In this document: piece after piece, positions 1-64,000 of the stretch
Position numbering within the stretch: the first letter of the stretch is position 1
Layout: each line of letters begins with the position of its first letter
Assembly: GCA_944376205.1 (NCBI GenBank)
Contig: CALWBV010000006.1
Location: forward strand, 7,868-71,867
Length of the DNA: 64,000 nucleotides
Reading direction: 5' to 3'
Origin: an uncultured Christensenellaceae bacterium
GTDB taxonomy: Bacteria; Bacillota; Clostridia; Christensenellales; UBA3700
Notes under the pieces: generated by a model
Told to the model about the DNA's origin: nothing
What the model saw: the letters and a program-made list of their open reading frames with translations, nothing else
The model's database searches: none
Program-made: the position numbers and the translations under genes

Positions 1-577
1 TGCCGTGAATAAATCTGATAAGGTTGTCTTTGTGTCTTATCACTACCAAAAGCCACATTATTATACAGCATACCACGACCACAACGCTTTCACCGTATGT
101 GATGCAACACGTAAGCGTGAGCGCCGTTATTGCAAGATACGAACCTATAAAACCTATCTTGCATACGAGCAGATATATGACGAGTCCTACGAGTACGCAT
201 GTCGCAACGATAGGAGAAGCAACCAAAAATACGCCTATCGACGTTGCTACGCCCTTGCCGCCTTTGAATCCCGTATATATGGGAAATATATGTCCTATCA
301 CGACTATTGTGCCGAGAATGAAAAGCCAATCTGTCGAACCGCCGTCAATGGCGAATCTTCCTATGAGTGCAAAAGCAAGACCCTTGACGCTGTCAAAAGC
401 AAAAGTAAGCGCTCCCCAGCCCTTGCCTATCGAACGGAGTACGTTCATTGTGCCGGGATTTCCGCTTCCGAGTTTTTTTATATTCTTGCCCTTGATTTTA
501 CTCACGATCGTAGCCGCGTTTATTGATCCCACAAGGTATGCGGCTATCACACAAATAACTTTTATCGCTATATCCAT
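1..577 (-). CDS. plsY: Glycerol-3-phosphate acyltransferase PlsY (C-terminus runs off the left window edge)
   Basis: Own minus-strand translation from the ATG at 577-575: MDIAIKVICVIAAYLVGSINAATIVSKIKGKNIKKLGSGNPGTMNVLRSIGKGWG...IGHIFPIYTGFKGGKGVATSIG. GSGNPGxxNVLR and FKGGKGVAT are PlsY signatures. It is absent from the ORF track because the frame is open at the edge. Confidence 0.85.
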   Translation of the reverse strand, partial: MDIAIKVICVIAAYLVGSINAATIVSKIKGKNIKKLGSGNPGTMNVLRSIGKGWGALTFAFDSVKGLAFALIGRFAIDGGSTDWLFILGTIVVIGHIFPIYTGFKGGKGVATSIGVFLVASPIVATCVLVGLVIYLLVCKIGFIGSYLAITALTLTCCITYGESVVVVVCCIIMWLLVVIRHKDNLIRFIHG

Positions 578-737
578 TTTTCACTACCTTTTCATCATTT
601 TACCATAAAAAAAGGAAGAGTACAACAAATTATTATATATAATTTAATCCCTTAACGTCCCCGTTTATCTCATGAGTCGAACAATATTACAGCCTTTGCC
701 GTATTTGATTTTAGACTTAATGCGCAAGGCTTTTGCG

Positions 738-1613
738 TCAGTATAACGGTATAGGACTTTCGTCAAAATCGGGGACATACTTGTCGTCTGCGCTGTCGGT
801 ATCCTGAACGAATGCGTTGTCAAATCCGCATTTCAATGCGTGCGATACGGCGATTTTGTATTCGATAGGCTTTAGCTTTCTGTCGAGAGGCGGATATTTT
901 TTTGCCTCGCCGAAAGGAATGTACTGTCCCATCACGGAGATGTAAGTTTTCGATGATAAGTTATCCTTTATCCAATCCAGCACTTTCAGAGTATTTGCCG
1001 TCGCACCAGGCAATACGAGATGTCTTATTATCATGCCTTTTTTCATAAGTCCGTCTTGCAATATGTCCTCGGGCTGTTGACGTCTCATCTCTTTTATAGC
1101 CCCGGCGCATACCTCGAAATAGTCGGGAGCGTTGCTGTACTTCTTTGCAAGAGCGTCGTCGGCATACTTGAAATCCGGCAGATAGACGTCGACTATTCCG
1201 TCTAATCTCGAGAGAGTCTCTTTACTCTCATAACCTCCGCAGTTGTAAACTACGGGAATAGAGGGTTTGTAAAGCTCGAACGCTTTGACGATCATATCCG
1301 AAAAGTGCGTCGCCGTAACGAGATTGACGTTATGCGCACCCGAATCCTCTATGCGTTTGAATAAGTCGGCAAGTTGTGCGACCGTGAGCTGACTGCCTTT
1401 TCCTCTCGAAATATCGTAATTCTGACAATATACGCACTTGAGGTTGCAGCCGCTGAAAAAAATCGTGCCGCTTCCTCTTGTACCCGATATAGGCGGTTCT
1501 TCCCACATATGCAGCGAAGCTCGGGCTATCTTAAGTCCTCTTTCTCCGCAATATCCTGTCGTGTTAACTCTGTCCGCTCTGCAACGTCTCGGACAGCAAT
1601 CGCAATATTCCAT
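738..1613 (-). CDS. Radical SAM protein, PflX-like (pyruvate formate-lyase activase-related)
   Basis: ORF 738..1679. CNLKCVYC (CxxxCxxC) follows GTIFFSGC. The N-terminus MEYCDCCPRRC...GYCG is typical of the family. Start set to the ATG at 1613; alternatives are 1631 and 1679. Confidence 0.85.
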   Translation of the reverse strand: MEYCDCCPRRCRADRVNTTGYCGERGLKIARASLHMWEEPPISGTRGSGTIFFSGCNLKCVYCQNYDISRGKGSQLTVAQLADLFKRIEDSGAHNVNLVTATHFSDMIVKAFELYKPSIPVVYNCGGYESKETLSRLDGIVDVYLPDFKYADDALAKKYSNAPDYFEVCAGAIKEMRRQQPEDILQDGLMKKGMIIRHLVLPGATANTLKVLDWIKDNLSSKTYISVMGQYIPFGEAKKYPPLDRKLKPIEYKIAVSHALKCGFDNAFVQDTDSADDKYVPDFDESPIPLY

Positions 1614-1705
1614 ACCACGATTATAGCACATATAAATCCGTATGCAAATCTCTTGCGTCTTTTTTGTCAAATACGCCAATCAAATGCGACGAAGCGTTTG
1701 ACATA

Positions 1706-2395
1706 ATGGCAGGAATCGAAGACCTTCTCAAAAATTACGTCAGCATATCCTCATTGCTCGGCATAATGCTTATGGGTATTCTCGTGCTCAAATTTGACAA
1801 ACCCGCCGCACAACAAGTACAAAAAGGATACAACGGACTGTGGAGCGTATTCGAGATACTTTTGTTTTTCCTCGTAGGTTGCGCAACGGACATAAGTTAC
1901 GCTTTTTCGATTCAAGGCGCAAAAGCCTTGTGTATGATAGTGCTTGCTCTATTGTTCAGAAGCGCAGGCGTGCTATTGTGCGTTGTACGCACTCGTTTTT
2001 ATGCAAAAGAAAAAATCTTTATAGTGCTGTCATATCTTCCCAAAGCCACCGTACAAGCATCGATAGGCGCTATCGCTCTCACCGAAGGATTGGCGTGCGG
2101 CAAAATAGCGCTTACCGCCGCAGTGATAGCAATCGTATTTACCGCCCCCGTAGGCGCTCTGTTGATGGATCTTACTTATAAAAAACTTCTCGAACCGCCT
2201 GTATTTGCAAAAATCGACGGCAAATGCGATTTGTCGCAAGACACAGATACGGTAAACCGTCCCGAAAAAGCAGCTTTTCCCGCAGATAACTGCGTCCTTA
2301 GTCCTTCGGCTTGCGGTTCGGCACAAGTCTCCTATTCATGCGAAAGCATGTCTTCAGCCGCCCGGAATTGCGACGGCAAGTCGTCTGACGAGTGA
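1706..2395 (+). pseudogene. Cation:proton antiporter family, C-terminal fragment only (probable 5'-truncated remnant)
   Basis: ORF 1664..2395. Only about 5 C-terminal TM helices are present, with the KEKIFIVLSYLPKATVQASIGAIAL motif typical of the distal half of Na+/H+ exchanger-type transporters. The N-terminal half is missing, and the ORF start abuts or overlaps the divergent radical SAM gene. Confidence 0.45.
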
Positions 2396-2509
2396 TGACA
2401 ACACCAGCATAAATTCTCAACAAAAAAGGACGCTTTTGCGTCCTTAAATTCATTGTCTTCATAACATGCGTAAGTCTCAAAATACGCAATATATATTTTT
2501 CTGCACGAT

Positions 2510-3139
2510 TCAACGTACGGGCAATCCTCGTTTGAGCCGCTCTATCTTTTCCGCCTTTGTAATAGTATAGTCTTCGAAACCTACCGCAACGATCTCACCT
2601 ATTATCTCCGCAAGATTTTCAAGGCTGATTTTCAACGTGCCCTTGAAAGCGTCTTCGAACATCGAACAAAATCCGTTGGTATAAAATCTCACGAGCACGC
2701 CGAAAGTCTTGAGATCCTTTATATGATTTATCTTGTCGTTATCGCCTATTACCGTATTGATAAACAATTCTTTGAGTTTGTCTATAAAGTGACTGCCGAC
2801 ATTGGCGCATATCAGTCTTTTGTAAAAATCGAAATCCTTTTGAAGAAGACTCGCTATGCTCTTCAAAAAGGGAGTGGGGTTTTCCATGACGCTCTCTTCG
2901 TATGACATAAAAGAATTGAGTATGCCGTCGGCAACCTGTTTTTCTATCTCCTCCAAAACTTCGGTCATGTTGTTGTAATGAGCATAAAACGTACTGCGGT
3001 TTATACCTGCAGCCTTGACGATTTCTGTGACGGAAATCGTCTCGAAATCCTTTTTCTGCAACAATTCGCCCAATGCGTTTTTGATGAGTTTTCTCGATTT
3101 GACCGCACTGCTGTATTCGCTTTTTTCGCCTGTTTTCAT
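2510..3139 (-). CDS. TetR/AcrR family transcriptional regulator
   Basis: N-terminal HTH ISVTEIVKAAGINRSTFYAHYNNMTEVL is the TetR-type signature. 209 aa, with AGAGGAAAA upstream of the ATG. Confidence 0.9.
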   Translation of the reverse strand: MKTGEKSEYSSAVKSRKLIKNALGELLQKKDFETISVTEIVKAAGINRSTFYAHYNNMTEVLEEIEKQVADGILNSFMSYEESVMENPTPFLKSIASLLQKDFDFYKRLICANVGSHFIDKLKELFINTVIGDNDKINHIKDLKTFGVLVRFYTNGFCSMFEDAFKGTLKISLENLAEIIGEIVAVGFEDYTITKAEKIERLKRGLPVR

Positions 3140-3168
3140 TTTTCCTCTTACCTTATCTTGATTGCTTT

Positions 3169-3984
3169 TTATCGCACTTCGATGTCAAGCGCCTCTTTGT
3201 AAACTTCATCCCTCGTAAGCGAGTTGGCTTTGGCAACCTGTTTGACGGCGCTCTTTTTATCCATACCGTTTTCAATAAGACTAATGAGCTGTTCCTTTAT
3301 GCTGCCGCAAGGCTTTTGCCGTATTTTTTCGCCGCACTCGACTATAAGCACGTATTCGCCTTTTGCTTCGCCCTCAAACCCCGCCGCCAACGTGGTGACG
3401 ATATGTTGTTCGTGAATCTTTGTAAGTTCTCTTATAATGTGCAGTTTTCTGTCGCCGAGACGTGAATACAGATAAGCGATATCCTTGTCGACGTCATAAG
3501 GAGAACTGTAAAAAACCAAAGAAGTCGTTATGTCCTTAAAGGGCAAAACAAGCGAATCTTTATCCTTGGTTTTTGACGGCAAAAAACCTATGAAAGTAAA
3601 CACGGGTTGTATTATGCCGCTCAATGCCATTGCCGTAGTCAGCGCAGTGGGTCCGGGGATAACGGTTATGTCAACTCCCTTCTCCGACAGTCCGTTGACC
3701 ACTACCGCCCCCGGATCGGAAACGGCAGGCATACCTGCGTCTGTTACAAGTGCAACGTCCTTACCCTCGCAAAGCATTGCGTATATTTTGTCTACGCTCT
3801 CCTTTTCGTTGAATTTATGGCAGGCAAACAAAGGTTTTTTTATATCGTAATAGTTGAGAAGTTTGAGCGAATGACGGGTATCTTCGCAAGCTATCGCATC
3901 CGCTTGTCGCAAAGTATCCAAAGCTCTTTGACTTATATCTCCGAGATTTCCTATAGGCGTACCTACAAGATAAAGTTTTGCCAT
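3169..3984 (-). CDS. rsmI: 16S rRNA (cytidine1402-2'-O)-methyltransferase RsmI
   Basis: KLYLVGTPIGNLGDISQRALDTL...IACEDTRHSLKLL...LVTDAGMPAVSDPG is the RsmI/tetrapyrrole-methylase-fold signature. Start chosen at the second ATG (3984), 7 nt after GGAGAG. Confidence 0.9.
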   Translation of the reverse strand: MAKLYLVGTPIGNLGDISQRALDTLRQADAIACEDTRHSLKLLNYYDIKKPLFACHKFNEKESVDKIYAMLCEGKDVALVTDAGMPAVSDPGAVVVNGLSEKGVDITVIPGPTALTTAMALSGIIQPVFTFIGFLPSKTKDKDSLVLPFKDITTSLVFYSSPYDVDKDIAYLYSRLGDRKLHIIRELTKIHEQHIVTTLAAGFEGEAKGEYVLIVECGEKIRQKPCGSIKEQLISLIENGMDKKSAVKQVAKANSLTRDEVYKEALDIEVR

Positions 3985-4181
3985 GGCCATTCTCTCCTTT
4001 TGTTGTCCATTAACAATATAACACATTATCTTATCCGAAGCAATCGCTATTAAAAGTAAAATGCAATTTTAACCGCTTTCTTTCTTTACATAATTTTGCC
4101 TTAATGTTATAATAAATTGTAATAGATACATACTGTCTTTATTGATACATTCGGAATATACTGTACACGAAAGAAACGATT

Positions 4182-4904
4182 ATGAGCGGATATTACAGAA
4201 AAATTCTTAATTCGGTTATATGTTTTTACGTCTGCGTCATCACCACAGTGATGATAATATTTTTCGTATATTACGACGCCTACGGCAATTATATGTCCAC
4301 TATGCTCAAACCCAAGACCGAAAAAGCGCAACACTATGCCGAACTCAACAAAACCGCCGAACACAACTGGACGGTCTTCTTCGGCGATTCTCTCACCGAA
4401 CTTTGCGACACACAAAAATATTATCCGGAAATTCCCAATCACAACAGAGGTATCTCGGGCGATACCACTCAAGGTATGCTCTCTCGTCTTGATGACAACG
4501 TAATCAATATCGAACCCTCGACTGTGGTGTTTCTCGGCGGTATCAACGATATAGGTCACGGCACGGCGATAGATACCTTGCTCTCAAATATAGATAAGAT
4601 ATTGGCTCGTATAACCGAATGTCTGCCCGAATGTGAGATACTCGTACAGTCGCTTTATCCCGTAAATCCGCACAAGAAACCCGCTTTTCTCAATGCGGTT
4701 GGCATTCGTACCAACGAAGCCGTACTTTCGGTCAATGCCGTATTGCCCGAAATTTGCAGTAAATACGACGCAACTTATATAAACATACATGACCTTCTTA
4801 CGGACGAAAACGGCAATCTCAACAAACATTATACCGCCGACGGATTGCATATCAATGCCGACGGCTACAAAATCGTAACCAAAGAAATAAAGCGCTATCT
4901 TTAA
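4182..4904 (+). CDS. SGNH/GDSL-family hydrolase with N-terminal membrane anchor
   Basis: The four conserved blocks are present: FFGDSLT, GISGDT, LGGINDI and DGLHIN. Confidence 0.85.
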   Translation: MSGYYRKILNSVICFYVCVITTVMIIFFVYYDAYGNYMSTMLKPKTEKAQHYAELNKTAEHNWTVFFGDSLTELCDTQKYYPEIPNHNRGISGDTTQGMLSRLDDNVINIEPSTVVFLGGINDIGHGTAIDTLLSNIDKILARITECLPECEILVQSLYPVNPHKKPAFLNAVGIRTNEAVLSVNAVLPEICSKYDATYINIHDLLTDENGNLNKHYTADGLHINADGYKIVTKEIKRYL

Positions 4905-4971
4905 TATTGACATTGCTTATCGACAAAAAAGAAAATTATAGATACGATAAAATTTTATATTAATACAACAA

Positions 4972-4992
4972 GGGAGCAATTGCTCCTTTTTT
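4972..4992 (+). terminator. Rho-independent terminator after the SGNH hydrolase gene
   Basis: GGGAGCAATTGCTCC hairpin followed by TTTTTT. Confidence 0.7.
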
Positions 4993-5164
4993 AATTCAAT
5001 CGTCAATGATAAGTTTTTATCAAAAGCCTATTGCAACAACTTACGATATGAATCCATACGCCGCATTGCATCGTTTAATTCAGGTTTTTACTTGCGACAA
5101 ACAAAAAGAAAGGGCGAAAAGAAATCTTTCCTTTCGCCTTTTCAATATTAAGGGATTGTGTTTG

Positions 5165-5692
5165 CTATTTTTTAGCTCCGCTGATTACTGCGCCCGCACC
5201 GCCGACGATACCGCCTATCATTGTCAGATAACAACCTGCTGCAAGAGTTGTGGTTGCGCTTGCGACTCCAAATAAATCACCGCTCATTTCCTTACCCATA
5301 AGAGCAGTAAATACTGCAGCGAGGATACCTGCTACTACTGCAAGAACACCGGCTATCATACCTATTGTCTTGAGAAGTTTCATCTTGAGAAGTCCGCCTA
5401 CGAGGAAACAGCCGAATGCCGCTGCCGTGGCGATAAGAGTAATCCACGCACATGTGTATGTAATGTCAAAATATTTTATCGAATAGTCCTCATCTATTTC
5501 TCTCCTATCCGCCTGACTGTCATACAAATCTTGCAAAGTCTTGCTTGATTCGGTGGAGACAATGATTGCCTCACCCTTTGTCGTAATCCAATCGGTAAAG
5601 ATACCTACAACGGATAATACGAGACCTACTGCCATAACTGCCAGCATAATCCAAGCCAACATAGTCATACCGGCTTTTTTCTTTTTTGCCAT
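5165..5692 (-). CDS. Hypothetical multi-pass membrane protein
   Basis: ORF 5165..5722. Start taken at MAKKKKAGMTMLAWIML (5692). Four predicted TM stretches and a Gly/Ala-rich C-terminal half. No family recognised. Confidence 0.6.
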   Translation of the reverse strand: MAKKKKAGMTMLAWIMLAVMAVGLVLSVVGIFTDWITTKGEAIIVSTESSKTLQDLYDSQADRREIDEDYSIKYFDITYTCAWITLIATAAAFGCFLVGGLLKMKLLKTIGMIAGVLAVVAGILAAVFTALMGKEMSGDLFGVASATTTLAAGCYLTMIGGIVGGAGAVISGAKK

Positions 5693-6068
5693 AATAAACC
5701 TCCTGAAACAGTTTGTTTTCAATTATAAGAAAAGGTGGCATACTAATAGTAGGTCCACCTAAATCCACAACTTTATTTTACCTTAAAAATATCTTAATGT
5801 CAATACCCATTTTAATTATTTTACACTTTTGAACGATTATTAAAAATTACAATATACTATATTGTATATATAAAATTTTTATTCCGTAATAAACGGTTTT
5901 CTCGTCAAAAGGGACTGATATTGAACAGCATTGTCTTTGCACTCTCTTTTGCAATACCGCATTAATATCTGATGTCGGACATAAAGACTTCTACACTAGG
6001 AATAGTCGGTTAAAACTACCCAAAACCGCTACACTAGGAATTGTTAGTCGGTTTTGTTGTCAATCTAT

Positions 6069-6116
6069 AAAAAAACCACTCTCACGTCAATACGGAGAGT
6101 GGTCGTTTTTCTTTTT
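6069..6116 (-). terminator. Terminator-like hairpin ACCACTCTC-N11-GAGAGTGGT flanked by an A-run and a T-run
   Basis: AAAAAACCACTCTCACGTCAATACGGAGAGTGGTCGTTTTTCTTTTT. This is the first convincing terminator downstream of the 832-aa gene, about 400 nt past its stop. The same hairpin type occurs at 47162-47204 and 47333-47370. Confidence 0.55.
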
Positions 6117-6118
6117 AT

Positions 6119-6515
6119 TACCCACTGCTTGCGAACACACAATGGTTTATACTTTTTTTTCGTGTGCCCCTATACAATGGTGCTTATTTATGCTAACGCA
6201 GTGTATATTACTTTTTTTCGTGCGCCCTTGGAGAAGGGTGCAGAGTTTGCTTTTTCGAGGTCGCCCGCAAAGGCGCGTACTAGATGTACGTAACTGCCGC
6301 GGGCGCACCGCTGATAAAAGCTAAATATGTGCCATTATACAAGGGCGCCTATTTATGCGAACGCAGTGTGTATTACTTTTTTTTCGTGCGCCCTTGGAGA
6401 AGGGTGCAGAGTTTGCTTTTTCGAGGTCGCCCGCAAAGGAGCGTACTAGATGTACGTAACTGCTGCGGGCGCACCGCTGATAAAAGCTAAATATGTGCCC
6501 TTATACAAGGGCGCC
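6119..6515 (+). repeat. Tandem array of the intergenic repeat family (166-bp period: two full units, one internally deleted unit and a head fragment)
   Basis: Full units are 6217-6349 and 6383-6515. They differ at 3 positions by my alignment. Each has the head TTCGTGCGCCCTTGGAGAAGGGTG and the tail GTGCCCTTATACAAGGGCGCC. The array ends 3 nt from the stop codon at 6519-6521. Confidence 0.9.
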
Positions 6516-6518
6516 TAT

Positions 6519-9017
6519 TTATCTTTTGCGCCAGATACGATATACCTCACCGCCAGCCAACGCAATCATCTTGACAGCATTGGGAGTAATCTCGTCAACA
6601 TATACTTTGAGTTTTTTGTTGACAACCTGACCGTCTTCGATAATGAGGTAGTTTGCATTCTGTACGCCGATACCGCCTTCTCTTATGGAATCGATGGTAA
6701 CAATGTCTCCGTCGTCAAACTGTCCTACGATATCGTCGAGAGAAACAGTGGTCTTGATAAATCTCATGAACTTGTTCTCTTCGGTATATACGTCAGCAAG
6801 CTGTTCTGCAAGTTCGTCGGGAAGCTGCTCTGCCTGTTCGAGAGTTATGGAATCTCTGACAAGATAGCCGTAACCTTTTCTTTCTGCAAGAGTCATTCCT
6901 TCGGGAGAGAGTTCCTCTGTAAAGTCTTTCTCTTTATATCTGGGCTTTTTCTCGAGGGCACAAGCTTCTGCAGTCTTTGCGATGAGTTCTTTTGCCTTCT
7001 TTACTGCGAGTTTGGATCTTACAGGCATGAGCGTAGGAATTTCGACAACACCTCTCTTTTCGCTCATATCCTTGTGGTGATAGTACTTCTCATCGAGAGA
7101 TGCGGGATCGAGTGCAAGGTAGAGTTTGAGAGTCTTGCCGTTGATGACTATTCTCGCCTTGGTCTCACGACTGTGATTGAAGTTTTCCTTGGTCTTGCTG
7201 ATTCTGTTTCTGAATCCGTAAGAAAGGAGTTCGTTTTTGAGTTCTGAATAGAATTTCTTGAGGTCGTCGCTTGCAAGTCTCAATTTCGTCATAAAGGTGA
7301 ATCTGGGTCTTACACTCTTGATTGCACTGATATCCTCTTCTTCCTCGTCTTCCTCATCGTCATCCTCGTCGTCTTCTTCTTTTTGCTGATTCATAAGAGC
7401 TACGATGTTGGTCTCGATATTTGCAAGTCTTTCGTTGATTTCGTCGTCGTTTCTGTTGTCCTCTACGGGCACGTAAACTGTCTGAACGATAGGCTGTTGT
7501 TGTACGGGTTCCTCAACGGGTTCGTCGACAGGTTCCTCAACAGGTTCTTCTACAGGCTCCTCGACAGGCTCGACAACTTCTTCGACTGGTTCTTCCACAG
7601 GCTCGTCAACAGGCTCCTCTATCACTTCTGCTACAGGTTCCTCAACGGGCTCTTCGACGGGTTCCTCTACAGGCTCCTCAATAGGTTCGTCAACAGGTTC
7701 CTCGATAGGCTCTTCGATATGAACTTCTTCTTGAGGTTCTTCGATTTCCTGTTGTTCCTCGGCTGCGAAAACGGGCTTGGATATAACTACGTGCGCTCTC
7801 GTATCTCTCTTGTAGATAGACATCTTGAGCGTGTACTGACAGAGTATCAACCACAATACGCCTATGATTCCGCACGCTATGGCGATATACATATACATGT
7901 AAATTTTGCCGGTAAAATAGTACAACAGCGTGCCTATCGCACCGATTATGAATATGTAAGGCATACAGTCAACAAGGTTTGCTCTGCCTCTTACGAGTCT
8001 TATGAACAAAGATACTACCATCATTACGATTGCGGCAGCCGCAAAAACGAACGTTACGACTACTTCGAGATCGGTTGCGATAAATTCGAAATTCTCAAGC
8101 ATAGGAGATTGCGTAATGATGAATATTATCATGATACCTACGAGTGCAAGCATTACGATAAATGCAGCGTACTTGGTAAATACTACCTTGAAGTACATAA
8201 GAAGCTTGTTGCTGGCACTGTAAACCGCATCGTTTGCCTTCTCTTGTATTCTTACTTTGAATATGGCAATTCTTATCGTCATGAGCACGAGCATTATTCC
8301 CGTAAGCGCAAGCGTCATGATAGCAAGTTCGTTGATAGGCGAGAAGTGTTTGAGAATGACGCATTGCAAAATCATTCCGAAACATACCAACAGTCCTATC
8401 AGCAAGAATGCGTCAAGCGAACAAACTTTCTGACTGCGCATCGTGATAAACGCCCATACGACAAGTGCCGCGCCCATTATCGATACGAGAACGATCATAG
8501 GCACTTTGTGTTCCTGGAAGAAAGAAATACCTGCGCCGTCTGCGATGTCTGCCGCAAAGAATACTACGTAAAGCAAACATGTAATAGGCAAAAACGTGAT
8601 AGGATTGTAGAATTTGAGCAACGAACCGAAGTAAAACGCAACTTTGTTACGCTTTTTCTTCTTGCTGTCGTCTTCCTCTTCTTCTTTTACCTCGTGGCTG
8701 TCGTAAGTCTCATAACGGAGTTCACCGCCGGGACCGTAAGGAAGCTCGTTTTCTTCTTCCTTTTCGGGTTCGTCGATAAAGCCTACGACGGCTTTTTTCT
8801 TCTTACCCTTTTTGCCCTTTGCCTCGGCAAAAGTATCGACGCTCTTTTTCTTCTTTTTGGACTTGTCCTTTTTACCTTCGGCCTGTACTCTGACAATAGT
8901 AGTCTGTTCGGGTTGAGGTTGTGCAACCTCCTCCTTAACTTCGGCTACATTCTCGGGTACTGCCGCAGTATCTAAAGTCTGGTCTGTGTTTTCTGCTTTT
9001 TTCTTGGCTTTTTTCAT
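6519..9017 (-). CDS. Large hypothetical membrane protein: Lys-rich N-terminus, about 8-10 TM helices, (P-V/I-E-E)n acidic repeat, globular C-terminal domain
   Basis: 832-aa ORF. Contains EEPVEEPVEEPVEEPV repeats and the acidic run EEDDEDDDEEDEEEED. The C-terminal roughly 70 aa (VSLDDIVGQFDDGDIVT...KKLKVYVDEITPNAVKMIALAGGEVYRI) resemble the C-terminal module of ribosomal protein uL15. Confidence 0.75.
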   Translation of the reverse strand: MKKAKKKAENTDQTLDTAAVPENVAEVKEEVAQPQPEQTTIVRVQAEGKKDKSKKKKKSVDTFAEAKGKKGKKKKAVVGFIDEPEKEEENELPYGPGGELRYETYDSHEVKEEEEDDSKKKKRNKVAFYFGSLLKFYNPITFLPITCLLYVVFFAADIADGAGISFFQEHKVPMIVLVSIMGAALVVWAFITMRSQKVCSLDAFLLIGLLVCFGMILQCVILKHFSPINELAIMTLALTGIMLVLMTIRIAIFKVRIQEKANDAVYSASNKLLMYFKVVFTKYAAFIVMLALVGIMIIFIITQSPMLENFEFIATDLEVVVTFVFAAAAIVMMVVSLFIRLVRGRANLVDCMPYIFIIGAIGTLLYYFTGKIYMYMYIAIACGIIGVLWLILCQYTLKMSIYKRDTRAHVVISKPVFAAEEQQEIEEPQEEVHIEEPIEEPVDEPIEEPVEEPVEEPVEEPVAEVIEEPVDEPVEEPVEEVVEPVEEPVEEPVEEPVDEPVEEPVQQQPIVQTVYVPVEDNRNDDEINERLANIETNIVALMNQQKEEDDEDDDEEDEEEEDISAIKSVRPRFTFMTKLRLASDDLKKFYSELKNELLSYGFRNRISKTKENFNHSRETKARIVINGKTLKLYLALDPASLDEKYYHHKDMSEKRGVVEIPTLMPVRSKLAVKKAKELIAKTAEACALEKKPRYKEKDFTEELSPEGMTLAERKGYGYLVRDSITLEQAEQLPDELAEQLADVYTEENKFMRFIKTTVSLDDIVGQFDDGDIVTIDSIREGGIGVQNANYLIIEDGQVVNKKLKVYVDEITPNAVKMIALAGGEVYRIWRKR
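7506..7717 (-). repeat. In-frame 12-nt-period coding repeat (PVEE/PIEE units)
   Basis: The plus strand shows repeated GGTTCCTCNACNGG / GGCTCCTCNACAGG units, which translate on the minus strand as EEPVEEPVDEPIEEP. Confidence 0.85.
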
Positions 9018-9143
9018 AAAAACCCCCTTGACCTTTAAGTATTTTTTAAGATAGTTAAATATATTATATTATATCGCACGCACTAAAATCAATGCTTTTG
9101 GCGATATTTTCATATTTTTTTAATTTTTTACATGTTTTTGTGC

Positions 9144-9166
9144 GAAAAACCCGTGTTTTTGCGGGT
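9144..9166 (-). terminator. Rho-independent terminator after the HAD hydrolase gene
   Basis: The minus strand reads ACCCGCAAAAACACGGGTTTTTCG. Confidence 0.6.
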
Positions 9167-9171
9167 ATAAT

Positions 9172-9849
9172 TCAATGCTCATCCGCTAAAATATATTCCT
9201 CTATATTCGTCTTGAGACCTTGAATATCGCTTGCAATTCTCTTTGCTCCGCTTGCGATAAGTTCCTCTTTTGTCCTGAATCCCCAGCTGACGGCTATAAA
9301 CTCCATACCGCAATTTGCGGCAAACTGTACGTCAACTTCGCTATCCCCGACATATATGCATTCTTTTGAATCGAGTCCGTTTTGCTCGCATACTTTGTCG
9401 AATATCGCCTTGTCGGGTTTTGGCGGAATGTCTTCGCAACTTCCGTAAACTCCGTCAAAAAGTTCGCCGTAAAAAGTTTTGATGAGATCTTTTGCCGCAT
9501 CGTCGTATTTATTGGATATGACGAATATTCTTATACCTCGTGCCTTGAGTGACTTTATAAGCTCGATAAGTCCCTCGTAAGGACGTGTTCTTACGGCCTT
9601 GTTTTTGTCGTAATATTCCTTGAAAATCAATCGGCAACTCTCTAAAATTTCCTGATCGTCGCATCTCATGAGATCTCTCAAAAGATTGCGTATTCCGTGA
9701 CCGATCGCTCTTCTGACGTCTTCGAAAGTCTGGGCGGGAAAACCCGATTTTACGAGTGCGTAATTTGCCGCTTCCACAAGATCGGGAAGCGTGTCGAGAA
9801 CTGTTCCGTCCAAATCGAAAAGAATGTTTTTCGCTAGTGTTTTTTCCAT
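9172..9849 (-). CDS. HAD-family hydrolase (phosphoglycolate phosphatase-like)
   Basis: Motif I is ILFDLDGTVLDT and motif IV is YVGDSEVDV. Start set at MEKTLAKN (9849) rather than the ORF start at 9894. Confidence 0.85.
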   Translation of the reverse strand: MEKTLAKNILFDLDGTVLDTLPDLVEAANYALVKSGFPAQTFEDVRRAIGHGIRNLLRDLMRCDDQEILESCRLIFKEYYDKNKAVRTRPYEGLIELIKSLKARGIRIFVISNKYDDAAKDLIKTFYGELFDGVYGSCEDIPPKPDKAIFDKVCEQNGLDSKECIYVGDSEVDVQFAANCGMEFIAVSWGFRTKEELIASGAKRIASDIQGLKTNIEEYILADEH

Positions 9850-10272
9850 AGTAATTTTCCGTGTCAAGCGCAGATCTTTGTATCTCTTACGCATTATTTT
9901 TTATCTTTCTGTTCAATTCATTGTTACACCGCAAAGACGCTGTGTCGCAAGGACCGTTTTATGCCGTTTTTCCCGTGAAATTGCAGGGAAAACGCATATT
10001 TTATGCAGACTCTTTTTAGTGCAGAATACTTTTCTTTACCATATAAATGATATAGCCCTAAAAGGTTTTTGACAAGCGTTTTTAAGCACTTGATAAATCT
10101 GCTTTTATGCCGATAGAAAAAATTTGCATCATACCACTTATTCATGCCATCGGAAAACATAAAAAATCTATATGATTTTCTTGAAAATTTTATTTTGAAA
10201 TTTGCGCCTTTAATTCGCTTATTCTTTTGAAATACTCAAACAAAACTTTTCTCAAAAGACGGTCTTCAACAA

Positions 10273-10298
10273 TAAAAAAGCTCCTTTTCAGGAGCTTA
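10273..10298 (-). terminator. Rho-independent terminator after the PNPOx-like gene
   Basis: The minus strand reads AAGCTCCTGAAAAGGAGCTTTTTTATT. Confidence 0.7.
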
Positions 10299-10308
10299 AA
10301 ATGTTTGT

Positions 10309-10779
10309 TTATTCGTGTGCTTTGCATGACAACTCGTCGACTTCGAGTCTCAATACGGTAACTTTCTCCACGCTCTTTTTATCAAACTTCCAATCGCTTT
10401 GAGACGTATAGTGTCGCATAATGCTTAAAAGCGCATAAACTTTTTCGCTCGTGTCGTCAACAAAATAGACCTTTCCCGTACCTATGACGCTGGAATATCT
10501 CGCAGTATAACCGCATGCCGAAGGCGCTTCTTTGACAGCATAATCGCAATCCAGCTCGAATCCGACGGCATTATCCGACTTGATAATGTCTGTCTTCCTG
10601 CCTTCGCCGGCGCAGTGAAAATAGAATATTTTCTTTCCGTCTGTCTCCTCGTATCCGAAACTCAAAGGCACGATATAGACCTTGCCGTTGTCGTTAAGAC
10701 CGAGTCTCAAACAATCGCACGACATTATGATTTCTTTGATTCTTTTGCAATCGGTTACTTCTCTGTCTTTTCTTCTCAT
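10309..10779 (-). CDS. Pyridoxamine 5'-phosphate oxidase family protein (NimA-like FMN-binding split barrel)
   Basis: 156 aa beginning MRRKDREVTD, the characteristic N-terminus of this family. The length also fits. Confidence 0.75.
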   Translation of the reverse strand: MRRKDREVTDCKRIKEIIMSCDCLRLGLNDNGKVYIVPLSFGYEETDGKKIFYFHCAGEGRKTDIIKSDNAVGFELDCDYAVKEAPSACGYTARYSSVIGTGKVYFVDDTSEKVYALLSIMRHYTSQSDWKFDKKSVEKVTVLRLEVDELSCKAHE

Positions 10780-10789
10780 ACCTTTAATA

Positions 10790-11401
10790 TCAGACGATTC
10801 CGCTGTCGTTGACTATCGCAAACAAAATGCCTTTTTTGACCTCGACAATACAATCCCCGTCCGTAAAAGCGTTGCTTACTCCCAAAGGATAATCGTCAAC
10901 GATTTTTGCGCCGTCAAGATTATACTGTGCGCCTTTTATAGTTACGCCCTCTGCGTCGTCCAAGGCAAACAGTGAAAAAAATCTACCCTTCTCGCCCCGC
11001 AAAACGGCTCTGTCCATTATATAAAAAGCCGTGCAGTCCTTGCCCTTAAACGTAACCTTTATGCCTCGTTTTGCAAAGGAATATCCCGTCTGGATATTTG
11101 CAAGCGTATGGTCGAGTCTTCCGCCTAAAGCACCGTATATCACAAATTCGTCCGCTCCTTTTTCCGCGGCAAATTCCATAGCAAGCTGGGTGTCCGTATA
11201 ATCTTTTACGGGGTTATGGCGAATGACCTCGACCCCCTCGGGAACATATCCCAGCGAATCGAAGTCTCCCACGGCATAGTCGACATGCACACAATCTTTG
11301 ACGTATGCATAGCCGCTGTCTGCCGTCACGAGCACGTCGCCTTTTTGAATACAGAATTTTTCTGCGGCAAATTCACCGCCGCACACAAGAATACATCTCA
11401 T
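10790..11401 (-). CDS. thiN: Thiamine diphosphokinase
   Basis: MRCILVCGGEF...LVTADSGYAY...AVGDFDSLG...LGGRLDHTLANI are TPK catalytic-domain motifs. The gene directly follows the ADH gene (stop 11403). Confidence 0.85.
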   Translation of the reverse strand: MRCILVCGGEFAAEKFCIQKGDVLVTADSGYAYVKDCVHVDYAVGDFDSLGYVPEGVEVIRHNPVKDYTDTQLAMEFAAEKGADEFVIYGALGGRLDHTLANIQTGYSFAKRGIKVTFKGKDCTAFYIMDRAVLRGEKGRFFSLFALDDAEGVTIKGAQYNLDGAKIVDDYPLGVSNAFTDGDCIVEVKKGILFAIVNDSGIV

Positions 11402-11402
11402 A

Positions 11403-12620
11403 TCAACAGGATATTTTGCGGTACATTTCCTCTAATTCTTTTTTGCCCATGAACTTGGGAACGGGATAGAGAGGATTTGCTTCTTTGTATGCTCTCTCAA
11501 CCATAACGGGGATATCTTCTTCTTTGATAATACCTTCGAATTTCTCGGGTATATCCATTTTTTTGTTCATCTCTTTGATTTTGTCGATAAACTTCTGCGC
11601 TTTTTGTGCGTCGCTGTCGCCCTCTGCGCTTATACCCGTGATATCTGCAAGACGGGCAAGTTTTTTATGAGCGCTTTTGCCGTAATATTCGAGTACGTAA
11701 GGGAGAATTACGGAATTTGCGAGTCCGTGCGCCACGTGGTAAAAACCGCCCAACGTATGCGCTATCGCATGCACGTAACCCACATAAGCCCTCGTGAATG
11801 CTACGCCCGCATAATAAGACCCCTTGAGCATGTTTTCTCTCGCCTCCAAATTGCTTCCGTCCTCGTATGCTTTGAGTATATTGTCAAAAATAAGCTTTAC
11901 GGCTTTTTCCGCCATTTCTTTTGTCTGCTTCGTATTGCTCTTGCCTATGTAAGCCTCGACTGCGTGAGTGAGCGCATCTATACCCGTAGTCGCTGTCGTC
12001 TTGGGAGGAAGTCCTACAGTCAAAGAAGCGTCGAGTATAGCGTAATGAGGTATTATGCTGTGATCGTTGATAGCGTATTTCTCGTGCGTTTCGCTGTTGG
12101 AAATAACGGCTGCAAGCGTAGTTTCGCTACCCGTGCCTGCCGTCGTGGGAATGGCTATGAACGTGGGAATTTTCTTGCGGATTTTGAGAAGTCCTTTCAT
12201 CTTGCTGACAGGCTTTTTAGGACGGGCTACTCTCGCTCCTACCACTTTTGCGCAGTCCATAGGCGAACCGCCGCCGAAAGCAACGATACATTCGCAATTG
12301 CCCTGTCGGTATAATTTGAGTGCTTCTTCGACGTTTTCGATAGTGGGATTTGCCACGGTATCGTGATATACGGTACAGTTGATTCCCCTTTCCTTAAGTC
12401 CGTCTATTATCGGCATAGGCGCACCCATCTTGTAAAGGTTGGGTCCTGTGACAAGCAAAACGCTCTTTATGCCCTTTTTCTCTATGAATTGAGGTAAGTC
12501 TTTGATACCGTTGTCGAAATCGAGAAGTTCGGGCTGTCTCCAAGGCAAAAAAGGCGAACAGACGTATATAGCTTTCTGGAAGAATCTGCACCAGCCTTTC
12601 TGAAAAATATTCATAAGCAT
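11403..12620 (-). CDS. Iron-containing (group III) alcohol dehydrogenase
   Basis: AFGGGSPMDCAK and the metal-site region HAIAHTLGGFYHVAHG. Confidence 0.9.
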   Translation of the reverse strand: MLMNIFQKGWCRFFQKAIYVCSPFLPWRQPELLDFDNGIKDLPQFIEKKGIKSVLLVTGPNLYKMGAPMPIIDGLKERGINCTVYHDTVANPTIENVEEALKLYRQGNCECIVAFGGGSPMDCAKVVGARVARPKKPVSKMKGLLKIRKKIPTFIAIPTTAGTGSETTLAAVISNSETHEKYAINDHSIIPHYAILDASLTVGLPPKTTATTGIDALTHAVEAYIGKSNTKQTKEMAEKAVKLIFDNILKAYEDGSNLEARENMLKGSYYAGVAFTRAYVGYVHAIAHTLGGFYHVAHGLANSVILPYVLEYYGKSAHKKLARLADITGISAEGDSDAQKAQKFIDKIKEMNKKMDIPEKFEGIIKEEDIPVMVERAYKEANPLYPVPKFMGKKELEEMYRKISC

Positions 12621-12870
12621 TCCTCTCTTATATTAAAATATCGCTATTATTATATATTATCCGTACTTAATAGTCAATACAAAGCAAACAAACCGCACTC
12701 GCTTCAGCGCAAAACAACTCTCGAAAATATAAAAACACATAACTGCCGACATGTTGAAATCTCAAAAAAACAAAGGCTTCAAACAATTATCCCTACATTA
12801 AGATTCAAAACCGCAATCAAAATTACCAAGACGTGTAAACAAACTTTACGCCTGCAAAAACAAGATTTTA

Positions 12871-13755
12871 TTAAATTTTATCCGTTAAAAAATCGGGGAA
12901 ACTCTCAAAACTCATACTCTCGCCCGTCACGGGATGGGTAAAGCGAAGTCTGAAACTGTGCAAAGCCTGCCTGTCCAAAACTCTGCCGTCTGCAAGAGTC
13001 AAAGGACGGCAATCGGGATTGTAAAGTCTGTCGCAACAAAGAGGATAGCCTATGCTCGCCATATGTACTCTTATCTGATGCGTCCTGCCCGTAACGGGGC
13101 GCATTTTTGCCAGAAAATAACCGTCGTACCGGCGAATAAATTCGTAATAAGTAACGGCCTCGTCTCCCTCTCCTTTTTGCGTGACGTATCTTTTCATTCC
13201 GCCGTCGGCACGGGCTATAGGCGCATCTATGACACCCGTTCTTTCGCCCTTGTATTCGCCGCTGCAAAGCGCAAGATATTCTCTCTCTGTCTTACCCGAA
13301 AGCCTGCTGTGGGCAAGCGAATTTTTTGCAACGGTCATAAGTCCCGAAGTATCTCTGTCGAGTCGGTTGACGGAACGGTAGACAAAATCTCCCCAGACTT
13401 TTGCAAGGCAGTTGACAAGGCTTCTGCCGTAATGGTTTTTGACAGGTATCACCGCAAGAGAAGGGGGCTTGTCTATGACGGCTACGTCCTCGTCTTCGTA
13501 GACGATTTTTATATCTTGGTCATACACGGGAATATGCGGGATCTCGCTGTCCTCGAGATATATGCAAAACTTATCTCCCTTATGTATCTTATCAACAAGC
13601 AACAAAGGATTCTCGATGCCGTTTTGTAAGTGTGCGACAAGTCCCGCCCTTTTTCTCAACGACGTGCGTATGCTCGACGAAACGTCGAGAGATTTGAGTA
13701 TGTCGTCGACGACCCCGTCAAAGGGCGCAACGAATTCTATGCGTCTTGTCTTCAT
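12871..13755 (-). CDS. RluA-family pseudouridine synthase
   Basis: VNRLDRDTSGLM (catalytic Asp motif) and TGRTHQIRVHM. Start set at the ATG that overlaps the upstream stop as ATGA (13752-13755). Confidence 0.9.
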   Translation of the reverse strand: MKTRRIEFVAPFDGVVDDILKSLDVSSSIRTSLRKRAGLVAHLQNGIENPLLLVDKIHKGDKFCIYLEDSEIPHIPVYDQDIKIVYEDEDVAVIDKPPSLAVIPVKNHYGRSLVNCLAKVWGDFVYRSVNRLDRDTSGLMTVAKNSLAHSRLSGKTEREYLALCSGEYKGERTGVIDAPIARADGGMKRYVTQKGEGDEAVTYYEFIRRYDGYFLAKMRPVTGRTHQIRVHMASIGYPLCCDRLYNPDCRPLTLADGRVLDRQALHSFRLRFTHPVTGESMSFESFPDFLTDKI

Positions 13756-14063
13756 AGTCCCTCTTGCCATTGATATTTTTTGAGATCGACTGTATAATTC
13801 TCATCGCATTCCACGCCTTCGGCTTTGAGAAGTTGAGCCTGTATGTCTATGCCGCCGAATGCAAAAGCAGGCGCAAGACGTCCCTCTCTGTTGACAACTC
13901 TGTGGCAAGGGATAATTCCCGGCAAAGGGTTGAAATGCAAAGCATACCCTACCGCTCTCGACGCCTTTGGCGAACATAAAAGTTTTGCTATCTGTCCGTA
14001 AGTCGCCACTTTGCCTTTGGGAATGTTTTTCACTACGCTGTAAACTTCGTCATAAAAACTCAT
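13752..14063 (-). CDS. MGMT-family protein (methylated-DNA-protein-cysteine methyltransferase DNA-binding/active-site domain only)
   Basis: 103 aa with KGKVATYGQIA and the PCHRVV active-site motif. Confidence 0.85.
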   Translation of the reverse strand: MSFYDEVYSVVKNIPKGKVATYGQIAKLLCSPKASRAVGYALHFNPLPGIIPCHRVVNREGRLAPAFAFGGIDIQAQLLKAEGVECDENYTVDLKKYQWQEGL

Positions 14064-14301
14064 ACGTCCTCCGCCTTTTATTGCTCCGTGCTTGAAAAAA
14101 ACACATCGTCAAACTCGGTATTTTATGTAAATTCGTCTTTTCAGACGGCTTTTGCAGCCGTCGTCTATATTATACCTCACCCCTATTGAAAATCCAAAGC
14201 CTTTGAGCATAGAATATACTGTTTTTTTATGTGCCCTCACGCATAATGTCTGACATGCAATCCTCATATATTTTTTATCAACTGTGTTATTATCATTATC
14301 A

Positions 14302-15219
14302 TCAATGCAAGTAGGGCGCCAAAATCTCGTCTAAAGAAAGTTTTGTTGCGTCTCTGTTCAGACGCTTGAGCAGATACAAATCGTCGGGAGAGGATATACG
14401 GTTGATACCTTCGTTGCAAGTCAGAGTCATCTTCACTCCTTTCTGTTTGAGCACCCTTTCGCTAATAGCGTTGTATTTGCCGTAAGGATAGGCATATATC
14501 TGTCTGAAGTTGCCCTTTACCCCTGCGTTGTCAAGCGCTTCTATCAGCCTGTCGGTATCTTTTGCAAAAATATCCGTGTATTCCTTGTCGCTCTCGCTTT
14601 TAAGCTGCGCTACGCCCAATCTCGGGCGCAAATTATGCATGGAATACGAGTGCAGTCCTATCTCTATATTTTCGCTTTCGCTTGCCTTCTTTATCTCCTG
14701 CCAGCCGAGATATACGAAATCGCCGCCGACTTTGGGATTGTTTTTGTCAAGCAAAGTATAATCTCCCACCACCGAGAAAAGCGCCGAATATCCGTACTTT
14801 TCGAGAAGGGGCAGCGCATAGCGGACATTGTTGAGATAGCCGTCGTCGAAAGTTATCATCACAGCTTTTTGCGGCAGGGGGTTGCCTGCATTTACGCTGT
14901 CTATTACCTGTTGGCAACTCACAACGTTGTAACCGTGATTTTTAAGATATTCGAAATCTCTGTCAAGTGCGTCTTCGCCTATACAATAAGTGCTTTCTTT
15001 TTTACCTTTTTTCAAAACGTTGTGATACATCAGTACTGTAAGAGTATCTCCGTCAATGCTTTCTTTGGACGCATTTACCGCCTGTGTAGTCGCTATTTCC
15101 CGTGAAAATCCGCTATAAGAAATTCCCGCTCTTAAAACAATAACGGCACTTACCGCCGACATAAACAACATAAAAAACAAAACAACCGCTTTTGTTCTTA
15201 ATCTGTAAAATCTTTCCAT
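14302..15219 (-). CDS. Polysaccharide deacetylase family protein (NodB domain) with N-terminal TM anchor
   Basis: VMITFDDGY motif and the later LHSYSMHN motif. Start set at MERFYRLRTKAVVLFFMLFM. Confidence 0.85.
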   Translation of the reverse strand: MERFYRLRTKAVVLFFMLFMSAVSAVIVLRAGISYSGFSREIATTQAVNASKESIDGDTLTVLMYHNVLKKGKKESTYCIGEDALDRDFEYLKNHGYNVVSCQQVIDSVNAGNPLPQKAVMITFDDGYLNNVRYALPLLEKYGYSALFSVVGDYTLLDKNNPKVGGDFVYLGWQEIKKASESENIEIGLHSYSMHNLRPRLGVAQLKSESDKEYTDIFAKDTDRLIEALDNAGVKGNFRQIYAYPYGKYNAISERVLKQKGVKMTLTCNEGINRISSPDDLYLLKRLNRDATKLSLDEILAPYLH

Positions 15220-15492
15220 ATCACACCTTGCAATTAGTGTGTATGTTATTTTTATTTTTATCCGCTTGAAATCCGTTTGACAAAAAGATATTTTCACTCC
15301 CCGAAAAGACGGCTTTTTTACCTTTATCGCACAATTACCGCCTTAAAATAATTTTCGCAAATTTTGTAATTATGCAGAATTTGTTTTCTGTATATCGTAA
15401 TCGGAACAAATACTTTGTCGTAAGCAAAAAGACCGCCCCGAGCGGAGTAAACCGCAAGAGACAGTCTTTTTCTCAATGCTTTTCAAGCCGCA

Positions 15493-16128
15493 TTATCCTT
15501 TGTCAATCCTCTTTATCTTATACCCGTCGATTTCTTGAGGAAGTACCATCTCGTCGATGTCATAACTTCCCGAATAAGAAATTATGTCTGCCGTGTTGTC
15601 TTTGAACAAGGCATACTCATACGTTTCGTCTGCCAGAGTCTTTTCGAAATTATATCTTACTTCCGTAGTGTATAAAACACTGTTGAGCCAGTCTTCTTCG
15701 AAAGTAACGCTCTTTTCTTCGCTCTCTAAAAAAACCTTGCATTTGTCGTATTCGAGACGTATTGCGTTGGTGCAAATATATTTTACACTGTCAGGAATAA
15801 TTATTTTTTGGCAATAATAACCGATGTCGAAAGCCGCAGATACTATACCGATAACGGGATACTGTGCGTTGTTATGCTCGACGACTTCGGGCAATACCAA
15901 TTCTCCTTCGTTTCCGCTATATGTTATGATTACTGCACTTTTTCCGTCTATGCCGAATATGTAGTCGCCTTGTTCGACAAACGTCATGTTTTCGGCATTA
16001 AAATTTCCTCCCATGTCTCCGATATCGTATTCGCTGTCATCTCCGCCTAAATCGCATCCGACAATAAATATACACAATATGCCGATAAGCAAAACCGCTG
16101 CAAAAAAACCGAATATTTTCTTATTCAT
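15493..16128 (-). CDS. Lipoprotein with BspA-type leucine-rich-repeat fragments
   Basis: Signal peptide plus lipobox MNKKIFGFFAAVLLIGILCIFIVGC. It contains repeated LVLPE..../MVLPQEIDGYKIKRI segments of the kind seen in LRR_5 surface proteins. It is short for the family. Confidence 0.6.
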   Translation of the reverse strand: MNKKIFGFFAAVLLIGILCIFIVGCDLGGDDSEYDIGDMGGNFNAENMTFVEQGDYIFGIDGKSAVIITYSGNEGELVLPEVVEHNNAQYPVIGIVSAAFDIGYYCQKIIIPDSVKYICTNAIRLEYDKCKVFLESEEKSVTFEEDWLNSVLYTTEVRYNFEKTLADETYEYALFKDNTADIISYSGSYDIDEMVLPQEIDGYKIKRIDKG

Positions 16129-16510
16129 AGAATTCTCCTTTTACCCCTTTTATATCTAATTCGATTGACAATGTCGGATTATTTCATATTTTTTTCTTAT
16201 ATTTTTATTTGATTTCGACACACTGAATTTGTATTCCCTATGTATTCCGTATAAACACGTAAACACGCATGCAATTCTCGCATATGTTTATAAATAAAAA
16301 TCAATCATATTATACCACCCCGGGCACGGGCAGTCAATTCTCGTCTTTACATCAAAAAACGCCCGAGATGCTCTCCCGGGAGTTTTGTATATATCGTATT
16401 TTGTTTTTACGAATCGAAAATTTATATTTGTATCAAATTTTATAAATGCTTTATTAAAAATCAATTGAATTCAGCCACCACGCATATTTTATCGAAGGTT
16501 TATATCGTTA

Positions 16511-17209
16511 TCATATCTGCGTTTGCGCACTGACTACCTCGCTTATCTTCTGACACAGATATGTGCAGAATTTGTCGTCAAGCAACAGTTTTTCGTCCTC
16601 TCTGTTGGATATGAATCCGCACTCCACGATAATTGACGGAACAGGAGCGCATTTTGTGATATACAGATCTCCTGCGATTGCCTCGTAATCGTCTCTGCCG
16701 CTATACACGGCATTTACGCTTTCGTTGAGATGTTCCTGCATGGCAACCGCAAAATCCTTGCCTCTCAACGTGTCGTCGTAAAAAACCTGTACTCCCCTTC
16801 TCGAACTGTCCGAAAATCTGTTGACGTGCAGACTTATCACTGCTATCGGCGCAGCGGCAAGGATTATCTCCTTGCGTTTTTGCATGTCTATTCTTTTGAC
16901 GTTGCTCAAAGCATTCTCATCCTCTCTCGTCATTACGACTTTGAAATTCTGCGACGTCAGTTCCTCTCTCAATATCTTGGCAAGTTTGAGATTTATGTCG
17001 CTTTCTTTCACGCCTGCCGACCCTACTACTCCGCCGTCGATACCTCCGTGTCCCGCATCGACGACTATCGTACCGCTGAAAAACTCGTCCTTGCCCGTAT
17101 ACACTGCGTGCGCAACCGTACCCGCACACGCAATTATGCAGAAAACGGGAATGAAAATACACAATAATGCGATAATTATAGATTTTTTGGAGACAACTTT
17201 AATTTTCAT
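16511..17209 (-). CDS. cwlD: N-acetylmuramoyl-L-alanine amidase, CwlD-like (germination-specific type)
   Basis: N-terminal TM segment followed by IVVDAGHGGIDGG, ISLHVN and ECGFISN motifs. The size (232 aa) and architecture match CwlD. Confidence 0.7.
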   Translation of the reverse strand: MKIKVVSKKSIIIALLCIFIPVFCIIACAGTVAHAVYTGKDEFFSGTIVVDAGHGGIDGGVVGSAGVKESDINLKLAKILREELTSQNFKVVMTREDENALSNVKRIDMQKRKEIILAAAPIAVISLHVNRFSDSSRRGVQVFYDDTLRGKDFAVAMQEHLNESVNAVYSGRDDYEAIAGDLYITKCAPVPSIIVECGFISNREDEKLLLDDKFCTYLCQKISEVVSAQTQI

Positions 17210-17271
17210 AATTTTAAGTTAAACCTTCGTCAAACCCCTCAATCTTGACCAAAACTGCTCATTAGGCGCAC

Positions 17272-17315
17272 TTATCCACAGAGTTATCCACAAAAACACT
17301 TGTTCGTGTGGATAA
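17272..17315. promoter_or_regulatory. Cluster of three perfect DnaA boxes
   Basis: TTATCCACA at 17272-17280 and 17284-17292. TGTGGATAA (inverted) at 17307-17315. An imperfect TTATCCCTT lies about 17331. Confidence 0.75.
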
Positions 17316-17392
17316 CTCGCACGCCCTTTTATCCCTTCAATTCTATGTATATGTTGTCGATTCAGCCAATATTCTCCTGTTTTTTACCCTCA

Positions 17393-17421
17393 TTGACAAC
17401 CGTTAAAGTCTGTATTATAAT
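17393..17421 (+). promoter_or_regulatory. Sigma-A type promoter for the GH20 gene
   Basis: TTGACA, 17-nt spacer, TATAAT. Confidence 0.65.
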
Positions 17422-17479
17422 GTTTATGGACAATTGAGGAAACAGCTTGACTGTTTTTTTGCTTAAAAGGAGAATTTCA

Positions 17480-19081
17480 GTGAACATTATACCTTCCCCC
17501 CTTTCCTGCGAATGTAAAGAAGGCGCTCTCCGCGTCGAAAAATTTACACTCTCGCAGGACGATTATGTCAATGATTTGCAGCGTCTTAACGCAAAGATTG
17601 AATTGAGCCCCGAATTTTTTGTAGGTCCCGACTCGACAGACCCCAAACAAAACGAAGCTTACGCTTTGGAGATAAACAAAGACGGCATCTTTATCAAGGC
17701 TCGCTCGCAAGCGGGAGTTTTTTACGCTTATACCACGCTATCTCAACTCATTGCCAATTACTCTTGCGATATACCCTATTGCTCGATAGAGGATAAACCC
17801 CGTTTTGAGTACAGAGGTTTTATGCTCGACGTGGGAAGATACTTCATGCCCGTGGACAACATAAAAAATCTCATAAGACTGTGCGCTATGCACAAAATCA
17901 ACAAATTCCGTCTGCATATCACCGAAGATCAGGGCTGGCGAATGGAAATAAAAAAATATCCTCTTCTGACACTCAAGGGCAGTATAAGAAAGGGTACGAA
18001 TTTTTCGCACAAACAACACAGCGGCTTTTATACGCAGGCACAAATCCGCCAGCTCGTGGAGTATTGCAGAAATTTCAATATCGAACTCATACCCGAAATC
18101 GATATGCCGGGTCATTCCCGTGCCGCTATTGCGTGCTATCCCTACCTCGGATGCTTTGACAGAGACCTTCCCGTCGCTACGCATTGGGGCGTAAAACACG
18201 ATATTCTCTGCGCAGGCAAGGAAAGCACTTACGAATTTGTAAAAAACGTCCTTGACGAAGTGTGCGAAGTCTTCGACAGCCGCTATGTGCATATAGGCGG
18301 AGACGAAGCACCCAAACTGCGTTGGGAAATATGCCCTCACTGCCAGAAAAAAATGGCAGAAGAAGGTCTTCAAAACGAAGAACAGCTTCAGTCCTACTTT
18401 GTCAACCGCCTTGCAGAGTACTTGCACTCAAAAGGCAAAGAAGTCATGATGTGGAATGAGTTTTCTCCCACTTTCATGACAGATAAAAGTATCGTACGTC
18501 AATTCTGGTCAAATCCCTCAAAAGACCAGACTGCCATTCAAGACGAGTTGAGACAAGGACTTAAATACGTCAATTCGGACGCAAACTGTTGTTATCTCGA
18601 TTTGCCCGAAAAAAACGTTACTCTCAAAAAAGGATATTTCTTCAATCCTGTCGTCGAAGGTGCGGAAAACGGTATACTCGGCATAGAAGCATGTCTTTGG
18701 AGCGAATACGTCCCCGACTATAAAAAAGCCGTCAGACTTACTCTTCCCCGACTTTGCGCACTCGGCGAAAACATGTGGACTGACATTCCCTCGGATAAAA
18801 AGAATTACGACGACTTCCTGCAAAGACTCGACGTACATTCCGCTTATCTTAAGAACAACGGATATAAAGTCAGCGATTATTCCGAATCACCTACCCACAA
18901 GATTAAAAAATTCTTTGAATGGATATGGTTCAACCGCCGTCCTCTGCATTGGGAAGGACTACACAACGCCGTCGATAACGCACATGTAAAACGAACTTAC
19001 GGCAAAAAATACAAAAAAATCATAGCCGATATAAAAGCCGACGTCGACAAAAATACCTCAGACAAGAGTGACTTACAATAG
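17480..19081 (+). CDS. Beta-N-acetylhexosaminidase (GH20)
   Basis: RGFMLDVGRYF, IDMPGHSRA and HIGGDEAP motifs. Start set to the GTG at 17480, 7 nt after AAGGAGA. The ORF track starts at 17447. Confidence 0.9.
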   Translation: MNIIPSPLSCECKEGALRVEKFTLSQDDYVNDLQRLNAKIELSPEFFVGPDSTDPKQNEAYALEINKDGIFIKARSQAGVFYAYTTLSQLIANYSCDIPYCSIEDKPRFEYRGFMLDVGRYFMPVDNIKNLIRLCAMHKINKFRLHITEDQGWRMEIKKYPLLTLKGSIRKGTNFSHKQHSGFYTQAQIRQLVEYCRNFNIELIPEIDMPGHSRAAIACYPYLGCFDRDLPVATHWGVKHDILCAGKESTYEFVKNVLDEVCEVFDSRYVHIGGDEAPKLRWEICPHCQKKMAEEGLQNEEQLQSYFVNRLAEYLHSKGKEVMMWNEFSPTFMTDKSIVRQFWSNPSKDQTAIQDELRQGLKYVNSDANCCYLDLPEKNVTLKKGYFFNPVVEGAENGILGIEACLWSEYVPDYKKAVRLTLPRLCALGENMWTDIPSDKKNYDDFLQRLDVHSAYLKNNGYKVSDYSESPTHKIKKFFEWIWFNRRPLHWEGLHNAVDNAHVKRTYGKKYKKIIADIKADVDKNTSDKSDLQ

Positions 19082-19111
19082 CCCGTTACCTTGCAACAAA
19101 ATCTGTACTTT

Positions 19112-20098
19112 ATGGAACAAAAAATCAAACTTCTGAAAATCTACGATATGCTTGTAAGAGAGAGTGACGAAAATCACCCTCTCTCTACTTATGATATTAT
19201 CGACAGGCTTGCAAATGAGGGTATAAAAGTCGAACGCAAAACTCTCTATGACGATATCAATCTTCTGAACGCCAACGGTTTCGAAGTCAGACAAGTACGC
19301 CGTAAAAGCAATATGTATTATGTCGAAAAACGCGCTTTCGATATAGCCGAAGTGCGCATCCTCATGGACGCCGTTCAGGCGGCAAGTTTCATCACCCCGT
19401 CAAAGACCAAAATCCTCGTGGATAAAATCGCAGATCTTGCAGGTCCCCTCAAAGGCGAAGTCATCAAACGCAATATAGCAGTTTTCGACACTACAAAGCA
19501 TACCAACGAAAATATCTATCTCAACGTCTTTACTCTCAACGAAGCAATCATCGAAGGCAAAAAGATATCCTTCGAATATTTCCGCCTCGACGCCAAAGGC
19601 AGACGAATGAGAAGCAACGCCCAAAAACGGGTTTACACGGCAAGCCCTTTGGCTACTCTCCTGTCGGGTGACAACTATTATCTCGTTTGCGTAACCGATT
19701 CTCACCCCGACAGAATTTCCCACTACCGAATCGACAGAATGGACGATGTGCTTACTCTGCCGCAAGATATTCTCCTTGACGAAAAGTTCAAAGATTTTGA
19801 CATCCGCAAACAGAAAAAGCAATTGTTCGGTATGTTTCTGGGCGAAAGACGGGACGTTACAATGCAGATAAACAAGAATCTGGTCGAAGCCGTGTATGAC
19901 AAATTCGGAAGTAAAACACGCCTCACCCCCTACGGCGATACCTATAAATTTACCGCCGAAGTACAGATAAGCGACATGTTTTTCGGCTGGTGCTTTTCTC
20001 TGGGCGGCGCTTTGCAAATCCTTGCGCCGAGAGAAGTTTGTCTTATGTATCGAAGCAGACTTTTGGAAAGGCTCAAAGAATTGCCGGAAAAAGACTGA
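19112..20098 (+). CDS. HTH plus WYL-domain transcriptional regulator
   Basis: N-terminal winged-HTH (LSTYDIIDRLANEGIKVERKTLYDDINLL). The central WYL-type segment is ISFEYFRL...GDNYYLVCVTD...ISHYRIDRMDDV. The ATG is 30 nt after the GH20 stop. Confidence 0.8.
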   Translation: MEQKIKLLKIYDMLVRESDENHPLSTYDIIDRLANEGIKVERKTLYDDINLLNANGFEVRQVRRKSNMYYVEKRAFDIAEVRILMDAVQAASFITPSKTKILVDKIADLAGPLKGEVIKRNIAVFDTTKHTNENIYLNVFTLNEAIIEGKKISFEYFRLDAKGRRMRSNAQKRVYTASPLATLLSGDNYYLVCVTDSHPDRISHYRIDRMDDVLTLPQDILLDEKFKDFDIRKQKKQLFGMFLGERRDVTMQINKNLVEAVYDKFGSKTRLTPYGDTYKFTAEVQISDMFFGWCFSLGGALQILAPREVCLMYRSRLLERLKELPEKD

Positions 20099-20114
20099 TT
20101 GCAATTTCCAAAAA

Positions 20115-20150
20115 GGCGACGCACAAAATGCGCCGCCCTTATTATTCGCT
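20115..20150. terminator. Bidirectional terminator between convergent genes
   Basis: AAAAAGGCGACGCACAAAATGCGCCGCCCTTATTATT. The hairpin has one mismatch. It is preceded by an A-run and followed by T-rich sequence. Confidence 0.6.
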
Positions 20151-20257
20151 TTTACCTTTTTGCTTTTGCGTATATACGGTTTATTTTTCAATTCTCCACA
20201 GCTTTTGCAATGATAAATCCTCTATATGATATATGATTATCTTACAATCAAACTCCT

Positions 20258-20881
20258 TCAGCCTCGGTAAAGTCTCATTACAAGACTGTGCACGCATGCG
20301 GTAGCGCCGAGATGATCCAATCTTATCTCTTTGCTGTTTTCGCTCTTGTCGTAACTCAATATTTTATTGAGAATCAACGTCTGCGTCGTCATGATATCCA
20401 ACAAATCGTAAAGCGCTTGTCTCAAAGGCGCTGTCCTTGCCTGCGCTCTTATGTCCGTCGTCATATTGCAGAGATTTTTGACGTATATTTCGTTTTTGTC
20501 CTCAACAGTATAGATATATTGCAGATAATCTTTGTACTCACGGAAAAACCGCCTGTCAAGGTTGTTGATTATCGCACCTGCAAGCTCGCACAATTCACAG
20601 AATGTATAACATTCGTTGTGCATATATACGGGATAAGGCATTGTGAAGATATGACTCTTTGCAAATTGCTTGCCGACTCCTTTCTTTTCCCCGTCTGCAT
20701 CCTCGCCTGTAAGCTTGTTTTCCGTCTCCGATCGGTCATCGCCGCTGTCTTCCTGATTTTTCAATTGCCCCCCTGACATATCCGTATCTTGCTTTGACGG
20801 CATTATCCCCAGCTTTGAATACTCCTCGTTCATCTTCTCTATCTGCTCGTCGTCGGCAATAATATCTATATCCTCTCTCAT
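20258..20881 (-). CDS. Hypothetical protein (acidic disordered N-terminal half, Cys/Tyr-rich C-terminal domain)
   Basis: 207-aa ORF. No family recognised. Coding-like composition. Confidence 0.55.
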   Translation of the reverse strand: MREDIDIIADDEQIEKMNEEYSKLGIMPSKQDTDMSGGQLKNQEDSGDDRSETENKLTGEDADGEKKGVGKQFAKSHIFTMPYPVYMHNECYTFCELCELAGAIINNLDRRFFREYKDYLQYIYTVEDKNEIYVKNLCNMTTDIRAQARTAPLRQALYDLLDIMTTQTLILNKILSYDKSENSKEIRLDHLGATACVHSLVMRLYRG

Positions 20882-21021
20882 AAGTCCTCCCGCTTGTATA
20901 TTGCGTTTTACGTCTGTTATATAATATTTTAAGCCTTTTGCCGTTATGCCCCAAGCCGCCCAAAATCACAAATTCATGCGCGGTAGTTGCTTTTTTAATA
21001 TATATTGATTATAATATCTGT

Positions 21022-22668
21022 ATGGATAACAATTTGATGTCGCCCACGCAGTTGTGGGCAAATTACAATCAGGACGCCAGACTTAAATCCAAATTCCTGA
21101 AATACGAACGTTCAGGCGACTACACCGTCTTTGAAGCTTTTGTTTCCTCTCCGGACGAAGATAACGAAGATACGCTCGTATATTGTTACGGCAGACTGCC
21201 CAAAGAAGGCAAGTCCGCAACTTTGATTTATATCAACGGTTTTAATACACAACTCGAACAAGACGTTTTCGATACTTTTTCCCAAGACGGTTACAATGTG
21301 GTTTGTTTCGATTACAAGGGCGATTCGGAAAAGCGCCGCCATACGGTCTATCCCGAAAAACTGTCTTTTGCCAACTTTTCGCATTGCGACGGACATCTGT
21401 GCGGCTTTGAAAAATCCCCCAAAGATACTTGCGTATTCGTATGGAGCCGACTGTTGAGAGACATCATCTCTTTTGTCAAAAACATGCTCGGTCAAGATGA
21501 AAAAATATACCTCCTCTCCTCTGCGGAGGGCGGAAATATCCTGTGGCAGGTCGCAGGTACCGACAAACGAGTAGATGCGATTCTCGTTACCGACAACGCA
21601 GGCTGGCAGGATTGCAAAGGAATCTTCAAATATTCCGCAAGCCCCGAAGAATACGATTTCGGCGAAGACAAAGTCAAATTCATAAGCGCTTGCGCTCCTC
21701 AATCCTATGCAAAATACGTGAGTTGCCCCGTCTTTTACGTATCGGGCACCAACAGCCGACTGACAAGTATAGACAGAGTGGAAAACACACTCTCACTCAC
21801 AAATAACGACAAAGCCAACCATACCTGTTTTTGCGCCAACTTAAGCACTGCCGTTTCGGACAGAGCACGCAAAGCCATGAGTATCTGGCTCGACAATATC
21901 TATTCTGGCACCCCTATGCCTAAATCTCCTGTCATTACGCTCGAAGAAGACGAACATACTCTCGTCGCTAAAGCCGACTTCGACAACTCGCAGGAAGCGG
22001 AAATGCTCGTATTGTTTTACAGTTACAACGAGGTCAACAGCGAACTTCGACATTGGAACAGAATTATACTTTCCACGGCTTCGCCCGTCTCCGAAATTCC
22101 CCTGCGCAGCGACGACAAGAGAGTTTTCGCTTTTTGTTCGGTATTTTATAAAGACGGTCAATACTATTCGTCTCTGCCTAAAATGTTCGATGCCTCGGAC
22201 AAAGATCTCGTCCGTATATCTCCCAAACGTTCGCATATAATCTATGAGAGAAAGATGGGCGTCAACGTATGGGCGGTGGACGACTCCACAGGCGCATACT
22301 ACGGCCCCGAACTCAAAAGCGGCGCTTTCGACATAATGGGCGTTACCGCTCCCAAAGGAAACCTCTCTACTTATATTCTCGGCGACAACAGATTCGAAAG
22401 CAACGATGACAGCATCCTGCAATTCGATTGTTATTGCGATACCGCACGTGAACTTATCGTTGAATTGTGCGTAGAAACAGGCAAAGCAACTTATGAATTT
22501 TATTCGGCAACAGCTTCGTTAAACGGCGGCGAATGGCATAAAATAGCTTTGCACCATACCGACTTCAAGACAAAAGAACTCGTACCTCTCAAAAACTGGG
22601 AACACGTCAAAAAACTTTCTTTTGTCAAAATCGACGGCACTTTGGTAAGCAATCTCATATGGATTTGA
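21022..22668 (+). CDS. Hypothetical protein, N-terminal alpha/beta-hydrolase-like region with non-canonical nucleophile elbow
   Basis: ORF 20938..22668, start set at MDNNLMSPTQLW. TLIYINGF...VVCFDYKGDS...IYLLSSAEGGNILW resembles esterase-type folds, but GxSxG is replaced by SSAEG. The C-terminal half is unrecognised. Confidence 0.55.
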   Translation: MDNNLMSPTQLWANYNQDARLKSKFLKYERSGDYTVFEAFVSSPDEDNEDTLVYCYGRLPKEGKSATLIYINGFNTQLEQDVFDTFSQDGYNVVCFDYKGDSEKRRHTVYPEKLSFANFSHCDGHLCGFEKSPKDTCVFVWSRLLRDIISFVKNMLGQDEKIYLLSSAEGGNILWQVAGTDKRVDAILVTDNAGWQDCKGIFKYSASPEEYDFGEDKVKFISACAPQSYAKYVSCPVFYVSGTNSRLTSIDRVENTLSLTNNDKANHTCFCANLSTAVSDRARKAMSIWLDNIYSGTPMPKSPVITLEEDEHTLVAKADFDNSQEAEMLVLFYSYNEVNSELRHWNRIILSTASPVSEIPLRSDDKRVFAFCSVFYKDGQYYSSLPKMFDASDKDLVRISPKRSHIIYERKMGVNVWAVDDSTGAYYGPELKSGAFDIMGVTAPKGNLSTYILGDNRFESNDDSILQFDCYCDTARELIVELCVETGKATYEFYSATASLNGGEWHKIALHHTDFKTKELVPLKNWEHVKKLSFVKIDGTLVSNLIWI

Positions 22669-22672
22669 CTTT

Positions 22673-22882
22673 ATGATAAAATTGAGCGAACTCAAACAGA
22701 ACGATACAGTCGTCACAAAGAAAAATCACCCCTGCGGCAACAACCGCTGGAAAATCGTATCAACGGGCGTAGACTTCAAACTGTGTTGCACTAAATGTGC
22801 GCACACCGTCATTATGCCCGCCGAAACACTCCGTAAATCTATAAAATCAGTAGAGTCTTCGGGCTCCGACAGCGAGGCGTGA
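22673..22882 (+). CDS. DUF951 family protein
   Basis: 69 aa. KKNHPCGNNRWKIVSTGVDFKLCCTKCAHTVIMP matches the DUF951 pattern (HPCG...W...G.D..L.C..C...V). Confidence 0.8.
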   Translation: MIKLSELKQNDTVVTKKNHPCGNNRWKIVSTGVDFKLCCTKCAHTVIMPAETLRKSIKSVESSGSDSEA

Positions 22883-23476
22883 ATGCAAGAAGAGATTGAG
22901 AAATACTCGTATATCCCCGACGATAAAAAGCAGAAAAAATATACCGCACTCAATATTTTTCTCATTGTCGTCATAATAATTCTCTTTATACTTCTGATAG
23001 TGTTTTCCACTGCTTTTACAACTATGGTAGTGGAAGGCGAAAGCATGTACCCTACACTCGTCGACGACGACAAAGTGTTTTTGCAGACTTACGGCTACAA
23101 GCTCAACCGAGGGGATTTGATCGTTTTTGCCCGTCCCAACGATAAAAACGCCATCAAACGCATAATTGCCGTCGGCGGCGATACCGTCGCTTGCGACATC
23201 GAAAACAAAGTCTGGATAATCAACGGCACTCCGCTCGAAGAACCCTACTTCAACGGCGAGTACAGCGACAATTATTTTGATAAAATGTATGACAAAGAAG
23301 CCATCTGCGGCGAAGGCATTACCGTCCCTCAAGGCTATCTTTTCGTACTCGGCGACAACAGAAACATTAAAAAGACCAATGAAAGCGATGAGCAAAATCC
23401 TATCTCTGTCGACAGCCACATTTACGGTCCTATATCGGTTGACAGCGTAATAGGCAAGGTGTTGAGCGTGTACTGA
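22883..23476 (+). CDS. lepB: Signal peptidase I
   Basis: VVEGESMYPTL (catalytic Ser), GDLIVF, IKRIIAVGGDTV (catalytic Lys) and VLGDNRN boxes. Confidence 0.9.
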   Translation: MQEEIEKYSYIPDDKKQKKYTALNIFLIVVIIILFILLIVFSTAFTTMVVEGESMYPTLVDDDKVFLQTYGYKLNRGDLIVFARPNDKNAIKRIIAVGGDTVACDIENKVWIINGTPLEEPYFNGEYSDNYFDKMYDKEAICGEGITVPQGYLFVLGDNRNIKKTNESDEQNPISVDSHIYGPISVDSVIGKVLSVY

Positions 23477-23724
23477 CATAAGAAAAACTTGCGTCGCAAG
23501 CAAACCGATAAAAAGTTTGTGCATGCGGCTTTCCCTATTGCCCGTTTCGCATTACTGAATGATTATAAAAATCATAGCCGTTTTATCGCAGCCTGTACGA
23601 TAACTTTTATTTCACAGGTAAGCGAAACATACCGTGTGACGGTTTGTAACCCTTACGGCATACAAAACAAAATACAATTTTATTACGTCGGACAAGCTCC
23701 GATCACACTTTAAGGAGAAATTCT

Positions 23725-24015
23725 ATGAAAGCAATAGTTTCCGTTATCGGCAAGGACAAACGCGGCATTATCGCAAAAGTCTCTGCCTGCCTCTATGAGA
23801 TGGATATCAATATCGAAAACATCTCCCAGACTATCATGCAGGACTATTTTACGATGATAATGGCTGTCGACCTCGCCCAGAGTCAACTCAAATTCGACGC
23901 CATCAAAGACAAACTCAACTCTCTCGGCAACGATATGGGTCTCGAAATCCACATCCAGCTGCAAAGCATATTCGACAGTATGCACCAGTTAGACACAACG
24001 TCAAAGGGGCTTTGA
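23725..24015 (+). CDS. ACT domain-containing protein (UPF0237 type)
   Basis: [47 protein letters not shown]. It has the classic pairing with the following UPF0210 gene. Confidence 0.85.
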
Positions 24016-24016
24016 T

Positions 24017-25366
24017 ATGTACTCAAGCAACGAAATTATAGAAACTATAAATATGATATCCCAACAGCACCTCGACGTACGTACGATTACGCTCGGGATA
24101 TCCCTTTTGGACTGTATTACGGACAGTAAAAAACGTACTGCCGATAAGATCTACGATAAGATCATGTCCAAAGCCAAAAATCTCGTCAAAATCGGCAACG
24201 ACATCTCTAGCGAAATAGGCGTGCCTATCGTCAACAAACGTATATCAGTTACGCCCGTAAGCCTCGTCGCAGCCGCCAGCAAAGGACATCTCGAAATTAT
24301 CCGTACTCTCGACAAGATAGCCGACGAAACGGGTATAGACTTTTTGGGCGGCTACTCCGCTCTCGTACATAAGGCAATGACGCCCTATGAAAAAGAATTT
24401 ATACTCTCCATTCCCGAAGCGCTTTCGACGACGGGTAAAATCTGTTCGTCCGTCAACGTCGCAACTTCAAAAGCAGGCATAAATATGGACGCCGTCGCTC
24501 TCATGGGTAAAATCGTCAAGGACTGCGCTTACCGCACAAAAGACAACGATTCCCTCGCTTGCGCAAAACTCGTCGTATTCGCAAACGCCGTAGAGGATAA
24601 CCCCTTCATGGCAGGCGCTTTCCTCGGTACGGGTGAAGACGATACCGTCGTCAACGTAGGCGTATCCGGTCCCGGCGTGGTAAAAACAGCTCTCGAAAAA
24701 GTCGACGGAGACCTCACTGAAGTCGCAGAATGCATCAAACAGACAGCATTCAAAATCACCCGTGTAGGTCAGCTCGTCGCAAAAGAGGCAAGCAAACGTC
24801 TTAATGCAAGTTTCGGTATTGTCGACCTCTCCCTTGCTCCCACTCCCGTAGTAGGCGACAGCGTGGCTCACATACTCGAAGAAATAGGTCTCGAAAGCGT
24901 TGGCGCTTGCGGTACTACCGCTTGTCTCGCCATGCTCAACGACGCCGTCAAAAAAGGCGGTATCATGGCTTGTAGCAGCGTAGGCGGATTGTCTGGCGCA
25001 TTTATACCCGTATCGGAAGACGCAGGCATGATAAGAGCTGCCGAAACAGGTGCGCTCAATATCGAAAAACTCGAAGCCATGACTGCCGTATGCTCGGTCG
25101 GTCTGGATATGATAGCTATACCGGGAGATACTCCCGCAGAAGTTATCTCGGGAATTATTGCAGACGAAATCGCTATCGGCGTGGTAAATACCAAGACGAC
25201 TGCCGTAAGAGTTATTCCCGTATACGGCAAGAAAGCGGGCGAATATGCAGAATTCGGCGGACTTTTGGGACGTGCTCCTATCATGAACGTAAATACCAAT
25301 TCTCCTCTGAAATTCATATCGAGAGGCGGAAGGATTCCGGCGCCTTTGCACAGCAACAAAAACTAA
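24017..25366 (+). CDS. UPF0210 / DUF711 (PFL4669-type) protein
   Basis: 449 aa. The N-terminus [27 protein letters not shown] is typical of UPF0210. Confidence 0.85.
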
Positions 25367-25369
25367 ATA

Positions 25370-25613
25370 TGCGAACGCATATAGCGGCGCATATTTGCGA
25401 TTTTGCGCAAGCAGTTGCGCTCGGTTACGTACGCCTAGTACGCTCCGCTCGCGAACTCTCTTCAAAACCGCAACTCTACACCACTCTCCGCGCTCGCACG
25501 AAGTGGGTAATATAATGACGCTTGCGCACTTACGTATATACAATATGCGCCTTTACGGGCGACCTTGAAAAAGCCAACTCTACATCCTTCTCCAAGGTCG
25601 CACGAAGTGGGTA
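25370..25613 (-). repeat. Intergenic repeat family, two units read tail-to-head on the plus strand
   Basis: ...GTTACGTACGCCTAGTACGCTCCGCTCGCGAACTCTCTTCAAAACCGCAACTCTACACCACTCTCCGCGCTCGCACGAAGTGGGT, then ...GGGCGACCTTGAAAAAGCCAACTCTACATCCTTCTCCAAGGTCGCACGAAGTGGGT. It begins right after the UPF0210 stop. Confidence 0.85.
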
Positions 25614-25700
25614 AAAAATTCAAAAGCCCTATTGCAAATCAATGTATGCAGCTGCATTATTGACAAGCGAGGTGCACGACTTATACACGAAGCAACTTTT

Positions 25701-25739
25701 AATTTATACAATTTAAGCCTTAAGTAAATTGTATAAATT
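25701..25739. repeat. 39-nt AT-rich perfect hairpin (copy 1 of 3)
   Basis: AATTTATACAATTTA-AGCCTTAAG-TAAATTGTATAAATT. 15-bp arms and a 9-nt loop. Confidence 0.9.
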
Positions 25740-25761
25740 ATTTTATATAAGAAATATATAT

Positions 25762-26114
25762 AGGAAGCCAAGCCATTGGAGAGTGCTGTGATTTTGTGAA
25801 TTTTCAGCGGTTGTCCCAATCATAAGCGTAACTAATACGTGCTTGTATACAAACAATAGAAAGTAACTCTAAATCTAAAAAGGAAGAGCCGTCGGAGATT
25901 GGTGCGATTTTTGCTTTTCTAAGACCGAGTGCGACAGGAGCGTACTTGTCAGAAAAGACACACTAATATAAAAATATAAAGGAAGTAAAGCCCTTGGAGA
26001 TTGGTGCAGAGTTGCGGTTTTGAAGAGAGTTCACGAGGGAGCGTACTTCTAGTACGTGACCGAGCGTAACTACTCGCACAAAACCGCAAATATGTGCCGA
26101 TATACAAGGGCGCA
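25762..26114 (+). repeat. Intergenic repeat family, three units (two degenerate) read head-to-tail on the plus strand
   Basis: The heads are CCATTGGAGAGTGCTGTG, CGTCGGAGATTGGTGCG and CCCTTGGAGATTGGTGCAGAG. The last unit ends ...AAATATGTGCCGATATACAAGGGCGC, 8 nt before the rlmB ATG. Confidence 0.75.
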
Positions 26115-26121
26115 CAAGAAT

Positions 26122-26847
26122 ATGAAAATAGAAGGAAGAAACCCCCTAACCGAAGCCCTCGATTCTGACATCAAAATATCGAGGATCTACGTATCGAAGA
26201 CTGCACACGATTTGCAGCCTTTGATTGACAAGGCAAAAAACAAAAAGATCCGCATAGACTTTGTGGACAGAGCTTTCCTGGACAAAATGAGCGAAAGCAA
26301 ACGCCATCAAGGAATTATCGCTGTGAGCGAAGAATACAGCTACGCAACTATTGAAGACATTCAGCAAGTCGCAAAACAAAAGGGCGAAAAACTCTTTGTG
26401 CTTATTCTCGATTCTATCGAAGACCCTCACAATCTCGGCAGTATCATAAGAGTAGCTGAATGCGCAGGCGCACACGGTATTATCATACCTTCACGCAGAA
26501 GCGCAAGCGTAAACGCTACCGTTTTGCGCACCTCGGCAGGCGCAGCTAACCATATAAAAGTCGCTATGGTCGGCAATATCAACGACGCTATCCGACAGCT
26601 CAAGGACGACTTCGTCAATGTCTATTGCGCCGATATGCAAGGCACTACCCTGTACGACTGCCGTTTTGACGAAGACGTGGCAATCGTCATAGGCAACGAG
26701 GGCGACGGCGTAAAAGCACTTACCGCCAAACTCTGCAATCACGTGGTATCTATACCCCAATTCGGCAAAGTAAATTCACTCAATGCGTCGGTGGCTTGCG
26801 GGATTATTTGTTATGAAGTCATCCGTCAAAGGCGCAACCTTGTATAA
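26122..26847 (+). CDS. rlmB: 23S rRNA (guanosine-2'-O)-methyltransferase RlmB (SpoU/TrmH family)
   Basis: MKIEGRNPLTEAL..., DPHNLGSIIR, IGNEGDGV and SLNASVACGIICYE motifs. The upstream extension of the ORF to 26056 lies in repeat sequence and is rejected. Confidence 0.9.
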   Translation: MKIEGRNPLTEALDSDIKISRIYVSKTAHDLQPLIDKAKNKKIRIDFVDRAFLDKMSESKRHQGIIAVSEEYSYATIEDIQQVAKQKGEKLFVLILDSIEDPHNLGSIIRVAECAGAHGIIIPSRRSASVNATVLRTSAGAANHIKVAMVGNINDAIRQLKDDFVNVYCADMQGTTLYDCRFDEDVAIVIGNEGDGVKALTAKLCNHVVSIPQFGKVNSLNASVACGIICYEVIRQRRNLV

Positions 26848-27180
26848 GGGCGTGCCTTTGACTTTTTCTGCGACACTTCTGCTTAGTCACGTACGGCTAG
26901 TACGCTCCTTTCGCAGTCGGTCTGGAAAAAATAAAAATCACACTCTTCTCCAAGGTCGCATGAAGTAAACGATATAGCTGTGCGCTTTTGCGTGTGACCT
27001 AGAAAAAGAAAAATCACCCCGCTCTCTGTACTTGCGAAATACTTATAAAAAATTAGGTCGCATAAAGCAAACGATATAGCTGTGTGCTTTTGTGTGTGAC
27101 CTAGAAAAAGAAAAAATCACACCACTCTCCGCACTTGCAAGAAGTACAAAACGCACACTCTTCTCCACGGTCGTATAGTT
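26831..27180 (-). repeat. Intergenic repeat family, one full and about three partial units
   Basis: GGCGCAACCTTGTATAAGGGCGTGCC...AGTCACGTACGGCTAGTACGCTCCTTTCGCAGTCGGTCTGGAAAAAATAAAAATCACACTCTTCTCCAAGGTCGCATGAAGT, followed by partial units. The terminal palindrome contains the rlmB stop codon (26845-26847). Confidence 0.85.
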
Positions 27181-27316
27181 AATGTAATATCGACGGCTTA
27201 TGCAAGATAAAAAATAAATACTTAAAAACAAAAGTCGGCTGATGCCGACTATTATTTGCTTTGTAGTGTTTGTCTGTAAAGCTGAATATGCGAAAAATGC
27301 ACTTTGCAAACAATAA

Positions 27317-27874
27317 TTATTTATCCAAATCTTTTTTGAGTTTTCTTTTGATTTTTTGAAGGACGTTGTCTACGTATTTGGTGTTTTTGCCGAGACGGTC
27401 GGCTATCTCTTTGTAACTTATTCCTTCATAATAGCAATCTAGTATTTGCTTTTCCGAAGACGTAAGTCCCTTTTCTATAAGCTCGTGAAGGCTTTCGTCC
27501 TCCTCGGCTTTTATGGCTATTTCCTCGGGAGATTGTTCTGCCATTTTTCTGTCGTCAAGCACGCTGATAGGCACACTGTCCGTCAAAGGTTTGTGTTTGT
27601 TACGCTTGCTGTTGCGTCCGCAGTCCTTGATCCTGTTGCGAATACAACTCGTGGCATAAGTAGTAAATGCTATATTACTCGTCGTGTCGTAAGTCAGCAC
27701 GGCGTTGTAAAGCGCAATCATGCCCTCTTGTGCTATATCCTCGATATCCACTCCTTTTATAAAATACACTCTGGACAGCTTGTTGACCAACGCTTTGTAT
27801 TTTTCCATAAGCGTTTCAACGGCATTGACGTCGCCTTTGCGTATTCTCTCTATAAGCTGAATATCGTCGGTCAT
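27317..27874 (-). CDS. sigH: RNA polymerase sigma factor SigH-like (sporulation/stationary-phase sigma-70 family)
   Basis: IEDIAQEGMIALYNAV... and the C-terminal SYKEIADRLGKNTKYVDNVLQKIKRKL closely parallel Bacillus SigH. The start at 27874 overlaps the thyX stop as ATGA. Confidence 0.8.
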   Translation of the reverse strand: MTDDIQLIERIRKGDVNAVETLMEKYKALVNKLSRVYFIKGVDIEDIAQEGMIALYNAVLTYDTTSNIAFTTYATSCIRNRIKDCGRNSKRNKHKPLTDSVPISVLDDRKMAEQSPEEIAIKAEEDESLHELIEKGLTSSEKQILDCYYEGISYKEIADRLGKNTKYVDNVLQKIKRKLKKDLDK

Positions 27875-28620
27875 TTCTCGTACTTTGCAAGGATTTGTTT
27901 TTGTTTTGCTCTGACTTCTGCCGCCTTGCCGCAGGTCATCTTGCCTTCGCTGCACGCACCCGATACGCATGAAGCGCCGCAATCCGCAAATACGCTGGGA
28001 GCCACTTCGAGAACAAGTTCGAGCATTCTCCACGCAACCTCTCGTATTTCCCACTGCGCACGGTTGCAACATCTCAACTTGAAGAAATTGAAAAGTTCTC
28101 TTGCGTTCATGGTCACGATCATTTTAGTTTCGGCAGCGTTGGGAAGCACGAATCTGGCGTCCTCATTGGATTTTTCACACGCACCGCCTAGAAGAGTCTG
28201 CCACTCCGTGTACCAACCGTGCATGGTGTCCATCTGCTTTTTGAATTTGTCCACATATTCCTCGCCAAGCGCCTCAATGCTTTCGGGGATAACGTAATTG
28301 AACGTTTCGCCCGACTTATTGGCGTCGACGTATCTTTGGGACTTAACGCTGAAAGAAGCTATTCTGTGCCTCGTAATCTGCGCAAGCAAACTTCTGGATA
28401 CTCCCTCGATGCCGAAAGTGAAGTTGGCATGTTCGAAGGGAGAAGCGTGTCCGAACGATCTCAAACGTGCAATAAATTTTGCGATATTGGTTTCGTCGAG
28501 TCCCTCTTTGAGATTGGCTATCGTCGCATCGCTGTAACATAGCTTTGCAGCAAGTGCAATCGTACGTTCGGGATTGGGTGTATATTCCAAAAGCGTTACG
28601 CTGGGTTTTACCTGTGCCAT
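27871..28620 (-). CDS. thyX: FAD-dependent thymidylate synthase ThyX
   Basis: The ThyX motif RHRIASFSVKSQRY (RHRxxSxxxxSxR) is present. 249 aa. Confidence 0.92.
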   Translation of the reverse strand: MAQVKPSVTLLEYTPNPERTIALAAKLCYSDATIANLKEGLDETNIAKFIARLRSFGHASPFEHANFTFGIEGVSRSLLAQITRHRIASFSVKSQRYVDANKSGETFNYVIPESIEALGEEYVDKFKKQMDTMHGWYTEWQTLLGGACEKSNEDARFVLPNAAETKMIVTMNARELFNFFKLRCCNRAQWEIREVAWRMLELVLEVAPSVFADCGASCVSGACSEGKMTCGKAAEVRAKQKQILAKYEK

Positions 28621-28739
28621 AGTTTCCTCCGCTGTATGTGGTCTTTAATGCCTTTATATTCTACTTCATCGGGCAGGCTTTGTCAATCCTTTGCCGACTG
28701 TCATGCTCTACTTGTAAGTACTTGTGTTGTCTGTTGGTT

Positions 28740-29162
28740 TTATTGGCGAGCGACGTTGCCCGTTTCGCAAAGTCCCAAAATCTCGCCTAGTCTTTGGTTT
28801 TGCCCCGTCAGATACAAATAACCTATAACGGCTTCAAAACCGCTTGCCGCCTTATAATCCGCAACGCTTGCGTTTTTTGCCATGGAATGCTGATGAGAAT
28901 TGCGTGCACGTCTGAATATGTCCTGCTCGTCCTCGTTGAGCATTGCCTCGATTTTTCTCATGCACTCCGCCTGAGCACCTGCATTTACTCTGGCGGTCAC
29001 GTACTTATGAAGCTTGTCCGCCTTGCCCGTCGTTTCGTTGAGCGCTTTGAGTCTGATATACAAAGTATGCACGCCGTCACCGACATAAGCAAGCACGAGA
29101 GGGTTTAGCTCCCGTGCCTGTTTTAAGGTCATAATATCGTTGTTTTGCGGTAAAAAATTCAT
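28740..29162 (-). CDS. mrnC: Mini-ribonuclease 3
   Basis: LNPLVLAYVGDGVHTLYIR signature. 140 aa. Confidence 0.85.
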   Translation of the reverse strand: MNFLPQNNDIMTLKQARELNPLVLAYVGDGVHTLYIRLKALNETTGKADKLHKYVTARVNAGAQAECMRKIEAMLNEDEQDIFRRARNSHQHSMAKNASVADYKAASGFEAVIGYLYLTGQNQRLGEILGLCETGNVARQ

Positions 29163-29192
29163 TGAATCCTACGCCTTTATTTATCTGCCGTG

Positions 29193-29891
29193 TCAGGCTT
29201 TTTTCTGCTTTTTGTTGCCCTTGATCTTTCTGCCTTTTTCGTCGAATTGCGATACGAAATAATCAAAGAGAAGTTCGTCGCTGTAAGTCGTCTCGCCCGT
29301 AGCTTTCAACGTGCACTGCTTGATATACTCGTAACAGCTCTTTTCCATAATTCTGATTATCTCGAAAGCTTCGTCCATATCCTTGCCTGCGCAGAAAACG
29401 CCGTGGTTTGCCATGAAGCAAGCATTGCGGCCTTCCATTGCGGCAACCGTACCGTTTTTAAGCTTCTTGGTGCCGGGCAAGCCGTATGCGCCTACTCTGC
29501 ATTCTCCGCCGACGAGTTTTTCCATCTCCTCGCTCATAACGGGCAAAGGTATTCTTGCCGACGCAAGTATCGAACAATAAAGAGGATGCGAGTGAATGGT
29601 TGCGTTGATTTCGGGACGTGCCTGCATGATAGCCGCATGGATTTTTCTCTCGCTGGTAGGTTTTTTGCCGTCGCTCCATACCGAAGGATCGCTTATCTGT
29701 ACGACGGGCATATCCTCGGGAGTGAGAGATATGTAGTCGAGTCCCGTAGGAGTAACGAGCATATGATCCTCGTCGAGTCTTACTGCGGTATTTCCCCAGG
29801 TTCCCTGTACGAGATTTTCCTTGAGAAGCGCAACGCCGCTGTCCTTGATAACCTGTCTCAATTTCAATTCTGTTTCTTTATCCCAAGCCAT
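29193..29891 (-). CDS. Class II aldolase/adducin-family protein with an intact metal site (fuculose-phosphate-aldolase-like)
   Basis: GNTAVR, PTSERKIH, IHSHP (HxH) and MANHGVFCAG are all present. Confidence 0.85.
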   Translation of the reverse strand: MAWDKETELKLRQVIKDSGVALLKENLVQGTWGNTAVRLDEDHMLVTPTGLDYISLTPEDMPVVQISDPSVWSDGKKPTSERKIHAAIMQARPEINATIHSHPLYCSILASARIPLPVMSEEMEKLVGGECRVGAYGLPGTKKLKNGTVAAMEGRNACFMANHGVFCAGKDMDEAFEIIRIMEKSCYEYIKQCTLKATGETTYSDELLFDYFVSQFDEKGRKIKGNKKQKKA

Positions 29892-29893
29892 AA

Positions 29894-30559
29894 TTAAGCC
29901 TCCCCTTCTTCTTTTGCAGAAGATTCTTTTTGTGCCTCGCCCTCTTCGAGTTGGGAAAGGTTTTGCTGATTTTTCTTGCTGTATTTCTTCTTATAAACAA
30001 ATCTCATAAGTCTTGCTTCGAAGCCGTTGATGATCTTGTTTTCGCCTATAACGCTGCTTGCTACGAAACATCTGCTTGCCTTGTCAAGTACCAATACGCA
30101 AGTGTATGCTTCGTCAAGCGTACGACCCGACGTAATGCATCCGCTGTTTTTGACGAGGCAGGAATTTCTGCCTTTCAAAGTCTTGAGTATGCTGTGAACG
30201 TCGTCGTCTGCCGTCTTGCAGGAAGGTCCCACGATCTGTGCCATATCGTCGAGAACCGCAGGAATGGTAGCGCCTGCTTTTGCGACAGGCATAACCCACT
30301 TGGGATAGCACTGGCATATAGCGTGAATATCTGCTCTCTCTTTATAGATTTCTGCGTGATAGAGATATTCCTTGTCAACTTTGAATATAAGAAGTTTGAT
30401 GACGTCTTCTTCTTTGAGATCAGCGAGTTTAACTCCCGCTTTGGTGACATACATATAATTGAGTCCCGATCTCATGCTTATCATATCTTTGTCGCCGACT
30501 ACGCCTTCCGCAACAAGTTTCTGTGCGTATTGCAAAATGGTTTCCACGATTTTTTCCAT
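29894..30559 (-). CDS. Class II aldolase-like paralogue with altered metal ligands
   Basis: It has the same fold signature (MISMRSG...YVTKAG...). The HxH position reads ICQCYP and the NHG position reads KNSGC. The start overlaps the kinase stop by 1 nt. The stop lies 2 nt before the next aldolase start. Confidence 0.7.
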   Translation of the reverse strand: MEKIVETILQYAQKLVAEGVVGDKDMISMRSGLNYMYVTKAGVKLADLKEEDVIKLLIFKVDKEYLYHAEIYKERADIHAICQCYPKWVMPVAKAGATIPAVLDDMAQIVGPSCKTADDDVHSILKTLKGRNSCLVKNSGCITSGRTLDEAYTCVLVLDKASRCFVASSVIGENKIINGFEARLMRFVYKKKYSKKNQQNLSQLEEGEAQKESSAKEEGEA

Positions 30560-32094
30560 TATTCTTCTCCTCCTTCAAATCTCTTCGAGTTAGCGTGTCT
30601 GTATGTCTTTTCAAGGCTGTAATAGATTTGCTTGTAGCTCTTGAACAGTTCATCGTAAATATATTTGTTCTGGGGATTGGGACGGTATGTCTTGCTCTCC
30701 TGAACAAAGTTTTTAGCATCGGCAAAACTGTTGAGCTCGCCGAGACCGATAAGCGCAATTATAGCTGCGCCGAGTGCGCCTGCGTTTCGGGGATTTTCGA
30801 CTATTGCAAACTCACTTCCCGTTATGTCGGCAATTATCTGCATCCATGCGTTGTCAAGTGCGCCGCCGCCGATAATTCTGAATTGTCTGCAATGGAATTT
30901 GTAATCCTTTCTGAAATTTTCGAGAATCCAACGCAAGTTGTATCCTATACCTTCGTAAAGCGCACGCATGATGTGTTCTCTGGTGTGAGAAGGAGTAACG
31001 TTCCAAAGCGTAGCTCTCGTCGTCGTCGAGGATACCGGACATCTCTCACCCAACATCCAAGGCGTACAAATCAGGTGATCCGAGCCTGCGGGAATGGACT
31101 CGATAACCTTGTCCATATATGCGTAAATACCGTCTCCGAGTTCTTTCTGCTCGCTGGAGAAGAACTGGTCGCACAGCCACTGAATATTGCTGCCCGCCGC
31201 CTCGGTAATACCTACTATAAGATTCATATCGGGATCCGCAGATTGTATTGCCGCTGCACCGTGCTTGAATTTCGTCTTGTTTCTGCTGGAAGCCGCAACC
31301 CATGCCGAAGTACCGAGGTAAATATGTATTTCGCCGTCGCCGTTCATGCCGCTGCCGATTGCCGCTGCCTGCGTATCGTCACAACCGCCGAATACCGCCG
31401 TGCCTTCGCACAAGCCCATTTTCTTTGCCGCTTCTTCGGTAAGTCCGTTGCCTATTTTGTCGGTACTCTTGACAAGAGGAGGAAGTTTTGACATGTCGAT
31501 GCCGATAAGTTTCAAAGCGCTGAGCCATGTCTTCTTCTTAAGGTCGAGACCGTAACTCGACGCACCCGAAAGTTCGGCTACCATTTCGCCCGTACATTTA
31601 TACTTGAGATAACCGTTTACGTCGAGGAAATACTTGGTGTTGTTGTAAACGTCGGGACGCTCTTCTTTGAGCCACTGAATTTTTGCTACGACGTCCTTAC
31701 CCATGATAGGTGTACCCGCAACAAGAGTAAATATCTTTTTGCCGCCGACTTTGTTCATAAGTGTCTGCGCCTGCCTTTCTGCTCTTCCGTCCACCCATGT
31801 TATATTGGGATGTAAAACTCTGCCTTTGGCATCCACGGGAATAATACCCATAGCCTGCGTAGAGAATACGACGCCCTCTACGTCATGAGGGTCAATGCCC
31901 GTATCCTCAATCAAAGTACGAGATGCGAGACAAACAGCTTCCCAGTACTCGTCGGGGTCTTGCTCGACGAAAGCGGGAGCGGGATAATAGGTGGGATAGG
32001 GTACGGCTTTAGATGCAACGATTTTGCCTTCGAAGTCGATAAGTACAGCCTTATCCGAACTGGTACCCATGTCGTGGGCTACAACGTATTTCAT
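30559..32094 (-). CDS. FGGY-family carbohydrate kinase (xylulokinase-like)
   Basis: MKYVVAHDMGTSSDKAVLIDFEGKIV...FVEQDPDEYWEAVC. The C-terminal block is RIIGGGALDNAWMQIIADI. Confidence 0.88.
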   Translation of the reverse strand: MKYVVAHDMGTSSDKAVLIDFEGKIVASKAVPYPTYYPAPAFVEQDPDEYWEAVCLASRTLIEDTGIDPHDVEGVVFSTQAMGIIPVDAKGRVLHPNITWVDGRAERQAQTLMNKVGGKKIFTLVAGTPIMGKDVVAKIQWLKEERPDVYNNTKYFLDVNGYLKYKCTGEMVAELSGASSYGLDLKKKTWLSALKLIGIDMSKLPPLVKSTDKIGNGLTEEAAKKMGLCEGTAVFGGCDDTQAAAIGSGMNGDGEIHIYLGTSAWVAASSRNKTKFKHGAAAIQSADPDMNLIVGITEAAGSNIQWLCDQFFSSEQKELGDGIYAYMDKVIESIPAGSDHLICTPWMLGERCPVSSTTTRATLWNVTPSHTREHIMRALYEGIGYNLRWILENFRKDYKFHCRQFRIIGGGALDNAWMQIIADITGSEFAIVENPRNAGALGAAIIALIGLGELNSFADAKNFVQESKTYRPNPQNKYIYDELFKSYKQIYYSLEKTYRHANSKRFEGGEE

Positions 32095-32106
32095 TTTTCC
32101 TCCTTT

Positions 32107-32243
32107 AAGTCGCCGTTGTATATCAGCGTATCTTTTCCTTTTGTCTGCGACGCTCGCCCTCAGTCACGTACGATAAGTACGCTCCTTTCGCGCTCGGTCT
32201 TGAAAAAGAAAAATCTGCACTAATCTCCAACGGCTCCACATTT
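32107..32243 (-). repeat. Intergenic repeat family, one unit abutting the RBS of the FGGY kinase gene
   Basis: AGTCGCCGTTGTATATCAGCG...CTCAGTCACGTACGATAAGTACGCTCCTTTCGCGCTCGGTCTTGAAAAAGAAAAATCTGCACTAATCTCCAACGGCTCC. Confidence 0.8.
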
Positions 32244-32394
32244 CTGTGTGAGTATTAAATTTTTCAATTTTTTGAAGTCCGTAATTATATCGGCTTCGGG
32301 TTTATGTGTTTTTCGTTTTATCAATTACGATATCCGCATCAAAGGGATTATCTCATATCAGAAAGATAGAATCTCCGTCATGATTTTGAGGAGC

Positions 32395-32433
32395 AATTTA
32401 TACAATTTAAGTCTTGGATAAATTGTATAAATT
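32395..32433. repeat. 39-nt AT-rich perfect hairpin (copy 2 of 3)
   Basis: AATTTATACAATTTA-AGTCTTGGA-TAAATTGTATAAATT. Confidence 0.9.
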
Positions 32434-32547
32434 ATCTTCTTATGCGTACACGTATATGTGCGCAAAATAAGTAAAACAAAATCAATATTATCCCCTTTTG
32501 CTCCGCCATTGGAACACTAGGCTGTGAATAATATTGAAATATCTTCA

Positions 32548-32587
32548 CCGACTGCCGCAAAGCTGCGGCAATCGGTATTTTTATTTT
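32548..32587 (+). terminator. Strong plus-strand intrinsic terminator with no upstream plus-strand CDS
   Basis: CCGACTGCCGCA-AAGC-TGCGGCAATCGG (12-bp stem, one mismatch) followed by TATTTTTATTTT. The U-tract exists only on the plus strand. Confidence 0.6.
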
Positions 32588-32662
32588 GTAGCTTTGTTCC
32601 CCTCTCAAACCGCAAAAGAAACACTTTTTATTTGTACCCTATCTGATTAAGATAGTACCGAT

Positions 32663-34309
32663 TTATTTATTAGCAGCCTTTTCCTGCGCCTTCTTTGCGG
32701 CTTTGAGCATCTTTTCGGCTTTTGCGAGTTTCTTCTCGTTGCCTGCCGATTTATACTTGTTGATCTTGTATTCTGCTACCTGTACGTCGATAGAATCCGT
32801 TCTCTCCTTGACGAGTTTGAATACGTCTTCGAATCTGTTGAGTGACTCGTCGATGATTTCGTCGGTGTCTGCCATAGAGGTATAGAGTCTCGAACCTGCA
32901 AGGGTAACGATACCGTTAGCCATATAAGCCGCACCCATGTGTTCCATAGCGACTTTACGTACCATGATCTTGTCTTTCATCTTGAGAACCTTGAGCAAGT
33001 TGAGCATATTCTTGGATGAGAAGTCATAGCTCATTGCGCCCGTACACTCGAGGTGAACGATGGAACCTTGGTTGTAAGCTACGTAAGGAAGCTCATACTT
33101 GCCGATAAGCTCTACGAGACCGTCGGTAAGTCTGTTACCTGCTTTACCTGCTTTTACGCAAGCGTCTGTCTTTGCGATTTCCTTGATTGCCGTGTAACCT
33201 GCAAGAGCGGACAGAGGGTTAGCTGCCAAAGTACCGCCGCAGTATGCCTTCTTTGCACCGCCTGCAACACCTGCTGCCAACAGCGAAACGTATTCTTTCT
33301 TACCGCCTACGCCGCCTGCTGCGGGATAGCCGCCTGCAACGATCTTACCGAAGATGGTGAGGTCAGGCTTAACGTCGAAAAAGCCTTGTGCGCCGCCGAG
33401 ACCTACTCTGAAGCCGGTAACGACTTCATCGAAGATGAAGAGTGCGCCGTATGCGTGAGCAAGTTCAAGCGCCTTCTTGTTGTAGTCAAGGTCAACGGGA
33501 CGGGTACCTGATTCGGGACCTACGGGTTCAACGATGACTGCAGCCGTGCCGCCTCTTCTCTTGTTGATCTTGAGGTAATCTTCGAGCATGTTGAGGTCAT
33601 TGGGTCTTACCTCGTCGATAACGCTGAATATAACATTAGGAATACCGAAAGATTCGAGGAATTGTCTTGTGCCGGGAACTTTCAAACCGTAAACCATCTG
33701 ATCGGACCAACCGTGATATGCACCGCCTATCTTGATGATTCTCTTGTTTTTGGTCTGACATCTTGCGATACGCAATGCAGCCATAACAGATTCGGTACCG
33801 GAACCTAACATTCTGAACATTTCTACATTGGGCATATGCTTGTTGATTTCCTTGGCAATAAGAAGTTCTGCCTCATGGAAAAGACCTGTTACGGGACCGC
33901 ACTCTTTGATCAACTTGATAGCTTCGTTCTGAACGGGCTTGTAGTTGCTGCCGAGAATAGTGGGGCCGCCTGCCTGCAAAAAGTCAATGTACTGATTGCC
34001 GTCGATATCGGTCAGATACGCTCCGTCTGCCTTAACCATACACATGGGGAAAGGTTTGTTGAAAGCGAGATTGTGCTGCACGCCGCCGGGGATGTACTTC
34101 TTTGCTTCTGTGGTAATCTCTTTGGACTTTGCGCACTTGACATCGTAATAATTTTTGCAGATGTCATTATAAACATCCATAGGAATCGAATAGATGTTTT
34201 TTGAAGTAAGTTCTCTGAGACTTGCGTTGATTTCTGACGCATTAGCCCAACGGTTGATACCGTAGCCTTGTTTCTCCTTTTCGGGGAGTTGTGTATAAGT
34301 GACTTTCAT
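32663..34309 (-). CDS. Class III aminotransferase-fold PLP enzyme (glutamate-1-semialdehyde aminomutase-like) with N- and C-terminal extensions
   Basis: GGVQHN..., GSGTESVMAALRIAR, FIFDEVVTGFRVG and the PLP-lysine block TIFGKIVAGGYP. It carries a Lys-rich tail of about 60 aa (KKLAKAEKMLKAAKKAQEKAANK). Confidence 0.85.
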   Translation of the reverse strand: MKVTYTQLPEKEKQGYGINRWANASEINASLRELTSKNIYSIPMDVYNDICKNYYDVKCAKSKEITTEAKKYIPGGVQHNLAFNKPFPMCMVKADGAYLTDIDGNQYIDFLQAGGPTILGSNYKPVQNEAIKLIKECGPVTGLFHEAELLIAKEINKHMPNVEMFRMLGSGTESVMAALRIARCQTKNKRIIKIGGAYHGWSDQMVYGLKVPGTRQFLESFGIPNVIFSVIDEVRPNDLNMLEDYLKINKRRGGTAAVIVEPVGPESGTRPVDLDYNKKALELAHAYGALFIFDEVVTGFRVGLGGAQGFFDVKPDLTIFGKIVAGGYPAAGGVGGKKEYVSLLAAGVAGGAKKAYCGGTLAANPLSALAGYTAIKEIAKTDACVKAGKAGNRLTDGLVELIGKYELPYVAYNQGSIVHLECTGAMSYDFSSKNMLNLLKVLKMKDKIMVRKVAMEHMGAAYMANGIVTLAGSRLYTSMADTDEIIDESLNRFEDVFKLVKERTDSIDVQVAEYKINKYKSAGNEKKLAKAEKMLKAAKKAQEKAANK

Positions 34310-34532
34310 TGATATGCCTCCTTAATGTATAAATCTCTAACATCTTCAATTTTATCACACTTAATTGATTGTTGTCAATATTGAATTTAAGTAATAATTA
34401 AGCAATAATACTACTATTATATGTTTGGTTAAGTTTTTGAAGTATTTTTTAATTGACAAATGTCTACAAAAATGTCGATATTTTACAAAGAAGAAAAATG
34501 TGTAAATTAAATAAAAATTTTGCGCATTTGTG

Positions 34533-34562
34533 TTGAATATCGAAATATTCCCATGGTATAAT
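34533..34562 (+). promoter_or_regulatory. Sigma-A type promoter for the M28 peptidase gene
   Basis: TTGAAT, 18-nt spacer ending in TGG, TATAAT. Confidence 0.55.
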
Positions 34563-34593
34563 GATTGAGGATTTATTTATTAAGGAGACGCTT

Positions 34594-35883
34594 ATGCAAA
34601 ATCAACAATTCACAAAAGGTCAACAGGTCTTTGACCTCGTCAAAGAAGTCATTGACGTGACCGGCCCCCGACTTCCCGGCAGCGAAGAAGAACGCAAGGG
34701 AGCGGAAATTATTGCAAACCAAATCGAAAGAGAACTCGGTACGCCTACGATTACCGAACAGTTCAAGACCCCCAGGCACGCTTGCATAAGCGCGATACCT
34801 TGGTTGGGATGGGGCATGTTTATAGCTTTTTGTCTTTTCTATCTCAGCCCGATAGCTTCGCTTGTAGTGAGCACTGCGCTGTTGCTCTTTGCTCTTACGC
34901 ACATTTTCTACTATTCGCACATGCTTGACAAGCTGTTCAAAAAAGATATCTCGCAAAACGTGTATTCCACGCTCGAACCACGCTCGGGCAATAAAAAATA
35001 CACGGTAATGCTTACTGCGCATATGGACAGCAGCTGGTGTTGGATGCATTCCTACAAAAACCCTAAAACCATGATGATCAAAACGGGTATCGGCGTTATA
35101 AGCGGAGTGGCGCTTCTCGTCGTTTCCGTTATCACAATCATACTCGAAGCGGTATCTAGCGGAAAAGTTTCTTTTATGGGTCTGTCGTCGGTATTCGCAA
35201 ATCTTTCTACCGGCGTTGCTACCAAAACAGATATCGCCGTACTCGTAATGTACTGCCTGCCCGTGCTGTTCTTGCCCGGTTTTTACTGGCTGTCGACGTA
35301 TCTGTCTTATGACAAGGCAAAAGCCGCACCCGGCGCAATGGATAATCTGAGCGGCGTAGCAACGGCAATCGCTGTCGCAAAACACTTCAAAGACAACCCC
35401 GACGACTGCGGCGACGCACGTATTATCGTTATGGGCGCAGGCGCAGAAGAAAGCGGACTCGTGGGAGCTTTGGACTTTGTGAAAAAGCATAAAGACGATA
35501 AAAACATCTTCGACGAACATACATACGTACTCAATCTCGACTCTTTCAGAGATTACGACAACTTCAACGTAGTCAAAAAGGATACTCTTCAATTCAAACC
35601 CTTTGACAAAGAACTCGTCGAACTCTCTCAAAAGGCTATCGCAAACTGCGGACTCGAAGTCCATACGATAGAAAACCCCGTCGGCGGAAGCGACTCCACT
35701 GCATTTGCAAAAGCCGGAATCAAAACCGTTACGCTCAATGCGCAGGATCCCCGTCCTACCGACTATTACCATACCACGAGAGACACCCTCGACAATCTCA
35801 ATCTCAATACCCTTGACAAGGGCTTCGAAGTCGTAAGAGAGGTCGTAAGACTCATCGACGCAAAATACAGAGAAAACAACTGA
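34594..35883 (+). CDS. M28-family metallopeptidase with internal TM segments
   Basis: LPGSEEERKGAE, LTAHMDS, AMDNLSGVA and GAGAEESGLVGA motifs. Start at the ATG 5 nt after AAGGAGA. Confidence 0.85.
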   Translation: MQNQQFTKGQQVFDLVKEVIDVTGPRLPGSEEERKGAEIIANQIERELGTPTITEQFKTPRHACISAIPWLGWGMFIAFCLFYLSPIASLVVSTALLLFALTHIFYYSHMLDKLFKKDISQNVYSTLEPRSGNKKYTVMLTAHMDSSWCWMHSYKNPKTMMIKTGIGVISGVALLVVSVITIILEAVSSGKVSFMGLSSVFANLSTGVATKTDIAVLVMYCLPVLFLPGFYWLSTYLSYDKAKAAPGAMDNLSGVATAIAVAKHFKDNPDDCGDARIIVMGAGAEESGLVGALDFVKKHKDDKNIFDEHTYVLNLDSFRDYDNFNVVKKDTLQFKPFDKELVELSQKAIANCGLEVHTIENPVGGSDSTAFAKAGIKTVTLNAQDPRPTDYYHTTRDTLDNLNLNTLDKGFEVVREVVRLIDAKYRENN

Positions 35884-35912
35884 CATCTTTATCTCTATAT
35901 CGCTATAATTTA

Positions 35913-35940
35913 CCGACGTCTTAATCGACGTCGGTTTTTT
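35913..35940 (+). terminator. Rho-independent terminator after the M28 peptidase gene
   Basis: CCGACGTCTTAATCGACGTCGG followed by TTTTTT. Confidence 0.8.
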
Positions 35941-36153
35941 CGTTGTCCGCCCGAAAATACTCTATTCCTTACAAGGCACCCGGGTATATCATCAACATTC
36001 AAACTTTGTAATTACCGTATTTGAAAAAGTAATTCAATCCGTTTTTCCCTTTTGACTTTTACTGGAGATTTTCAGGTTTTTAAGTGCATATTTTCGAATC
36101 GTATTTCGTTATCGCACATGAGCGTCGTTTTTCTTCTAAACCGCACCTGTGTA

Positions 36154-36182
36154 TTGACTTAATAAATAATCTTTGATATAAT
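36154..36182 (+). promoter_or_regulatory. Sigma-A type promoter for the lipoprotein pair
   Basis: TTGACT, 17-nt spacer, TATAAT. Confidence 0.6.
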
Positions 36183-36214
36183 CAAAGTGTATATAAAATA
36201 TAGGAGGATATTTT

Positions 36215-37816
36215 ATGAAAAATAAAACGATAATAACAGTTATCAGTATTGTGATAATAATATCCGTACTCGTAATGTTGTTGTTGGGTTGCGACAAGTC
36301 CCTAAACATATCGGACCTGTCAAATAAATCACAGTTGTATGAATACAATTCCACTGTGCGTCAACTCAACACTCTGTCCGGATGGCAATACGAAACTAGC
36401 GGCAGCAACTTTGTCGTACTCAACAAGTATGACGCCGAAAACGTTCTGTCTTCAAAAATGCTCTACAGTCTTTTGAGCGACAAATCGCTTCTGACTCTTA
36501 CGGAGAATTTTGAAGAATACGAAATAAGTTTTGAAGCCAATTATCTGGCTATCGTTAAGAATACCGTCGCCAACCGCATCGACGTCTATGACGCCAACGG
36601 TATAGTATTCTCCGCCGACAACGTAAACTATACGACTCAGTCGGAAGGCGGTATATACGAAATGTTTTTCTCCAACGGAAAATGCATTACGGTTTCGGCA
36701 GAAGACGGCACAGTAAAAGTAGGAGATACTTCTTTCTTCGCTCAGCCCGATTCTTCATACTATGAAAAACTCGGAGATTATTACATCGGCAACGAAGGTC
36801 TCAGTTATTGCCTTTATGACAAGAATTTCAAAAAGATCTCTTCTGTCAATGTATCCGACTATTTGTACTCCAACTCAATGCCGCTAAGCTTTGCTCTCCT
36901 CAAAGACTACACATTCGTTATGCAGACGATCGAACTCCTCGATAAGAAGGCTACGAGTTATGACCTCAAGATGGGAGAAGAAAAATACAATATCCATAAC
37001 CATGTGTACGATATGCTCAAGGGCAAAACCAAAAAGCTCGAACTCGGCAACGTTATCTTCGAGACGGCTTCGTTTGACGACCGCTTCAATTACAATCTTT
37101 TGACTTATACAGAGATAACTTCCGATAAGGAACTCGGTGCAGAAAAGCTCGGTATTTTCAACAACGATATGGAACTTCTCGCAGATTTGTCCGGTTATCT
37201 GCCTTCTCTTGACAGCGCAGACAATATAGAAGTATTGGCAAACGGCGATCTCCGTCTCTCTGACGATTATACGACCGTTATCGTGGGCGGCGACGGAACT
37301 GTTAAAAACGTATTTGACGAGTCTTCTCTCACCGCTATACCCGGTACCGAATTGTATGTGCTCGATTCCGCAAATATGATTTACGACGCATACGGTCAAT
37401 TCCTGATGGAACTTCCCGAAGACGCTTCTCTCGTATCATCATTCTCTCCTTCTGACTATATCTACTATTTGGCTCCCGAAGTTACGACAGACGAAGGCGG
37501 TATCGAACAGACTACCGAATATTACTATTCTTTTAATATCGATACCAAAACTACCGTCAAAATAGGCGAAAAGTCCGAAGTTTACTTTAAGTCGACATCT
37601 TATACCGTATCGAAAACAGACAGCGAAGGCAAAACAACTACTTCGTGCTATCTCATTCTCGACGGCAAAGAAGTATATAAAGACATCGCTTCCGACGTAT
37701 CTGTCAGAGAATTCAACGTATCCGTAGAATCCGGTGCTTTCCTCGTACAACTCACCGACGCCGAAGGCAATACCGTATTCTATCTGTATACGATCACTTA
37801 CGATAAAAAGGCTTGA
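36215..37816 (+). CDS. Hypothetical lipoprotein (paralogue A)
   Basis: Lipobox VMLLLGC after a hydrophobic signal, with an AGGAGG RBS. It is clearly similar to the next gene (for example YNIHNHVYDMLKGKTKKLE versus YNIRQYLLDVKTGNVTKLS, and GIFNNDMELLADLSGYL versus GIFDKNLNLTANLSEYV). Confidence 0.75.
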   Translation: MKNKTIITVISIVIIISVLVMLLLGCDKSLNISDLSNKSQLYEYNSTVRQLNTLSGWQYETSGSNFVVLNKYDAENVLSSKMLYSLLSDKSLLTLTENFEEYEISFEANYLAIVKNTVANRIDVYDANGIVFSADNVNYTTQSEGGIYEMFFSNGKCITVSAEDGTVKVGDTSFFAQPDSSYYEKLGDYYIGNEGLSYCLYDKNFKKISSVNVSDYLYSNSMPLSFALLKDYTFVMQTIELLDKKATSYDLKMGEEKYNIHNHVYDMLKGKTKKLELGNVIFETASFDDRFNYNLLTYTEITSDKELGAEKLGIFNNDMELLADLSGYLPSLDSADNIEVLANGDLRLSDDYTTVIVGGDGTVKNVFDESSLTAIPGTELYVLDSANMIYDAYGQFLMELPEDASLVSSFSPSDYIYYLAPEVTTDEGGIEQTTEYYYSFNIDTKTTVKIGEKSEVYFKSTSYTVSKTDSEGKTTTSCYLILDGKEVYKDIASDVSVREFNVSVESGAFLVQLTDAEGNTVFYLYTITYDKKA

Positions 37817-37833
37817 GCAAGGAGGACATGACA

Positions 37834-39414
37834 ATGAAAAACAAAAAAATCGTTCTTACAATTACCGTTGTATTGCTCCTGTCGGTAACCTTGCTTTCTC
37901 TTACCGCCTGCAACAAGGATAACGGATTCAATATCAACACTATCGCAAAAGGGGCTGAAAACAATTTCCCCACTCAATTCGCAGTTCAGGATTTGAGCGC
38001 ATATTCAGAATATTCTAATATGATATCTTCAGGCAATTATCTCTTCTTCTCCGATACCGACGAAGAAACGGGTGCTTACAAATATTGTCTGTACAGTCTC
38101 GAACAGCAAAAAGTTCTCACAACAGGTACGTCAGATTCTGCTGTAAACGTATCGACTTCGTTTTTCAGTGACATCTTCTCGATTTGCGTACCCTCCGATT
38201 CCGTGAACTTTATGACTACTTTCTACGATTACTACGGAGAAATAACTTCGTTCCCCGAGAAAAAAGAAGTCATCAACTGGTCTTACGAAAGCGACTTGAA
38301 ATATATCGTCTTTGAAGACAACAGCACTATACTTCTCGATAAGGAAAACAAGGGACGATATATCTCCTATTCTCCCAATCATCAAGTAAAAGACATGACA
38401 AAAGCGGGAGACTTGTTCCTTTACAACCAAAACGGCGTTACATACGTATATGACGAAAACCTCTATTTCCTCACGAGCTATATCGTCTCCGATAAAATCA
38501 GCGCACCTTCGGGCTACACGCAGTCGGCAGTAATAAATTTGACGGAAAAGAAAATCTATCAATATACACAGGAAGTAACCGATGAAGAAGAACCCTACGA
38601 TTTCGTAGACTCCGACGGCAACAGATACAATATCCGTCAATATCTTCTTGACGTAAAGACAGGCAACGTAACAAAGCTCTCCAACGAAAAACTTTTTATC
38701 AGCGCTTCCGCTTCGTCGCTGTCTGCTTCGGATTACTATGTGCTTGAGTATCAGAAAACAAGCGGCAAAGGACTCTCTTTGTCAACGACGACGGGTATCT
38801 TTGACAAAAACCTTAACCTTACGGCAAACCTTTCTGAATATGTAGATTACGAAACCGTTTCTTCCATAGATGCATTCGGTGATTATCTTATTATCATAAC
38901 CTCCCAACACATCTATTTCTATAAGGACGGAAAGCTTGCTTACAAAATGAGTGCTTCTTATGCTACCAATCCCGTATACGGCCGTTATTTCTACGGCAAT
39001 CTCATCTACTTCGATGCGCTTACGCTCAAAAACGTCGTAGGCATTCCTGCCGATGCGGTTTTGCAAGAAACAAACTCTTACACCGACGGTCTGATGTATT
39101 ACAAGAGCGTCAAGGAAGTTACAGGTGAGAACGGCTCAACAGAATACGTCAACGAAGCTTATGTTTTCGACACGGAAACGATGCAGGCAACTCTCCTCGA
39201 CGATACGGGAAATATCCGTTTCTACACCATGTTCTATTCTACCTACAATGAAGAAGCAAATACGTACAGCGCATACGCTCTCTACAACAACCAGGCAATC
39301 TTCGAGAACAAAACTCTCAGCAGTCTCTCCTCTGAGGCTACCGGCGATTATACCGTAATCACCGCAACGCAAGAAGACGGCAGCGCTTTGAGATACGCAA
39401 TCTCTCTGAAGTAA
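37834..39414 (+). CDS. Hypothetical lipoprotein (paralogue B)
   Basis: MKNKKIVLTITVVLLLSVTLLSLTAC lipobox. AGGAGG lies 8 nt upstream. It is collinear in similarity with paralogue A. Confidence 0.75.
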   Translation: MKNKKIVLTITVVLLLSVTLLSLTACNKDNGFNINTIAKGAENNFPTQFAVQDLSAYSEYSNMISSGNYLFFSDTDEETGAYKYCLYSLEQQKVLTTGTSDSAVNVSTSFFSDIFSICVPSDSVNFMTTFYDYYGEITSFPEKKEVINWSYESDLKYIVFEDNSTILLDKENKGRYISYSPNHQVKDMTKAGDLFLYNQNGVTYVYDENLYFLTSYIVSDKISAPSGYTQSAVINLTEKKIYQYTQEVTDEEEPYDFVDSDGNRYNIRQYLLDVKTGNVTKLSNEKLFISASASSLSASDYYVLEYQKTSGKGLSLSTTTGIFDKNLNLTANLSEYVDYETVSSIDAFGDYLIIITSQHIYFYKDGKLAYKMSASYATNPVYGRYFYGNLIYFDALTLKNVVGIPADAVLQETNSYTDGLMYYKSVKEVTGENGSTEYVNEAYVFDTETMQATLLDDTGNIRFYTMFYSTYNEEANTYSAYALYNNQAIFENKTLSSLSSEATGDYTVITATQEDGSALRYAISLK

Positions 39415-39440
39415 TTGAAAACGGGCTACTCTGCCCGACA

Positions 39441-39476
39441 AAAAAAGATGACGGCTCAACCCGTCATCTTTTTTTC
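39441..39476. terminator. Bidirectional terminator between the lipoprotein pair and pnuC
   Basis: AAAAAAAGATGACGGCTCAACCCGTCATCTTTTTTT. Confidence 0.8.
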
Positions 39477-39583
39477 TGCCCGTGACACTAGCGTCTTAAG
39501 TATTCAATTAGCCAATAATCTTTCTCAATCTAAAATAAGGTTTATTATAAAATTTATTCAATATAAAAATATTGCTTTGATTG

Positions 39584-40297
39584 CTATGCACTGATATCCT
39601 CTCTCTCGGATAAATCGGATTGTCTCTTCTTCATTCTTCTCCAATTGAAATATCCGTATAAATCGTTGATTAGAAAAACTGCAAAACACGTGATTACAGA
39701 TATATATCTTATCTCTTTGTATGCCGCCACAGACCACAAAGTTATGAGAACGATATCGTTGGCGGCGTAACCGATAGCAAAATATTCGCTGCGTCTTGCC
39801 GTAAGGTAAACCGCTATAAAACTCGTCGCCACGGAAATTGTGCTCAATATCAGATTGGCAGTATTGAAATATGCAAGTATATAATAAAAAATCCATGCGA
39901 CAATAATCGTCAATGCAATCATTATAAAATATTCGCAAGACTTGAGCTTGTTTATTTTTACTTGGGAAACGTTGCCGTTGAAGGGATGACGCAGCCAAGA
40001 GATAAGCGCATATACCGCCATAGGCGCAGTCATGCCGAGATACGTTATCATCTCGCCGTAATATGCCGTCTTAAACGAAATAATGCCGTATAGCACGCTG
40101 AAAACTATAATCATGACTTGCCCGACAGGATTTCCCTTTGCGTTGAAAATTAGCGACGTTATGCCCGTAAGCGACGCTGCCAGCGTAACATAGCTTTGCC
40201 TGTCAAACACGGCAAATGCAATTATCACCGCAACTACCGAAACAGCCCACAATATTATCTCGCCCTTGGTAAAATAGTTTTTTAATAATTTTATCAT
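39584..40297 (-). CDS. pnuC: PnuC-family nicotinamide riboside (or related vitamin) transporter
   Basis: NAKGNPVGQVMIIVFSVLYGIISF, ISWLRHPF and the C-terminal FLINDLYGYFNWRRM are PnuC-like. Start set at MIKLLKNY (40297). Confidence 0.8.
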   Translation of the reverse strand: MIKLLKNYFTKGEIILWAVSVVAVIIAFAVFDRQSYVTLAASLTGITSLIFNAKGNPVGQVMIIVFSVLYGIISFKTAYYGEMITYLGMTAPMAVYALISWLRHPFNGNVSQVKINKLKSCEYFIMIALTIIVAWIFYYILAYFNTANLILSTISVATSFIAVYLTARRSEYFAIGYAANDIVLITLWSVAAYKEIRYISVITCFAVFLINDLYGYFNWRRMKKRQSDLSEREDISA

Positions 40298-40428
40298 TTT
40301 ATTCCTTAAAAAAGGCACTCGCATCACATCTTCAAAGACCTAACGATGTGAAACGAATGCCTGTGCATTCATACCCGGTGGCATATCTGATTTTTGTCCA
40401 TTTTACCATAAAAATTTGCCCTTGTCAA
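40298..40428 (-). promoter_or_regulatory. pnuC promoter plus a roughly 100-nt leader with terminator/antiterminator alternative hairpins
   Basis: On the minus strand: TTGACA, 17 nt, TAAAAT (40428-40400). The leader then contains GAATGC-ACAG-GCATTC. This competes with the long hairpin GGCATTCG...CGAGTGCC, which is followed by TTTTTT and the RBS AAGGAA. Confidence 0.55.
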
Positions 40429-40475
40429 CAAATCCACGGCATCATGCGATACTGATTAAAAATTGCACATTCGTT

Positions 40476-40506
40476 AAAAAAAGCCGCTCTGCTTTCGCAA
40501 AGCGGC
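40476..40506 (-). terminator. Rho-independent terminator after gap
   Basis: The minus strand reads GCCGCTTTGCGAAAGCAGAGCGGCTTTTTTT. Confidence 0.75.
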
Positions 40507-40530
40507 GTTTAATACTCTTTGATCCGTCAA

Positions 40531-41595
40531 TTACTTGAGAAGTTCTGCAAAGTACTTGATAGTTCTTACCATCTGGCTGGTGTAAGAGTTCTCGTTGTCA
40601 TACCAAGATACAACCTGTACTTGATAAGTGTCATCGTCGATCTTGGAAACCATCGTCTGGGTAGCATCGAACAAAGAACCGTACTTCATACCGATAACGT
40701 CGGAAGAAACGATTTCGTCGGTGTTGTAGCCGAAGGATTCGGTAGCCTGTGCCTTCATAGCAGCGTTGATACCTTCCTTGGTAACGTCCTTACCCTTAAC
40801 TACTGCGATAAGGATAGTCGTAGAACCGGTAGCGGTAGGAACTCTTTGAGCTGCACCGATGAGCTTGCCGTTGAGTTCAGGGATAACGAGACCGATTGCC
40901 TTTGCAGCGCCGGTGCTGTTAGGAACGATATTCTGTGCGCCTGCTCTGGATCTTCTGAGGTCACCCTTTCTTTGAGGTCCGTCGAGGATCATCTGGTCGC
41001 CGGTGTATGCGTGAACGGTGGTCATGATACCGCTTACGATAGGAGCGTAGTCGTTGAGGGCTTTAGCCATAGGAGCGAGACAGTTGGTCGTGCAGGAAGC
41101 TGCAGAGATGATGTTGTCGTCCTTGGTAAGAGTCTTGTGGTTTACATTGTAAACGATTGTAGGAAGATCGTTGCCTGCGGGAGCGGAGATAACGACTTTC
41201 TTTGCACCTGCGTCGATGTGAGCCTGTGCCTTTGCCTTGCTGGTGTAGAAGCCTGTGCATTCGAGAACTACGTCAACCTTGAGTTCTTTCCAAGGGAGTT
41301 CTGCTGCGTTAGCCTTTGCGTAAATCGTGATTTCCTTGCCGTCTACGATGATAGAACCGGGAGTAACAACGGTCTTGCCGTCTTCTGCAAGAACTGCATC
41401 CTTGTAATCTACAGTGTGACCCATAGCTACATAGTTACCCTGCATAGTGTCGTACTTGAGAAGATGAGCGAGCATCTTGGGGCTGGTAAGGTCGTTGATT
41501 GCGACTACGTCGTAACCTGCGGCACCGAACATTTGTCTGAAAGCCAATCTACCGATACGGCCGAAACCGTTGATAGCAACTCTAACATTTGCCAT
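40531..41595 (-). CDS. gap: Type I glyceraldehyde-3-phosphate dehydrogenase
   Basis: [20 protein letters not shown] and the active site [10 protein letters not shown]. Confidence 0.95.
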
Positions 41596-41979
41596 AATAT
41601 ATTATTCCTCCAAAAAAAAATTATATTTCTAGGTTTGCTTTATAGCAATACTATTTTATCAACATTTTGCGCTAATAGCAAGCAATTTTTATAAAATTCC
41701 ATGTCTTGGGTACAATTTTGTGATTTTTTTGACGAAAATGTACATAAAGCTTACAAAAACCCGAGCTTTTATCCTTACAGGATAATTTATTGACGTGTAT
41801 ATTATATCCCCGCACACCCCAAACATACCTCTTAAGGCTTGATACATTGCGATTTTTTGTCAGATATCTTTGCAAAAATCGAGTCTTATTAGTCTGACGC
41901 ATTAATGCACCTATACCAAATTGACCGCATGTATATTATATTCTTTCCGTCGTACTCCGTGCTCAAATTCTCCCCTTCA

Positions 41980-42012
41980 GAAATAATAAAACAGGGAGAG
42001 AAAATCCCCCTG
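41980..42012 (-). terminator. Rho-independent terminator after the 753-aa repeat protein gene
   Basis: The minus strand reads CAGGGGGATTTTCTCTCCCTG followed by TTTTATTATTT. Confidence 0.6.
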
Positions 42013-42093
42013 CTTGTATTTTGTATCAACTTATTTTTAAGATTAACGCACTGTGTTTGCGTACGCCGTATTATAACCGCATGTCCGCAAATC

Positions 42094-44355
42094 TCAACTT
42101 ACAATACCTGCCGTCTCCGCACCGCCGCCGGTATCCTGTCCTGACGATGGTTGTTTTTCCTCTCCGCCCAGCGCTCCTACTATGGCATTACGTATAGGCA
42201 ATATTTTATCTTCGCCTATCATGTCGGCAAGCATATCGCATGCTTTATCCACGCCGTATATCAGAACTTCGTTGATAGTTTGCGCTCCGACTTCCGCCTT
42301 TGCCTGTTGGGCAAGGAAATAATATCCAACTCCGAGTGCCGCAACTAAAATTATTGTAAGTATCAACCACATAACGACAATACTTCTTATAAGCGCTGTC
42401 CTTGACTTGTTGCCCACGCCGAAAAACCAGCATATGCACGCAAATAAGTTAATAAGCGGTATTGCAAGAACTATAATAGTGCCTATCCATTTGCCTACCG
42501 TCATCGGATAGTTGCGCAAATCCATTTCGTCAAAACGCGACGCTTTTTTTGCTATCTTGCGCTGTTTTCTCGTCATGTTTTCTTTTTCAGGCAACGTAAC
42601 GACTACCGTCTGTCTGTCGCTGCTGACAAATCTAGGGACAAAAGGCTGCTCGGAATTATCATTCGACGCTTGTGTTTTGTCCTGCGAAGCGTTGACCGCC
42701 GTCTGTGCTACCGCACCGCCGTAAACGGCATTCACAAAGTCTCCGCCGAGCATATCCGTCTCCTCGGGAATAGCTTTGCGCTCCTCTTTGTATTCTGTCA
42801 TATCGACAAAACCGTCTGCTTCGTTTGTCTCTGCGTTTTTCGACTTTTTGTTCTTTTTGTCGAGTTTTGCCTGTTCTTTATCGGCAAGCGCCTGCTTTTT
42901 CTTATCGAGTTTGTCTTGCTTTGCCTGCTCTTTTTGATTCTGCTTTTCAAACTTGGCTTGCGCCTTATCCTGCTTGGCTTGCTCTTTGGCATTAAGCTTA
43001 TCTTGCTTTGCCTGTTCCTTGGCTTGCTTGTCTGCCGCCTTCTTTTCTTCTGCTTCTTTTATCTTTTGCTGCTTTAAGTCGGCAAGCTCTTGTTTTTGTC
43101 TCTCTTTCTCGTCAAGCTGCGCTTGTTTGTCGGCAAGTTTTTGTTGTTTTTCCTGCTCTTTGGCATTCAACTTGTCTTGCTTTGCCTGTTCTTTTTGATT
43201 GAGCTTGTCTTGTTTTGCTTGCTCTTTAAGCTGTCTCTCCTGTTCTTTTTTGAGCAAAGCGTCGTGTTTTTGCTGTCTTTTGATCTCGTCTTTTGTCAAA
43301 GGTATCTGTTGAGGCGCTTCGTTTGCGTTGAAATCGTATTCGTTTCCGCCCTGCAATTGTCCGTATTGGGGCACGCCGTAATTATCCTGTGCGCCTGAAT
43401 AAGCGTAATTCTGCGCACCGTAGTTGTCGTATGCGTTAGCGCCTGCATAGCCGTCCGAAGCTTGGGTATAACGGGGTCTCGCTTCCTGCTCGGGTTGAGC
43501 GTATCCGCCGTATTGTGCAGGCTGGCTGTATTGAGGTCTCGCTTCCTGCTTGGGTTGAGCGTATCCGCCGAATTGCGCAGGCTGGCTGTATTGAGGTCTC
43601 ACTTCCTGCTTGGGTTGAGCGTATCCGCCGAATTGCGCAGACTGACTGTATTGAGGTCTTGCCTCCTGCTCGGGTTGAGCGTATCCGCCGTATTGTGCAG
43701 GCTGACTGTATTGAGGTCTTGCCTCCTGCTCGGGTTGAGCGTATCCGCCGTATTGTGCAGGCTGACTGTATTGAGATGCGATATTCTGTTGTGTTTGATT
43801 GGGTTGAGTATAGGGAGACTGCACAGACTGTCTGTCTCCGTTAAAAGGTCTGTCTCCCGATAAAGCCTTATTGTCGGGTTGAGAATTTGTTCTGTCGGCT
43901 ACCGGCTTATTGAAAGCATAATTGCCCGTTTGTGCAGGACGAGGTTTCTGCTCCTTCTGATGAGCAGATTTTGCAAACCCGAACGAACTCGTTCCGAGAT
44001 ACTTCTTCTCGTTTGACGAGGCAGGTTTTTCTGTAGACTGATGCTTGGGAAATTTTTGTTTGGACGGAATAGGATTGTTGTGACTTGCGGGTTGCTGCTC
44101 GTTGAGTCCCGAAAGCGCATTGGCAAAACTGTTGCCGAAATTGTTAGAATACGTATTATCCACATATGCGGGAGCGTAGTCGTCCTCTCTTTCTTCCTTT
44201 TGCGGTATGCCGTACTCATCCGCAGCCCATACCGATTTAGGAGTAGACGACTGCCATTGAGATGCGTTATCCTGCTGTGCAGATTTATCCGCTTTACCGT
44301 CAAAGCCGCCCTGATATGCCTTATAATCCTTGTCGTTGTCGTTGTTGTTGAACAT
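42094..44355 (-). CDS. Large hypothetical protein: Gln/Pro/Tyr-rich 20-aa repeats, Lys/Gln/Glu coiled-coil-like repeats, C-terminal TM domain
   Basis: Start at the ATG 5 nt after GAGGGG (MFNNNDND). It has five RPQYSQPAQ(Y/F)GGYAQP(E/K)QE(A/V) units. A long (A/E)KQDKLN(A/Q)KEQ run follows. At least three TM helices lie near the C-terminus. Confidence 0.75.
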   Translation of the reverse strand: MFNNNDNDKDYKAYQGGFDGKADKSAQQDNASQWQSSTPKSVWAADEYGIPQKEEREDDYAPAYVDNTYSNNFGNSFANALSGLNEQQPASHNNPIPSKQKFPKHQSTEKPASSNEKKYLGTSSFGFAKSAHQKEQKPRPAQTGNYAFNKPVADRTNSQPDNKALSGDRPFNGDRQSVQSPYTQPNQTQQNIASQYSQPAQYGGYAQPEQEARPQYSQPAQYGGYAQPEQEARPQYSQSAQFGGYAQPKQEVRPQYSQPAQFGGYAQPKQEARPQYSQPAQYGGYAQPEQEARPRYTQASDGYAGANAYDNYGAQNYAYSGAQDNYGVPQYGQLQGGNEYDFNANEAPQQIPLTKDEIKRQQKHDALLKKEQERQLKEQAKQDKLNQKEQAKQDKLNAKEQEKQQKLADKQAQLDEKERQKQELADLKQQKIKEAEEKKAADKQAKEQAKQDKLNAKEQAKQDKAQAKFEKQNQKEQAKQDKLDKKKQALADKEQAKLDKKNKKSKNAETNEADGFVDMTEYKEERKAIPEETDMLGGDFVNAVYGGAVAQTAVNASQDKTQASNDNSEQPFVPRFVSSDRQTVVVTLPEKENMTRKQRKIAKKASRFDEMDLRNYPMTVGKWIGTIIVLAIPLINLFACICWFFGVGNKSRTALIRSIVVMWLILTIILVAALGVGYYFLAQQAKAEVGAQTINEVLIYGVDKACDMLADMIGEDKILPIRNAIVGALGGEEKQPSSGQDTGGGAETAGIVS
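43473..43775 (-). repeat. Five tandem 60-bp near-identical coding repeats
   Basis: Plus-strand unit: GTATTGAGGTCTCGCTTCCTGCTYGGGTTGAGCGTATCCGCCGWATTGYGCAGGCTGRCT, repeated 5 times in phase. Confidence 0.9.
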
Positions 44356-44705
44356 CTTTCCCCTCAATTTGTCCTTAAGGACCTGTAAAATAAACTTTCA
44401 CTTTCACACACAATACGTCTTTTGTCAGGCAATTGCACTCCGTAATGCAAAATATCCGCCTAACGACGCATTATGATTTTACTACAAATATGAATATCTG
44501 TCAATTAAAGTCAATGAGAGGTTTTGAAGGATTTTTTTGCCATATATGACATTTATGCGCCTTTTCCCGAAGAAAAAAGCGCATATCGTCCATAAAAAAT
44601 TCAACATTTTCATATTTTGCGCATGCTGTAAAAACACACATGCCGCCCCGCCCGAGTTGAGCTTGCTATATTGCCGCAAAATTCTTAAGCGTAATCGTCT
44701 AAAAT

Positions 44706-45824
44706 CTATTTAAGATTTTCGGGATTGAGGGCTTTTAGTTCGTCGATTACGAAAATTCCGTTTTTGCGAATAAGCACGTCGTCAAAATAAATTTCTCCGC
44801 CGCCGAATTCCTCTGTCTGAACAAGCACGAGATCCCAGTGGATAGCCGAGTTGTTGCCGTTGTATGCGTCATCGTAACATGCGCCGGGCGTAAAGTGTAT
44901 AGAACCGCTTATCTTCTCGTCAAAGAGAATATCTCCCATTGCTTTGGTGATATAGGGATTTACGCCGATAGCAAATTCTCCCACGTATCTCGCCCCCTCG
45001 TCCGTGTCAAACACCTTGTTGATAGCCTCGTTGTCATTGGATGTGGCTTTGACGATTTTTCCGTCCTTGAATTCGAGAGATATATTTTCGAATTTCATAC
45101 CGTTGGCAGTAGACGGAACATTGTAGGTTATCTTGCCGTTTACGCTGTTTTTGACGGGCGCCGTATAAACTTCGCCGTCGGGTATATTGCGCTTCCCTGC
45201 ACATTTTACGCCGCCGATGCCTTTTATCGAAAATGTAAGGTCGGTACCTTTGCCTACGATACGCACTTTGTCTGTCTTGTTCATGAGATCGACAAGAGGA
45301 GTCATGGCCTTTTCCATCTTCGAATAGTCGAGATTGCATACGTTGAAATACAAATCTTCAAACGCTTCGGTACTCATTGCCGACATGGCGCTCATGCCCT
45401 GCGTAGGATATCTCAATACGCACCACTTCGTATTCGCAACTCTCCTCTCGTGATGTACGGGATGGGAATAATATACGTTGTAAAAGTTTCTCTTTTCGGC
45501 AGGTACGTCTCCGAGTTCGTAAGCGTTTTCGCCGCCTCTTATGCCGAGATATGCCTGCATCTTGTCCATCTGATATGCGTCAAACTCGCACATTCTCTCG
45601 GCAAGTTCCTTGTCCATTCCGAGCATGAGCCGGCGCTGGATTCTGTTGTCGTAAATTTTCACAAAAGGATATGCTCCCGCTTTGCGGGTTTCTTCGATGA
45701 GCGCATTGACAAGCTGATAGTCAACTCCCGTCGCCTCTATGAGTATGTTTTCGCCTTTTTTCAGTTCACATGAAAAATTGATAAGATTTTTTGCAAGCGT
45801 ACGTATTCTTCCGTCCACCAACAT
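44706..45824 (-). CDS. M29-family aminopeptidase (AmpS/PepS type)
   Basis: 372 aa. The N-terminus LAKNLINFSCELKKGENILIEA and the later EFAIGVNP / HFTPG blocks are typical of Peptidase_M29. Confidence 0.8.
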   Translation of the reverse strand: MLVDGRIRTLAKNLINFSCELKKGENILIEATGVDYQLVNALIEETRKAGAYPFVKIYDNRIQRRLMLGMDKELAERMCEFDAYQMDKMQAYLGIRGGENAYELGDVPAEKRNFYNVYYSHPVHHERRVANTKWCVLRYPTQGMSAMSAMSTEAFEDLYFNVCNLDYSKMEKAMTPLVDLMNKTDKVRIVGKGTDLTFSIKGIGGVKCAGKRNIPDGEVYTAPVKNSVNGKITYNVPSTANGMKFENISLEFKDGKIVKATSNDNEAINKVFDTDEGARYVGEFAIGVNPYITKAMGDILFDEKISGSIHFTPGACYDDAYNGNNSAIHWDLVLVQTEEFGGGEIYFDDVLIRKNGIFVIDELKALNPENLK

Positions 45825-46057
45825 TTATAGCCTCCTTACGGAAAAGACCTTCTTTCTTTTCCATCGCAATTTGTCGATATAATATATTATATCCCTTTGC
45901 AACCGTTTTGTAAAAGTAATTTTTGCATAAGCTTATCTTATAACAATTATTTTTTGCAAAACGTGCCCTTATCGACTCAAAAACTTCGCCAAACCCTTGT
46001 CAAACAATTTTAAGTGTGCTAAAATCTATTTGATAAATTTATTTTGGAGGTAATGTT

Positions 46058-47011
46058 ATGCCACTCGTAACATCTAAAGAAATGTTCAAAAAAGCATACG
46101 CAGGCAAATACGCTATCGGTGCTTTTAACGTAAACAATATGGAAATCATCCAAGGTATCGTCGAAGCCGCTACCGAAGAAAACGCTCCTCTTATTTTGCA
46201 AGTTTCTTCCGGCGCTCGTAAATACGCTAACCCCGTATATCTCCGTAAAATGGTTGAAGCTGCAGAAGAAGTAAGCCACTTGCCTATCTGCTTGCACCTC
46301 GACCACGGCGATACTTTCGAACTCTGCAAAAGCTGTATCGACGGCGGTTTTAACTCCGTAATGATCGACGGCAGCCACCACTCTTTCAAGGATAACATCG
46401 CTCTTACCAAGCAGGTCGTTGAATACGCTCACGATCACGGCGTTACCGTAGAAGGCGAACTCGGACGTCTCGCAGGCGTTGAGGACGACGTTAAGGTTTC
46501 CGCAGAGGACAGCTCCTATACCCGCCCCGAAGAAGTAGAAGAATTCGTTACAAAGACGGGCGTTGACTCCCTCGCTATCGCTATCGGTACTTCCCACGGC
46601 GCTTACAAGTTCAAGCCCGGTACGAAGCCCCAACTCCGTTTCGATATCCTCGAAGAAGTAAGCAAGAGACTTCCTGAATTCCCTATCGTATTGCACGGCG
46701 CTTCTTCCGTACCTCAAGAATTCGTAAAGATCATCAACGAGAACGGCGGAAAGCTTCAGGATGCTATCGGCGTACCCGAAGATATGTTGCGTAAGGCTGC
46801 AAGCATGGCAGTATGTAAGATCAACATCGACTCCGACCTCAGAATGGCTTGCACCGCAGGTATCCGTAAGCACTTTATGGAGCATCCCGATCACTTCGAT
46901 CCCAGACAATACCTCGGCGACGCTAGAGCTAACATCAAGTATATCGTAAAGCATAAGCTCGTAAACGTACTCGGTTGTGCTGGTAAGGCTGACGAGATTC
47001 TCGGTAAATAA
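46058..47011 (+). CDS. fba: Class II fructose-1,6-bisphosphate aldolase
   Basis: YAIGAFNVNNMEIIQGIVEAA, LHLDHG and AIAIGTSHGAYKF motifs. Confidence 0.95.
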   Translation: MPLVTSKEMFKKAYAGKYAIGAFNVNNMEIIQGIVEAATEENAPLILQVSSGARKYANPVYLRKMVEAAEEVSHLPICLHLDHGDTFELCKSCIDGGFNSVMIDGSHHSFKDNIALTKQVVEYAHDHGVTVEGELGRLAGVEDDVKVSAEDSSYTRPEEVEEFVTKTGVDSLAIAIGTSHGAYKFKPGTKPQLRFDILEEVSKRLPEFPIVLHGASSVPQEFVKIINENGGKLQDAIGVPEDMLRKAASMAVCKINIDSDLRMACTAGIRKHFMEHPDHFDPRQYLGDARANIKYIVKHKLVNVLGCAGKADEILGK

Positions 47012-47161
47012 TAGGCGACCTTGTATAAGGGCGCACCTTTTCCTTTTATCTTCGACGCTCCTACTCAGTCACGTACGGCAAGTACGCTCCTATCGTAGTC
47101 GGTCTTGAAAAAGAAAAATTCACACTCTTCTCCAAGGTCGCACGAAATGGGGCAATAAAAG

Positions 47162-47204
47162 AAAAAACGACCACTCTCTGCAATAGCACGAGAGTGGTTT
47201 TTTC
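47162..47204 (+). terminator. Hairpin terminator GACCACTCTC-N11-GAGAGTGGT plus T-run
   Basis: AAAAAACGACCACTCTCTGCAATAGCACGAGAGTGGTTTTTTC. This is the likely fba terminator, lying after the first repeat unit. Confidence 0.7.
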
Positions 47205-47332
47205 ACCTTTCTTTATGCAAGAGTTGCCTCTCTCGGTTAAATAAGATATTATGCGCCTTTGCGGGTGACCTCGAAAAAGAAAAAACTGCACTAATCTCTG
47301 CGGTTGCACAGAGTTTGCAATAACCAAAAACT

Positions 47333-47370
47333 AAAACCACTCTCCTTACTAATGTGAGAGTGGTTTTTTT
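47333..47370 (+). terminator. Second hairpin terminator of the same type
   Basis: AAAACCACTCTCCTTACTAATGTGAGAGTGGTTTTTTT. Confidence 0.65.
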
Positions 47371-47583
47371 ATAGAATAATATTTAATTATTGTAGATAAT
47401 AAAATACAAGTCAGTTTTACTATGCCGTCAATATCCGTTTTCTTCCTTATTCTACTTATCATCGACATAGTCTATCTATGCCTTGAGCGCAAGTATCTTA
47501 AAAAAGTAAACGCAGAAAATGTAATTAGCGAAAAAGAAAATCTCAAAACTGACTGACTATATTATTATACTTAAATATTAAAA

Positions 47584-47622
47584 CAATTTATACAATTTAA
47601 GTCTTGGGTAAATTGTATAAAT
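47584..47622. repeat. 39-nt AT-rich perfect hairpin (copy 3 of 3)
   Basis: AATTTATACAATTTA-AGTCTTGGG-TAAATTGTATAAATT. Confidence 0.9.
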
Positions 47623-47748
47623 TAGCTTTTCCCCTTACGCACGTATGTACATGCAAAAAGCCGCTTAAAATGCGGCTGATAAATTTCATATATTTTTATA
47701 TTACGCCCTCTGTATAATTCTCATAAAGGACAATCTTTTTATTATATT

Positions 47749-48233
47749 ACCGACTCCGTGCGACCTTGGAGAAGAGTGTGAATTTTTCTTTTTCAAGACC
47801 GACTACGACAGGATAGCATATAATACAATATCCGCTTGGAAAAAAGTACCGACAAACGGTTTTATTCGCTTGTTGAATATATACCGTTTCGTTTGGTCGG
47901 TATGGACAAACCCGACATTTTGTCTTACGCTTTCGACACCTCGGAAGCGTAGGTATTTTGTCGTGGTGAGCGAACCGTGACCGAGCGTAACTGCTTAAAA
48001 AAATTCGCAAAGGCGCACCACCATATTACCCACTTCGTGCGACCTTGGAGAAGGGTGTGATTTTGCAAATTATAGAAATTTATCAATTTAATATTACTCA
48101 CTCCTTGCAAGTGCGGAGAGTGGTGCAGAGTTTGTCTTTTCAAGACCGAGTGCGACAGGCGCATACTTTGCGTATGTAACTGAGCGCGAGCGTCGCAGAC
48201 AAAGGCAAAATATGCGCCGCTATACGCACTTGC
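47749..48233 (+). repeat. Intergenic repeat family, about three units read head-to-tail, ending at the stop codon of the 245-aa gene
   Basis: CCGTGCGACCTTGGAGAAGAGTGTGAATTTTTCTTTTTCAAGACCGACTACGACAGG..., then CACTTCGTGCGACCTTGGAGAAGGGTGTG..., then CTCCTTGCAAGTGCGGAGAGTGGTGCAGAGTTTGTCTTTTCAAGACCGAGTGCGACAGGCGCATACTTTGCGTATGTAACTGAGCG... Confidence 0.85.
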
Positions 48234-48971
48234 CTATTTGAAGAAGTCAACAATCTTCTGTTTAATAACCTGCAACTTCCCTTCTATAAACTGTTTGATT
48301 TCACTCTTCTTGGTCTTTTTGAATTCGTCACGCAGTTTGTCGATAAGTTCCTTTTGAATGACCCGATTATTAGCAAATATCTGCTCGGTATTGCCCTTAA
48401 TTTCTATATAGCTTTCTGCGACAAGTTCGCAATAGGCGAGGATGCCCTGCTGAATTTCCGCATCGTACATGCCTTTTTCGAGACTAGCAAAAGCGCACAG
48501 AAGTTCGACGATATTGTCGCTTACCTTGTCATAGAAGTTCTTGCCCGAAATATACTCGGCAATCGCCATATATGCGGCGGTGTCACGGGTGTATTCCTTG
48601 CAAAAGTCTCTGATACATTCCTCAACTTTGGCAAACATGTCTTCGTCGAGCGAAAATACGTTGTCCCAAGTGATTTTCTCAACAACCGTTGCGCCTGAAG
48701 AATAGAGTTTTTTGTTGACAAGTTCGAGAATGTCGGCTTCGCCTGCGACTCCGCTTAAAAACTGGATTTCTTTGGGATAAAGATTGTGATTGGCTTTGCT
48801 CTGGAAAAAGAGTATGGCCTGCAATATCCTGTCAAACATGCGTATGCGATTCTGCGTACTCAAATTGGGATCGACGTTGCGTGCGATATCGCATATCTCG
48901 ACGAGATACTTTGTGATCGCAGAATAGCGCTTATAAAGTTTGAGCCAGATTTTTTCTTTAGCTACTGCCAT
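48234..48971 (-). CDS. Hypothetical all-alpha protein
   Basis: 245-aa ORF with coding-like composition and a GGAG RBS (GGAGGAGTTATG on the minus strand). No family recognised. Confidence 0.6.
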   Translation of the reverse strand: MAVAKEKIWLKLYKRYSAITKYLVEICDIARNVDPNLSTQNRIRMFDRILQAILFFQSKANHNLYPKEIQFLSGVAGEADILELVNKKLYSSGATVVEKITWDNVFSLDEDMFAKVEECIRDFCKEYTRDTAAYMAIAEYISGKNFYDKVSDNIVELLCAFASLEKGMYDAEIQQGILAYCELVAESYIEIKGNTEQIFANNRVIQKELIDKLRDEFKKTKKSEIKQFIEGKLQVIKQKIVDFFK

Positions 48972-49093
48972 AACTCCTCCGTGTATAATTATTTTAATAC
49001 CTCATGAGGTTTTTAGTCAATACCCTTTGAGGTTTTTTAACATTATATTATAACTAAACGCTAAAATAAGCCTAAAAAAGCACACCGTCGGAA

Positions 49094-49138
49094 TTTTGTA
49101 CAAAATTATTCTACATCATTCGATATTTTTGTACAAAA
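49094..49138. promoter_or_regulatory. Pair of perfect TTTTGTACAAAA palindromes (33 bp centre to centre)
   Basis: Perfect 12-mers at 49094-49105 and 49127-49138, upstream of the minus-strand 245-aa gene. Confidence 0.6.
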
Positions 49139-49239
49139 TTCGCCAAGGGGTCAATTTAATGCACAAAATAAGCTTTTTAGAAGTGTACAGTCTAGCCGTA
49201 ATCCTAATATTTTGTAACATTTTATACGATATGTGTCGG

Positions 49240-49280
49240 TTTTGTATAAAAATTGAAATCTTTTGGAATTTTGTACAAAA
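49240..49280. promoter_or_regulatory. Pair of TTTTGTAYAAAA palindromes (29 bp centre to centre)
   Basis: TTTTGTATAAAA at 49240-49251 (one mismatch) and a perfect TTTTGTACAAAA at 49269-49280. They lie about 115-155 nt upstream of the 130-aa ORF. Confidence 0.55.
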
Positions 49281-49394
49281 ATAGCCTCAAAACGCTTGTG
49301 TATTCACAAATGTTATGATATTATTTTAACAGTGAAAGTAAAAAATTATTAATTTTCTTGCAATCCCAAAATAAAAAGGTTATGGAGGTCAAAA

Positions 49395-49787
49395 ATGCAA
49401 ACCGCTGAAGGTGTCAATTTGCATTTTTTAGCAAAAAGAGCCAAGACCCACTTGTGCCAAAAGCCTCAATTTGCGCAGGTATGCGCAGAACATTATTGTC
49501 CTTGTTGTAGCTGTGAAAAAGAATTCGAAAGCTACTATAAGGTGGTAAAACTCCTCGTCAGCGAAGAGACCGTTTACGATCCGATAGCACGACTTGCAGG
49601 CAGAGAACTGGCAGAATTACCCAATTCGTCCGAAAAACAACGTATTATTCTGCAAACTTGCAATATGTATGCTACCATGCGAAACAGATTGAGACGTGAT
49701 TTGCTGTCTGCAATGCGCCAGAACAAGCTTTTGTCTGTAGGAGATATCTGCGTAAATCCACAATACGTACTTAAAAAGCTCGGATAA
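49395..49787 (+). CDS. Hypothetical small Cys-rich protein
   Basis: 130-aa ORF with RBS GGAGG 7 nt upstream (ATGGAGGTCAAAAATG). It has a C-x8-C-x4-CPCCSC cluster and a basic C-terminal half. No family recognised. Confidence 0.55.
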   Translation: MQTAEGVNLHFLAKRAKTHLCQKPQFAQVCAEHYCPCCSCEKEFESYYKVVKLLVSEETVYDPIARLAGRELAELPNSSEKQRIILQTCNMYATMRNRLRRDLLSAMRQNKLLSVGDICVNPQYVLKKLG

Positions 49788-49908
49788 TCGTTCAATATTA
49801 TCCTGTTTGTCTTAACCGCCTTAAGGGGGGCTGAATTTTTATACGAATTTTTAGCTTGAATGCGACAAATTTCGACTGTCTTTTACACGATTTTGTCGTT
49901 TATGCTGT

Positions 49909-49953
49909 TTTTGCACAAAATTCGAGTGCAAAAACCGCTATTTTTGTACAAAA
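49909..49953. promoter_or_regulatory. Pair of TTTTGYACAAAA palindromes (33 bp centre to centre) abutting the queT promoter
   Basis: TTTTGCACAAAA at 49909-49920 (one mismatch) and a perfect TTTTGTACAAAA at 49942-49953, 5 nt upstream of the -35 element. Confidence 0.55.
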
Positions 49954-49958
49954 ATCGC

Positions 49959-49987
49959 TTGTCAAATCTTAATGCAGATGATATAGT
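49959..49987 (+). promoter_or_regulatory. Putative queT promoter
   Basis: TTGTCA, 17-nt spacer, TATAGT. Confidence 0.5.
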
Positions 49988-49994
49988 TGCGTAT

Positions 49995-50035
49995 GGAAGG
50001 TTTTCGGAAAACACTTCCAAATAAAAAAACCGAGG
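49995..50035 (+). promoter_or_regulatory. Candidate preQ1-I riboswitch
   Basis: GGAAG-GUUUUCGGAAAACA-CUUCC hairpin followed by the A-rich tail AAAUAAAAAAACCGAGG. The loop UCGG can pair with the tail CCGA (H-type pseudoknot) and sequester the RBS GAGG. The layout matches Bacillus preQ1-I (AGAGGUUCUAGCUACACCCUCUAUAAAAAACUAAGG). It sits directly upstream of queT, a classic preQ1-regulated gene. Confidence 0.6.
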
Positions 50036-50041
50036 TATTTT

Positions 50042-50890
50042 ATGAATAGTTTTTCAACCAAAATGCTGGCTCGTGCCGGCATTATCGCCGCTCTTTATGC
50101 GGCATTGACGCTAACTCTCCCTGCATTATCATTCAACAGTATTTTGCAATTCAGACCCGCCGAAGCGCTTACGCTTTTGCCGCTTTTGTACTCTGACAGC
50201 ATAATAGGACTGTTTTTAGGTTGTTTTATAGCCAACCTTCTCTCGCCGTACGGCGTACCCGATCTGGTTGTGGGAAGTCTGGCAACTCTTATTGCCGCAA
50301 TCTGCACTTATTTTGTGGGCAAACTTATCAAAAACCAAAAACTCAAAGTCTTTGTCGGCGGTCTTTTCCCCGTGCTCATCAATGCGATATTCCTGCCTCT
50401 CATGTGGTTTTTAATGGACAGCGAAGCGGGTTATTGGGCAAGTTTCGGCTCCATGCTCCTCACGCAGGCTATCTACGTGTACGTGCTGGGCATACCTTTC
50501 TATATGCTCTTGAAAAAACTTCAGTCAAGCGGCGTTGCCATTTTGCAAGAGAAAATCGCAGGCAACGTTACGGAATTTTCAAGGACAGAAAAATTCATGG
50601 CTTTTCTCTCGTCCGTAATCCCCGTATTCGGCGTCGTGCTTACTCTCAAGACAAAACAGTCGTGTAAAAACGTTCTCCTTGCCCAAAACGCAAACACCGA
50701 CTCTGTCGATTCGACTACCGAATGCGAAAATGATCAGACTCAAGCCGTTGCACACGCCAAAGAGCTCGGCTCTTTCTTCGGCACCGCTACTGCGATATGC
50801 GCTTTTTTATGGACGATAGTCATTGCGTTTGTCGTCTATACGCTTATGGTCAAGTACGGCTATGCGTCCGCTCCGTTTTTTATTCAGTAA
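50042..50890 (+). CDS. queT: QueT queuosine-precursor transporter family protein with a C-terminal extension of about 110 aa
   Basis: ARAGIIAALYAALTLTLPALSFNSILQFRPAEALTLLPLLY...GLFLGCFIANLLS...GSLATLIAA...VLINAIFLP...QAIYVYVLGIPFYMLLKKL matches QueT end to end. Two further hydrophobic segments follow. Confidence 0.85.
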   Translation: MNSFSTKMLARAGIIAALYAALTLTLPALSFNSILQFRPAEALTLLPLLYSDSIIGLFLGCFIANLLSPYGVPDLVVGSLATLIAAICTYFVGKLIKNQKLKVFVGGLFPVLINAIFLPLMWFLMDSEAGYWASFGSMLLTQAIYVYVLGIPFYMLLKKLQSSGVAILQEKIAGNVTEFSRTEKFMAFLSSVIPVFGVVLTLKTKQSCKNVLLAQNANTDSVDSTTECENDQTQAVAHAKELGSFFGTATAICAFLWTIVIAFVVYTLMVKYGYASAPFFIQ

Positions 50891-51004
50891 ATAATCGACA
50901 AGGCTCATGCATCAAAGAGTATACGGTCGATATGCCGATAAACCGCATACTCTTTGCCCGAAGCCTCGACAATACGCAAAGTCTTAATACAGTGCTAAAA
51001 ACAA

Positions 51005-51036
51005 GTCCGCAACAAAACGTTGCGGACTTTTCTCTT
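51005..51036. terminator. Bidirectional terminator between queT and bioY
   Basis: GTCCGCAACAAAACGTTGCGGAC followed by TTTTCTCTT. The reverse reading is followed by TTGTTTTT. Confidence 0.75.
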
Positions 51037-51054
51037 GTATATATGACTTTTCTT

Positions 51055-51768
51055 TTATTTTCTCGGCAATTTGACGAATTTGTAAAGACGGTTGCAAAGT
51101 ACGGATGACAAGGCGCATTTTGCTATGTCGATAGGGATAAATGGCAACAAAAACGCTACGAGGAATTTCCATACGCTCATTGCCGAGTGCATATAGCCGT
51201 ACATAATTATCGCACCGTAGACTACGCCTATGACGTCGAGTACCAAAAGACCTATGAGCGAAGATACGAAATATGCCAGATACGTATCCTTGCCGATTTT
51301 TTCTCTGACAAATGCGGCTATCTGTCCGCCTACGGCAAATCCTATCAAAAATCCGAAAGAGGGCTGAAGCACATAGGATAGTCCGCCCGCAAACTGCGAG
51401 AAGATAGGCAAGCCCACCAATCCCATAAGAATGTATATCCATACCGACAGTCCGCCCCACTTTTTGCCGAGCAACAGACATACGGTATTTGTGACGAGAA
51501 ACTGCAACGTTATCTTTATCGTGCCTATCGGGATGCTGATATATGCACCTATCGTAGTCATAGCGATAGAAAGCGCCATCATCGATATGGCATAAAGATA
51601 TTCTCTGCGTTTTGCGTGCGCATCACGCACTTTTACTTCGTCCGTAACCGCTCCGTCCGCTTGCTCCGCAACCTGTGTATCCGCCGTCTCTTTGACGTCG
51701 TCGATACTCTCCTTAAAAGTTTCGACGTCCGTATTTTTACCCTCTTGTATCGTGTCTTTTTCTTCCAT
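51055..51768 (-). CDS. bioY: Biotin transporter BioY (ECF S component) with an acidic N-terminal extension of about 55 aa
   Basis: TTIGAYISIPIGTIKITLQFLVTNTVCLLLGKKWGGLSV...GLPIFSQFAGG...PSFGFLIGF is BioY-like. Confidence 0.88.
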   Translation of the reverse strand: MEEKDTIQEGKNTDVETFKESIDDVKETADTQVAEQADGAVTDEVKVRDAHAKRREYLYAISMMALSIAMTTIGAYISIPIGTIKITLQFLVTNTVCLLLGKKWGGLSVWIYILMGLVGLPIFSQFAGGLSYVLQPSFGFLIGFAVGGQIAAFVREKIGKDTYLAYFVSSLIGLLVLDVIGVVYGAIIMYGYMHSAMSVWKFLVAFLLPFIPIDIAKCALSSVLCNRLYKFVKLPRK

Positions 51769-51807
51769 ACCTTTTTCCTTTTATAAACTTTTTTTTATTT
51801 CTGTCAA

Positions 51808-52791
51808 TCAAATCCAACTGCCGTCAGCACTCTTTATAGATATTTCTCCGCAAGTAAGAGTACGTTTTTTCCCGTCCTCGTCTATGATAAGTCCGCCGCT
51901 AGAATCTATATCCTCGACGATACCCGTCTTTTGCTCGTTGTTAATGGCATAGCTTATCCTGTTGCCTATCACGAGAGAATATTTTTTATACTCGTCCATA
52001 AAGCCGTGATTTGTAATATCGTCAGTCAATTCCATAAGCTGCGTATAAATCTCTGCAATCATTTCGCTTCTCGTAATTGTCGGCTTGTCCTCAAAAAGCG
52101 CACACGCCATGTCCTTTATTTCGTCGGGAAAATGCTGATTTACGAAATTCACGCCTATACCGACGATAAACGTTCCTGCCTTGCCGCTTTCGAAATCTAT
52201 ATCCGCCTGCGTAAGGATTCCGCATACCTTTTTCTTGCCTATATACACGTCATTGACCCACTTTATCCTTGCATCCCTGTCAGTAAACTTGGCTATTGCC
52301 CGCCTGACCGCTACCGCCGCCGCAGGAGTTATGATCATTACGTCGGACAAATTTTCTATTCTCTTGCAGAGACATACGCTCATATAAATTCCGCTCTTGG
52401 GCGAAAAAAACGTCTTGCCCATTCTGCCTCTGCCCTGCGTCTGCTCGTCGGATACTATAAGTGCGCCGTGCTCGATTTTACCGTCCTGCAACATTTTCAT
52501 TGCCTCGGCATTAGTAGACGACGTTGTCGCAAACACCGTAATCTGCTTGTCTGAATACCTGCCGTCGAGTCTGGCTTTTATACTCTCGGGCGAAAGAATG
52601 TCGTTGCTTTCGTCGAGAATGTAACCTTTGTTTGTAGTAGCCACAATCTTGTATCCGTCCTGCTGAAGGGCTTTTACCGCCTTCCAGACGCTGTTGCGCG
52701 AAACGCCTAAAGTATCGGCTATCTGCTGTCCTGACAAAGCTTTGCCTCTGTCCGTTTCGAATAAAGTCAAAATATCTTTTTTGAGCGTCAT
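51808..52791 (-). CDS. birA: Bifunctional biotin-[acetyl-CoA-carboxylase] ligase / biotin operon repressor BirA
   Basis: N-terminal HTH (LSGQQIADTLGVSRNSVWKAVKALQQDGYKI) and the ligase motif QTQGRGRMGKTFFSP. Confidence 0.92.
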   Translation of the reverse strand: MTLKKDILTLFETDRGKALSGQQIADTLGVSRNSVWKAVKALQQDGYKIVATTNKGYILDESNDILSPESIKARLDGRYSDKQITVFATTSSTNAEAMKMLQDGKIEHGALIVSDEQTQGRGRMGKTFFSPKSGIYMSVCLCKRIENLSDVMIITPAAAVAVRRAIAKFTDRDARIKWVNDVYIGKKKVCGILTQADIDFESGKAGTFIVGIGVNFVNQHFPDEIKDMACALFEDKPTITRSEMIAEIYTQLMELTDDITNHGFMDEYKKYSLVIGNRISYAINNEQKTGIVEDIDSSGGLIIDEDGKKRTLTCGEISIKSADGSWI

Positions 52792-52830
52792 AAACTTATC
52801 TCCTTGCTAAAGTATAAAGGTATAAAAGAC

Positions 52831-52866
52831 AATTGTCAACCATTTTTGTAAATTTGGTTGACAATT
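52831..52866. promoter_or_regulatory. BirA operator (bioO) overlapping the birA-bioY promoter
   Basis: Perfect inverted repeat AATTGTCAACC-N14-GGTTGACAATT, matching the Firmicute BirA site pattern TGTnAACC-N14/15-GGTTnACA. On the minus strand, TTGACA (within the operator arm), a 17-nt spacer and TATACT form the promoter. Confidence 0.8.
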
Positions 52867-52882
52867 GAGAGTTTAATATTTT

Positions 52883-54475
52883 TTATTGCAAATTATTTTC
52901 AGATTGCGTATTCTGTATTTCCCTATAACGTTTCTCTGCATTTTTGTTCTCTCTGTTTATAAAGCTTTTGTATATTACTTTATGCAGCCACTGTCTAAAT
53001 CTGAAAAACGCAGGCTTTTTGTTGACGTAACCGTTGTCTTCGTATGCGCCTATAAATTCAATATAAGGTTTGCGCCTTACCTGTTCGAATACGACCTCTA
53101 CGCAATCAGTCGATACGGGGCTAAACACTGCTATACGGTTGTATCCTATCGTGGTGCCGTCGTAGACTTTTTTTAATTTCCCGTTGACTTTAGCGTATAT
53201 GGAATACTTTTCCACTCTTTGTGAATATGCCGTATTTTCGACAAGTCGCAATCTGTTGATTTTATACGTTTTTTTGAAATTCAACACAACTTTATAGCTA
53301 TCGCTCTCGTCTTTAGGCGTATAGTACGACAAAGGATCGTAAGTCTTCTCGTCAAAAGAATACTCTGTCATATTCTCCGCCTCGCAACCCTGTTCGCTCT
53401 CGGGCGCACTTACAGAAACAGGCGTGATAAGCTGTAATTGCGACTTACGGATATGTTCTCCCAATCTCCTTGCCGCCTCTACGTCGTTTTCGTGTATGAG
53501 TCCCCGTCTGTCGGGCGGAAGATTGAGAAGAAGCATGGAATTGCCGCCTACAGAATCGTAATAAATCTTCAGAAGCCGAGAGTGACTTTTGAGCATGTTA
53601 TCCTGTGAAGCGTGATAAAACCAACCCGGACGGATAGACACGTCCACTTCGGCAGGATACCACATGAATTTATCGAAGTTCGCCAAAAATTTGCGGCTTC
53701 CCAAATCGCTGTAAACTATGTCTGCGCCTTTTTGAGCAAACTTGCCGTCGTCCTTTTGCTGACTGTTTGCCTGTATAGTCTGTATGTCGCACGCAAACTC
53801 GGGAACTACGTTCCACTCGCTCTCTCTTGCAAAGCCTCCCTCGTTGCCCACCCATCTTATATCGGGCGCACAACCCGATATGCAGATATCTGACTGAAGC
53901 CTGCGAATAAGTTCATAGTATCTCGTCCAATCGTACTCTTGTCTGGGTTTTCCGTCCATATACGAACCGCACGCACCGTCAAGCCATACGCACCAAACTT
54001 TGCCGTAATTGGTCAACAATTCCTCAAGCTGGGCGCAATATACGTCGTTATATTCAGGCGTTGAATATGCCTTGTGATTTCTGTCCCAAGGCGAAAGATA
54101 TACCCCGAACTTTATGCCGTATTTTTTACAACTGTCGGATACCTCTCGCACTATATCTCCCTTTCCGTCTTTATACGGCGAAGCCGCTATGCTGTAATCG
54201 GTAGTTTTTGTCTGCCACAGACAAAATCCGTCATGATGCTTGCAAGTCAATATCACACCGTATGCGCCCGCCTCTTTGGCTGTCTGTATCCACTGATCGG
54301 TATTTTGCGCAGACGGATTGAACAAAGACGGATCGGCTTTGCCGTCACCCCATTCTCTGCCCGTAAAGGTATTGAGCCCGTAATGCAAGAATATATTGAA
54401 ATTTTCTCTCTGCGCTTTCTTCTGCGCCTTTGTGGGCACATACGATAAATATAAATCGAGTCTGTCCTTGTCCAT
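52883..54475 (-). CDS. Alpha-L-fucosidase (GH29) with a C-terminal discoidin-like domain
   Basis: FLHYGLNTFTGREWG, GVILTCKHHDGFCLWQT and YLSPWD motifs. Confidence 0.88.
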   Translation of the reverse strand: MDKDRLDLYLSYVPTKAQKKAQRENFNIFLHYGLNTFTGREWGDGKADPSLFNPSAQNTDQWIQTAKEAGAYGVILTCKHHDGFCLWQTKTTDYSIAASPYKDGKGDIVREVSDSCKKYGIKFGVYLSPWDRNHKAYSTPEYNDVYCAQLEELLTNYGKVWCVWLDGACGSYMDGKPRQEYDWTRYYELIRRLQSDICISGCAPDIRWVGNEGGFARESEWNVVPEFACDIQTIQANSQQKDDGKFAQKGADIVYSDLGSRKFLANFDKFMWYPAEVDVSIRPGWFYHASQDNMLKSHSRLLKIYYDSVGGNSMLLLNLPPDRRGLIHENDVEAARRLGEHIRKSQLQLITPVSVSAPESEQGCEAENMTEYSFDEKTYDPLSYYTPKDESDSYKVVLNFKKTYKINRLRLVENTAYSQRVEKYSIYAKVNGKLKKVYDGTTIGYNRIAVFSPVSTDCVEVVFEQVRRKPYIEFIGAYEDNGYVNKKPAFFRFRQWLHKVIYKSFINRENKNAEKRYREIQNTQSENNLQ

Positions 54476-54661
54476 TCTTCCCCCGAATATGCGGTCTGCC
54501 GCCTTAATTTTTTATGCGGGATAGTTTCCCTTACTGTTTTATCTTAACACACCCACAAGTATTTTGCCATAGACAAAATCAATAGCTTGAATAATGTTTA
54601 TCACATAATTACCGCATCGGACATATCATATAAAAAATACGCTTTATTCGGAGCCTATACT

Positions 54662-55297
54662 ATGAATTATTACCTGCCTTGTAACCCTAATTCCCGTCAA
54701 TCGTGTTCTTGCTATCGTCCTGCTTGTATTCCGAGATGTATTCCGTGCTGTCCCTGTCCCTCTCCCGTAAAAGGCGCTACGGGAGCAACCGGCGCCACCG
54801 GTGCTACGGGGGCGACAGGACCTGCCGGCACAGCACAAAGCGCATACGGCGGATTGTACAATTCCCTGCCTCAACAAATAATCGCTCAAACTGCGCCCGA
54901 CGAAGTGCAACTCAATATAGATACCCCTATGCCGCTCAAGGGCATTACCGCAGCAAACAATTCTTTAATAATCAACGAAAGCGGCGTATATCAGGTGTTT
55001 TATTCTTTCAACGGCTCGTCGAAAGTACAAGGCGAAATCCAGACTTTGGTAAGAAAAAATCAAACCGACGCTTTCCCTTACAGCGTAATAAACACACAGT
55101 TTATGGTCAATACTCTCCCCAACTCGTCCGAACGCATATCTTATTCAGTCGATACTCAAAACAGCTTTATAGCAAATCTCAACAGCGGAGACGTACTCGA
55201 TCTCGTACTCTTTTTCCCCAATCTGTCTTTCTACCCCAATCTCGTAGTAAGCGTGTACCGTTACGGTGCCGTACTCTACGCAATAAAAATAGGATAA
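54662..55297 (+). CDS. BclA-like collagen-repeat protein with a Cys-rich N-terminus and C1q/TNF-like C-terminal domain
   Basis: MNYYLPCNPNSRQSCSCYRPACIPRCIPCCPCPSP, then GATGATGATGATGATGPAG. A beta-rich domain of about 150 aa follows (GVYQVFYSF...LNSGDVLDLVL), as in exosporium BclA C-terminal domains. The RBS GGAGCC lies 6 nt upstream. CATATCATA (54622-54630) resembles a sigma-K -10 element. Confidence 0.7.
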   Translation: MNYYLPCNPNSRQSCSCYRPACIPRCIPCCPCPSPVKGATGATGATGATGATGPAGTAQSAYGGLYNSLPQQIIAQTAPDEVQLNIDTPMPLKGITAANNSLIINESGVYQVFYSFNGSSKVQGEIQTLVRKNQTDAFPYSVINTQFMVNTLPNSSERISYSVDTQNSFIANLNSGDVLDLVLFFPNLSFYPNLVVSVYRYGAVLYAIKIG

Positions 55298-55419
55298 CGC
55301 AATAATTTTGCGTGCAAAAAATAATACTAAACCGTATAAATTATACCTACCTTTTTCTCCCGTATTGACAACAATTAGCTCTTATGCTAAATTAAAGTTG
55401 TCGAAAATAATTTGCATCG

Positions 55420-55960
55420 ACAATATCCGCTTGTCTTTGTAGGCAAGTCGGTAAGAATAACAAAATAAATTATAGTGCTGTCGGCTTGTAAAAAATTCAG
55501 CTGCGTACTGGGAATTTTTCGAAGATTTGTTCGTACCGCTATTCAACGGCGCAGATAAGATTTGAGAGGCACATCTTATGTCTGTTATTTTGTTGAGGCG
55601 CTTGACAATACGGCAAGTATTGCCGTCGCACCTCGCCGCATAACAGACGCAATCTGCACTTCTCAAATTGCAAGCCCCGTATAATACGGCTTATCCTTGC
55701 CGTTTCGTATCGGTAGTTGAGAAGGAAGAAGTAATACTTGCTGTATTACGATGACAACGAAACAAAAAACATAAAGCTTTAATGAATAAATCCGATTGCC
55801 TTTGTAGGCAAGTCGGTAAGAATAACAAAATAAATTATAGTGCTGTCGGCTTGTAAAAAATTCAGCTGCGGGCAGAGAATTTTTCGAATATTTTTGTTGA
55901 GAAGGACGAAGTAATACTGGATGTATTTCGAGGACGACGAAACAAAAAGACCGGAAAAGG
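55420..55960 (+). repeat. Direct duplication (365-bp offset) in the region upstream of the GH27 gene
   Basis: A module of about 105 nt, ...TTTGTAGGCAAGTCGGTAAGAATAACAAAATAAATTATAGTGCTGTCGGCTTGTAAAAAATTCAGCTGCG..GAATTTTTCGAA, occurs at about 55426-55530 and about 55791-55895. A second module, GTTGAGAAGGA(A/C)GAAGTAATACT...ACGAAACAAAAA, occurs at about 55706-55770 and about 55895-55950. Confidence 0.85.
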
Positions 55961-56010
55961 CACGTCCGCAACAAATTTTTTCGCAAGCCGACGGCACGGG
56001 GAGAAAAACA

Positions 56011-57633
56011 ATGAAAAGGAACGGTATGTGTCCTGCGTGCTATCTCAAGATGCTTTTGACACCCGGCAAAAGAACGGCTACGCTTGACCTCGGAGAAAAG
56101 TATGACAACGGCGTTGCGCTCACTCCGCCTATGGGCTGGGCAAGCTGGAATACTTTCCGCAACAATATAGACGAGGATCTTATTCTCGACACGGCTAAAG
56201 CCATGGTTGAAAAAGGACTGAAAGACGCAGGCTACGTATATGTAAATATGGACGACTGCTGGCAATCCAATCTGCGTGACGAAAACGGCGAAATGCAAGG
56301 CGATATGGTACGTTTCCGCCACGGCATTCCCGCACTTGTCAACAAGATAAACGACCTCGGTCTCAAAGCGGGTATTTATTCTTCCAACGGTACTCTTACC
56401 TGCGAGGACTTGCCTGCAAGTCTCAACAACGAAGAACGAGACGCAATGACCTTTGCAAAATGGGGTATAGAATACTTCAAGTACGATTTCTGCCACAACG
56501 AGAGAATGAGTTCGTATGCGCCTTTGGTATATGCGATAAGTATCGCTCCTCAAGGAGAAAGCGAAAGTCAAGTCATTCCCTGCAAACAGGCGAAACTCGA
56601 CGGACTTGCAAAATTCATGCCCGACGACAAGCTTGAGGGCGGATACTATATTTCCGGTCTCGATAAGGCAAGAGGTACTGCCGTATTCGACAACGTTTAC
56701 GCCGAAGAAGACGGCGAATACGTGCTTACGATTTGCGTCAAGAAAAAGGGCTGGTACAAGAAAACTCTCGTCGTCAAAGTCAACGGCAAAAACTATATTT
56801 ATGATTTCCCCCAGCAAAAGTGGTTCAACCTTACCGCACGTTTCCAACAGACCGTAACGCTCAAAAAAGGTATCAATACCGTGGAGCTTTGCAATCCTGT
56901 CGCAACACGTGCAGACTCGTCGGCTCTTCAATACTACAAGATGGGACAAGCCCTCAAAAAAGCTACGGCGAAAGTCGCAAAGGACAGCGGACAAAAAGAA
57001 AAGCCCATCGTATTTTCTATCTGCGAATGGGGTTTCAACAAGCCTTACAAGTGGGGCGCAAAAGCCGGCAATCTCTGGCGTACAACTCCCGACATACGCC
57101 CTATATGGCCTTGGATAGTAATACTCTATAAACACACTTCCAAGCTCTATAAATACTCTTCTGTCGGCGCATGGAACGATCCCGACATGTTGGAGGTCGG
57201 CAACGGCAAACTCACCTATGATCAAAACAAGTCTCACTTCAGTGTATGGTGTATGCTCAATGCGCCTTTGATTCTCGGCAACGATTTGAGAAGCATGAAG
57301 CAGGACGTAATAGACATCATTACGAACAAAAACATGATAGCCATCAATCAGGATCCCTTGGGAAAACAGGCAAAAGTCCTCAAACGCGGACGTGTAGACG
57401 TACTTGCAAAACCTCTCGCAAACGGCAAAACCGCAATCTGTTTCTTCAACAAATCCAAAGGCAAAAAGACTGTTGCGTTCAACCTGCAAAAAGCCGTGGA
57501 CGACGAATACGTAGCTATGAACAGAAAAGACAAATATACCCTTACCGAACAGTGGACAGGCGAAACTCTCGAAACAGACGGCAAAGTAAAAGTCAAACTC
57601 AACAGCTATCAGGTACTCGTTTATATAGTATAG
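56011..57633 (+). CDS. Alpha-galactosidase (GH27)
   Basis: LTPPMGWASWNTF, YVNMDDCWQ and FKYDFC motifs. Start at the ATG 6 nt after GGGGAGA. The ORF track starts at 55921. Confidence 0.9.
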   Translation: MKRNGMCPACYLKMLLTPGKRTATLDLGEKYDNGVALTPPMGWASWNTFRNNIDEDLILDTAKAMVEKGLKDAGYVYVNMDDCWQSNLRDENGEMQGDMVRFRHGIPALVNKINDLGLKAGIYSSNGTLTCEDLPASLNNEERDAMTFAKWGIEYFKYDFCHNERMSSYAPLVYAISIAPQGESESQVIPCKQAKLDGLAKFMPDDKLEGGYYISGLDKARGTAVFDNVYAEEDGEYVLTICVKKKGWYKKTLVVKVNGKNYIYDFPQQKWFNLTARFQQTVTLKKGINTVELCNPVATRADSSALQYYKMGQALKKATAKVAKDSGQKEKPIVFSICEWGFNKPYKWGAKAGNLWRTTPDIRPIWPWIVILYKHTSKLYKYSSVGAWNDPDMLEVGNGKLTYDQNKSHFSVWCMLNAPLILGNDLRSMKQDVIDIITNKNMIAINQDPLGKQAKVLKRGRVDVLAKPLANGKTAICFFNKSKGKKTVAFNLQKAVDDEYVAMNRKDKYTLTEQWTGETLETDGKVKVKLNSYQVLVYIV

Positions 57634-57667
57634 TCTATAGCTTAAGAAAAGAGAAATTACCGACAAA

Positions 57668-57696
57668 AAGGCTTGCAAAAACGCAAGCCTTTTTTG
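57668..57696 (+). terminator. Rho-independent terminator after the GH27 gene
   Basis: AAGGCTTGCAAAAACGCAAGCCTT followed by TTTTT. Confidence 0.85.
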
Positions 57697-57787
57697 ATTT
57701 TATATAAACTGCCACAAGAAATATCAATGGCTGTTTTTCCCTTACCTTTCCTCGCAGAGAATAAATATGCCCCGCAATAATACATAC

Positions 57788-58277
57788 TTCTTGCAAGCAC
57801 AGAATAGTTGCAGAATAGCGACTTTGAAGAGAGTTCGTGAGCGGAGCTTACTAGACAAAATCGCAAATATGCACCGCTACATTAACAACTTCGTGCGACC
57901 TTGGAGAAGGGGGCGATTTTTTCTTTTTCAAGACCGACTACGACAGGAGCGTACTTGCCGTACGTGACTGAGTAGGAGCGTCGAAGATAAAAGGAAAAGG
58001 CGTGCCACTAAATTACCAACTTTGTGCAAGCACGGAGAGTGGTGTGATTTTGCGAATTTTAAGAGAGTTCGCGAGCGGAGCATACTTTGCGTATGTAACT
58101 GAGCGCAAGCGTCGCAGATAAAGGCAAAAGATGTACTTACCCACTTCGTGCGACCTTGGAGAAAGGTGTAGAGTTGGCTTTTTCAAGGTCGCCCGTAAAG
58201 GAGCGTACTAGACGTACGTGACTGCAGCGGGCGTACCGCTGACAAAAGTCAAATATGCGCCCTTATACAAGGTCGCC
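57788..58277 (+). repeat. Intergenic repeat family, four tandem units alternating two head subtypes and ending at the gdh stop codon
   Basis: The heads are TTCTTGCAAGCACAGAATAGTTG (subtype 2), AACTTCGTGCGACCTTGGAGAAGGGGG (subtype 1), AACTTTGTGCAAGCACGGAGAGTGGTG (subtype 2) and CACTTCGTGCGACCTTGGAGAAAGGTG (subtype 1). The last unit ends ...AAATATGCGCCCTTATACAAGGTCGCC at 58277. Confidence 0.9.
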
Positions 58278-59531
58278 TTAAGGGAAGAGACCACGCTTCC
58301 TCTTCGCAGTACAAATCCTCTCGATAGCAACGGCGTAAGCCGCAATACGGTAACTCAATTTATGCTCTTTTGCTTTGTTGTAGACATCGTCGAACGCACG
58401 GGACATAACTTTGTAGAGAGTATTGTTGACGTCGTTTTCGTCCCAGGTCAGCGACTGGAGATTCTGCACCCATTCGCAATAAGAAACTACTACGCCGCCG
58501 GCATTGGAAAGAACGTCGGGAAGCACCGTAATATTGCGCTCGGCAAGTATCTTATCCGCATCGACCGTCGTGGGACCGTTGGCGGCTTCGATGACTATTT
58601 TACACTTCAAGTCGGAAGCTATCTCCGCCGTGATCTGATTTTCGAGTGCTGCGGGAATAAGTATGTCGCAAGGCGCTGTAAGCACTTCTCTGTTGGTGAC
58701 GTGACGAGCGTCATTATCGGTATAATCTTTCAAAAGATTTTTAGCTTTTACAAACTTGTATATCTTGGGTATGTCGAGTCCGTCGGGATTATACAGTCCG
58801 CCCGATACATCGGCAACCGCTACGATTTTGCAACCTTTTTGATAGAGCAGTTTCGCTGCCGTCGAGCCTACGTTTCCCATACCCTGTATGCTTATCTTCA
58901 CATCCTTTGGAGAGATGTTGTTTTTCTCGAGCATTTTGAGCGTAACTATCATTATGCCTCTGCCCGTCGCCTCGGGTCTTCCAAGCGAGCCGCCTACTTC
59001 GAGGGACTTGCCCGTAACGACTCCGTGCACGGTGTATCCTCTCGTCATCGAATAGGTATCCATTATCCAATCCATGACCTGTGCATTGGTGCCTACGTCG
59101 GGTGCAGGTATATCCTTTTCCGGTCCGAGAATAGGAAAAATCATTGCGGTATAACGTCTTGTAAGCCTTTCGAGTTCGCTCACGGACAGCGTCGAAGGAT
59201 TGACCTTGATTGCGCCCTTGGCTCCGCCGTAAGGAATATTGACGACGGCACACTTAAAACTCATCCATGCGGCAAGCGCCTTGACTTCGTCAATGTTGAC
59301 GTCCTGATGATATCTTATACCGCCCTTGCAAGGACCTCTCGATGTGCTGTGTTGCACTCTGTACCCTTCAAAAACTCTTATCGAACCGTCGTCCATTCTG
59401 ATAGGTACGCTGACTTTGAGTTCTCTCTCGGGATACTTGATAAGCACGTAGTCTTCTTCACGCATGCCTATGGATTTTGCGGCTTGATCGAGTACCGCAA
59501 GAAAGTTGTCATAGGGATTGTACTTTGCCAT
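58278..59531 (-). CDS. gdh: Glutamate dehydrogenase (Glu/Leu/Phe/Val dehydrogenase family)
   Basis: CKGGIRYHQDVNIDEVKALAAWMSFKCAVVNIPYGGAKGAI (catalytic Lys region) and the Rossmann motif IQGMGNVG. Confidence 0.93.
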   Translation of the reverse strand: MAKYNPYDNFLAVLDQAAKSIGMREEDYVLIKYPERELKVSVPIRMDDGSIRVFEGYRVQHSTSRGPCKGGIRYHQDVNIDEVKALAAWMSFKCAVVNIPYGGAKGAIKVNPSTLSVSELERLTRRYTAMIFPILGPEKDIPAPDVGTNAQVMDWIMDTYSMTRGYTVHGVVTGKSLEVGGSLGRPEATGRGIMIVTLKMLEKNNISPKDVKISIQGMGNVGSTAAKLLYQKGCKIVAVADVSGGLYNPDGLDIPKIYKFVKAKNLLKDYTDNDARHVTNREVLTAPCDILIPAALENQITAEIASDLKCKIVIEAANGPTTVDADKILAERNITVLPDVLSNAGGVVVSYCEWVQNLQSLTWDENDVNNTLYKVMSRAFDDVYNKAKEHKLSYRIAAYAVAIERICTAKRKRGLFP

Positions 59532-59724
59532 ATGTGCCTCCTTATCATATATTCAATTCAAGTTTAGCACATAAAAATCCGCCTTTCAACAGTCATTTGC
59601 GATAATAGACAAAAGCGGCAAAATAGTATTGCAAATAGGTGCGTTTGTTAAATTTTTTGCGTATAAGCCGCTTAATCGAATATGCGTTAATATATGCGAG
59701 ACTTTGAGCAATAGGAAATCTTAA

Positions 59725-59756
59725 CAAAAAAATACCGCCGCATAATGCGGCGGCGC
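59725..59756 (-). terminator. Rho-independent terminator after the 211-aa gene
   Basis: The minus strand reads CGCCGCCGCATTATGCGGCGG followed by TATTTTTT. Confidence 0.8.
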
Positions 59757-59779
59757 TTATCTGCACATTGACGATTATA

Positions 59780-60415
59780 TTATGCGATATTGTCCAATAT
59801 CAACTGAACGGCGTCTTTAGCGGCGCTGTCGATTTGCGACATAGTCGCATCGTCGAGAATAAGAATATACATATTGGCCCAAAGCCCGCCTTTTCCGTTC
59901 TCGTTTTGACGTACAAACAAGGATATATCGGCAACTCCTGCCGTAGTCGTATCCAAAGCGTAAGAATATTTGTATGCCCCGTATTCTTTCAATGTACCGT
60001 ATTGCTTATAAGAGTTTTTGTCATACTCTGCTTTTACGTCCGTCAAGGTCATATTGTCGGCAAGTTCGGTTTGAGGTTTCAGCTCGATATGATAGCGTAC
60101 CGCTACCTCGTCGTAGCCCGTAACTTTACCTTCTTTTTGCGTCTTATTCGGCGCCTTGCCGAAGTCTATAAACTTGTAATCCTGTATATAGTTTTCCTCG
60201 ATAAATGAATCCTTGAGATACATTGCGTCGTCGCCGAATACCGTCTTGATTTCAGAATAGTCGGCAACTTCGAAAATACCGTCTCCGTAAGTCGTTGCGT
60301 AAACACTTCGCTGATAAACCGATATGCCTATTGCAATTGCCGCTATAAACAAAATACCGACTATACATACGGGTACGGCAATTGCTATCTTTTTCTTGGT
60401 AGTTAAATTGCTCAT
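59780..60415 (-). CDS. Hypothetical membrane-anchored extracytoplasmic protein
   Basis: 211 aa. Single N-terminal TM segment (IAIAVPVCIVGILFIAAIAIGISVY). No family recognised. Confidence 0.6.
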   Translation of the reverse strand: MSNLTTKKKIAIAVPVCIVGILFIAAIAIGISVYQRSVYATTYGDGIFEVADYSEIKTVFGDDAMYLKDSFIEENYIQDYKFIDFGKAPNKTQKEGKVTGYDEVAVRYHIELKPQTELADNMTLTDVKAEYDKNSYKQYGTLKEYGAYKYSYALDTTTAGVADISLFVRQNENGKGGLWANMYILILDDATMSQIDSAAKDAVQLILDNIA

Positions 60416-60620
60416 AATCAGGCTCCTTCAAAGTCGTTTTTCTTCTGTAATAATTATACAGGATAAATTACGGTTGTACAATACGCTCTCTGAATAAAAG
60501 TGATATTAACCTAAAATCGCCGTAAGTTTTGAACGATGAATTGTATTTTTTATAAATTACCTAACAAGAGTTGCTTTCGCAAAAAGCAAAAACAACTCTT
60601 CGATTTATCTGTCTGTGACC

Positions 60621-62963
60621 TTATCTGCAAATTCTTCTCAATTCTTTTATCGGGCCCGACATATCTTCACTCATATGCGGTATATGCGCCTCTCTGTCCT
60701 TTAACAATCCCTTGAAAAGCTTTGTCTTTACATGAGTCTTGAGCTGATACTTGGATATAAGATTGACAAGTTCTTCAAAGTATTCGCCGTTTTGTTTATG
60801 CTCGCATTTTTCAAGTACGACTTTGACGGGGTTGCCGTCATACTCTATCTCTACGCAGTCGGGATTTGCCTTTTCCCGTTTGCCGTCAACAAAAACTTTT
60901 GCACTTTCTATATCCCTGAATACGAGAGAGAATTTGCGGGGTTTGGCAATAAGTTTTGTATCACCTGTAGAGGATATTACCAAGGTGATTTTGTCTCCTT
61001 CTTCTTTCATTCTGAACGTCGTAAAACACTGTTTGCCATTGAGGTACTTCAAGGTCTCTCCGTCGTCCTCGTAAAGAGTAAATTCGCCGTCCCCTCTATA
61101 AAACCATACCTCCAAAGGCTGATTGAGAGAAACGTCGTTGCTCTCGCAGTCAAGATACATAGGAATTACGGCGCCTGCTTTTGCGAATACGGGAATATCC
61201 TCTATATCACGGTAAACCGTGTACGATCCGCTCTCGTATATCCTGCCCGTGAAAATGTCCGTATATCTTTCCCCTTCGGGTACAAAAAGTTTTGCACCCG
61301 CAAGTTTGGTCTTTGCGCTCGTATGTGAGGTTATCGGAGCGCAAACGAGTTGAGTGCCGAACGAATACTGATTTTTGACTTCGTAAGCCTCTTTGCAGTC
61401 GTATGAATAATACATAGGCTCGCAAAGCGCTCTGCCCTCGGTATGCGTAAGATAATTTATAGAATACAAATAGGGTATGAGTTTGTGTCTCAAACGCAAA
61501 TAGTTCCCGGCGCAACGCTCGGTTTCTTTGGAGCATTTCCAAGGCTCTTTCCCCATAAATTCGTTGCTTGTAGAATGCAGTCTGTTGATAGGACTGAATA
61601 CTCCGAACTCAAGCCATCTCAAATACAATTCGTCATCCTTGTAACCCATATGATGTCCGCCTATATCGTGACTCCACCAACTGTAACCTACGTTTGTCGC
61701 AGTCGAGGTCATATACGGCTGAAAATCGAGTACCTGCCAATTGATTGCGCTGTCTCCGCTGAAGCCGAGAGGATAACGGTGACTTCCTATACCCGCATAT
61801 CTGGACAGTATGAGCGCACGCTTGCCCTCGTCGCATTGGTCCAAGGTATGGTAATGATTGAGCGCCCACAATGGGTCAAGACCTTGTATATCGCTGCGTG
61901 TGCCCTGTTGCCAGTCTATCCACCAAAAACGCACTCCCTCGTCCTCGTAAGGGCGCAAAAGCACGTCAAAATACGCTTTGGTGTATTCCTTGCTCTTGAG
62001 CGAAAACTTTACTGGCGCTTTGTCGGAGGGGTCTTGCCCTACCGCTTTGCAAAACTCGTCGTACTTGTCCTCAAAAAATCTCACTCCCTGCGCAGGATGC
62101 AAGTTGAGCGTAACCTTGAAGTTTCTGTCGTTGAGCCACTTCAAAAGCTCTTTGTAATCGGGAAACAATTCCGTATTCCAACTGTAACCAGTCCAACCGG
62201 GCATACCGCCGTAAATGAGTTTGTCTTTTAAGCTGTTAAAATAGAATACGCCCGCTTCTTTGCCGAATCTTTCAACGACTTTTACCCAGTGCCAATCCAT
62301 ATCTATCGTCGCTACCGTAACAGGGATTTTTCTGTCGATAAACTCCTGCATGAGTTTGCGGTATTCTTCCTGCGTATAAGCCTTGTATCTGCTCCACCAG
62401 TTGCCGAGTGCAAACCTCGGTATAAGCGGAGTATATCCCGTCAATTCGTAAAGCGCACGAATACATTCTCTGTAATTGTTGCCGTATGCAAAATAATAGA
62501 TATCTTTGCACTTTGCTCTGGGCAGAATGTCATCGCCTTTCAATATGAGAGATTTTGAATCGTCGAATACAGCAACGCCGTTTTTGGAGACGAGTCCTCG
62601 AGACAGTTTCACCGCACCGAAAGTCATATCGAGAGTACGTCTCGTCCCCCTCAAATTGCCCTTGTGAAAATTTTTAATCTCTCTGCCGTCGGCAAGAATT
62701 ATTTTGATTATCTTCTTTGCTTTAACGTCAAAAAAGAATGTCGTTTTCTCGGTGACTATTCGCCATATTTTACCATTTTTTTCCACCTTGAAAGAAGGCT
62801 CATCCCATGCTCTGTACCACACGCTTTGTGTCGCTTCGTCACATGTCTCGCCCCTCTCCACTCTCACCAGATAAGGCGTTAAAACGCTGATGCGAAAGCC
62901 CTCTCCCGAAATAATCTGCGACTCTTTGCTTTTGCTCTTTGTCTCAACAAAAAATCTGTCCAT
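60621..62963 (-). CDS. Glycoside hydrolase family 31
   Basis: IPVTVATIDMDWH, VRFWWIDWQQG (nucleophile region), GFSGDSAINWQVL and WWSHDIGGH blocks. Start at the ATG 4 nt after GGGAGGG (MDRFFVE). Confidence 0.85.
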   Translation of the reverse strand: MDRFFVETKSKSKESQIISGEGFRISVLTPYLVRVERGETCDEATQSVWYRAWDEPSFKVEKNGKIWRIVTEKTTFFFDVKAKKIIKIILADGREIKNFHKGNLRGTRRTLDMTFGAVKLSRGLVSKNGVAVFDDSKSLILKGDDILPRAKCKDIYYFAYGNNYRECIRALYELTGYTPLIPRFALGNWWSRYKAYTQEEYRKLMQEFIDRKIPVTVATIDMDWHWVKVVERFGKEAGVFYFNSLKDKLIYGGMPGWTGYSWNTELFPDYKELLKWLNDRNFKVTLNLHPAQGVRFFEDKYDEFCKAVGQDPSDKAPVKFSLKSKEYTKAYFDVLLRPYEDEGVRFWWIDWQQGTRSDIQGLDPLWALNHYHTLDQCDEGKRALILSRYAGIGSHRYPLGFSGDSAINWQVLDFQPYMTSTATNVGYSWWSHDIGGHHMGYKDDELYLRWLEFGVFSPINRLHSTSNEFMGKEPWKCSKETERCAGNYLRLRHKLIPYLYSINYLTHTEGRALCEPMYYSYDCKEAYEVKNQYSFGTQLVCAPITSHTSAKTKLAGAKLFVPEGERYTDIFTGRIYESGSYTVYRDIEDIPVFAKAGAVIPMYLDCESNDVSLNQPLEVWFYRGDGEFTLYEDDGETLKYLNGKQCFTTFRMKEEGDKITLVISSTGDTKLIAKPRKFSLVFRDIESAKVFVDGKREKANPDCVEIEYDGNPVKVVLEKCEHKQNGEYFEELVNLISKYQLKTHVKTKLFKGLLKDREAHIPHMSEDMSGPIKELRRICR

Positions 62964-62991
62964 GAATCCCTCCCTATCATGATGTTTCATA

Positions 62992-63426
62992 TCATATCTT
63001 CTTTACAAAACATATTATCCTGTTTGCTTCGTCAAAACCTGTCGCCATGTGAAAACGCCTGCTTTCTTCGTTATGCAATTCGCAGTCGCTCGCAAATTCT
63101 TTGCATCCCTTTTCCTTTGCCCATTCTTCACACGCTTTTATCAACTCTCTTGCCAGGCCTTTATTTCTATATTCGGGCTTTATGAAAATTCCTTCGAGAT
63201 ACCCCACGGGACTCGTAGCGGTTCCCTCGACATAATCGCTCCTTAACGAACATTCCGCAAAGCCTGCGGCTTGCCCCTGTAAGCTCGCTAAAAAAATAGT
63301 TACGTTTTTACCCCTCAAGCTATGCGAAAATATTTCTTCCAATTCTCCCTCGTCCGCATCTTGCCAAAGCGCTTTATACAAGCTCAACGTTATTTCTTTA
63401 TCCTTTGTTTCTGCCTTTCTTACCAT
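62992..63426 (-). CDS. GNAT N-acetyltransferase, AAC(6')-like
   Basis: YLEGIFIKPEYRNKGLARELIKACEEWAKEKGCKEFASDCELHNEESRRFHMATGFDE resembles the aminoglycoside 6'-N-acetyltransferase subgroup. The substrate is not established. Confidence 0.75.
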   Translation of the reverse strand: MVRKAETKDKEITLSLYKALWQDADEGELEEIFSHSLRGKNVTIFLASLQGQAAGFAECSLRSDYVEGTATSPVGYLEGIFIKPEYRNKGLARELIKACEEWAKEKGCKEFASDCELHNEESRRFHMATGFDEANRIICFVKKI

Positions 63427-63433
63427 GATATTA

Positions 63434-64000
63434 TCAGATTGCATTCTTCTTGCCTTTTTTCTTTTTGATAAATATGATCACTGCGGCTATCGCTCCCCCC
63501 GTCAGCAATACCCCTGCCGTTATGCCCGTAGCCAAAAGCGCAGTATATGTTTTTTCGTAATCCTTGAATTCAGATGGATCTTGAATGTAAGGTGAATAAT
63601 TTTCGTTTTGCCATACCTCAACGCTCTTTATTCTGAAATCCGTCGAGCCGTCGTCTGCGTTTTCAAAAGTGCCTATCTTCTGCCCGTACGGACCGTATGT
63701 TGTATCTCTTATTTCGACGGTCAGTCTCAAAAACTCCTCTACTCTCGACACTCCGCCCGCATCTGTAGTCCATACCGCATTGTCGTCTACGTAAAATACG
63801 TAATGTTCGGGAGTCCAAAGCAACGCATATTTGTGATATTCCCCGTCGTATAAATCGTATCCCACGTCCGTCACATGGTCGACACAGCGGTACCACGGCG
63901 CATCGTAGGCGTCGTAATGCAATGCGTTGCCCGTCTCGGTACGGTTTTTCTGATGGAAAGACGATTCGTATATGTCTATCTCGGTAGTGTCTTTTCCGCC
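63434..64000 (-). CDS. GH16-like glycoside hydrolase, C-terminal part with a C-terminal TM anchor (N-terminus beyond the right window edge)
   Basis: The frame is open to position 64000. My translation of the last 78 nt gives GGKDTTEIDIYESSFHQ, which contains the GH16 catalytic E-x-D-x-x-E motif (EIDIYE). The protein ends with a hydrophobic anchor and KKKKGKKNAI. Confidence 0.7.
   Translation of the reverse strand, partial: GGKDTTEIDIYESSFHQKNRTETGNALHYDAYDAPWYRCVDHVTDVGYDLYDGEYHKYALLWTPEHYVFYVDDNAVWTTDAGGVSRVEEFLRLTVEIRDTTYGPYGQKIGTFENADDGSTDFRIKSVEVWQNENYSPYIQDPSEFKDYEKTYTALLATGITAGVLLTGGAIAAVIIFIKKKKGKKNAI

Follow-up and report, generated by a model that had tools for sequence, protein, structure and literature searches.

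ERIC is a 127-bp MITE that is co-transcribed and has an orientation-dependent RNase E effect (PMC2229807, PMC10969869, PMC1590033). Reviews state that its orientation matters (PMC2229807), place it in the Enterobacteriaceae and Vibrionaceae (PMC10969869) and treat it as an enterobacterial and vibrio peculiarity. Correia/NEMIS and similar MITEs are likewise co-transcribed, and their RNAs fold into long hairpins open to cleavage by ribonucleases (PMC2229807, PMC10969869). In the literature searched, no description of ERIC-like elements outside the Gammaproteobacteria was found. ERIC repeats have been in use for strain typing for 35 years, their insertion is reported to duplicate the dinucleotide TA, and De Gregorio et al. 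2005 reportedly described an orientation rule for them in Yersinia. REP/BIME sequences can stabilise the upstream mRNA. The attC site is an imperfect hairpin of 60-140 nt located directly 3' of an ORF, with a conserved structure, a free sequence and a folding strand that is antisense.

The window, which is the whole 64-kb stretch of DNA analysed here, comes from an uncultured, Christensenellaceae-like gut bacterium of the Clostridia, a host outside this reviewed range of ERIC (PMC10969869). It carries a genuine, abundant and structured family of intergenic repeats adjoining genes, whose members appear to be distant relatives of enterobacterial ERIC repeats within a family of many phyla. An nhmmer profile built from the window's own full-length units scores 20 non-overlapping units or fragments, totalling 2,068 nt, with matches on both strands and at all eight loci named in the earlier note; its count of about 20 units in both orientations was therefore right. 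The extent of 2.8 kb given there counted in spacers and the degenerate pieces 6119-6214, 25762-25880 and 27147-27180, which the profile leaves unscored. The shared head and tail motifs are genuine: at no more than 3 mismatches, the head motif has 9 matches and the terminal motif 11, against 0 expected from shuffles for either. Unit length ranges from 125 to 139 nt, with about 135 nt typical, and units are arranged as direct repeats within arrays.

Each unit forms a single imperfect hairpin, rod-shaped and about 135 nt long, and not a series of three separate local hairpins as first described. The segment GCGACCTTG pairs with the terminal CAAGGTCGC instead of a nearby partner, and the supposed terminal palindrome consists of the 3' arms of P1 and P2, two stacked helices of the single long hairpin. 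At the base of the unit, P1 is followed by a 3x3 internal loop (GAG opposite AUA) and then by P2; the middle contains A-rich loops, which bear YCAAGRC in the 5' strand and CGMAGA in the 3' strand, succeeded by variable stems; and the tip is formed by tandem GA/GA, a G.U-closed GCGUAC/GUACGU helix and a 5-nt loop. The whole-unit rod is present in 8 of 10 folded units, with dG between -51 and -75 kcal/mol and z between -5.4 and -8.3. The two exceptions are internal units of the gdh array without the 3' arm of P1: 57885-58015 forms a shorter rod (-44.2 kcal/mol, z -4.0), and 58016-58139 has no fold that reaches significance (-32.3 kcal/mol, z -0.6). Applied to a plain MAFFT alignment, RNAalifold recovered the tip alone, because the variable stems are out of register there; the consensus structure was derived from single-sequence folds and then a covariance model. 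Across 135 elements, 69% of cells are paired, compared with 49.7% in shuffles (0 of 500 reach 69%) and 34-41% for slid partners, and double changes are seen in 48 of 52 pairs. The stems covary strongly, the tip is nearly invariant, and the loop nucleotides do not change from phylum to phylum.

Rod hairpins of equivalent build carry the tip motif GGAGCGTAC-N5-GTACGTRAC at their apex in Clostridia, Bacteroidales, Opitutales, myxobacteria and Gammaproteobacteria. The genomic stretches with this motif number at least 119 and come from many phyla; in 113 of its 132 occurrences, the motif sits on a hairpin that is 100 nt or longer and has no fewer than 35 pairs. The same cap is seen on enterobacterial copies that can be aligned with E. 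coli ERIC from end to end. The covariance model R1, trained on 65 units of which none came from the window and none was enteric, matches 11 window units at 28-53 bits (E 1e-12 to 1.5e-5) and the Citrobacter, Serratia and Klebsiella elements, which are enteric ERIC copies with a CGTAC tip, at 45-52 bits; for ERIC variants overall the scores extend down to 38 bits. Canonical E. coli ERIC is matched over its full length with a marginal 19-24.5 bits (E about 0.007-0.009 in 105 kb, 1.6e-6 in 844 nt), and a sequence-only nhmmer profile of the superfamily gives no match to it. What ties the window units to canonical ERIC is therefore the enteric intermediates together with the architecture in common. 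From end to end, the elements of Citrobacter, Serratia and Klebsiella share 69-72% identity with E. coli ERIC, and their fold is the same. A viral origin was also considered and set aside, the tip motif occurring in only 3 viral contigs.

ERIC and the window units are both single rod hairpins of 127-140 nt built from P1, a 3x3 loop and P2, and the helix and loop layout of the window units matches that of E. coli, Serratia and Citrobacter ERIC. Both tips carry a G.U-closed helix after tandem GA/GA, GCUUAC/GUAAGU in ERIC and GCGUAC/GUACGU in the window units, and both rods contain the internal loops AAGGCG (5' side) and ACGCAG (3' side). In ERIC as in the window units, the forward strand is the better-folding one of the two, and the element adjoins a convergent gene's stop codon, an arrangement that is identical for the ERIC copy at ybhI of E. 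coli; both are multi-copy and polymorphic between strains. The conserved core of ERIC (the ERIC1R/ERIC2 region) is CCCCAGGAGCTTACATAAGTAAGTGACTGGGG, and that of the window units is (A/G)GGAGCGTAC-N5-GTACGTGAC(C/T), which differs by one compensatory pair (T-A for G-C) and by a loop of 5 nt instead of 4 nt; enteric ERIC copies with the CGTAC form exist. The flanking CCCC/GGGG helix of ERIC is not conserved in the window units, which in turn differ from ERIC in their tandem arrays, half units and travelling terminator module. Since a model trained on neither group finds both, and since rod, tip, loops, stop-codon position and orientation are shared with ERIC/IRU, the first description of the family as unrecognised is not supported. 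It therefore corresponds in part to a described repeat: the covariance model and the architecture tie it to ERIC, whereas a pairwise sequence identity of 42-47% to canonical ERIC and the silent sequence-only profile hold the two apart. The only named members of the superfamily are the enterobacterial ERIC/IRU repeats.

In the window, six of the eight arrays abut the stop codon of a convergent gene and have a terminator downstream. The first comprises a tandem pair of complete units on the plus strand, a distal copy at 6215..6349 (nhmmer E 1.8e-36; R1 28.4 bits) and a copy at 6381..6515 (nhmmer 9.6e-38; 39.1 bits; fold -74.5 kcal/mol, z -8.0), the 3' base of the latter abutting the stop 6519-6521 of the convergent ORF 6519-9017(-) at a stop distance of +5. 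A terminator-like hairpin at 6070..6105, with stems CCACTCTC/GAGAGTGG, an A-run before and a T-run after, closes the 3' UTR that holds the 6215-6515 array, and its sequence is repeated at 47150-47203. At the DUF711 gene 24017-25366(+), the complete unit 25370..25506(-) (nhmmer 9.3e-36; 44.6 bits; fold -71.7 versus -43.7 for the opposite strand) abuts the stop 25364-25366. This unit is missing from the strain alleles L143 and L149. Behind it, an older unit at 25517..25610(-) is without its gene-proximal arm (nhmmer 2.4e-17, profile positions 2-98) and is complete in L149.

Around the SpoU-type methylase gene, a 5' half unit truncated at the tip (25886..25950(+); nhmmer 2.4e-13, profile positions 11-75) is followed by the complete unit 25990..26114(+) (nhmmer 7.7e-32; 53.2 bits, E 1e-12; fold -64.9, z -8.3), located 8 nt upstream of the methylase start (26123) and pointing in the direction of the gene. 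At its other end, the methylase ORF runs into the complete unit 26834..26968(-) (nhmmer 2.2e-36; 47.8 bits), with its stop 26845-26847 inside the hairpin base (stop distance -13). Two 5' half units, 26985-27034 and 27087-27146 (both minus strand; nhmmer 0.005 and 3e-7), lie distal in this array, and a terminator scan places a bidirectional terminator beyond them at 27233-27250. The complete unit 32109..32236(-) (nhmmer 3e-36; 44.8 bits) is solitary and present in every strain allele; it lies 13 nt upstream of the start (32094) of an FGGY kinase gene, assigned by Pfam, and in the same direction.

The complete unit 47013..47150(-) (nhmmer 2.3e-40; 41.3 bits) abuts the fructose-bisphosphate aldolase stop 47009-47011 and is 94% identical to 57890-58006, 10 kb away, which points to recent copying. 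It is followed by a terminator hairpin module at 47160..47203(+), again CCACTCTC/GAGAGTGG plus a T-run, by a partial unit at 47212..47314(-) (nhmmer 4.1e-12, profile positions 4-108) and by a second terminator module at 47335-47370; in strain L138 the first unit-plus-terminator module is duplicated. In the adjacent array on the plus strand, a 5' half unit at 47752..47813 (nhmmer 6.2e-14; strain comparison) is broken at its tip by a module at 47814-47975, behind which come two fragments of units, a 3' one at 47976-48026 and a 5' one at 48030-48066 (nhmmer 0.0014 and 6.4e-6, respectively). The array ends in the complete unit 48098..48234(+), which bears the tip variant GCAUAC/GUAUGU, scores 33.5 bits despite this different tip (nhmmer 3.1e-36) and abuts the stop 48234-48236 of the ORF 48234-48971(-) at a stop distance of +1.

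At gdh, the four units reported for 57788-58277 are all present on the plus strand: a degenerate distal unit at 57785..57878 (nhmmer 2.2e-6), a unit without the 3' arm of P1 at 57887..58012 (nhmmer 9.9e-33; 36.8 bits), a unit of the second head subtype with tip GCAUAC/GUAUGU and without its gene-proximal end at 58017..58134 (nhmmer 2.7e-25), and a complete unit at 58141..58278 (nhmmer 6.6e-40; fold -67.2 versus -50.6 for the opposite strand) that ends directly against the gdh stop codon 58278-58280. By alignment, the last unit is missing from strains L124, L126 and L127, which also lack part of 57785..57878, and in L124 a complete version of 58017..58134 abuts the gdh stop. The terminator scan finds a bidirectional intrinsic terminator at 57665..57694, common to the melibiase gene and the array-bearing gdh 3' UTR.

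A position at the 3' ends of genes and strong hairpins are what would be expected of ordinary transcription terminators, or of segmental duplications decaying without function, and yet this explanation is very improbable. Read in the sense of the mRNA, the hairpin is followed by an A-run or A-rich sequence and not by a U-run, and separate canonical terminators lie downstream of the arrays. Plain segmental duplications confined to the window are contradicted by units elsewhere, including the same unit type at 95% identity in a MAG labelled uncultured Christensenella sp. (L117), and by a structure that is kept through compensatory changes across phyla; the copies also occupy unrelated loci and vary between strains.

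This variation amounts to rapid gain, loss and replacement of units between strains, with presence/absence polymorphism at four loci, and includes arrays whose flanking proteins are 100% identical between strains. The gdh spacer measures 645 nt in one strain and 465 nt in another, the aldolase spacer ranges from 810 to 1432 nt with 3-9 units, the DUF711 locus is polymorphic, and a site 0-1 nt after an aminotransferase stop (TAA) is empty in one strain and filled in another. At this one site, which is compatible with either gain or loss, the TA duplication reported for ERIC is not visible, nor is a target duplication of another kind. At most units a TAA stands at each border, and the distal TAA lies inside a conserved GTAATAT, so the pair is not scorable as a duplication. 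An all-against-all BLAST of the ORFs near the 119 loci reveals no recurring transposase family: the recurrent ORFs are ABC ATPases, AraC regulators, GGDEF/EAL proteins and AspRS only. Nor was a RAYT-like gene seen near the elements.

The position at stop codons extends across phyla. Of 125 full elements, 88 have a nearby stop that belongs to a convergent ORF of 100 aa or more, and in 63 of those 88 (63/125 overall) the distance between hairpin base and stop falls in the range -13 to +12 nt. The strands of the element are unequal: the forward strand is the more stable in 108 of 113 elements, by a median of 15 kcal/mol, and is purine-rich in 124 of 125, with a GC skew of +0.16. Cells with G.U number 557 and those with A.C 318, G.U being in excess in 98 sequences and A.C in 18. 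Beside protein genes, the better-folding strand is antisense to the mRNA in 77 cases versus 23, and the 3'-UTR transcript may therefore not be what selection acts on.

Such a strand preference, together with the excess of G.U and the invariant loops between covarying stems, would suit a forward-strand RNA module with tandem sheared G.A pairs, a G.U-closed tip and purine-rich loops, bound by a widely conserved protein or RNase. It would be either an antisense transcript that runs into gene 3' ends or a part of precursor rRNA, with the copies acting as RNA genes or modules and not as selfish DNA. In one myxobacterium and several Gammaproteobacteria, elements do occur in the transcribed orientation, either in the spacers of rRNA operons or following tRNAs, and in the window 25990-26114 and 32109-32236 are sense-oriented just upstream of start codons. 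Against this, most copies are antisense to the flanking operon, between stop codon and terminator. Consensus promoter scans give no consistent promoter upstream of the units, and the 5' flank is not conserved across families. The copy number per locus varies by strain and many copies are halves, which is unusual for an RNA gene. Nor does any Rfam family match: Rfam 15 yields 0 matches at the gathering score in the window, nothing below E=1 at 57700-58400 and no family overlapping the elements in 18 other loci, so that the reported lack of an Rfam match stands at the gathering score as well as at permissive E-values. Overall, this RNA module is an unlikely explanation.

The same strand specificity could instead mark a fold of single-stranded DNA, the tip of which is recognised by a structure-specific recombinase, a transposase or a reverse-transcription step, as in integron attC bottom strands or IS200/IS605 ends, and which would place units at stop codons in a fixed orientation. 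A recognition-like invariant tip beside free stems, an orientation fixed relative to the gene with an exact stop-codon position, and breaks that often fall exactly at the unit tip are consistent with this proposal, as is, by analogy, the location of attC at the 3' end of cassette ORFs with an antisense folding strand. The complete unit is always gene-proximal, which is consistent with polar addition; selection retaining the proximal unit explains this polarity equally well, and the polymorphic sites give no direction of change. In detail the units depart from attC, which conserves its base (R and L boxes), varies at its tip and occurs once per cassette beside an integrase, whereas the units conserve the tip, flank housekeeping genes and have no integrase present. 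None of the 11 long units contains the attC R''/R' boxes (RYYYAAC...GTTRRRY) on either strand. REP/BIME sequences with RAYT resemble the units as clustered extragenic palindromes in 3' UTRs, but they are 20-40 nt long with a GTAG head and form clusters of alternating orientation, whereas the window units are 135-nt direct repeats, and GTAG is absent at every unit end. Genes for an integrase, an HUH enzyme or an RT do not recur in the neighbourhood of the elements, and the 64 kb hold units in both orientations and hence show no replication-strand bias, which also counts against a single-stranded DNA substrate. We regard such a substrate as improbable.

Correia/NEMIS of Neisseria and other bacterial MITEs (RUP, Nezha, RPE) resemble the units in size (100-160 bp), multiple copies and intergenic position. 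They have conserved terminal inverted repeats, a variable interior and a lineage-restricted distribution, whereas the units combine an invariant tip with variable termini and cross phyla. Compared with a generic MITE, the units are multi-copy, non-coding and present or absent at orthologous sites, but the terminal inverted repeats of a parent IS with a target duplication are not found, the P1 termini differing within one genome. The conservation is thus reversed relative to a classical MITE, the tip being invariant and the termini (P1 and P2) differing between copies in one genome.

On balance, the units are probably a new branch of an ERIC-type miniature non-autonomous hairpin element, belonging to a cross-phylum superfamily and carried in 3' UTRs; the MITE-like element and the 3'-UTR module proposed in the earlier note thus remain the best readings. 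The units would be co-transcribed as 3' UTR, and the strand present in the mRNA would then be the weaker, C/U-rich one. Ribosomes that terminate at the base of the hairpin would melt P1 and so couple folding to translation. The hairpins may tune 3'-end decay or processing of the upstream message, by analogy with Yersinia ERIC, which reportedly has such an effect. Arrays may grow when a complete unit is added at the stop-codon end or replaces another there, and also by unequal recombination between unit-plus-terminator modules, which would leave the older, distal units truncated. A bolder proposal, speculative and more doubtful than probable, is that ERIC is one twig of an ancient pan-bacterial element, in which a widely distributed machinery reads the invariant tip (tandem G.A pairs plus a G.U-closed GUAC helix) on one strand, antisense to the host mRNA, copies hairpins to sites directly after stop codons and extends arrays from there; such a system would represent a novel kind of mobility or a novel RNA/ssDNA-protein system, and not a MITE of the TIR-and-transposase kind.

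If the family indeed spans Clostridia, Bacteroidales, Verrucomicrobia, myxobacteria and many Gammaproteobacteria, and does so with a tip that hardly varies, stems that covary and a constant location at stop codons, a tip-recognising protein could be sought by comparative genomics through phylogenetic profiling, and the units would be candidates for a general regulator of mRNA 3' ends in gut anaerobes that may fill several per cent of intergenic DNA. Annotation pipelines, Rfam and Dfam would gain a model for a common unlabelled feature, and the mismatch between the strand that folds and the one that is transcribed would turn into a concrete question open to testing.

Near the aldolase locus, a 44-aa hydrophobic sORF at 47422-47556 was considered as a toxin and rejected, because a 28-nt deletion disrupts it in other strains. 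The module at 47814..47975(+) is a second repeat of about 160 nt and not a hairpin unit; it has no Rfam match, and nhmmer finds it at four distinct loci in the same species or close relatives, where it travels with the units and always lies beside or inside them.

The repeats that the earlier note described at eight loci of the window, in both orientations, are real. At up to three mismatches the head motif occurs nine times and the terminal motif eleven times, where shuffles expect none; a repeat finder connects all eight loci in both orientations, and a profile built from the window's own full-length units yields 20 non-overlapping units or fragments totalling 2,068 nt. Units lying 10 kb apart share 94% identity. 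At 57788-58277 the profile bears out four units, the last directly adjoining the gdh stop codon (58278-58280). The view that they belong to no named Rfam family also holds, with no match across the whole window at the gathering score and none locally at this locus at E<1. The best-supported reading is that the units form a new, Clostridia-borne branch of the ERIC-type miniature hairpin element.

Folding gives a single rod-shaped imperfect hairpin of about 135 nt per complete unit, and the three separate hairpins proposed in the earlier note are not recovered. Whole-unit rods form in eight of ten folded units (ΔG -51 to -75 kcal/mol, z -5.4 to -8.3); the two exceptions are internal units of the gdh array without the 3' arm of P1, the outermost helix. 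In P1, GCGACCTTG is paired with the terminal CAAGGTCGC, followed by an internal loop with GGAGA opposite TATAC segments; the supposed terminal palindrome corresponds to the 3' arms of P1 and of the next helix, P2. The tip is a G·U-closed GCGUAC/GUACGU helix preceded by tandem GA/GA. The sequences of P1 and P2 vary among copies yet stay complementary (for example GCGACCTTG, GCAAGTGCG, GCGAGCGCG and GCCGTTG). In 135 elements aligned to a covariance model, a fit that somewhat inflates covariation figures, standard pairs fill 69% of pair cells, a share that none of 500 shuffles attains (49.7%) and that falls to 34-41% with slid partners, double changes occur in 48 of 52 pairs, and the covariation score is 0.418 versus 0.152 shuffled. 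The hairpin structure is conserved through compensation.

The family is not local, and the search beyond the window finds it in many bacterial groups. A scan for GGAGCGTAC-N5-GTACGTRAC in one genome per species places the tip motif in at least 119 stretches, often with several matches in a single MAG. Among viral contigs the motif is almost absent. Hosts among the matches listed are Christensenellales and other Clostridia; Rikenellaceae, Alistipes, Muribaculaceae and Prevotellaceae; Opitutales; Nannocystaceae and Sandaracinaceae; Woeseiaceae, Cellvibrionaceae and Lysobacterales; and a few enterobacteria. The same unit subtype as in the window recurs at 95% identity in a MAG labelled uncultured Christensenella sp. 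(L117). Among the matches listed, 113 of 132 motif occurrences sit at the tip of a hairpin that is 100 nt or longer and has 35 or more pairs; for 108 of these 113 the GGAGCGTAC strand folds more stably than its complement (median difference 15 kcal/mol). Loop nucleotides are also conserved in the alignment (YCAAGGCG on the 5' side, GCAACGCAG on the 3' side); the stems between them vary freely.

The window tip resembles the core of ERIC. All 5,426 complete E. coli genomes contain a 44-nt ERIC core at 100% identity, in a median of nine places per genome, and a full copy was obtained from between ybhI and ybhJ. This copy lies 1 nt from the ybhI stop, in the orientation seen for the present elements. 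Motif matches from Serratia, Citrobacter and Klebsiella align with E. coli ERIC end to end at 69-72% identity with an identical fold; they are ERICs with the tip CGTAC/GTACG for CTTAC/GTAAG, a compensatory change. A covariance model of 65 elements, from which the window, its near relatives and every enteric were excluded, matches 11 window units from end to end at 28-53 bits (E 1e-12 to 1.5e-5) and the enteric variants at 38-52 bits. Canonical ERIC scores 19 bits with default filters and 24.5 bits with filters off (E about 0.007-0.009 in 105 kb, 1.6e-6 in 844 nt), in a full-length alignment that agrees at AAGGCGAC, the tip and the 3' loop. A profile of sequence alone fails to pick up canonical ERIC. 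The link is therefore marginal for direct similarity; it is good for architecture and through intermediates. Reviews up to 2024 confine ERIC to Enterobacteriaceae and Vibrionaceae (PMC10969869, PMC3184786), and no description of relatives in other phyla was found in the literature searched, whose coverage excludes many subscription papers. The interest lies in the cross-phylum superfamily and in its strand paradox.

The complementary strand folds much more weakly (for example, -67 vs -51, -55 vs -35 and -72 vs -44 kcal/mol). The forward, better-folding strand is purine-rich, with a GC skew of +0.16 that is positive in 124 of 125 elements; G·U cells number 557 versus 318 for A·C, with G·U in excess in 98 sequences and A·C in 18. 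Known mutational strand biases would produce the opposite asymmetry. With the forward strand taken as plus, a convergent downstream neighbour accounts for 77 cases and a co-oriented one for 23. By model boundaries, 88 of 125 full elements lie close to the end of a convergent ORF of 100 aa or more, and in 63 of those the stop codon lies -13 to +12 nt from the hairpin base (mode -3 to +5, often within P1). Six arrays in the window adjoin a convergent gene's stop, two units come shortly before a co-oriented start, and an intrinsic terminator follows every stop-proximal array. Ordinary genes flank the arrays and units (GDH, aldolase, DUF711, SpoU methylase, FGGY kinase, aminotransferase). We infer that the arrays are 3' UTRs, with the hairpin base at the stop codon and the weaker, C/U-rich strand in the mRNA.

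Presence/absence polymorphism at orthologous sites, raised in the earlier note, is seen at the gdh, aldolase, DUF711 and aminotransferase loci between strains whose contigs carry flanking proteins 100% identical. At gdh the spacer measures 645 nt in one form and 465 nt in the other; the shorter lacks the stop-proximal unit, has another complete unit in its place, and carries the stop TGA where the longer has TAA. Three to nine units occupy the aldolase spacer, which is 810 to 1,432 nt long, and in one allele (L138) a unit-plus-terminator module with GAGAGTGGT-TTTTT at its borders is duplicated. At DUF711, the window allele has an additional complete unit at the stop codon, and the older unit is without its gene-proximal arm. 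At the aminotransferase gene the window type has an empty stop; in other strains a unit, alone or together with a second module of about 160 nt, follows 0-1 nt after TAA. In all arrays the gene-proximal unit is complete and distal units are truncated, often exactly at the tip. On the ERIC-type reading, the elements turn over fast, through insertion, replacement and recombination.

Three facts fit a plain MITE poorly: the tip rather than the termini is invariant; the empty and filled aminotransferase stops show no target duplication, and no transposase-like family recurs across the 119 neighbourhoods among the matches listed; and the strand that folds more strongly and bears the conserved purine motifs would be absent from the mRNA. 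Because of them, two alternatives stay alive: the units may be a forward-strand RNA module, or a single-stranded-DNA substrate of a structure-specific enzyme. For an ERIC-type element, the likely effect would be translation-coupled control of mRNA 3'-end decay, by analogy with Yersinia ERIC work as summarised in PMC2229807 and PMC10969869.

Other repeats accompany the units. A perfect palindrome with 15-bp arms, AATTTATACAATTTA-[9-nt loop]-TAAATTGTATAAATT, lies beside or between arrays at three loci (25700-25744, 32394-32438, 47584-47628) with dissimilar flanks; the same loci retain it in other strains, and the DUF711/SpoU copy has its loop inverted in some, giving flip/flop isomers. The module of about 160 nt, with an internal hairpin ACCGACAAACGG...CCGTTTCGTTTGGTCGGT, a terminator-like end and no Rfam match, always adjoins or sits within a hairpin unit. 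It splits a unit at the tip in the window (47814-47975) and recurs in the compared stretches L154, L157 and L158 (515-666), L160 (357-497, 975-1125) and L117 (708-853). Terminator hairpins with stems CCACTCTC/GAGAGTGG (6070-6105, 47160-47203, 47335-47370) are themselves a repeat accompanying the units; the stem sequence GGAGAGTGG is common with the second head subtype.

Exceptions to the placement at convergent stops come from several marine Gammaproteobacteria and one myxobacterium (a Sandaracinaceae MAG), whose elements lie in transcribed orientation in rRNA-operon spacers, between tRNA-Ile, tRNA-Ala and 23S, or directly after a tRNA (L050 3388-3524; L093 2861-3000, 3450-3586; L068 1407-1544; L052 4228-4364; L095 483-618). 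The aspartyl-tRNA synthetase gene adjoins an element in six unrelated taxa (L027, L038, L057, L071, L089, L113), which may be chance or a bias toward highly expressed genes. In a Clostridia MAG, two hairpin elements in tandem have a Gut-1 RNA (RF01706, 55.6 bits; L091 5046-5115) about 160 nt away.

Within the window, a 44-aa hydrophobic sORF between two arrays (47422-47556) is probably not a gene, since a 28-nt deletion removes its start in other strains. Just upstream of the melibiase gene (55425-55948), two direct-repeat pairs (104 nt at 93% and 53 nt at 89% identity; copies about 180-365 nt apart) give no Rfam match. The minus-strand ORF 6519-9017 (832 aa) has an acidic repeat of 12-nt period at 7479-7748 and, as its sole Pfam match, ribosomal L15/L27A in the C-terminal 70 residues; an extended L15 and a mis-joined ORF are both possible readings. 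Another minus-strand ORF, 42094-44367 (757 aa), contains tandem repeats of 60-nt period and lysine/glutamine-rich-looking direct repeats (43396-43798 and 42891-43248).
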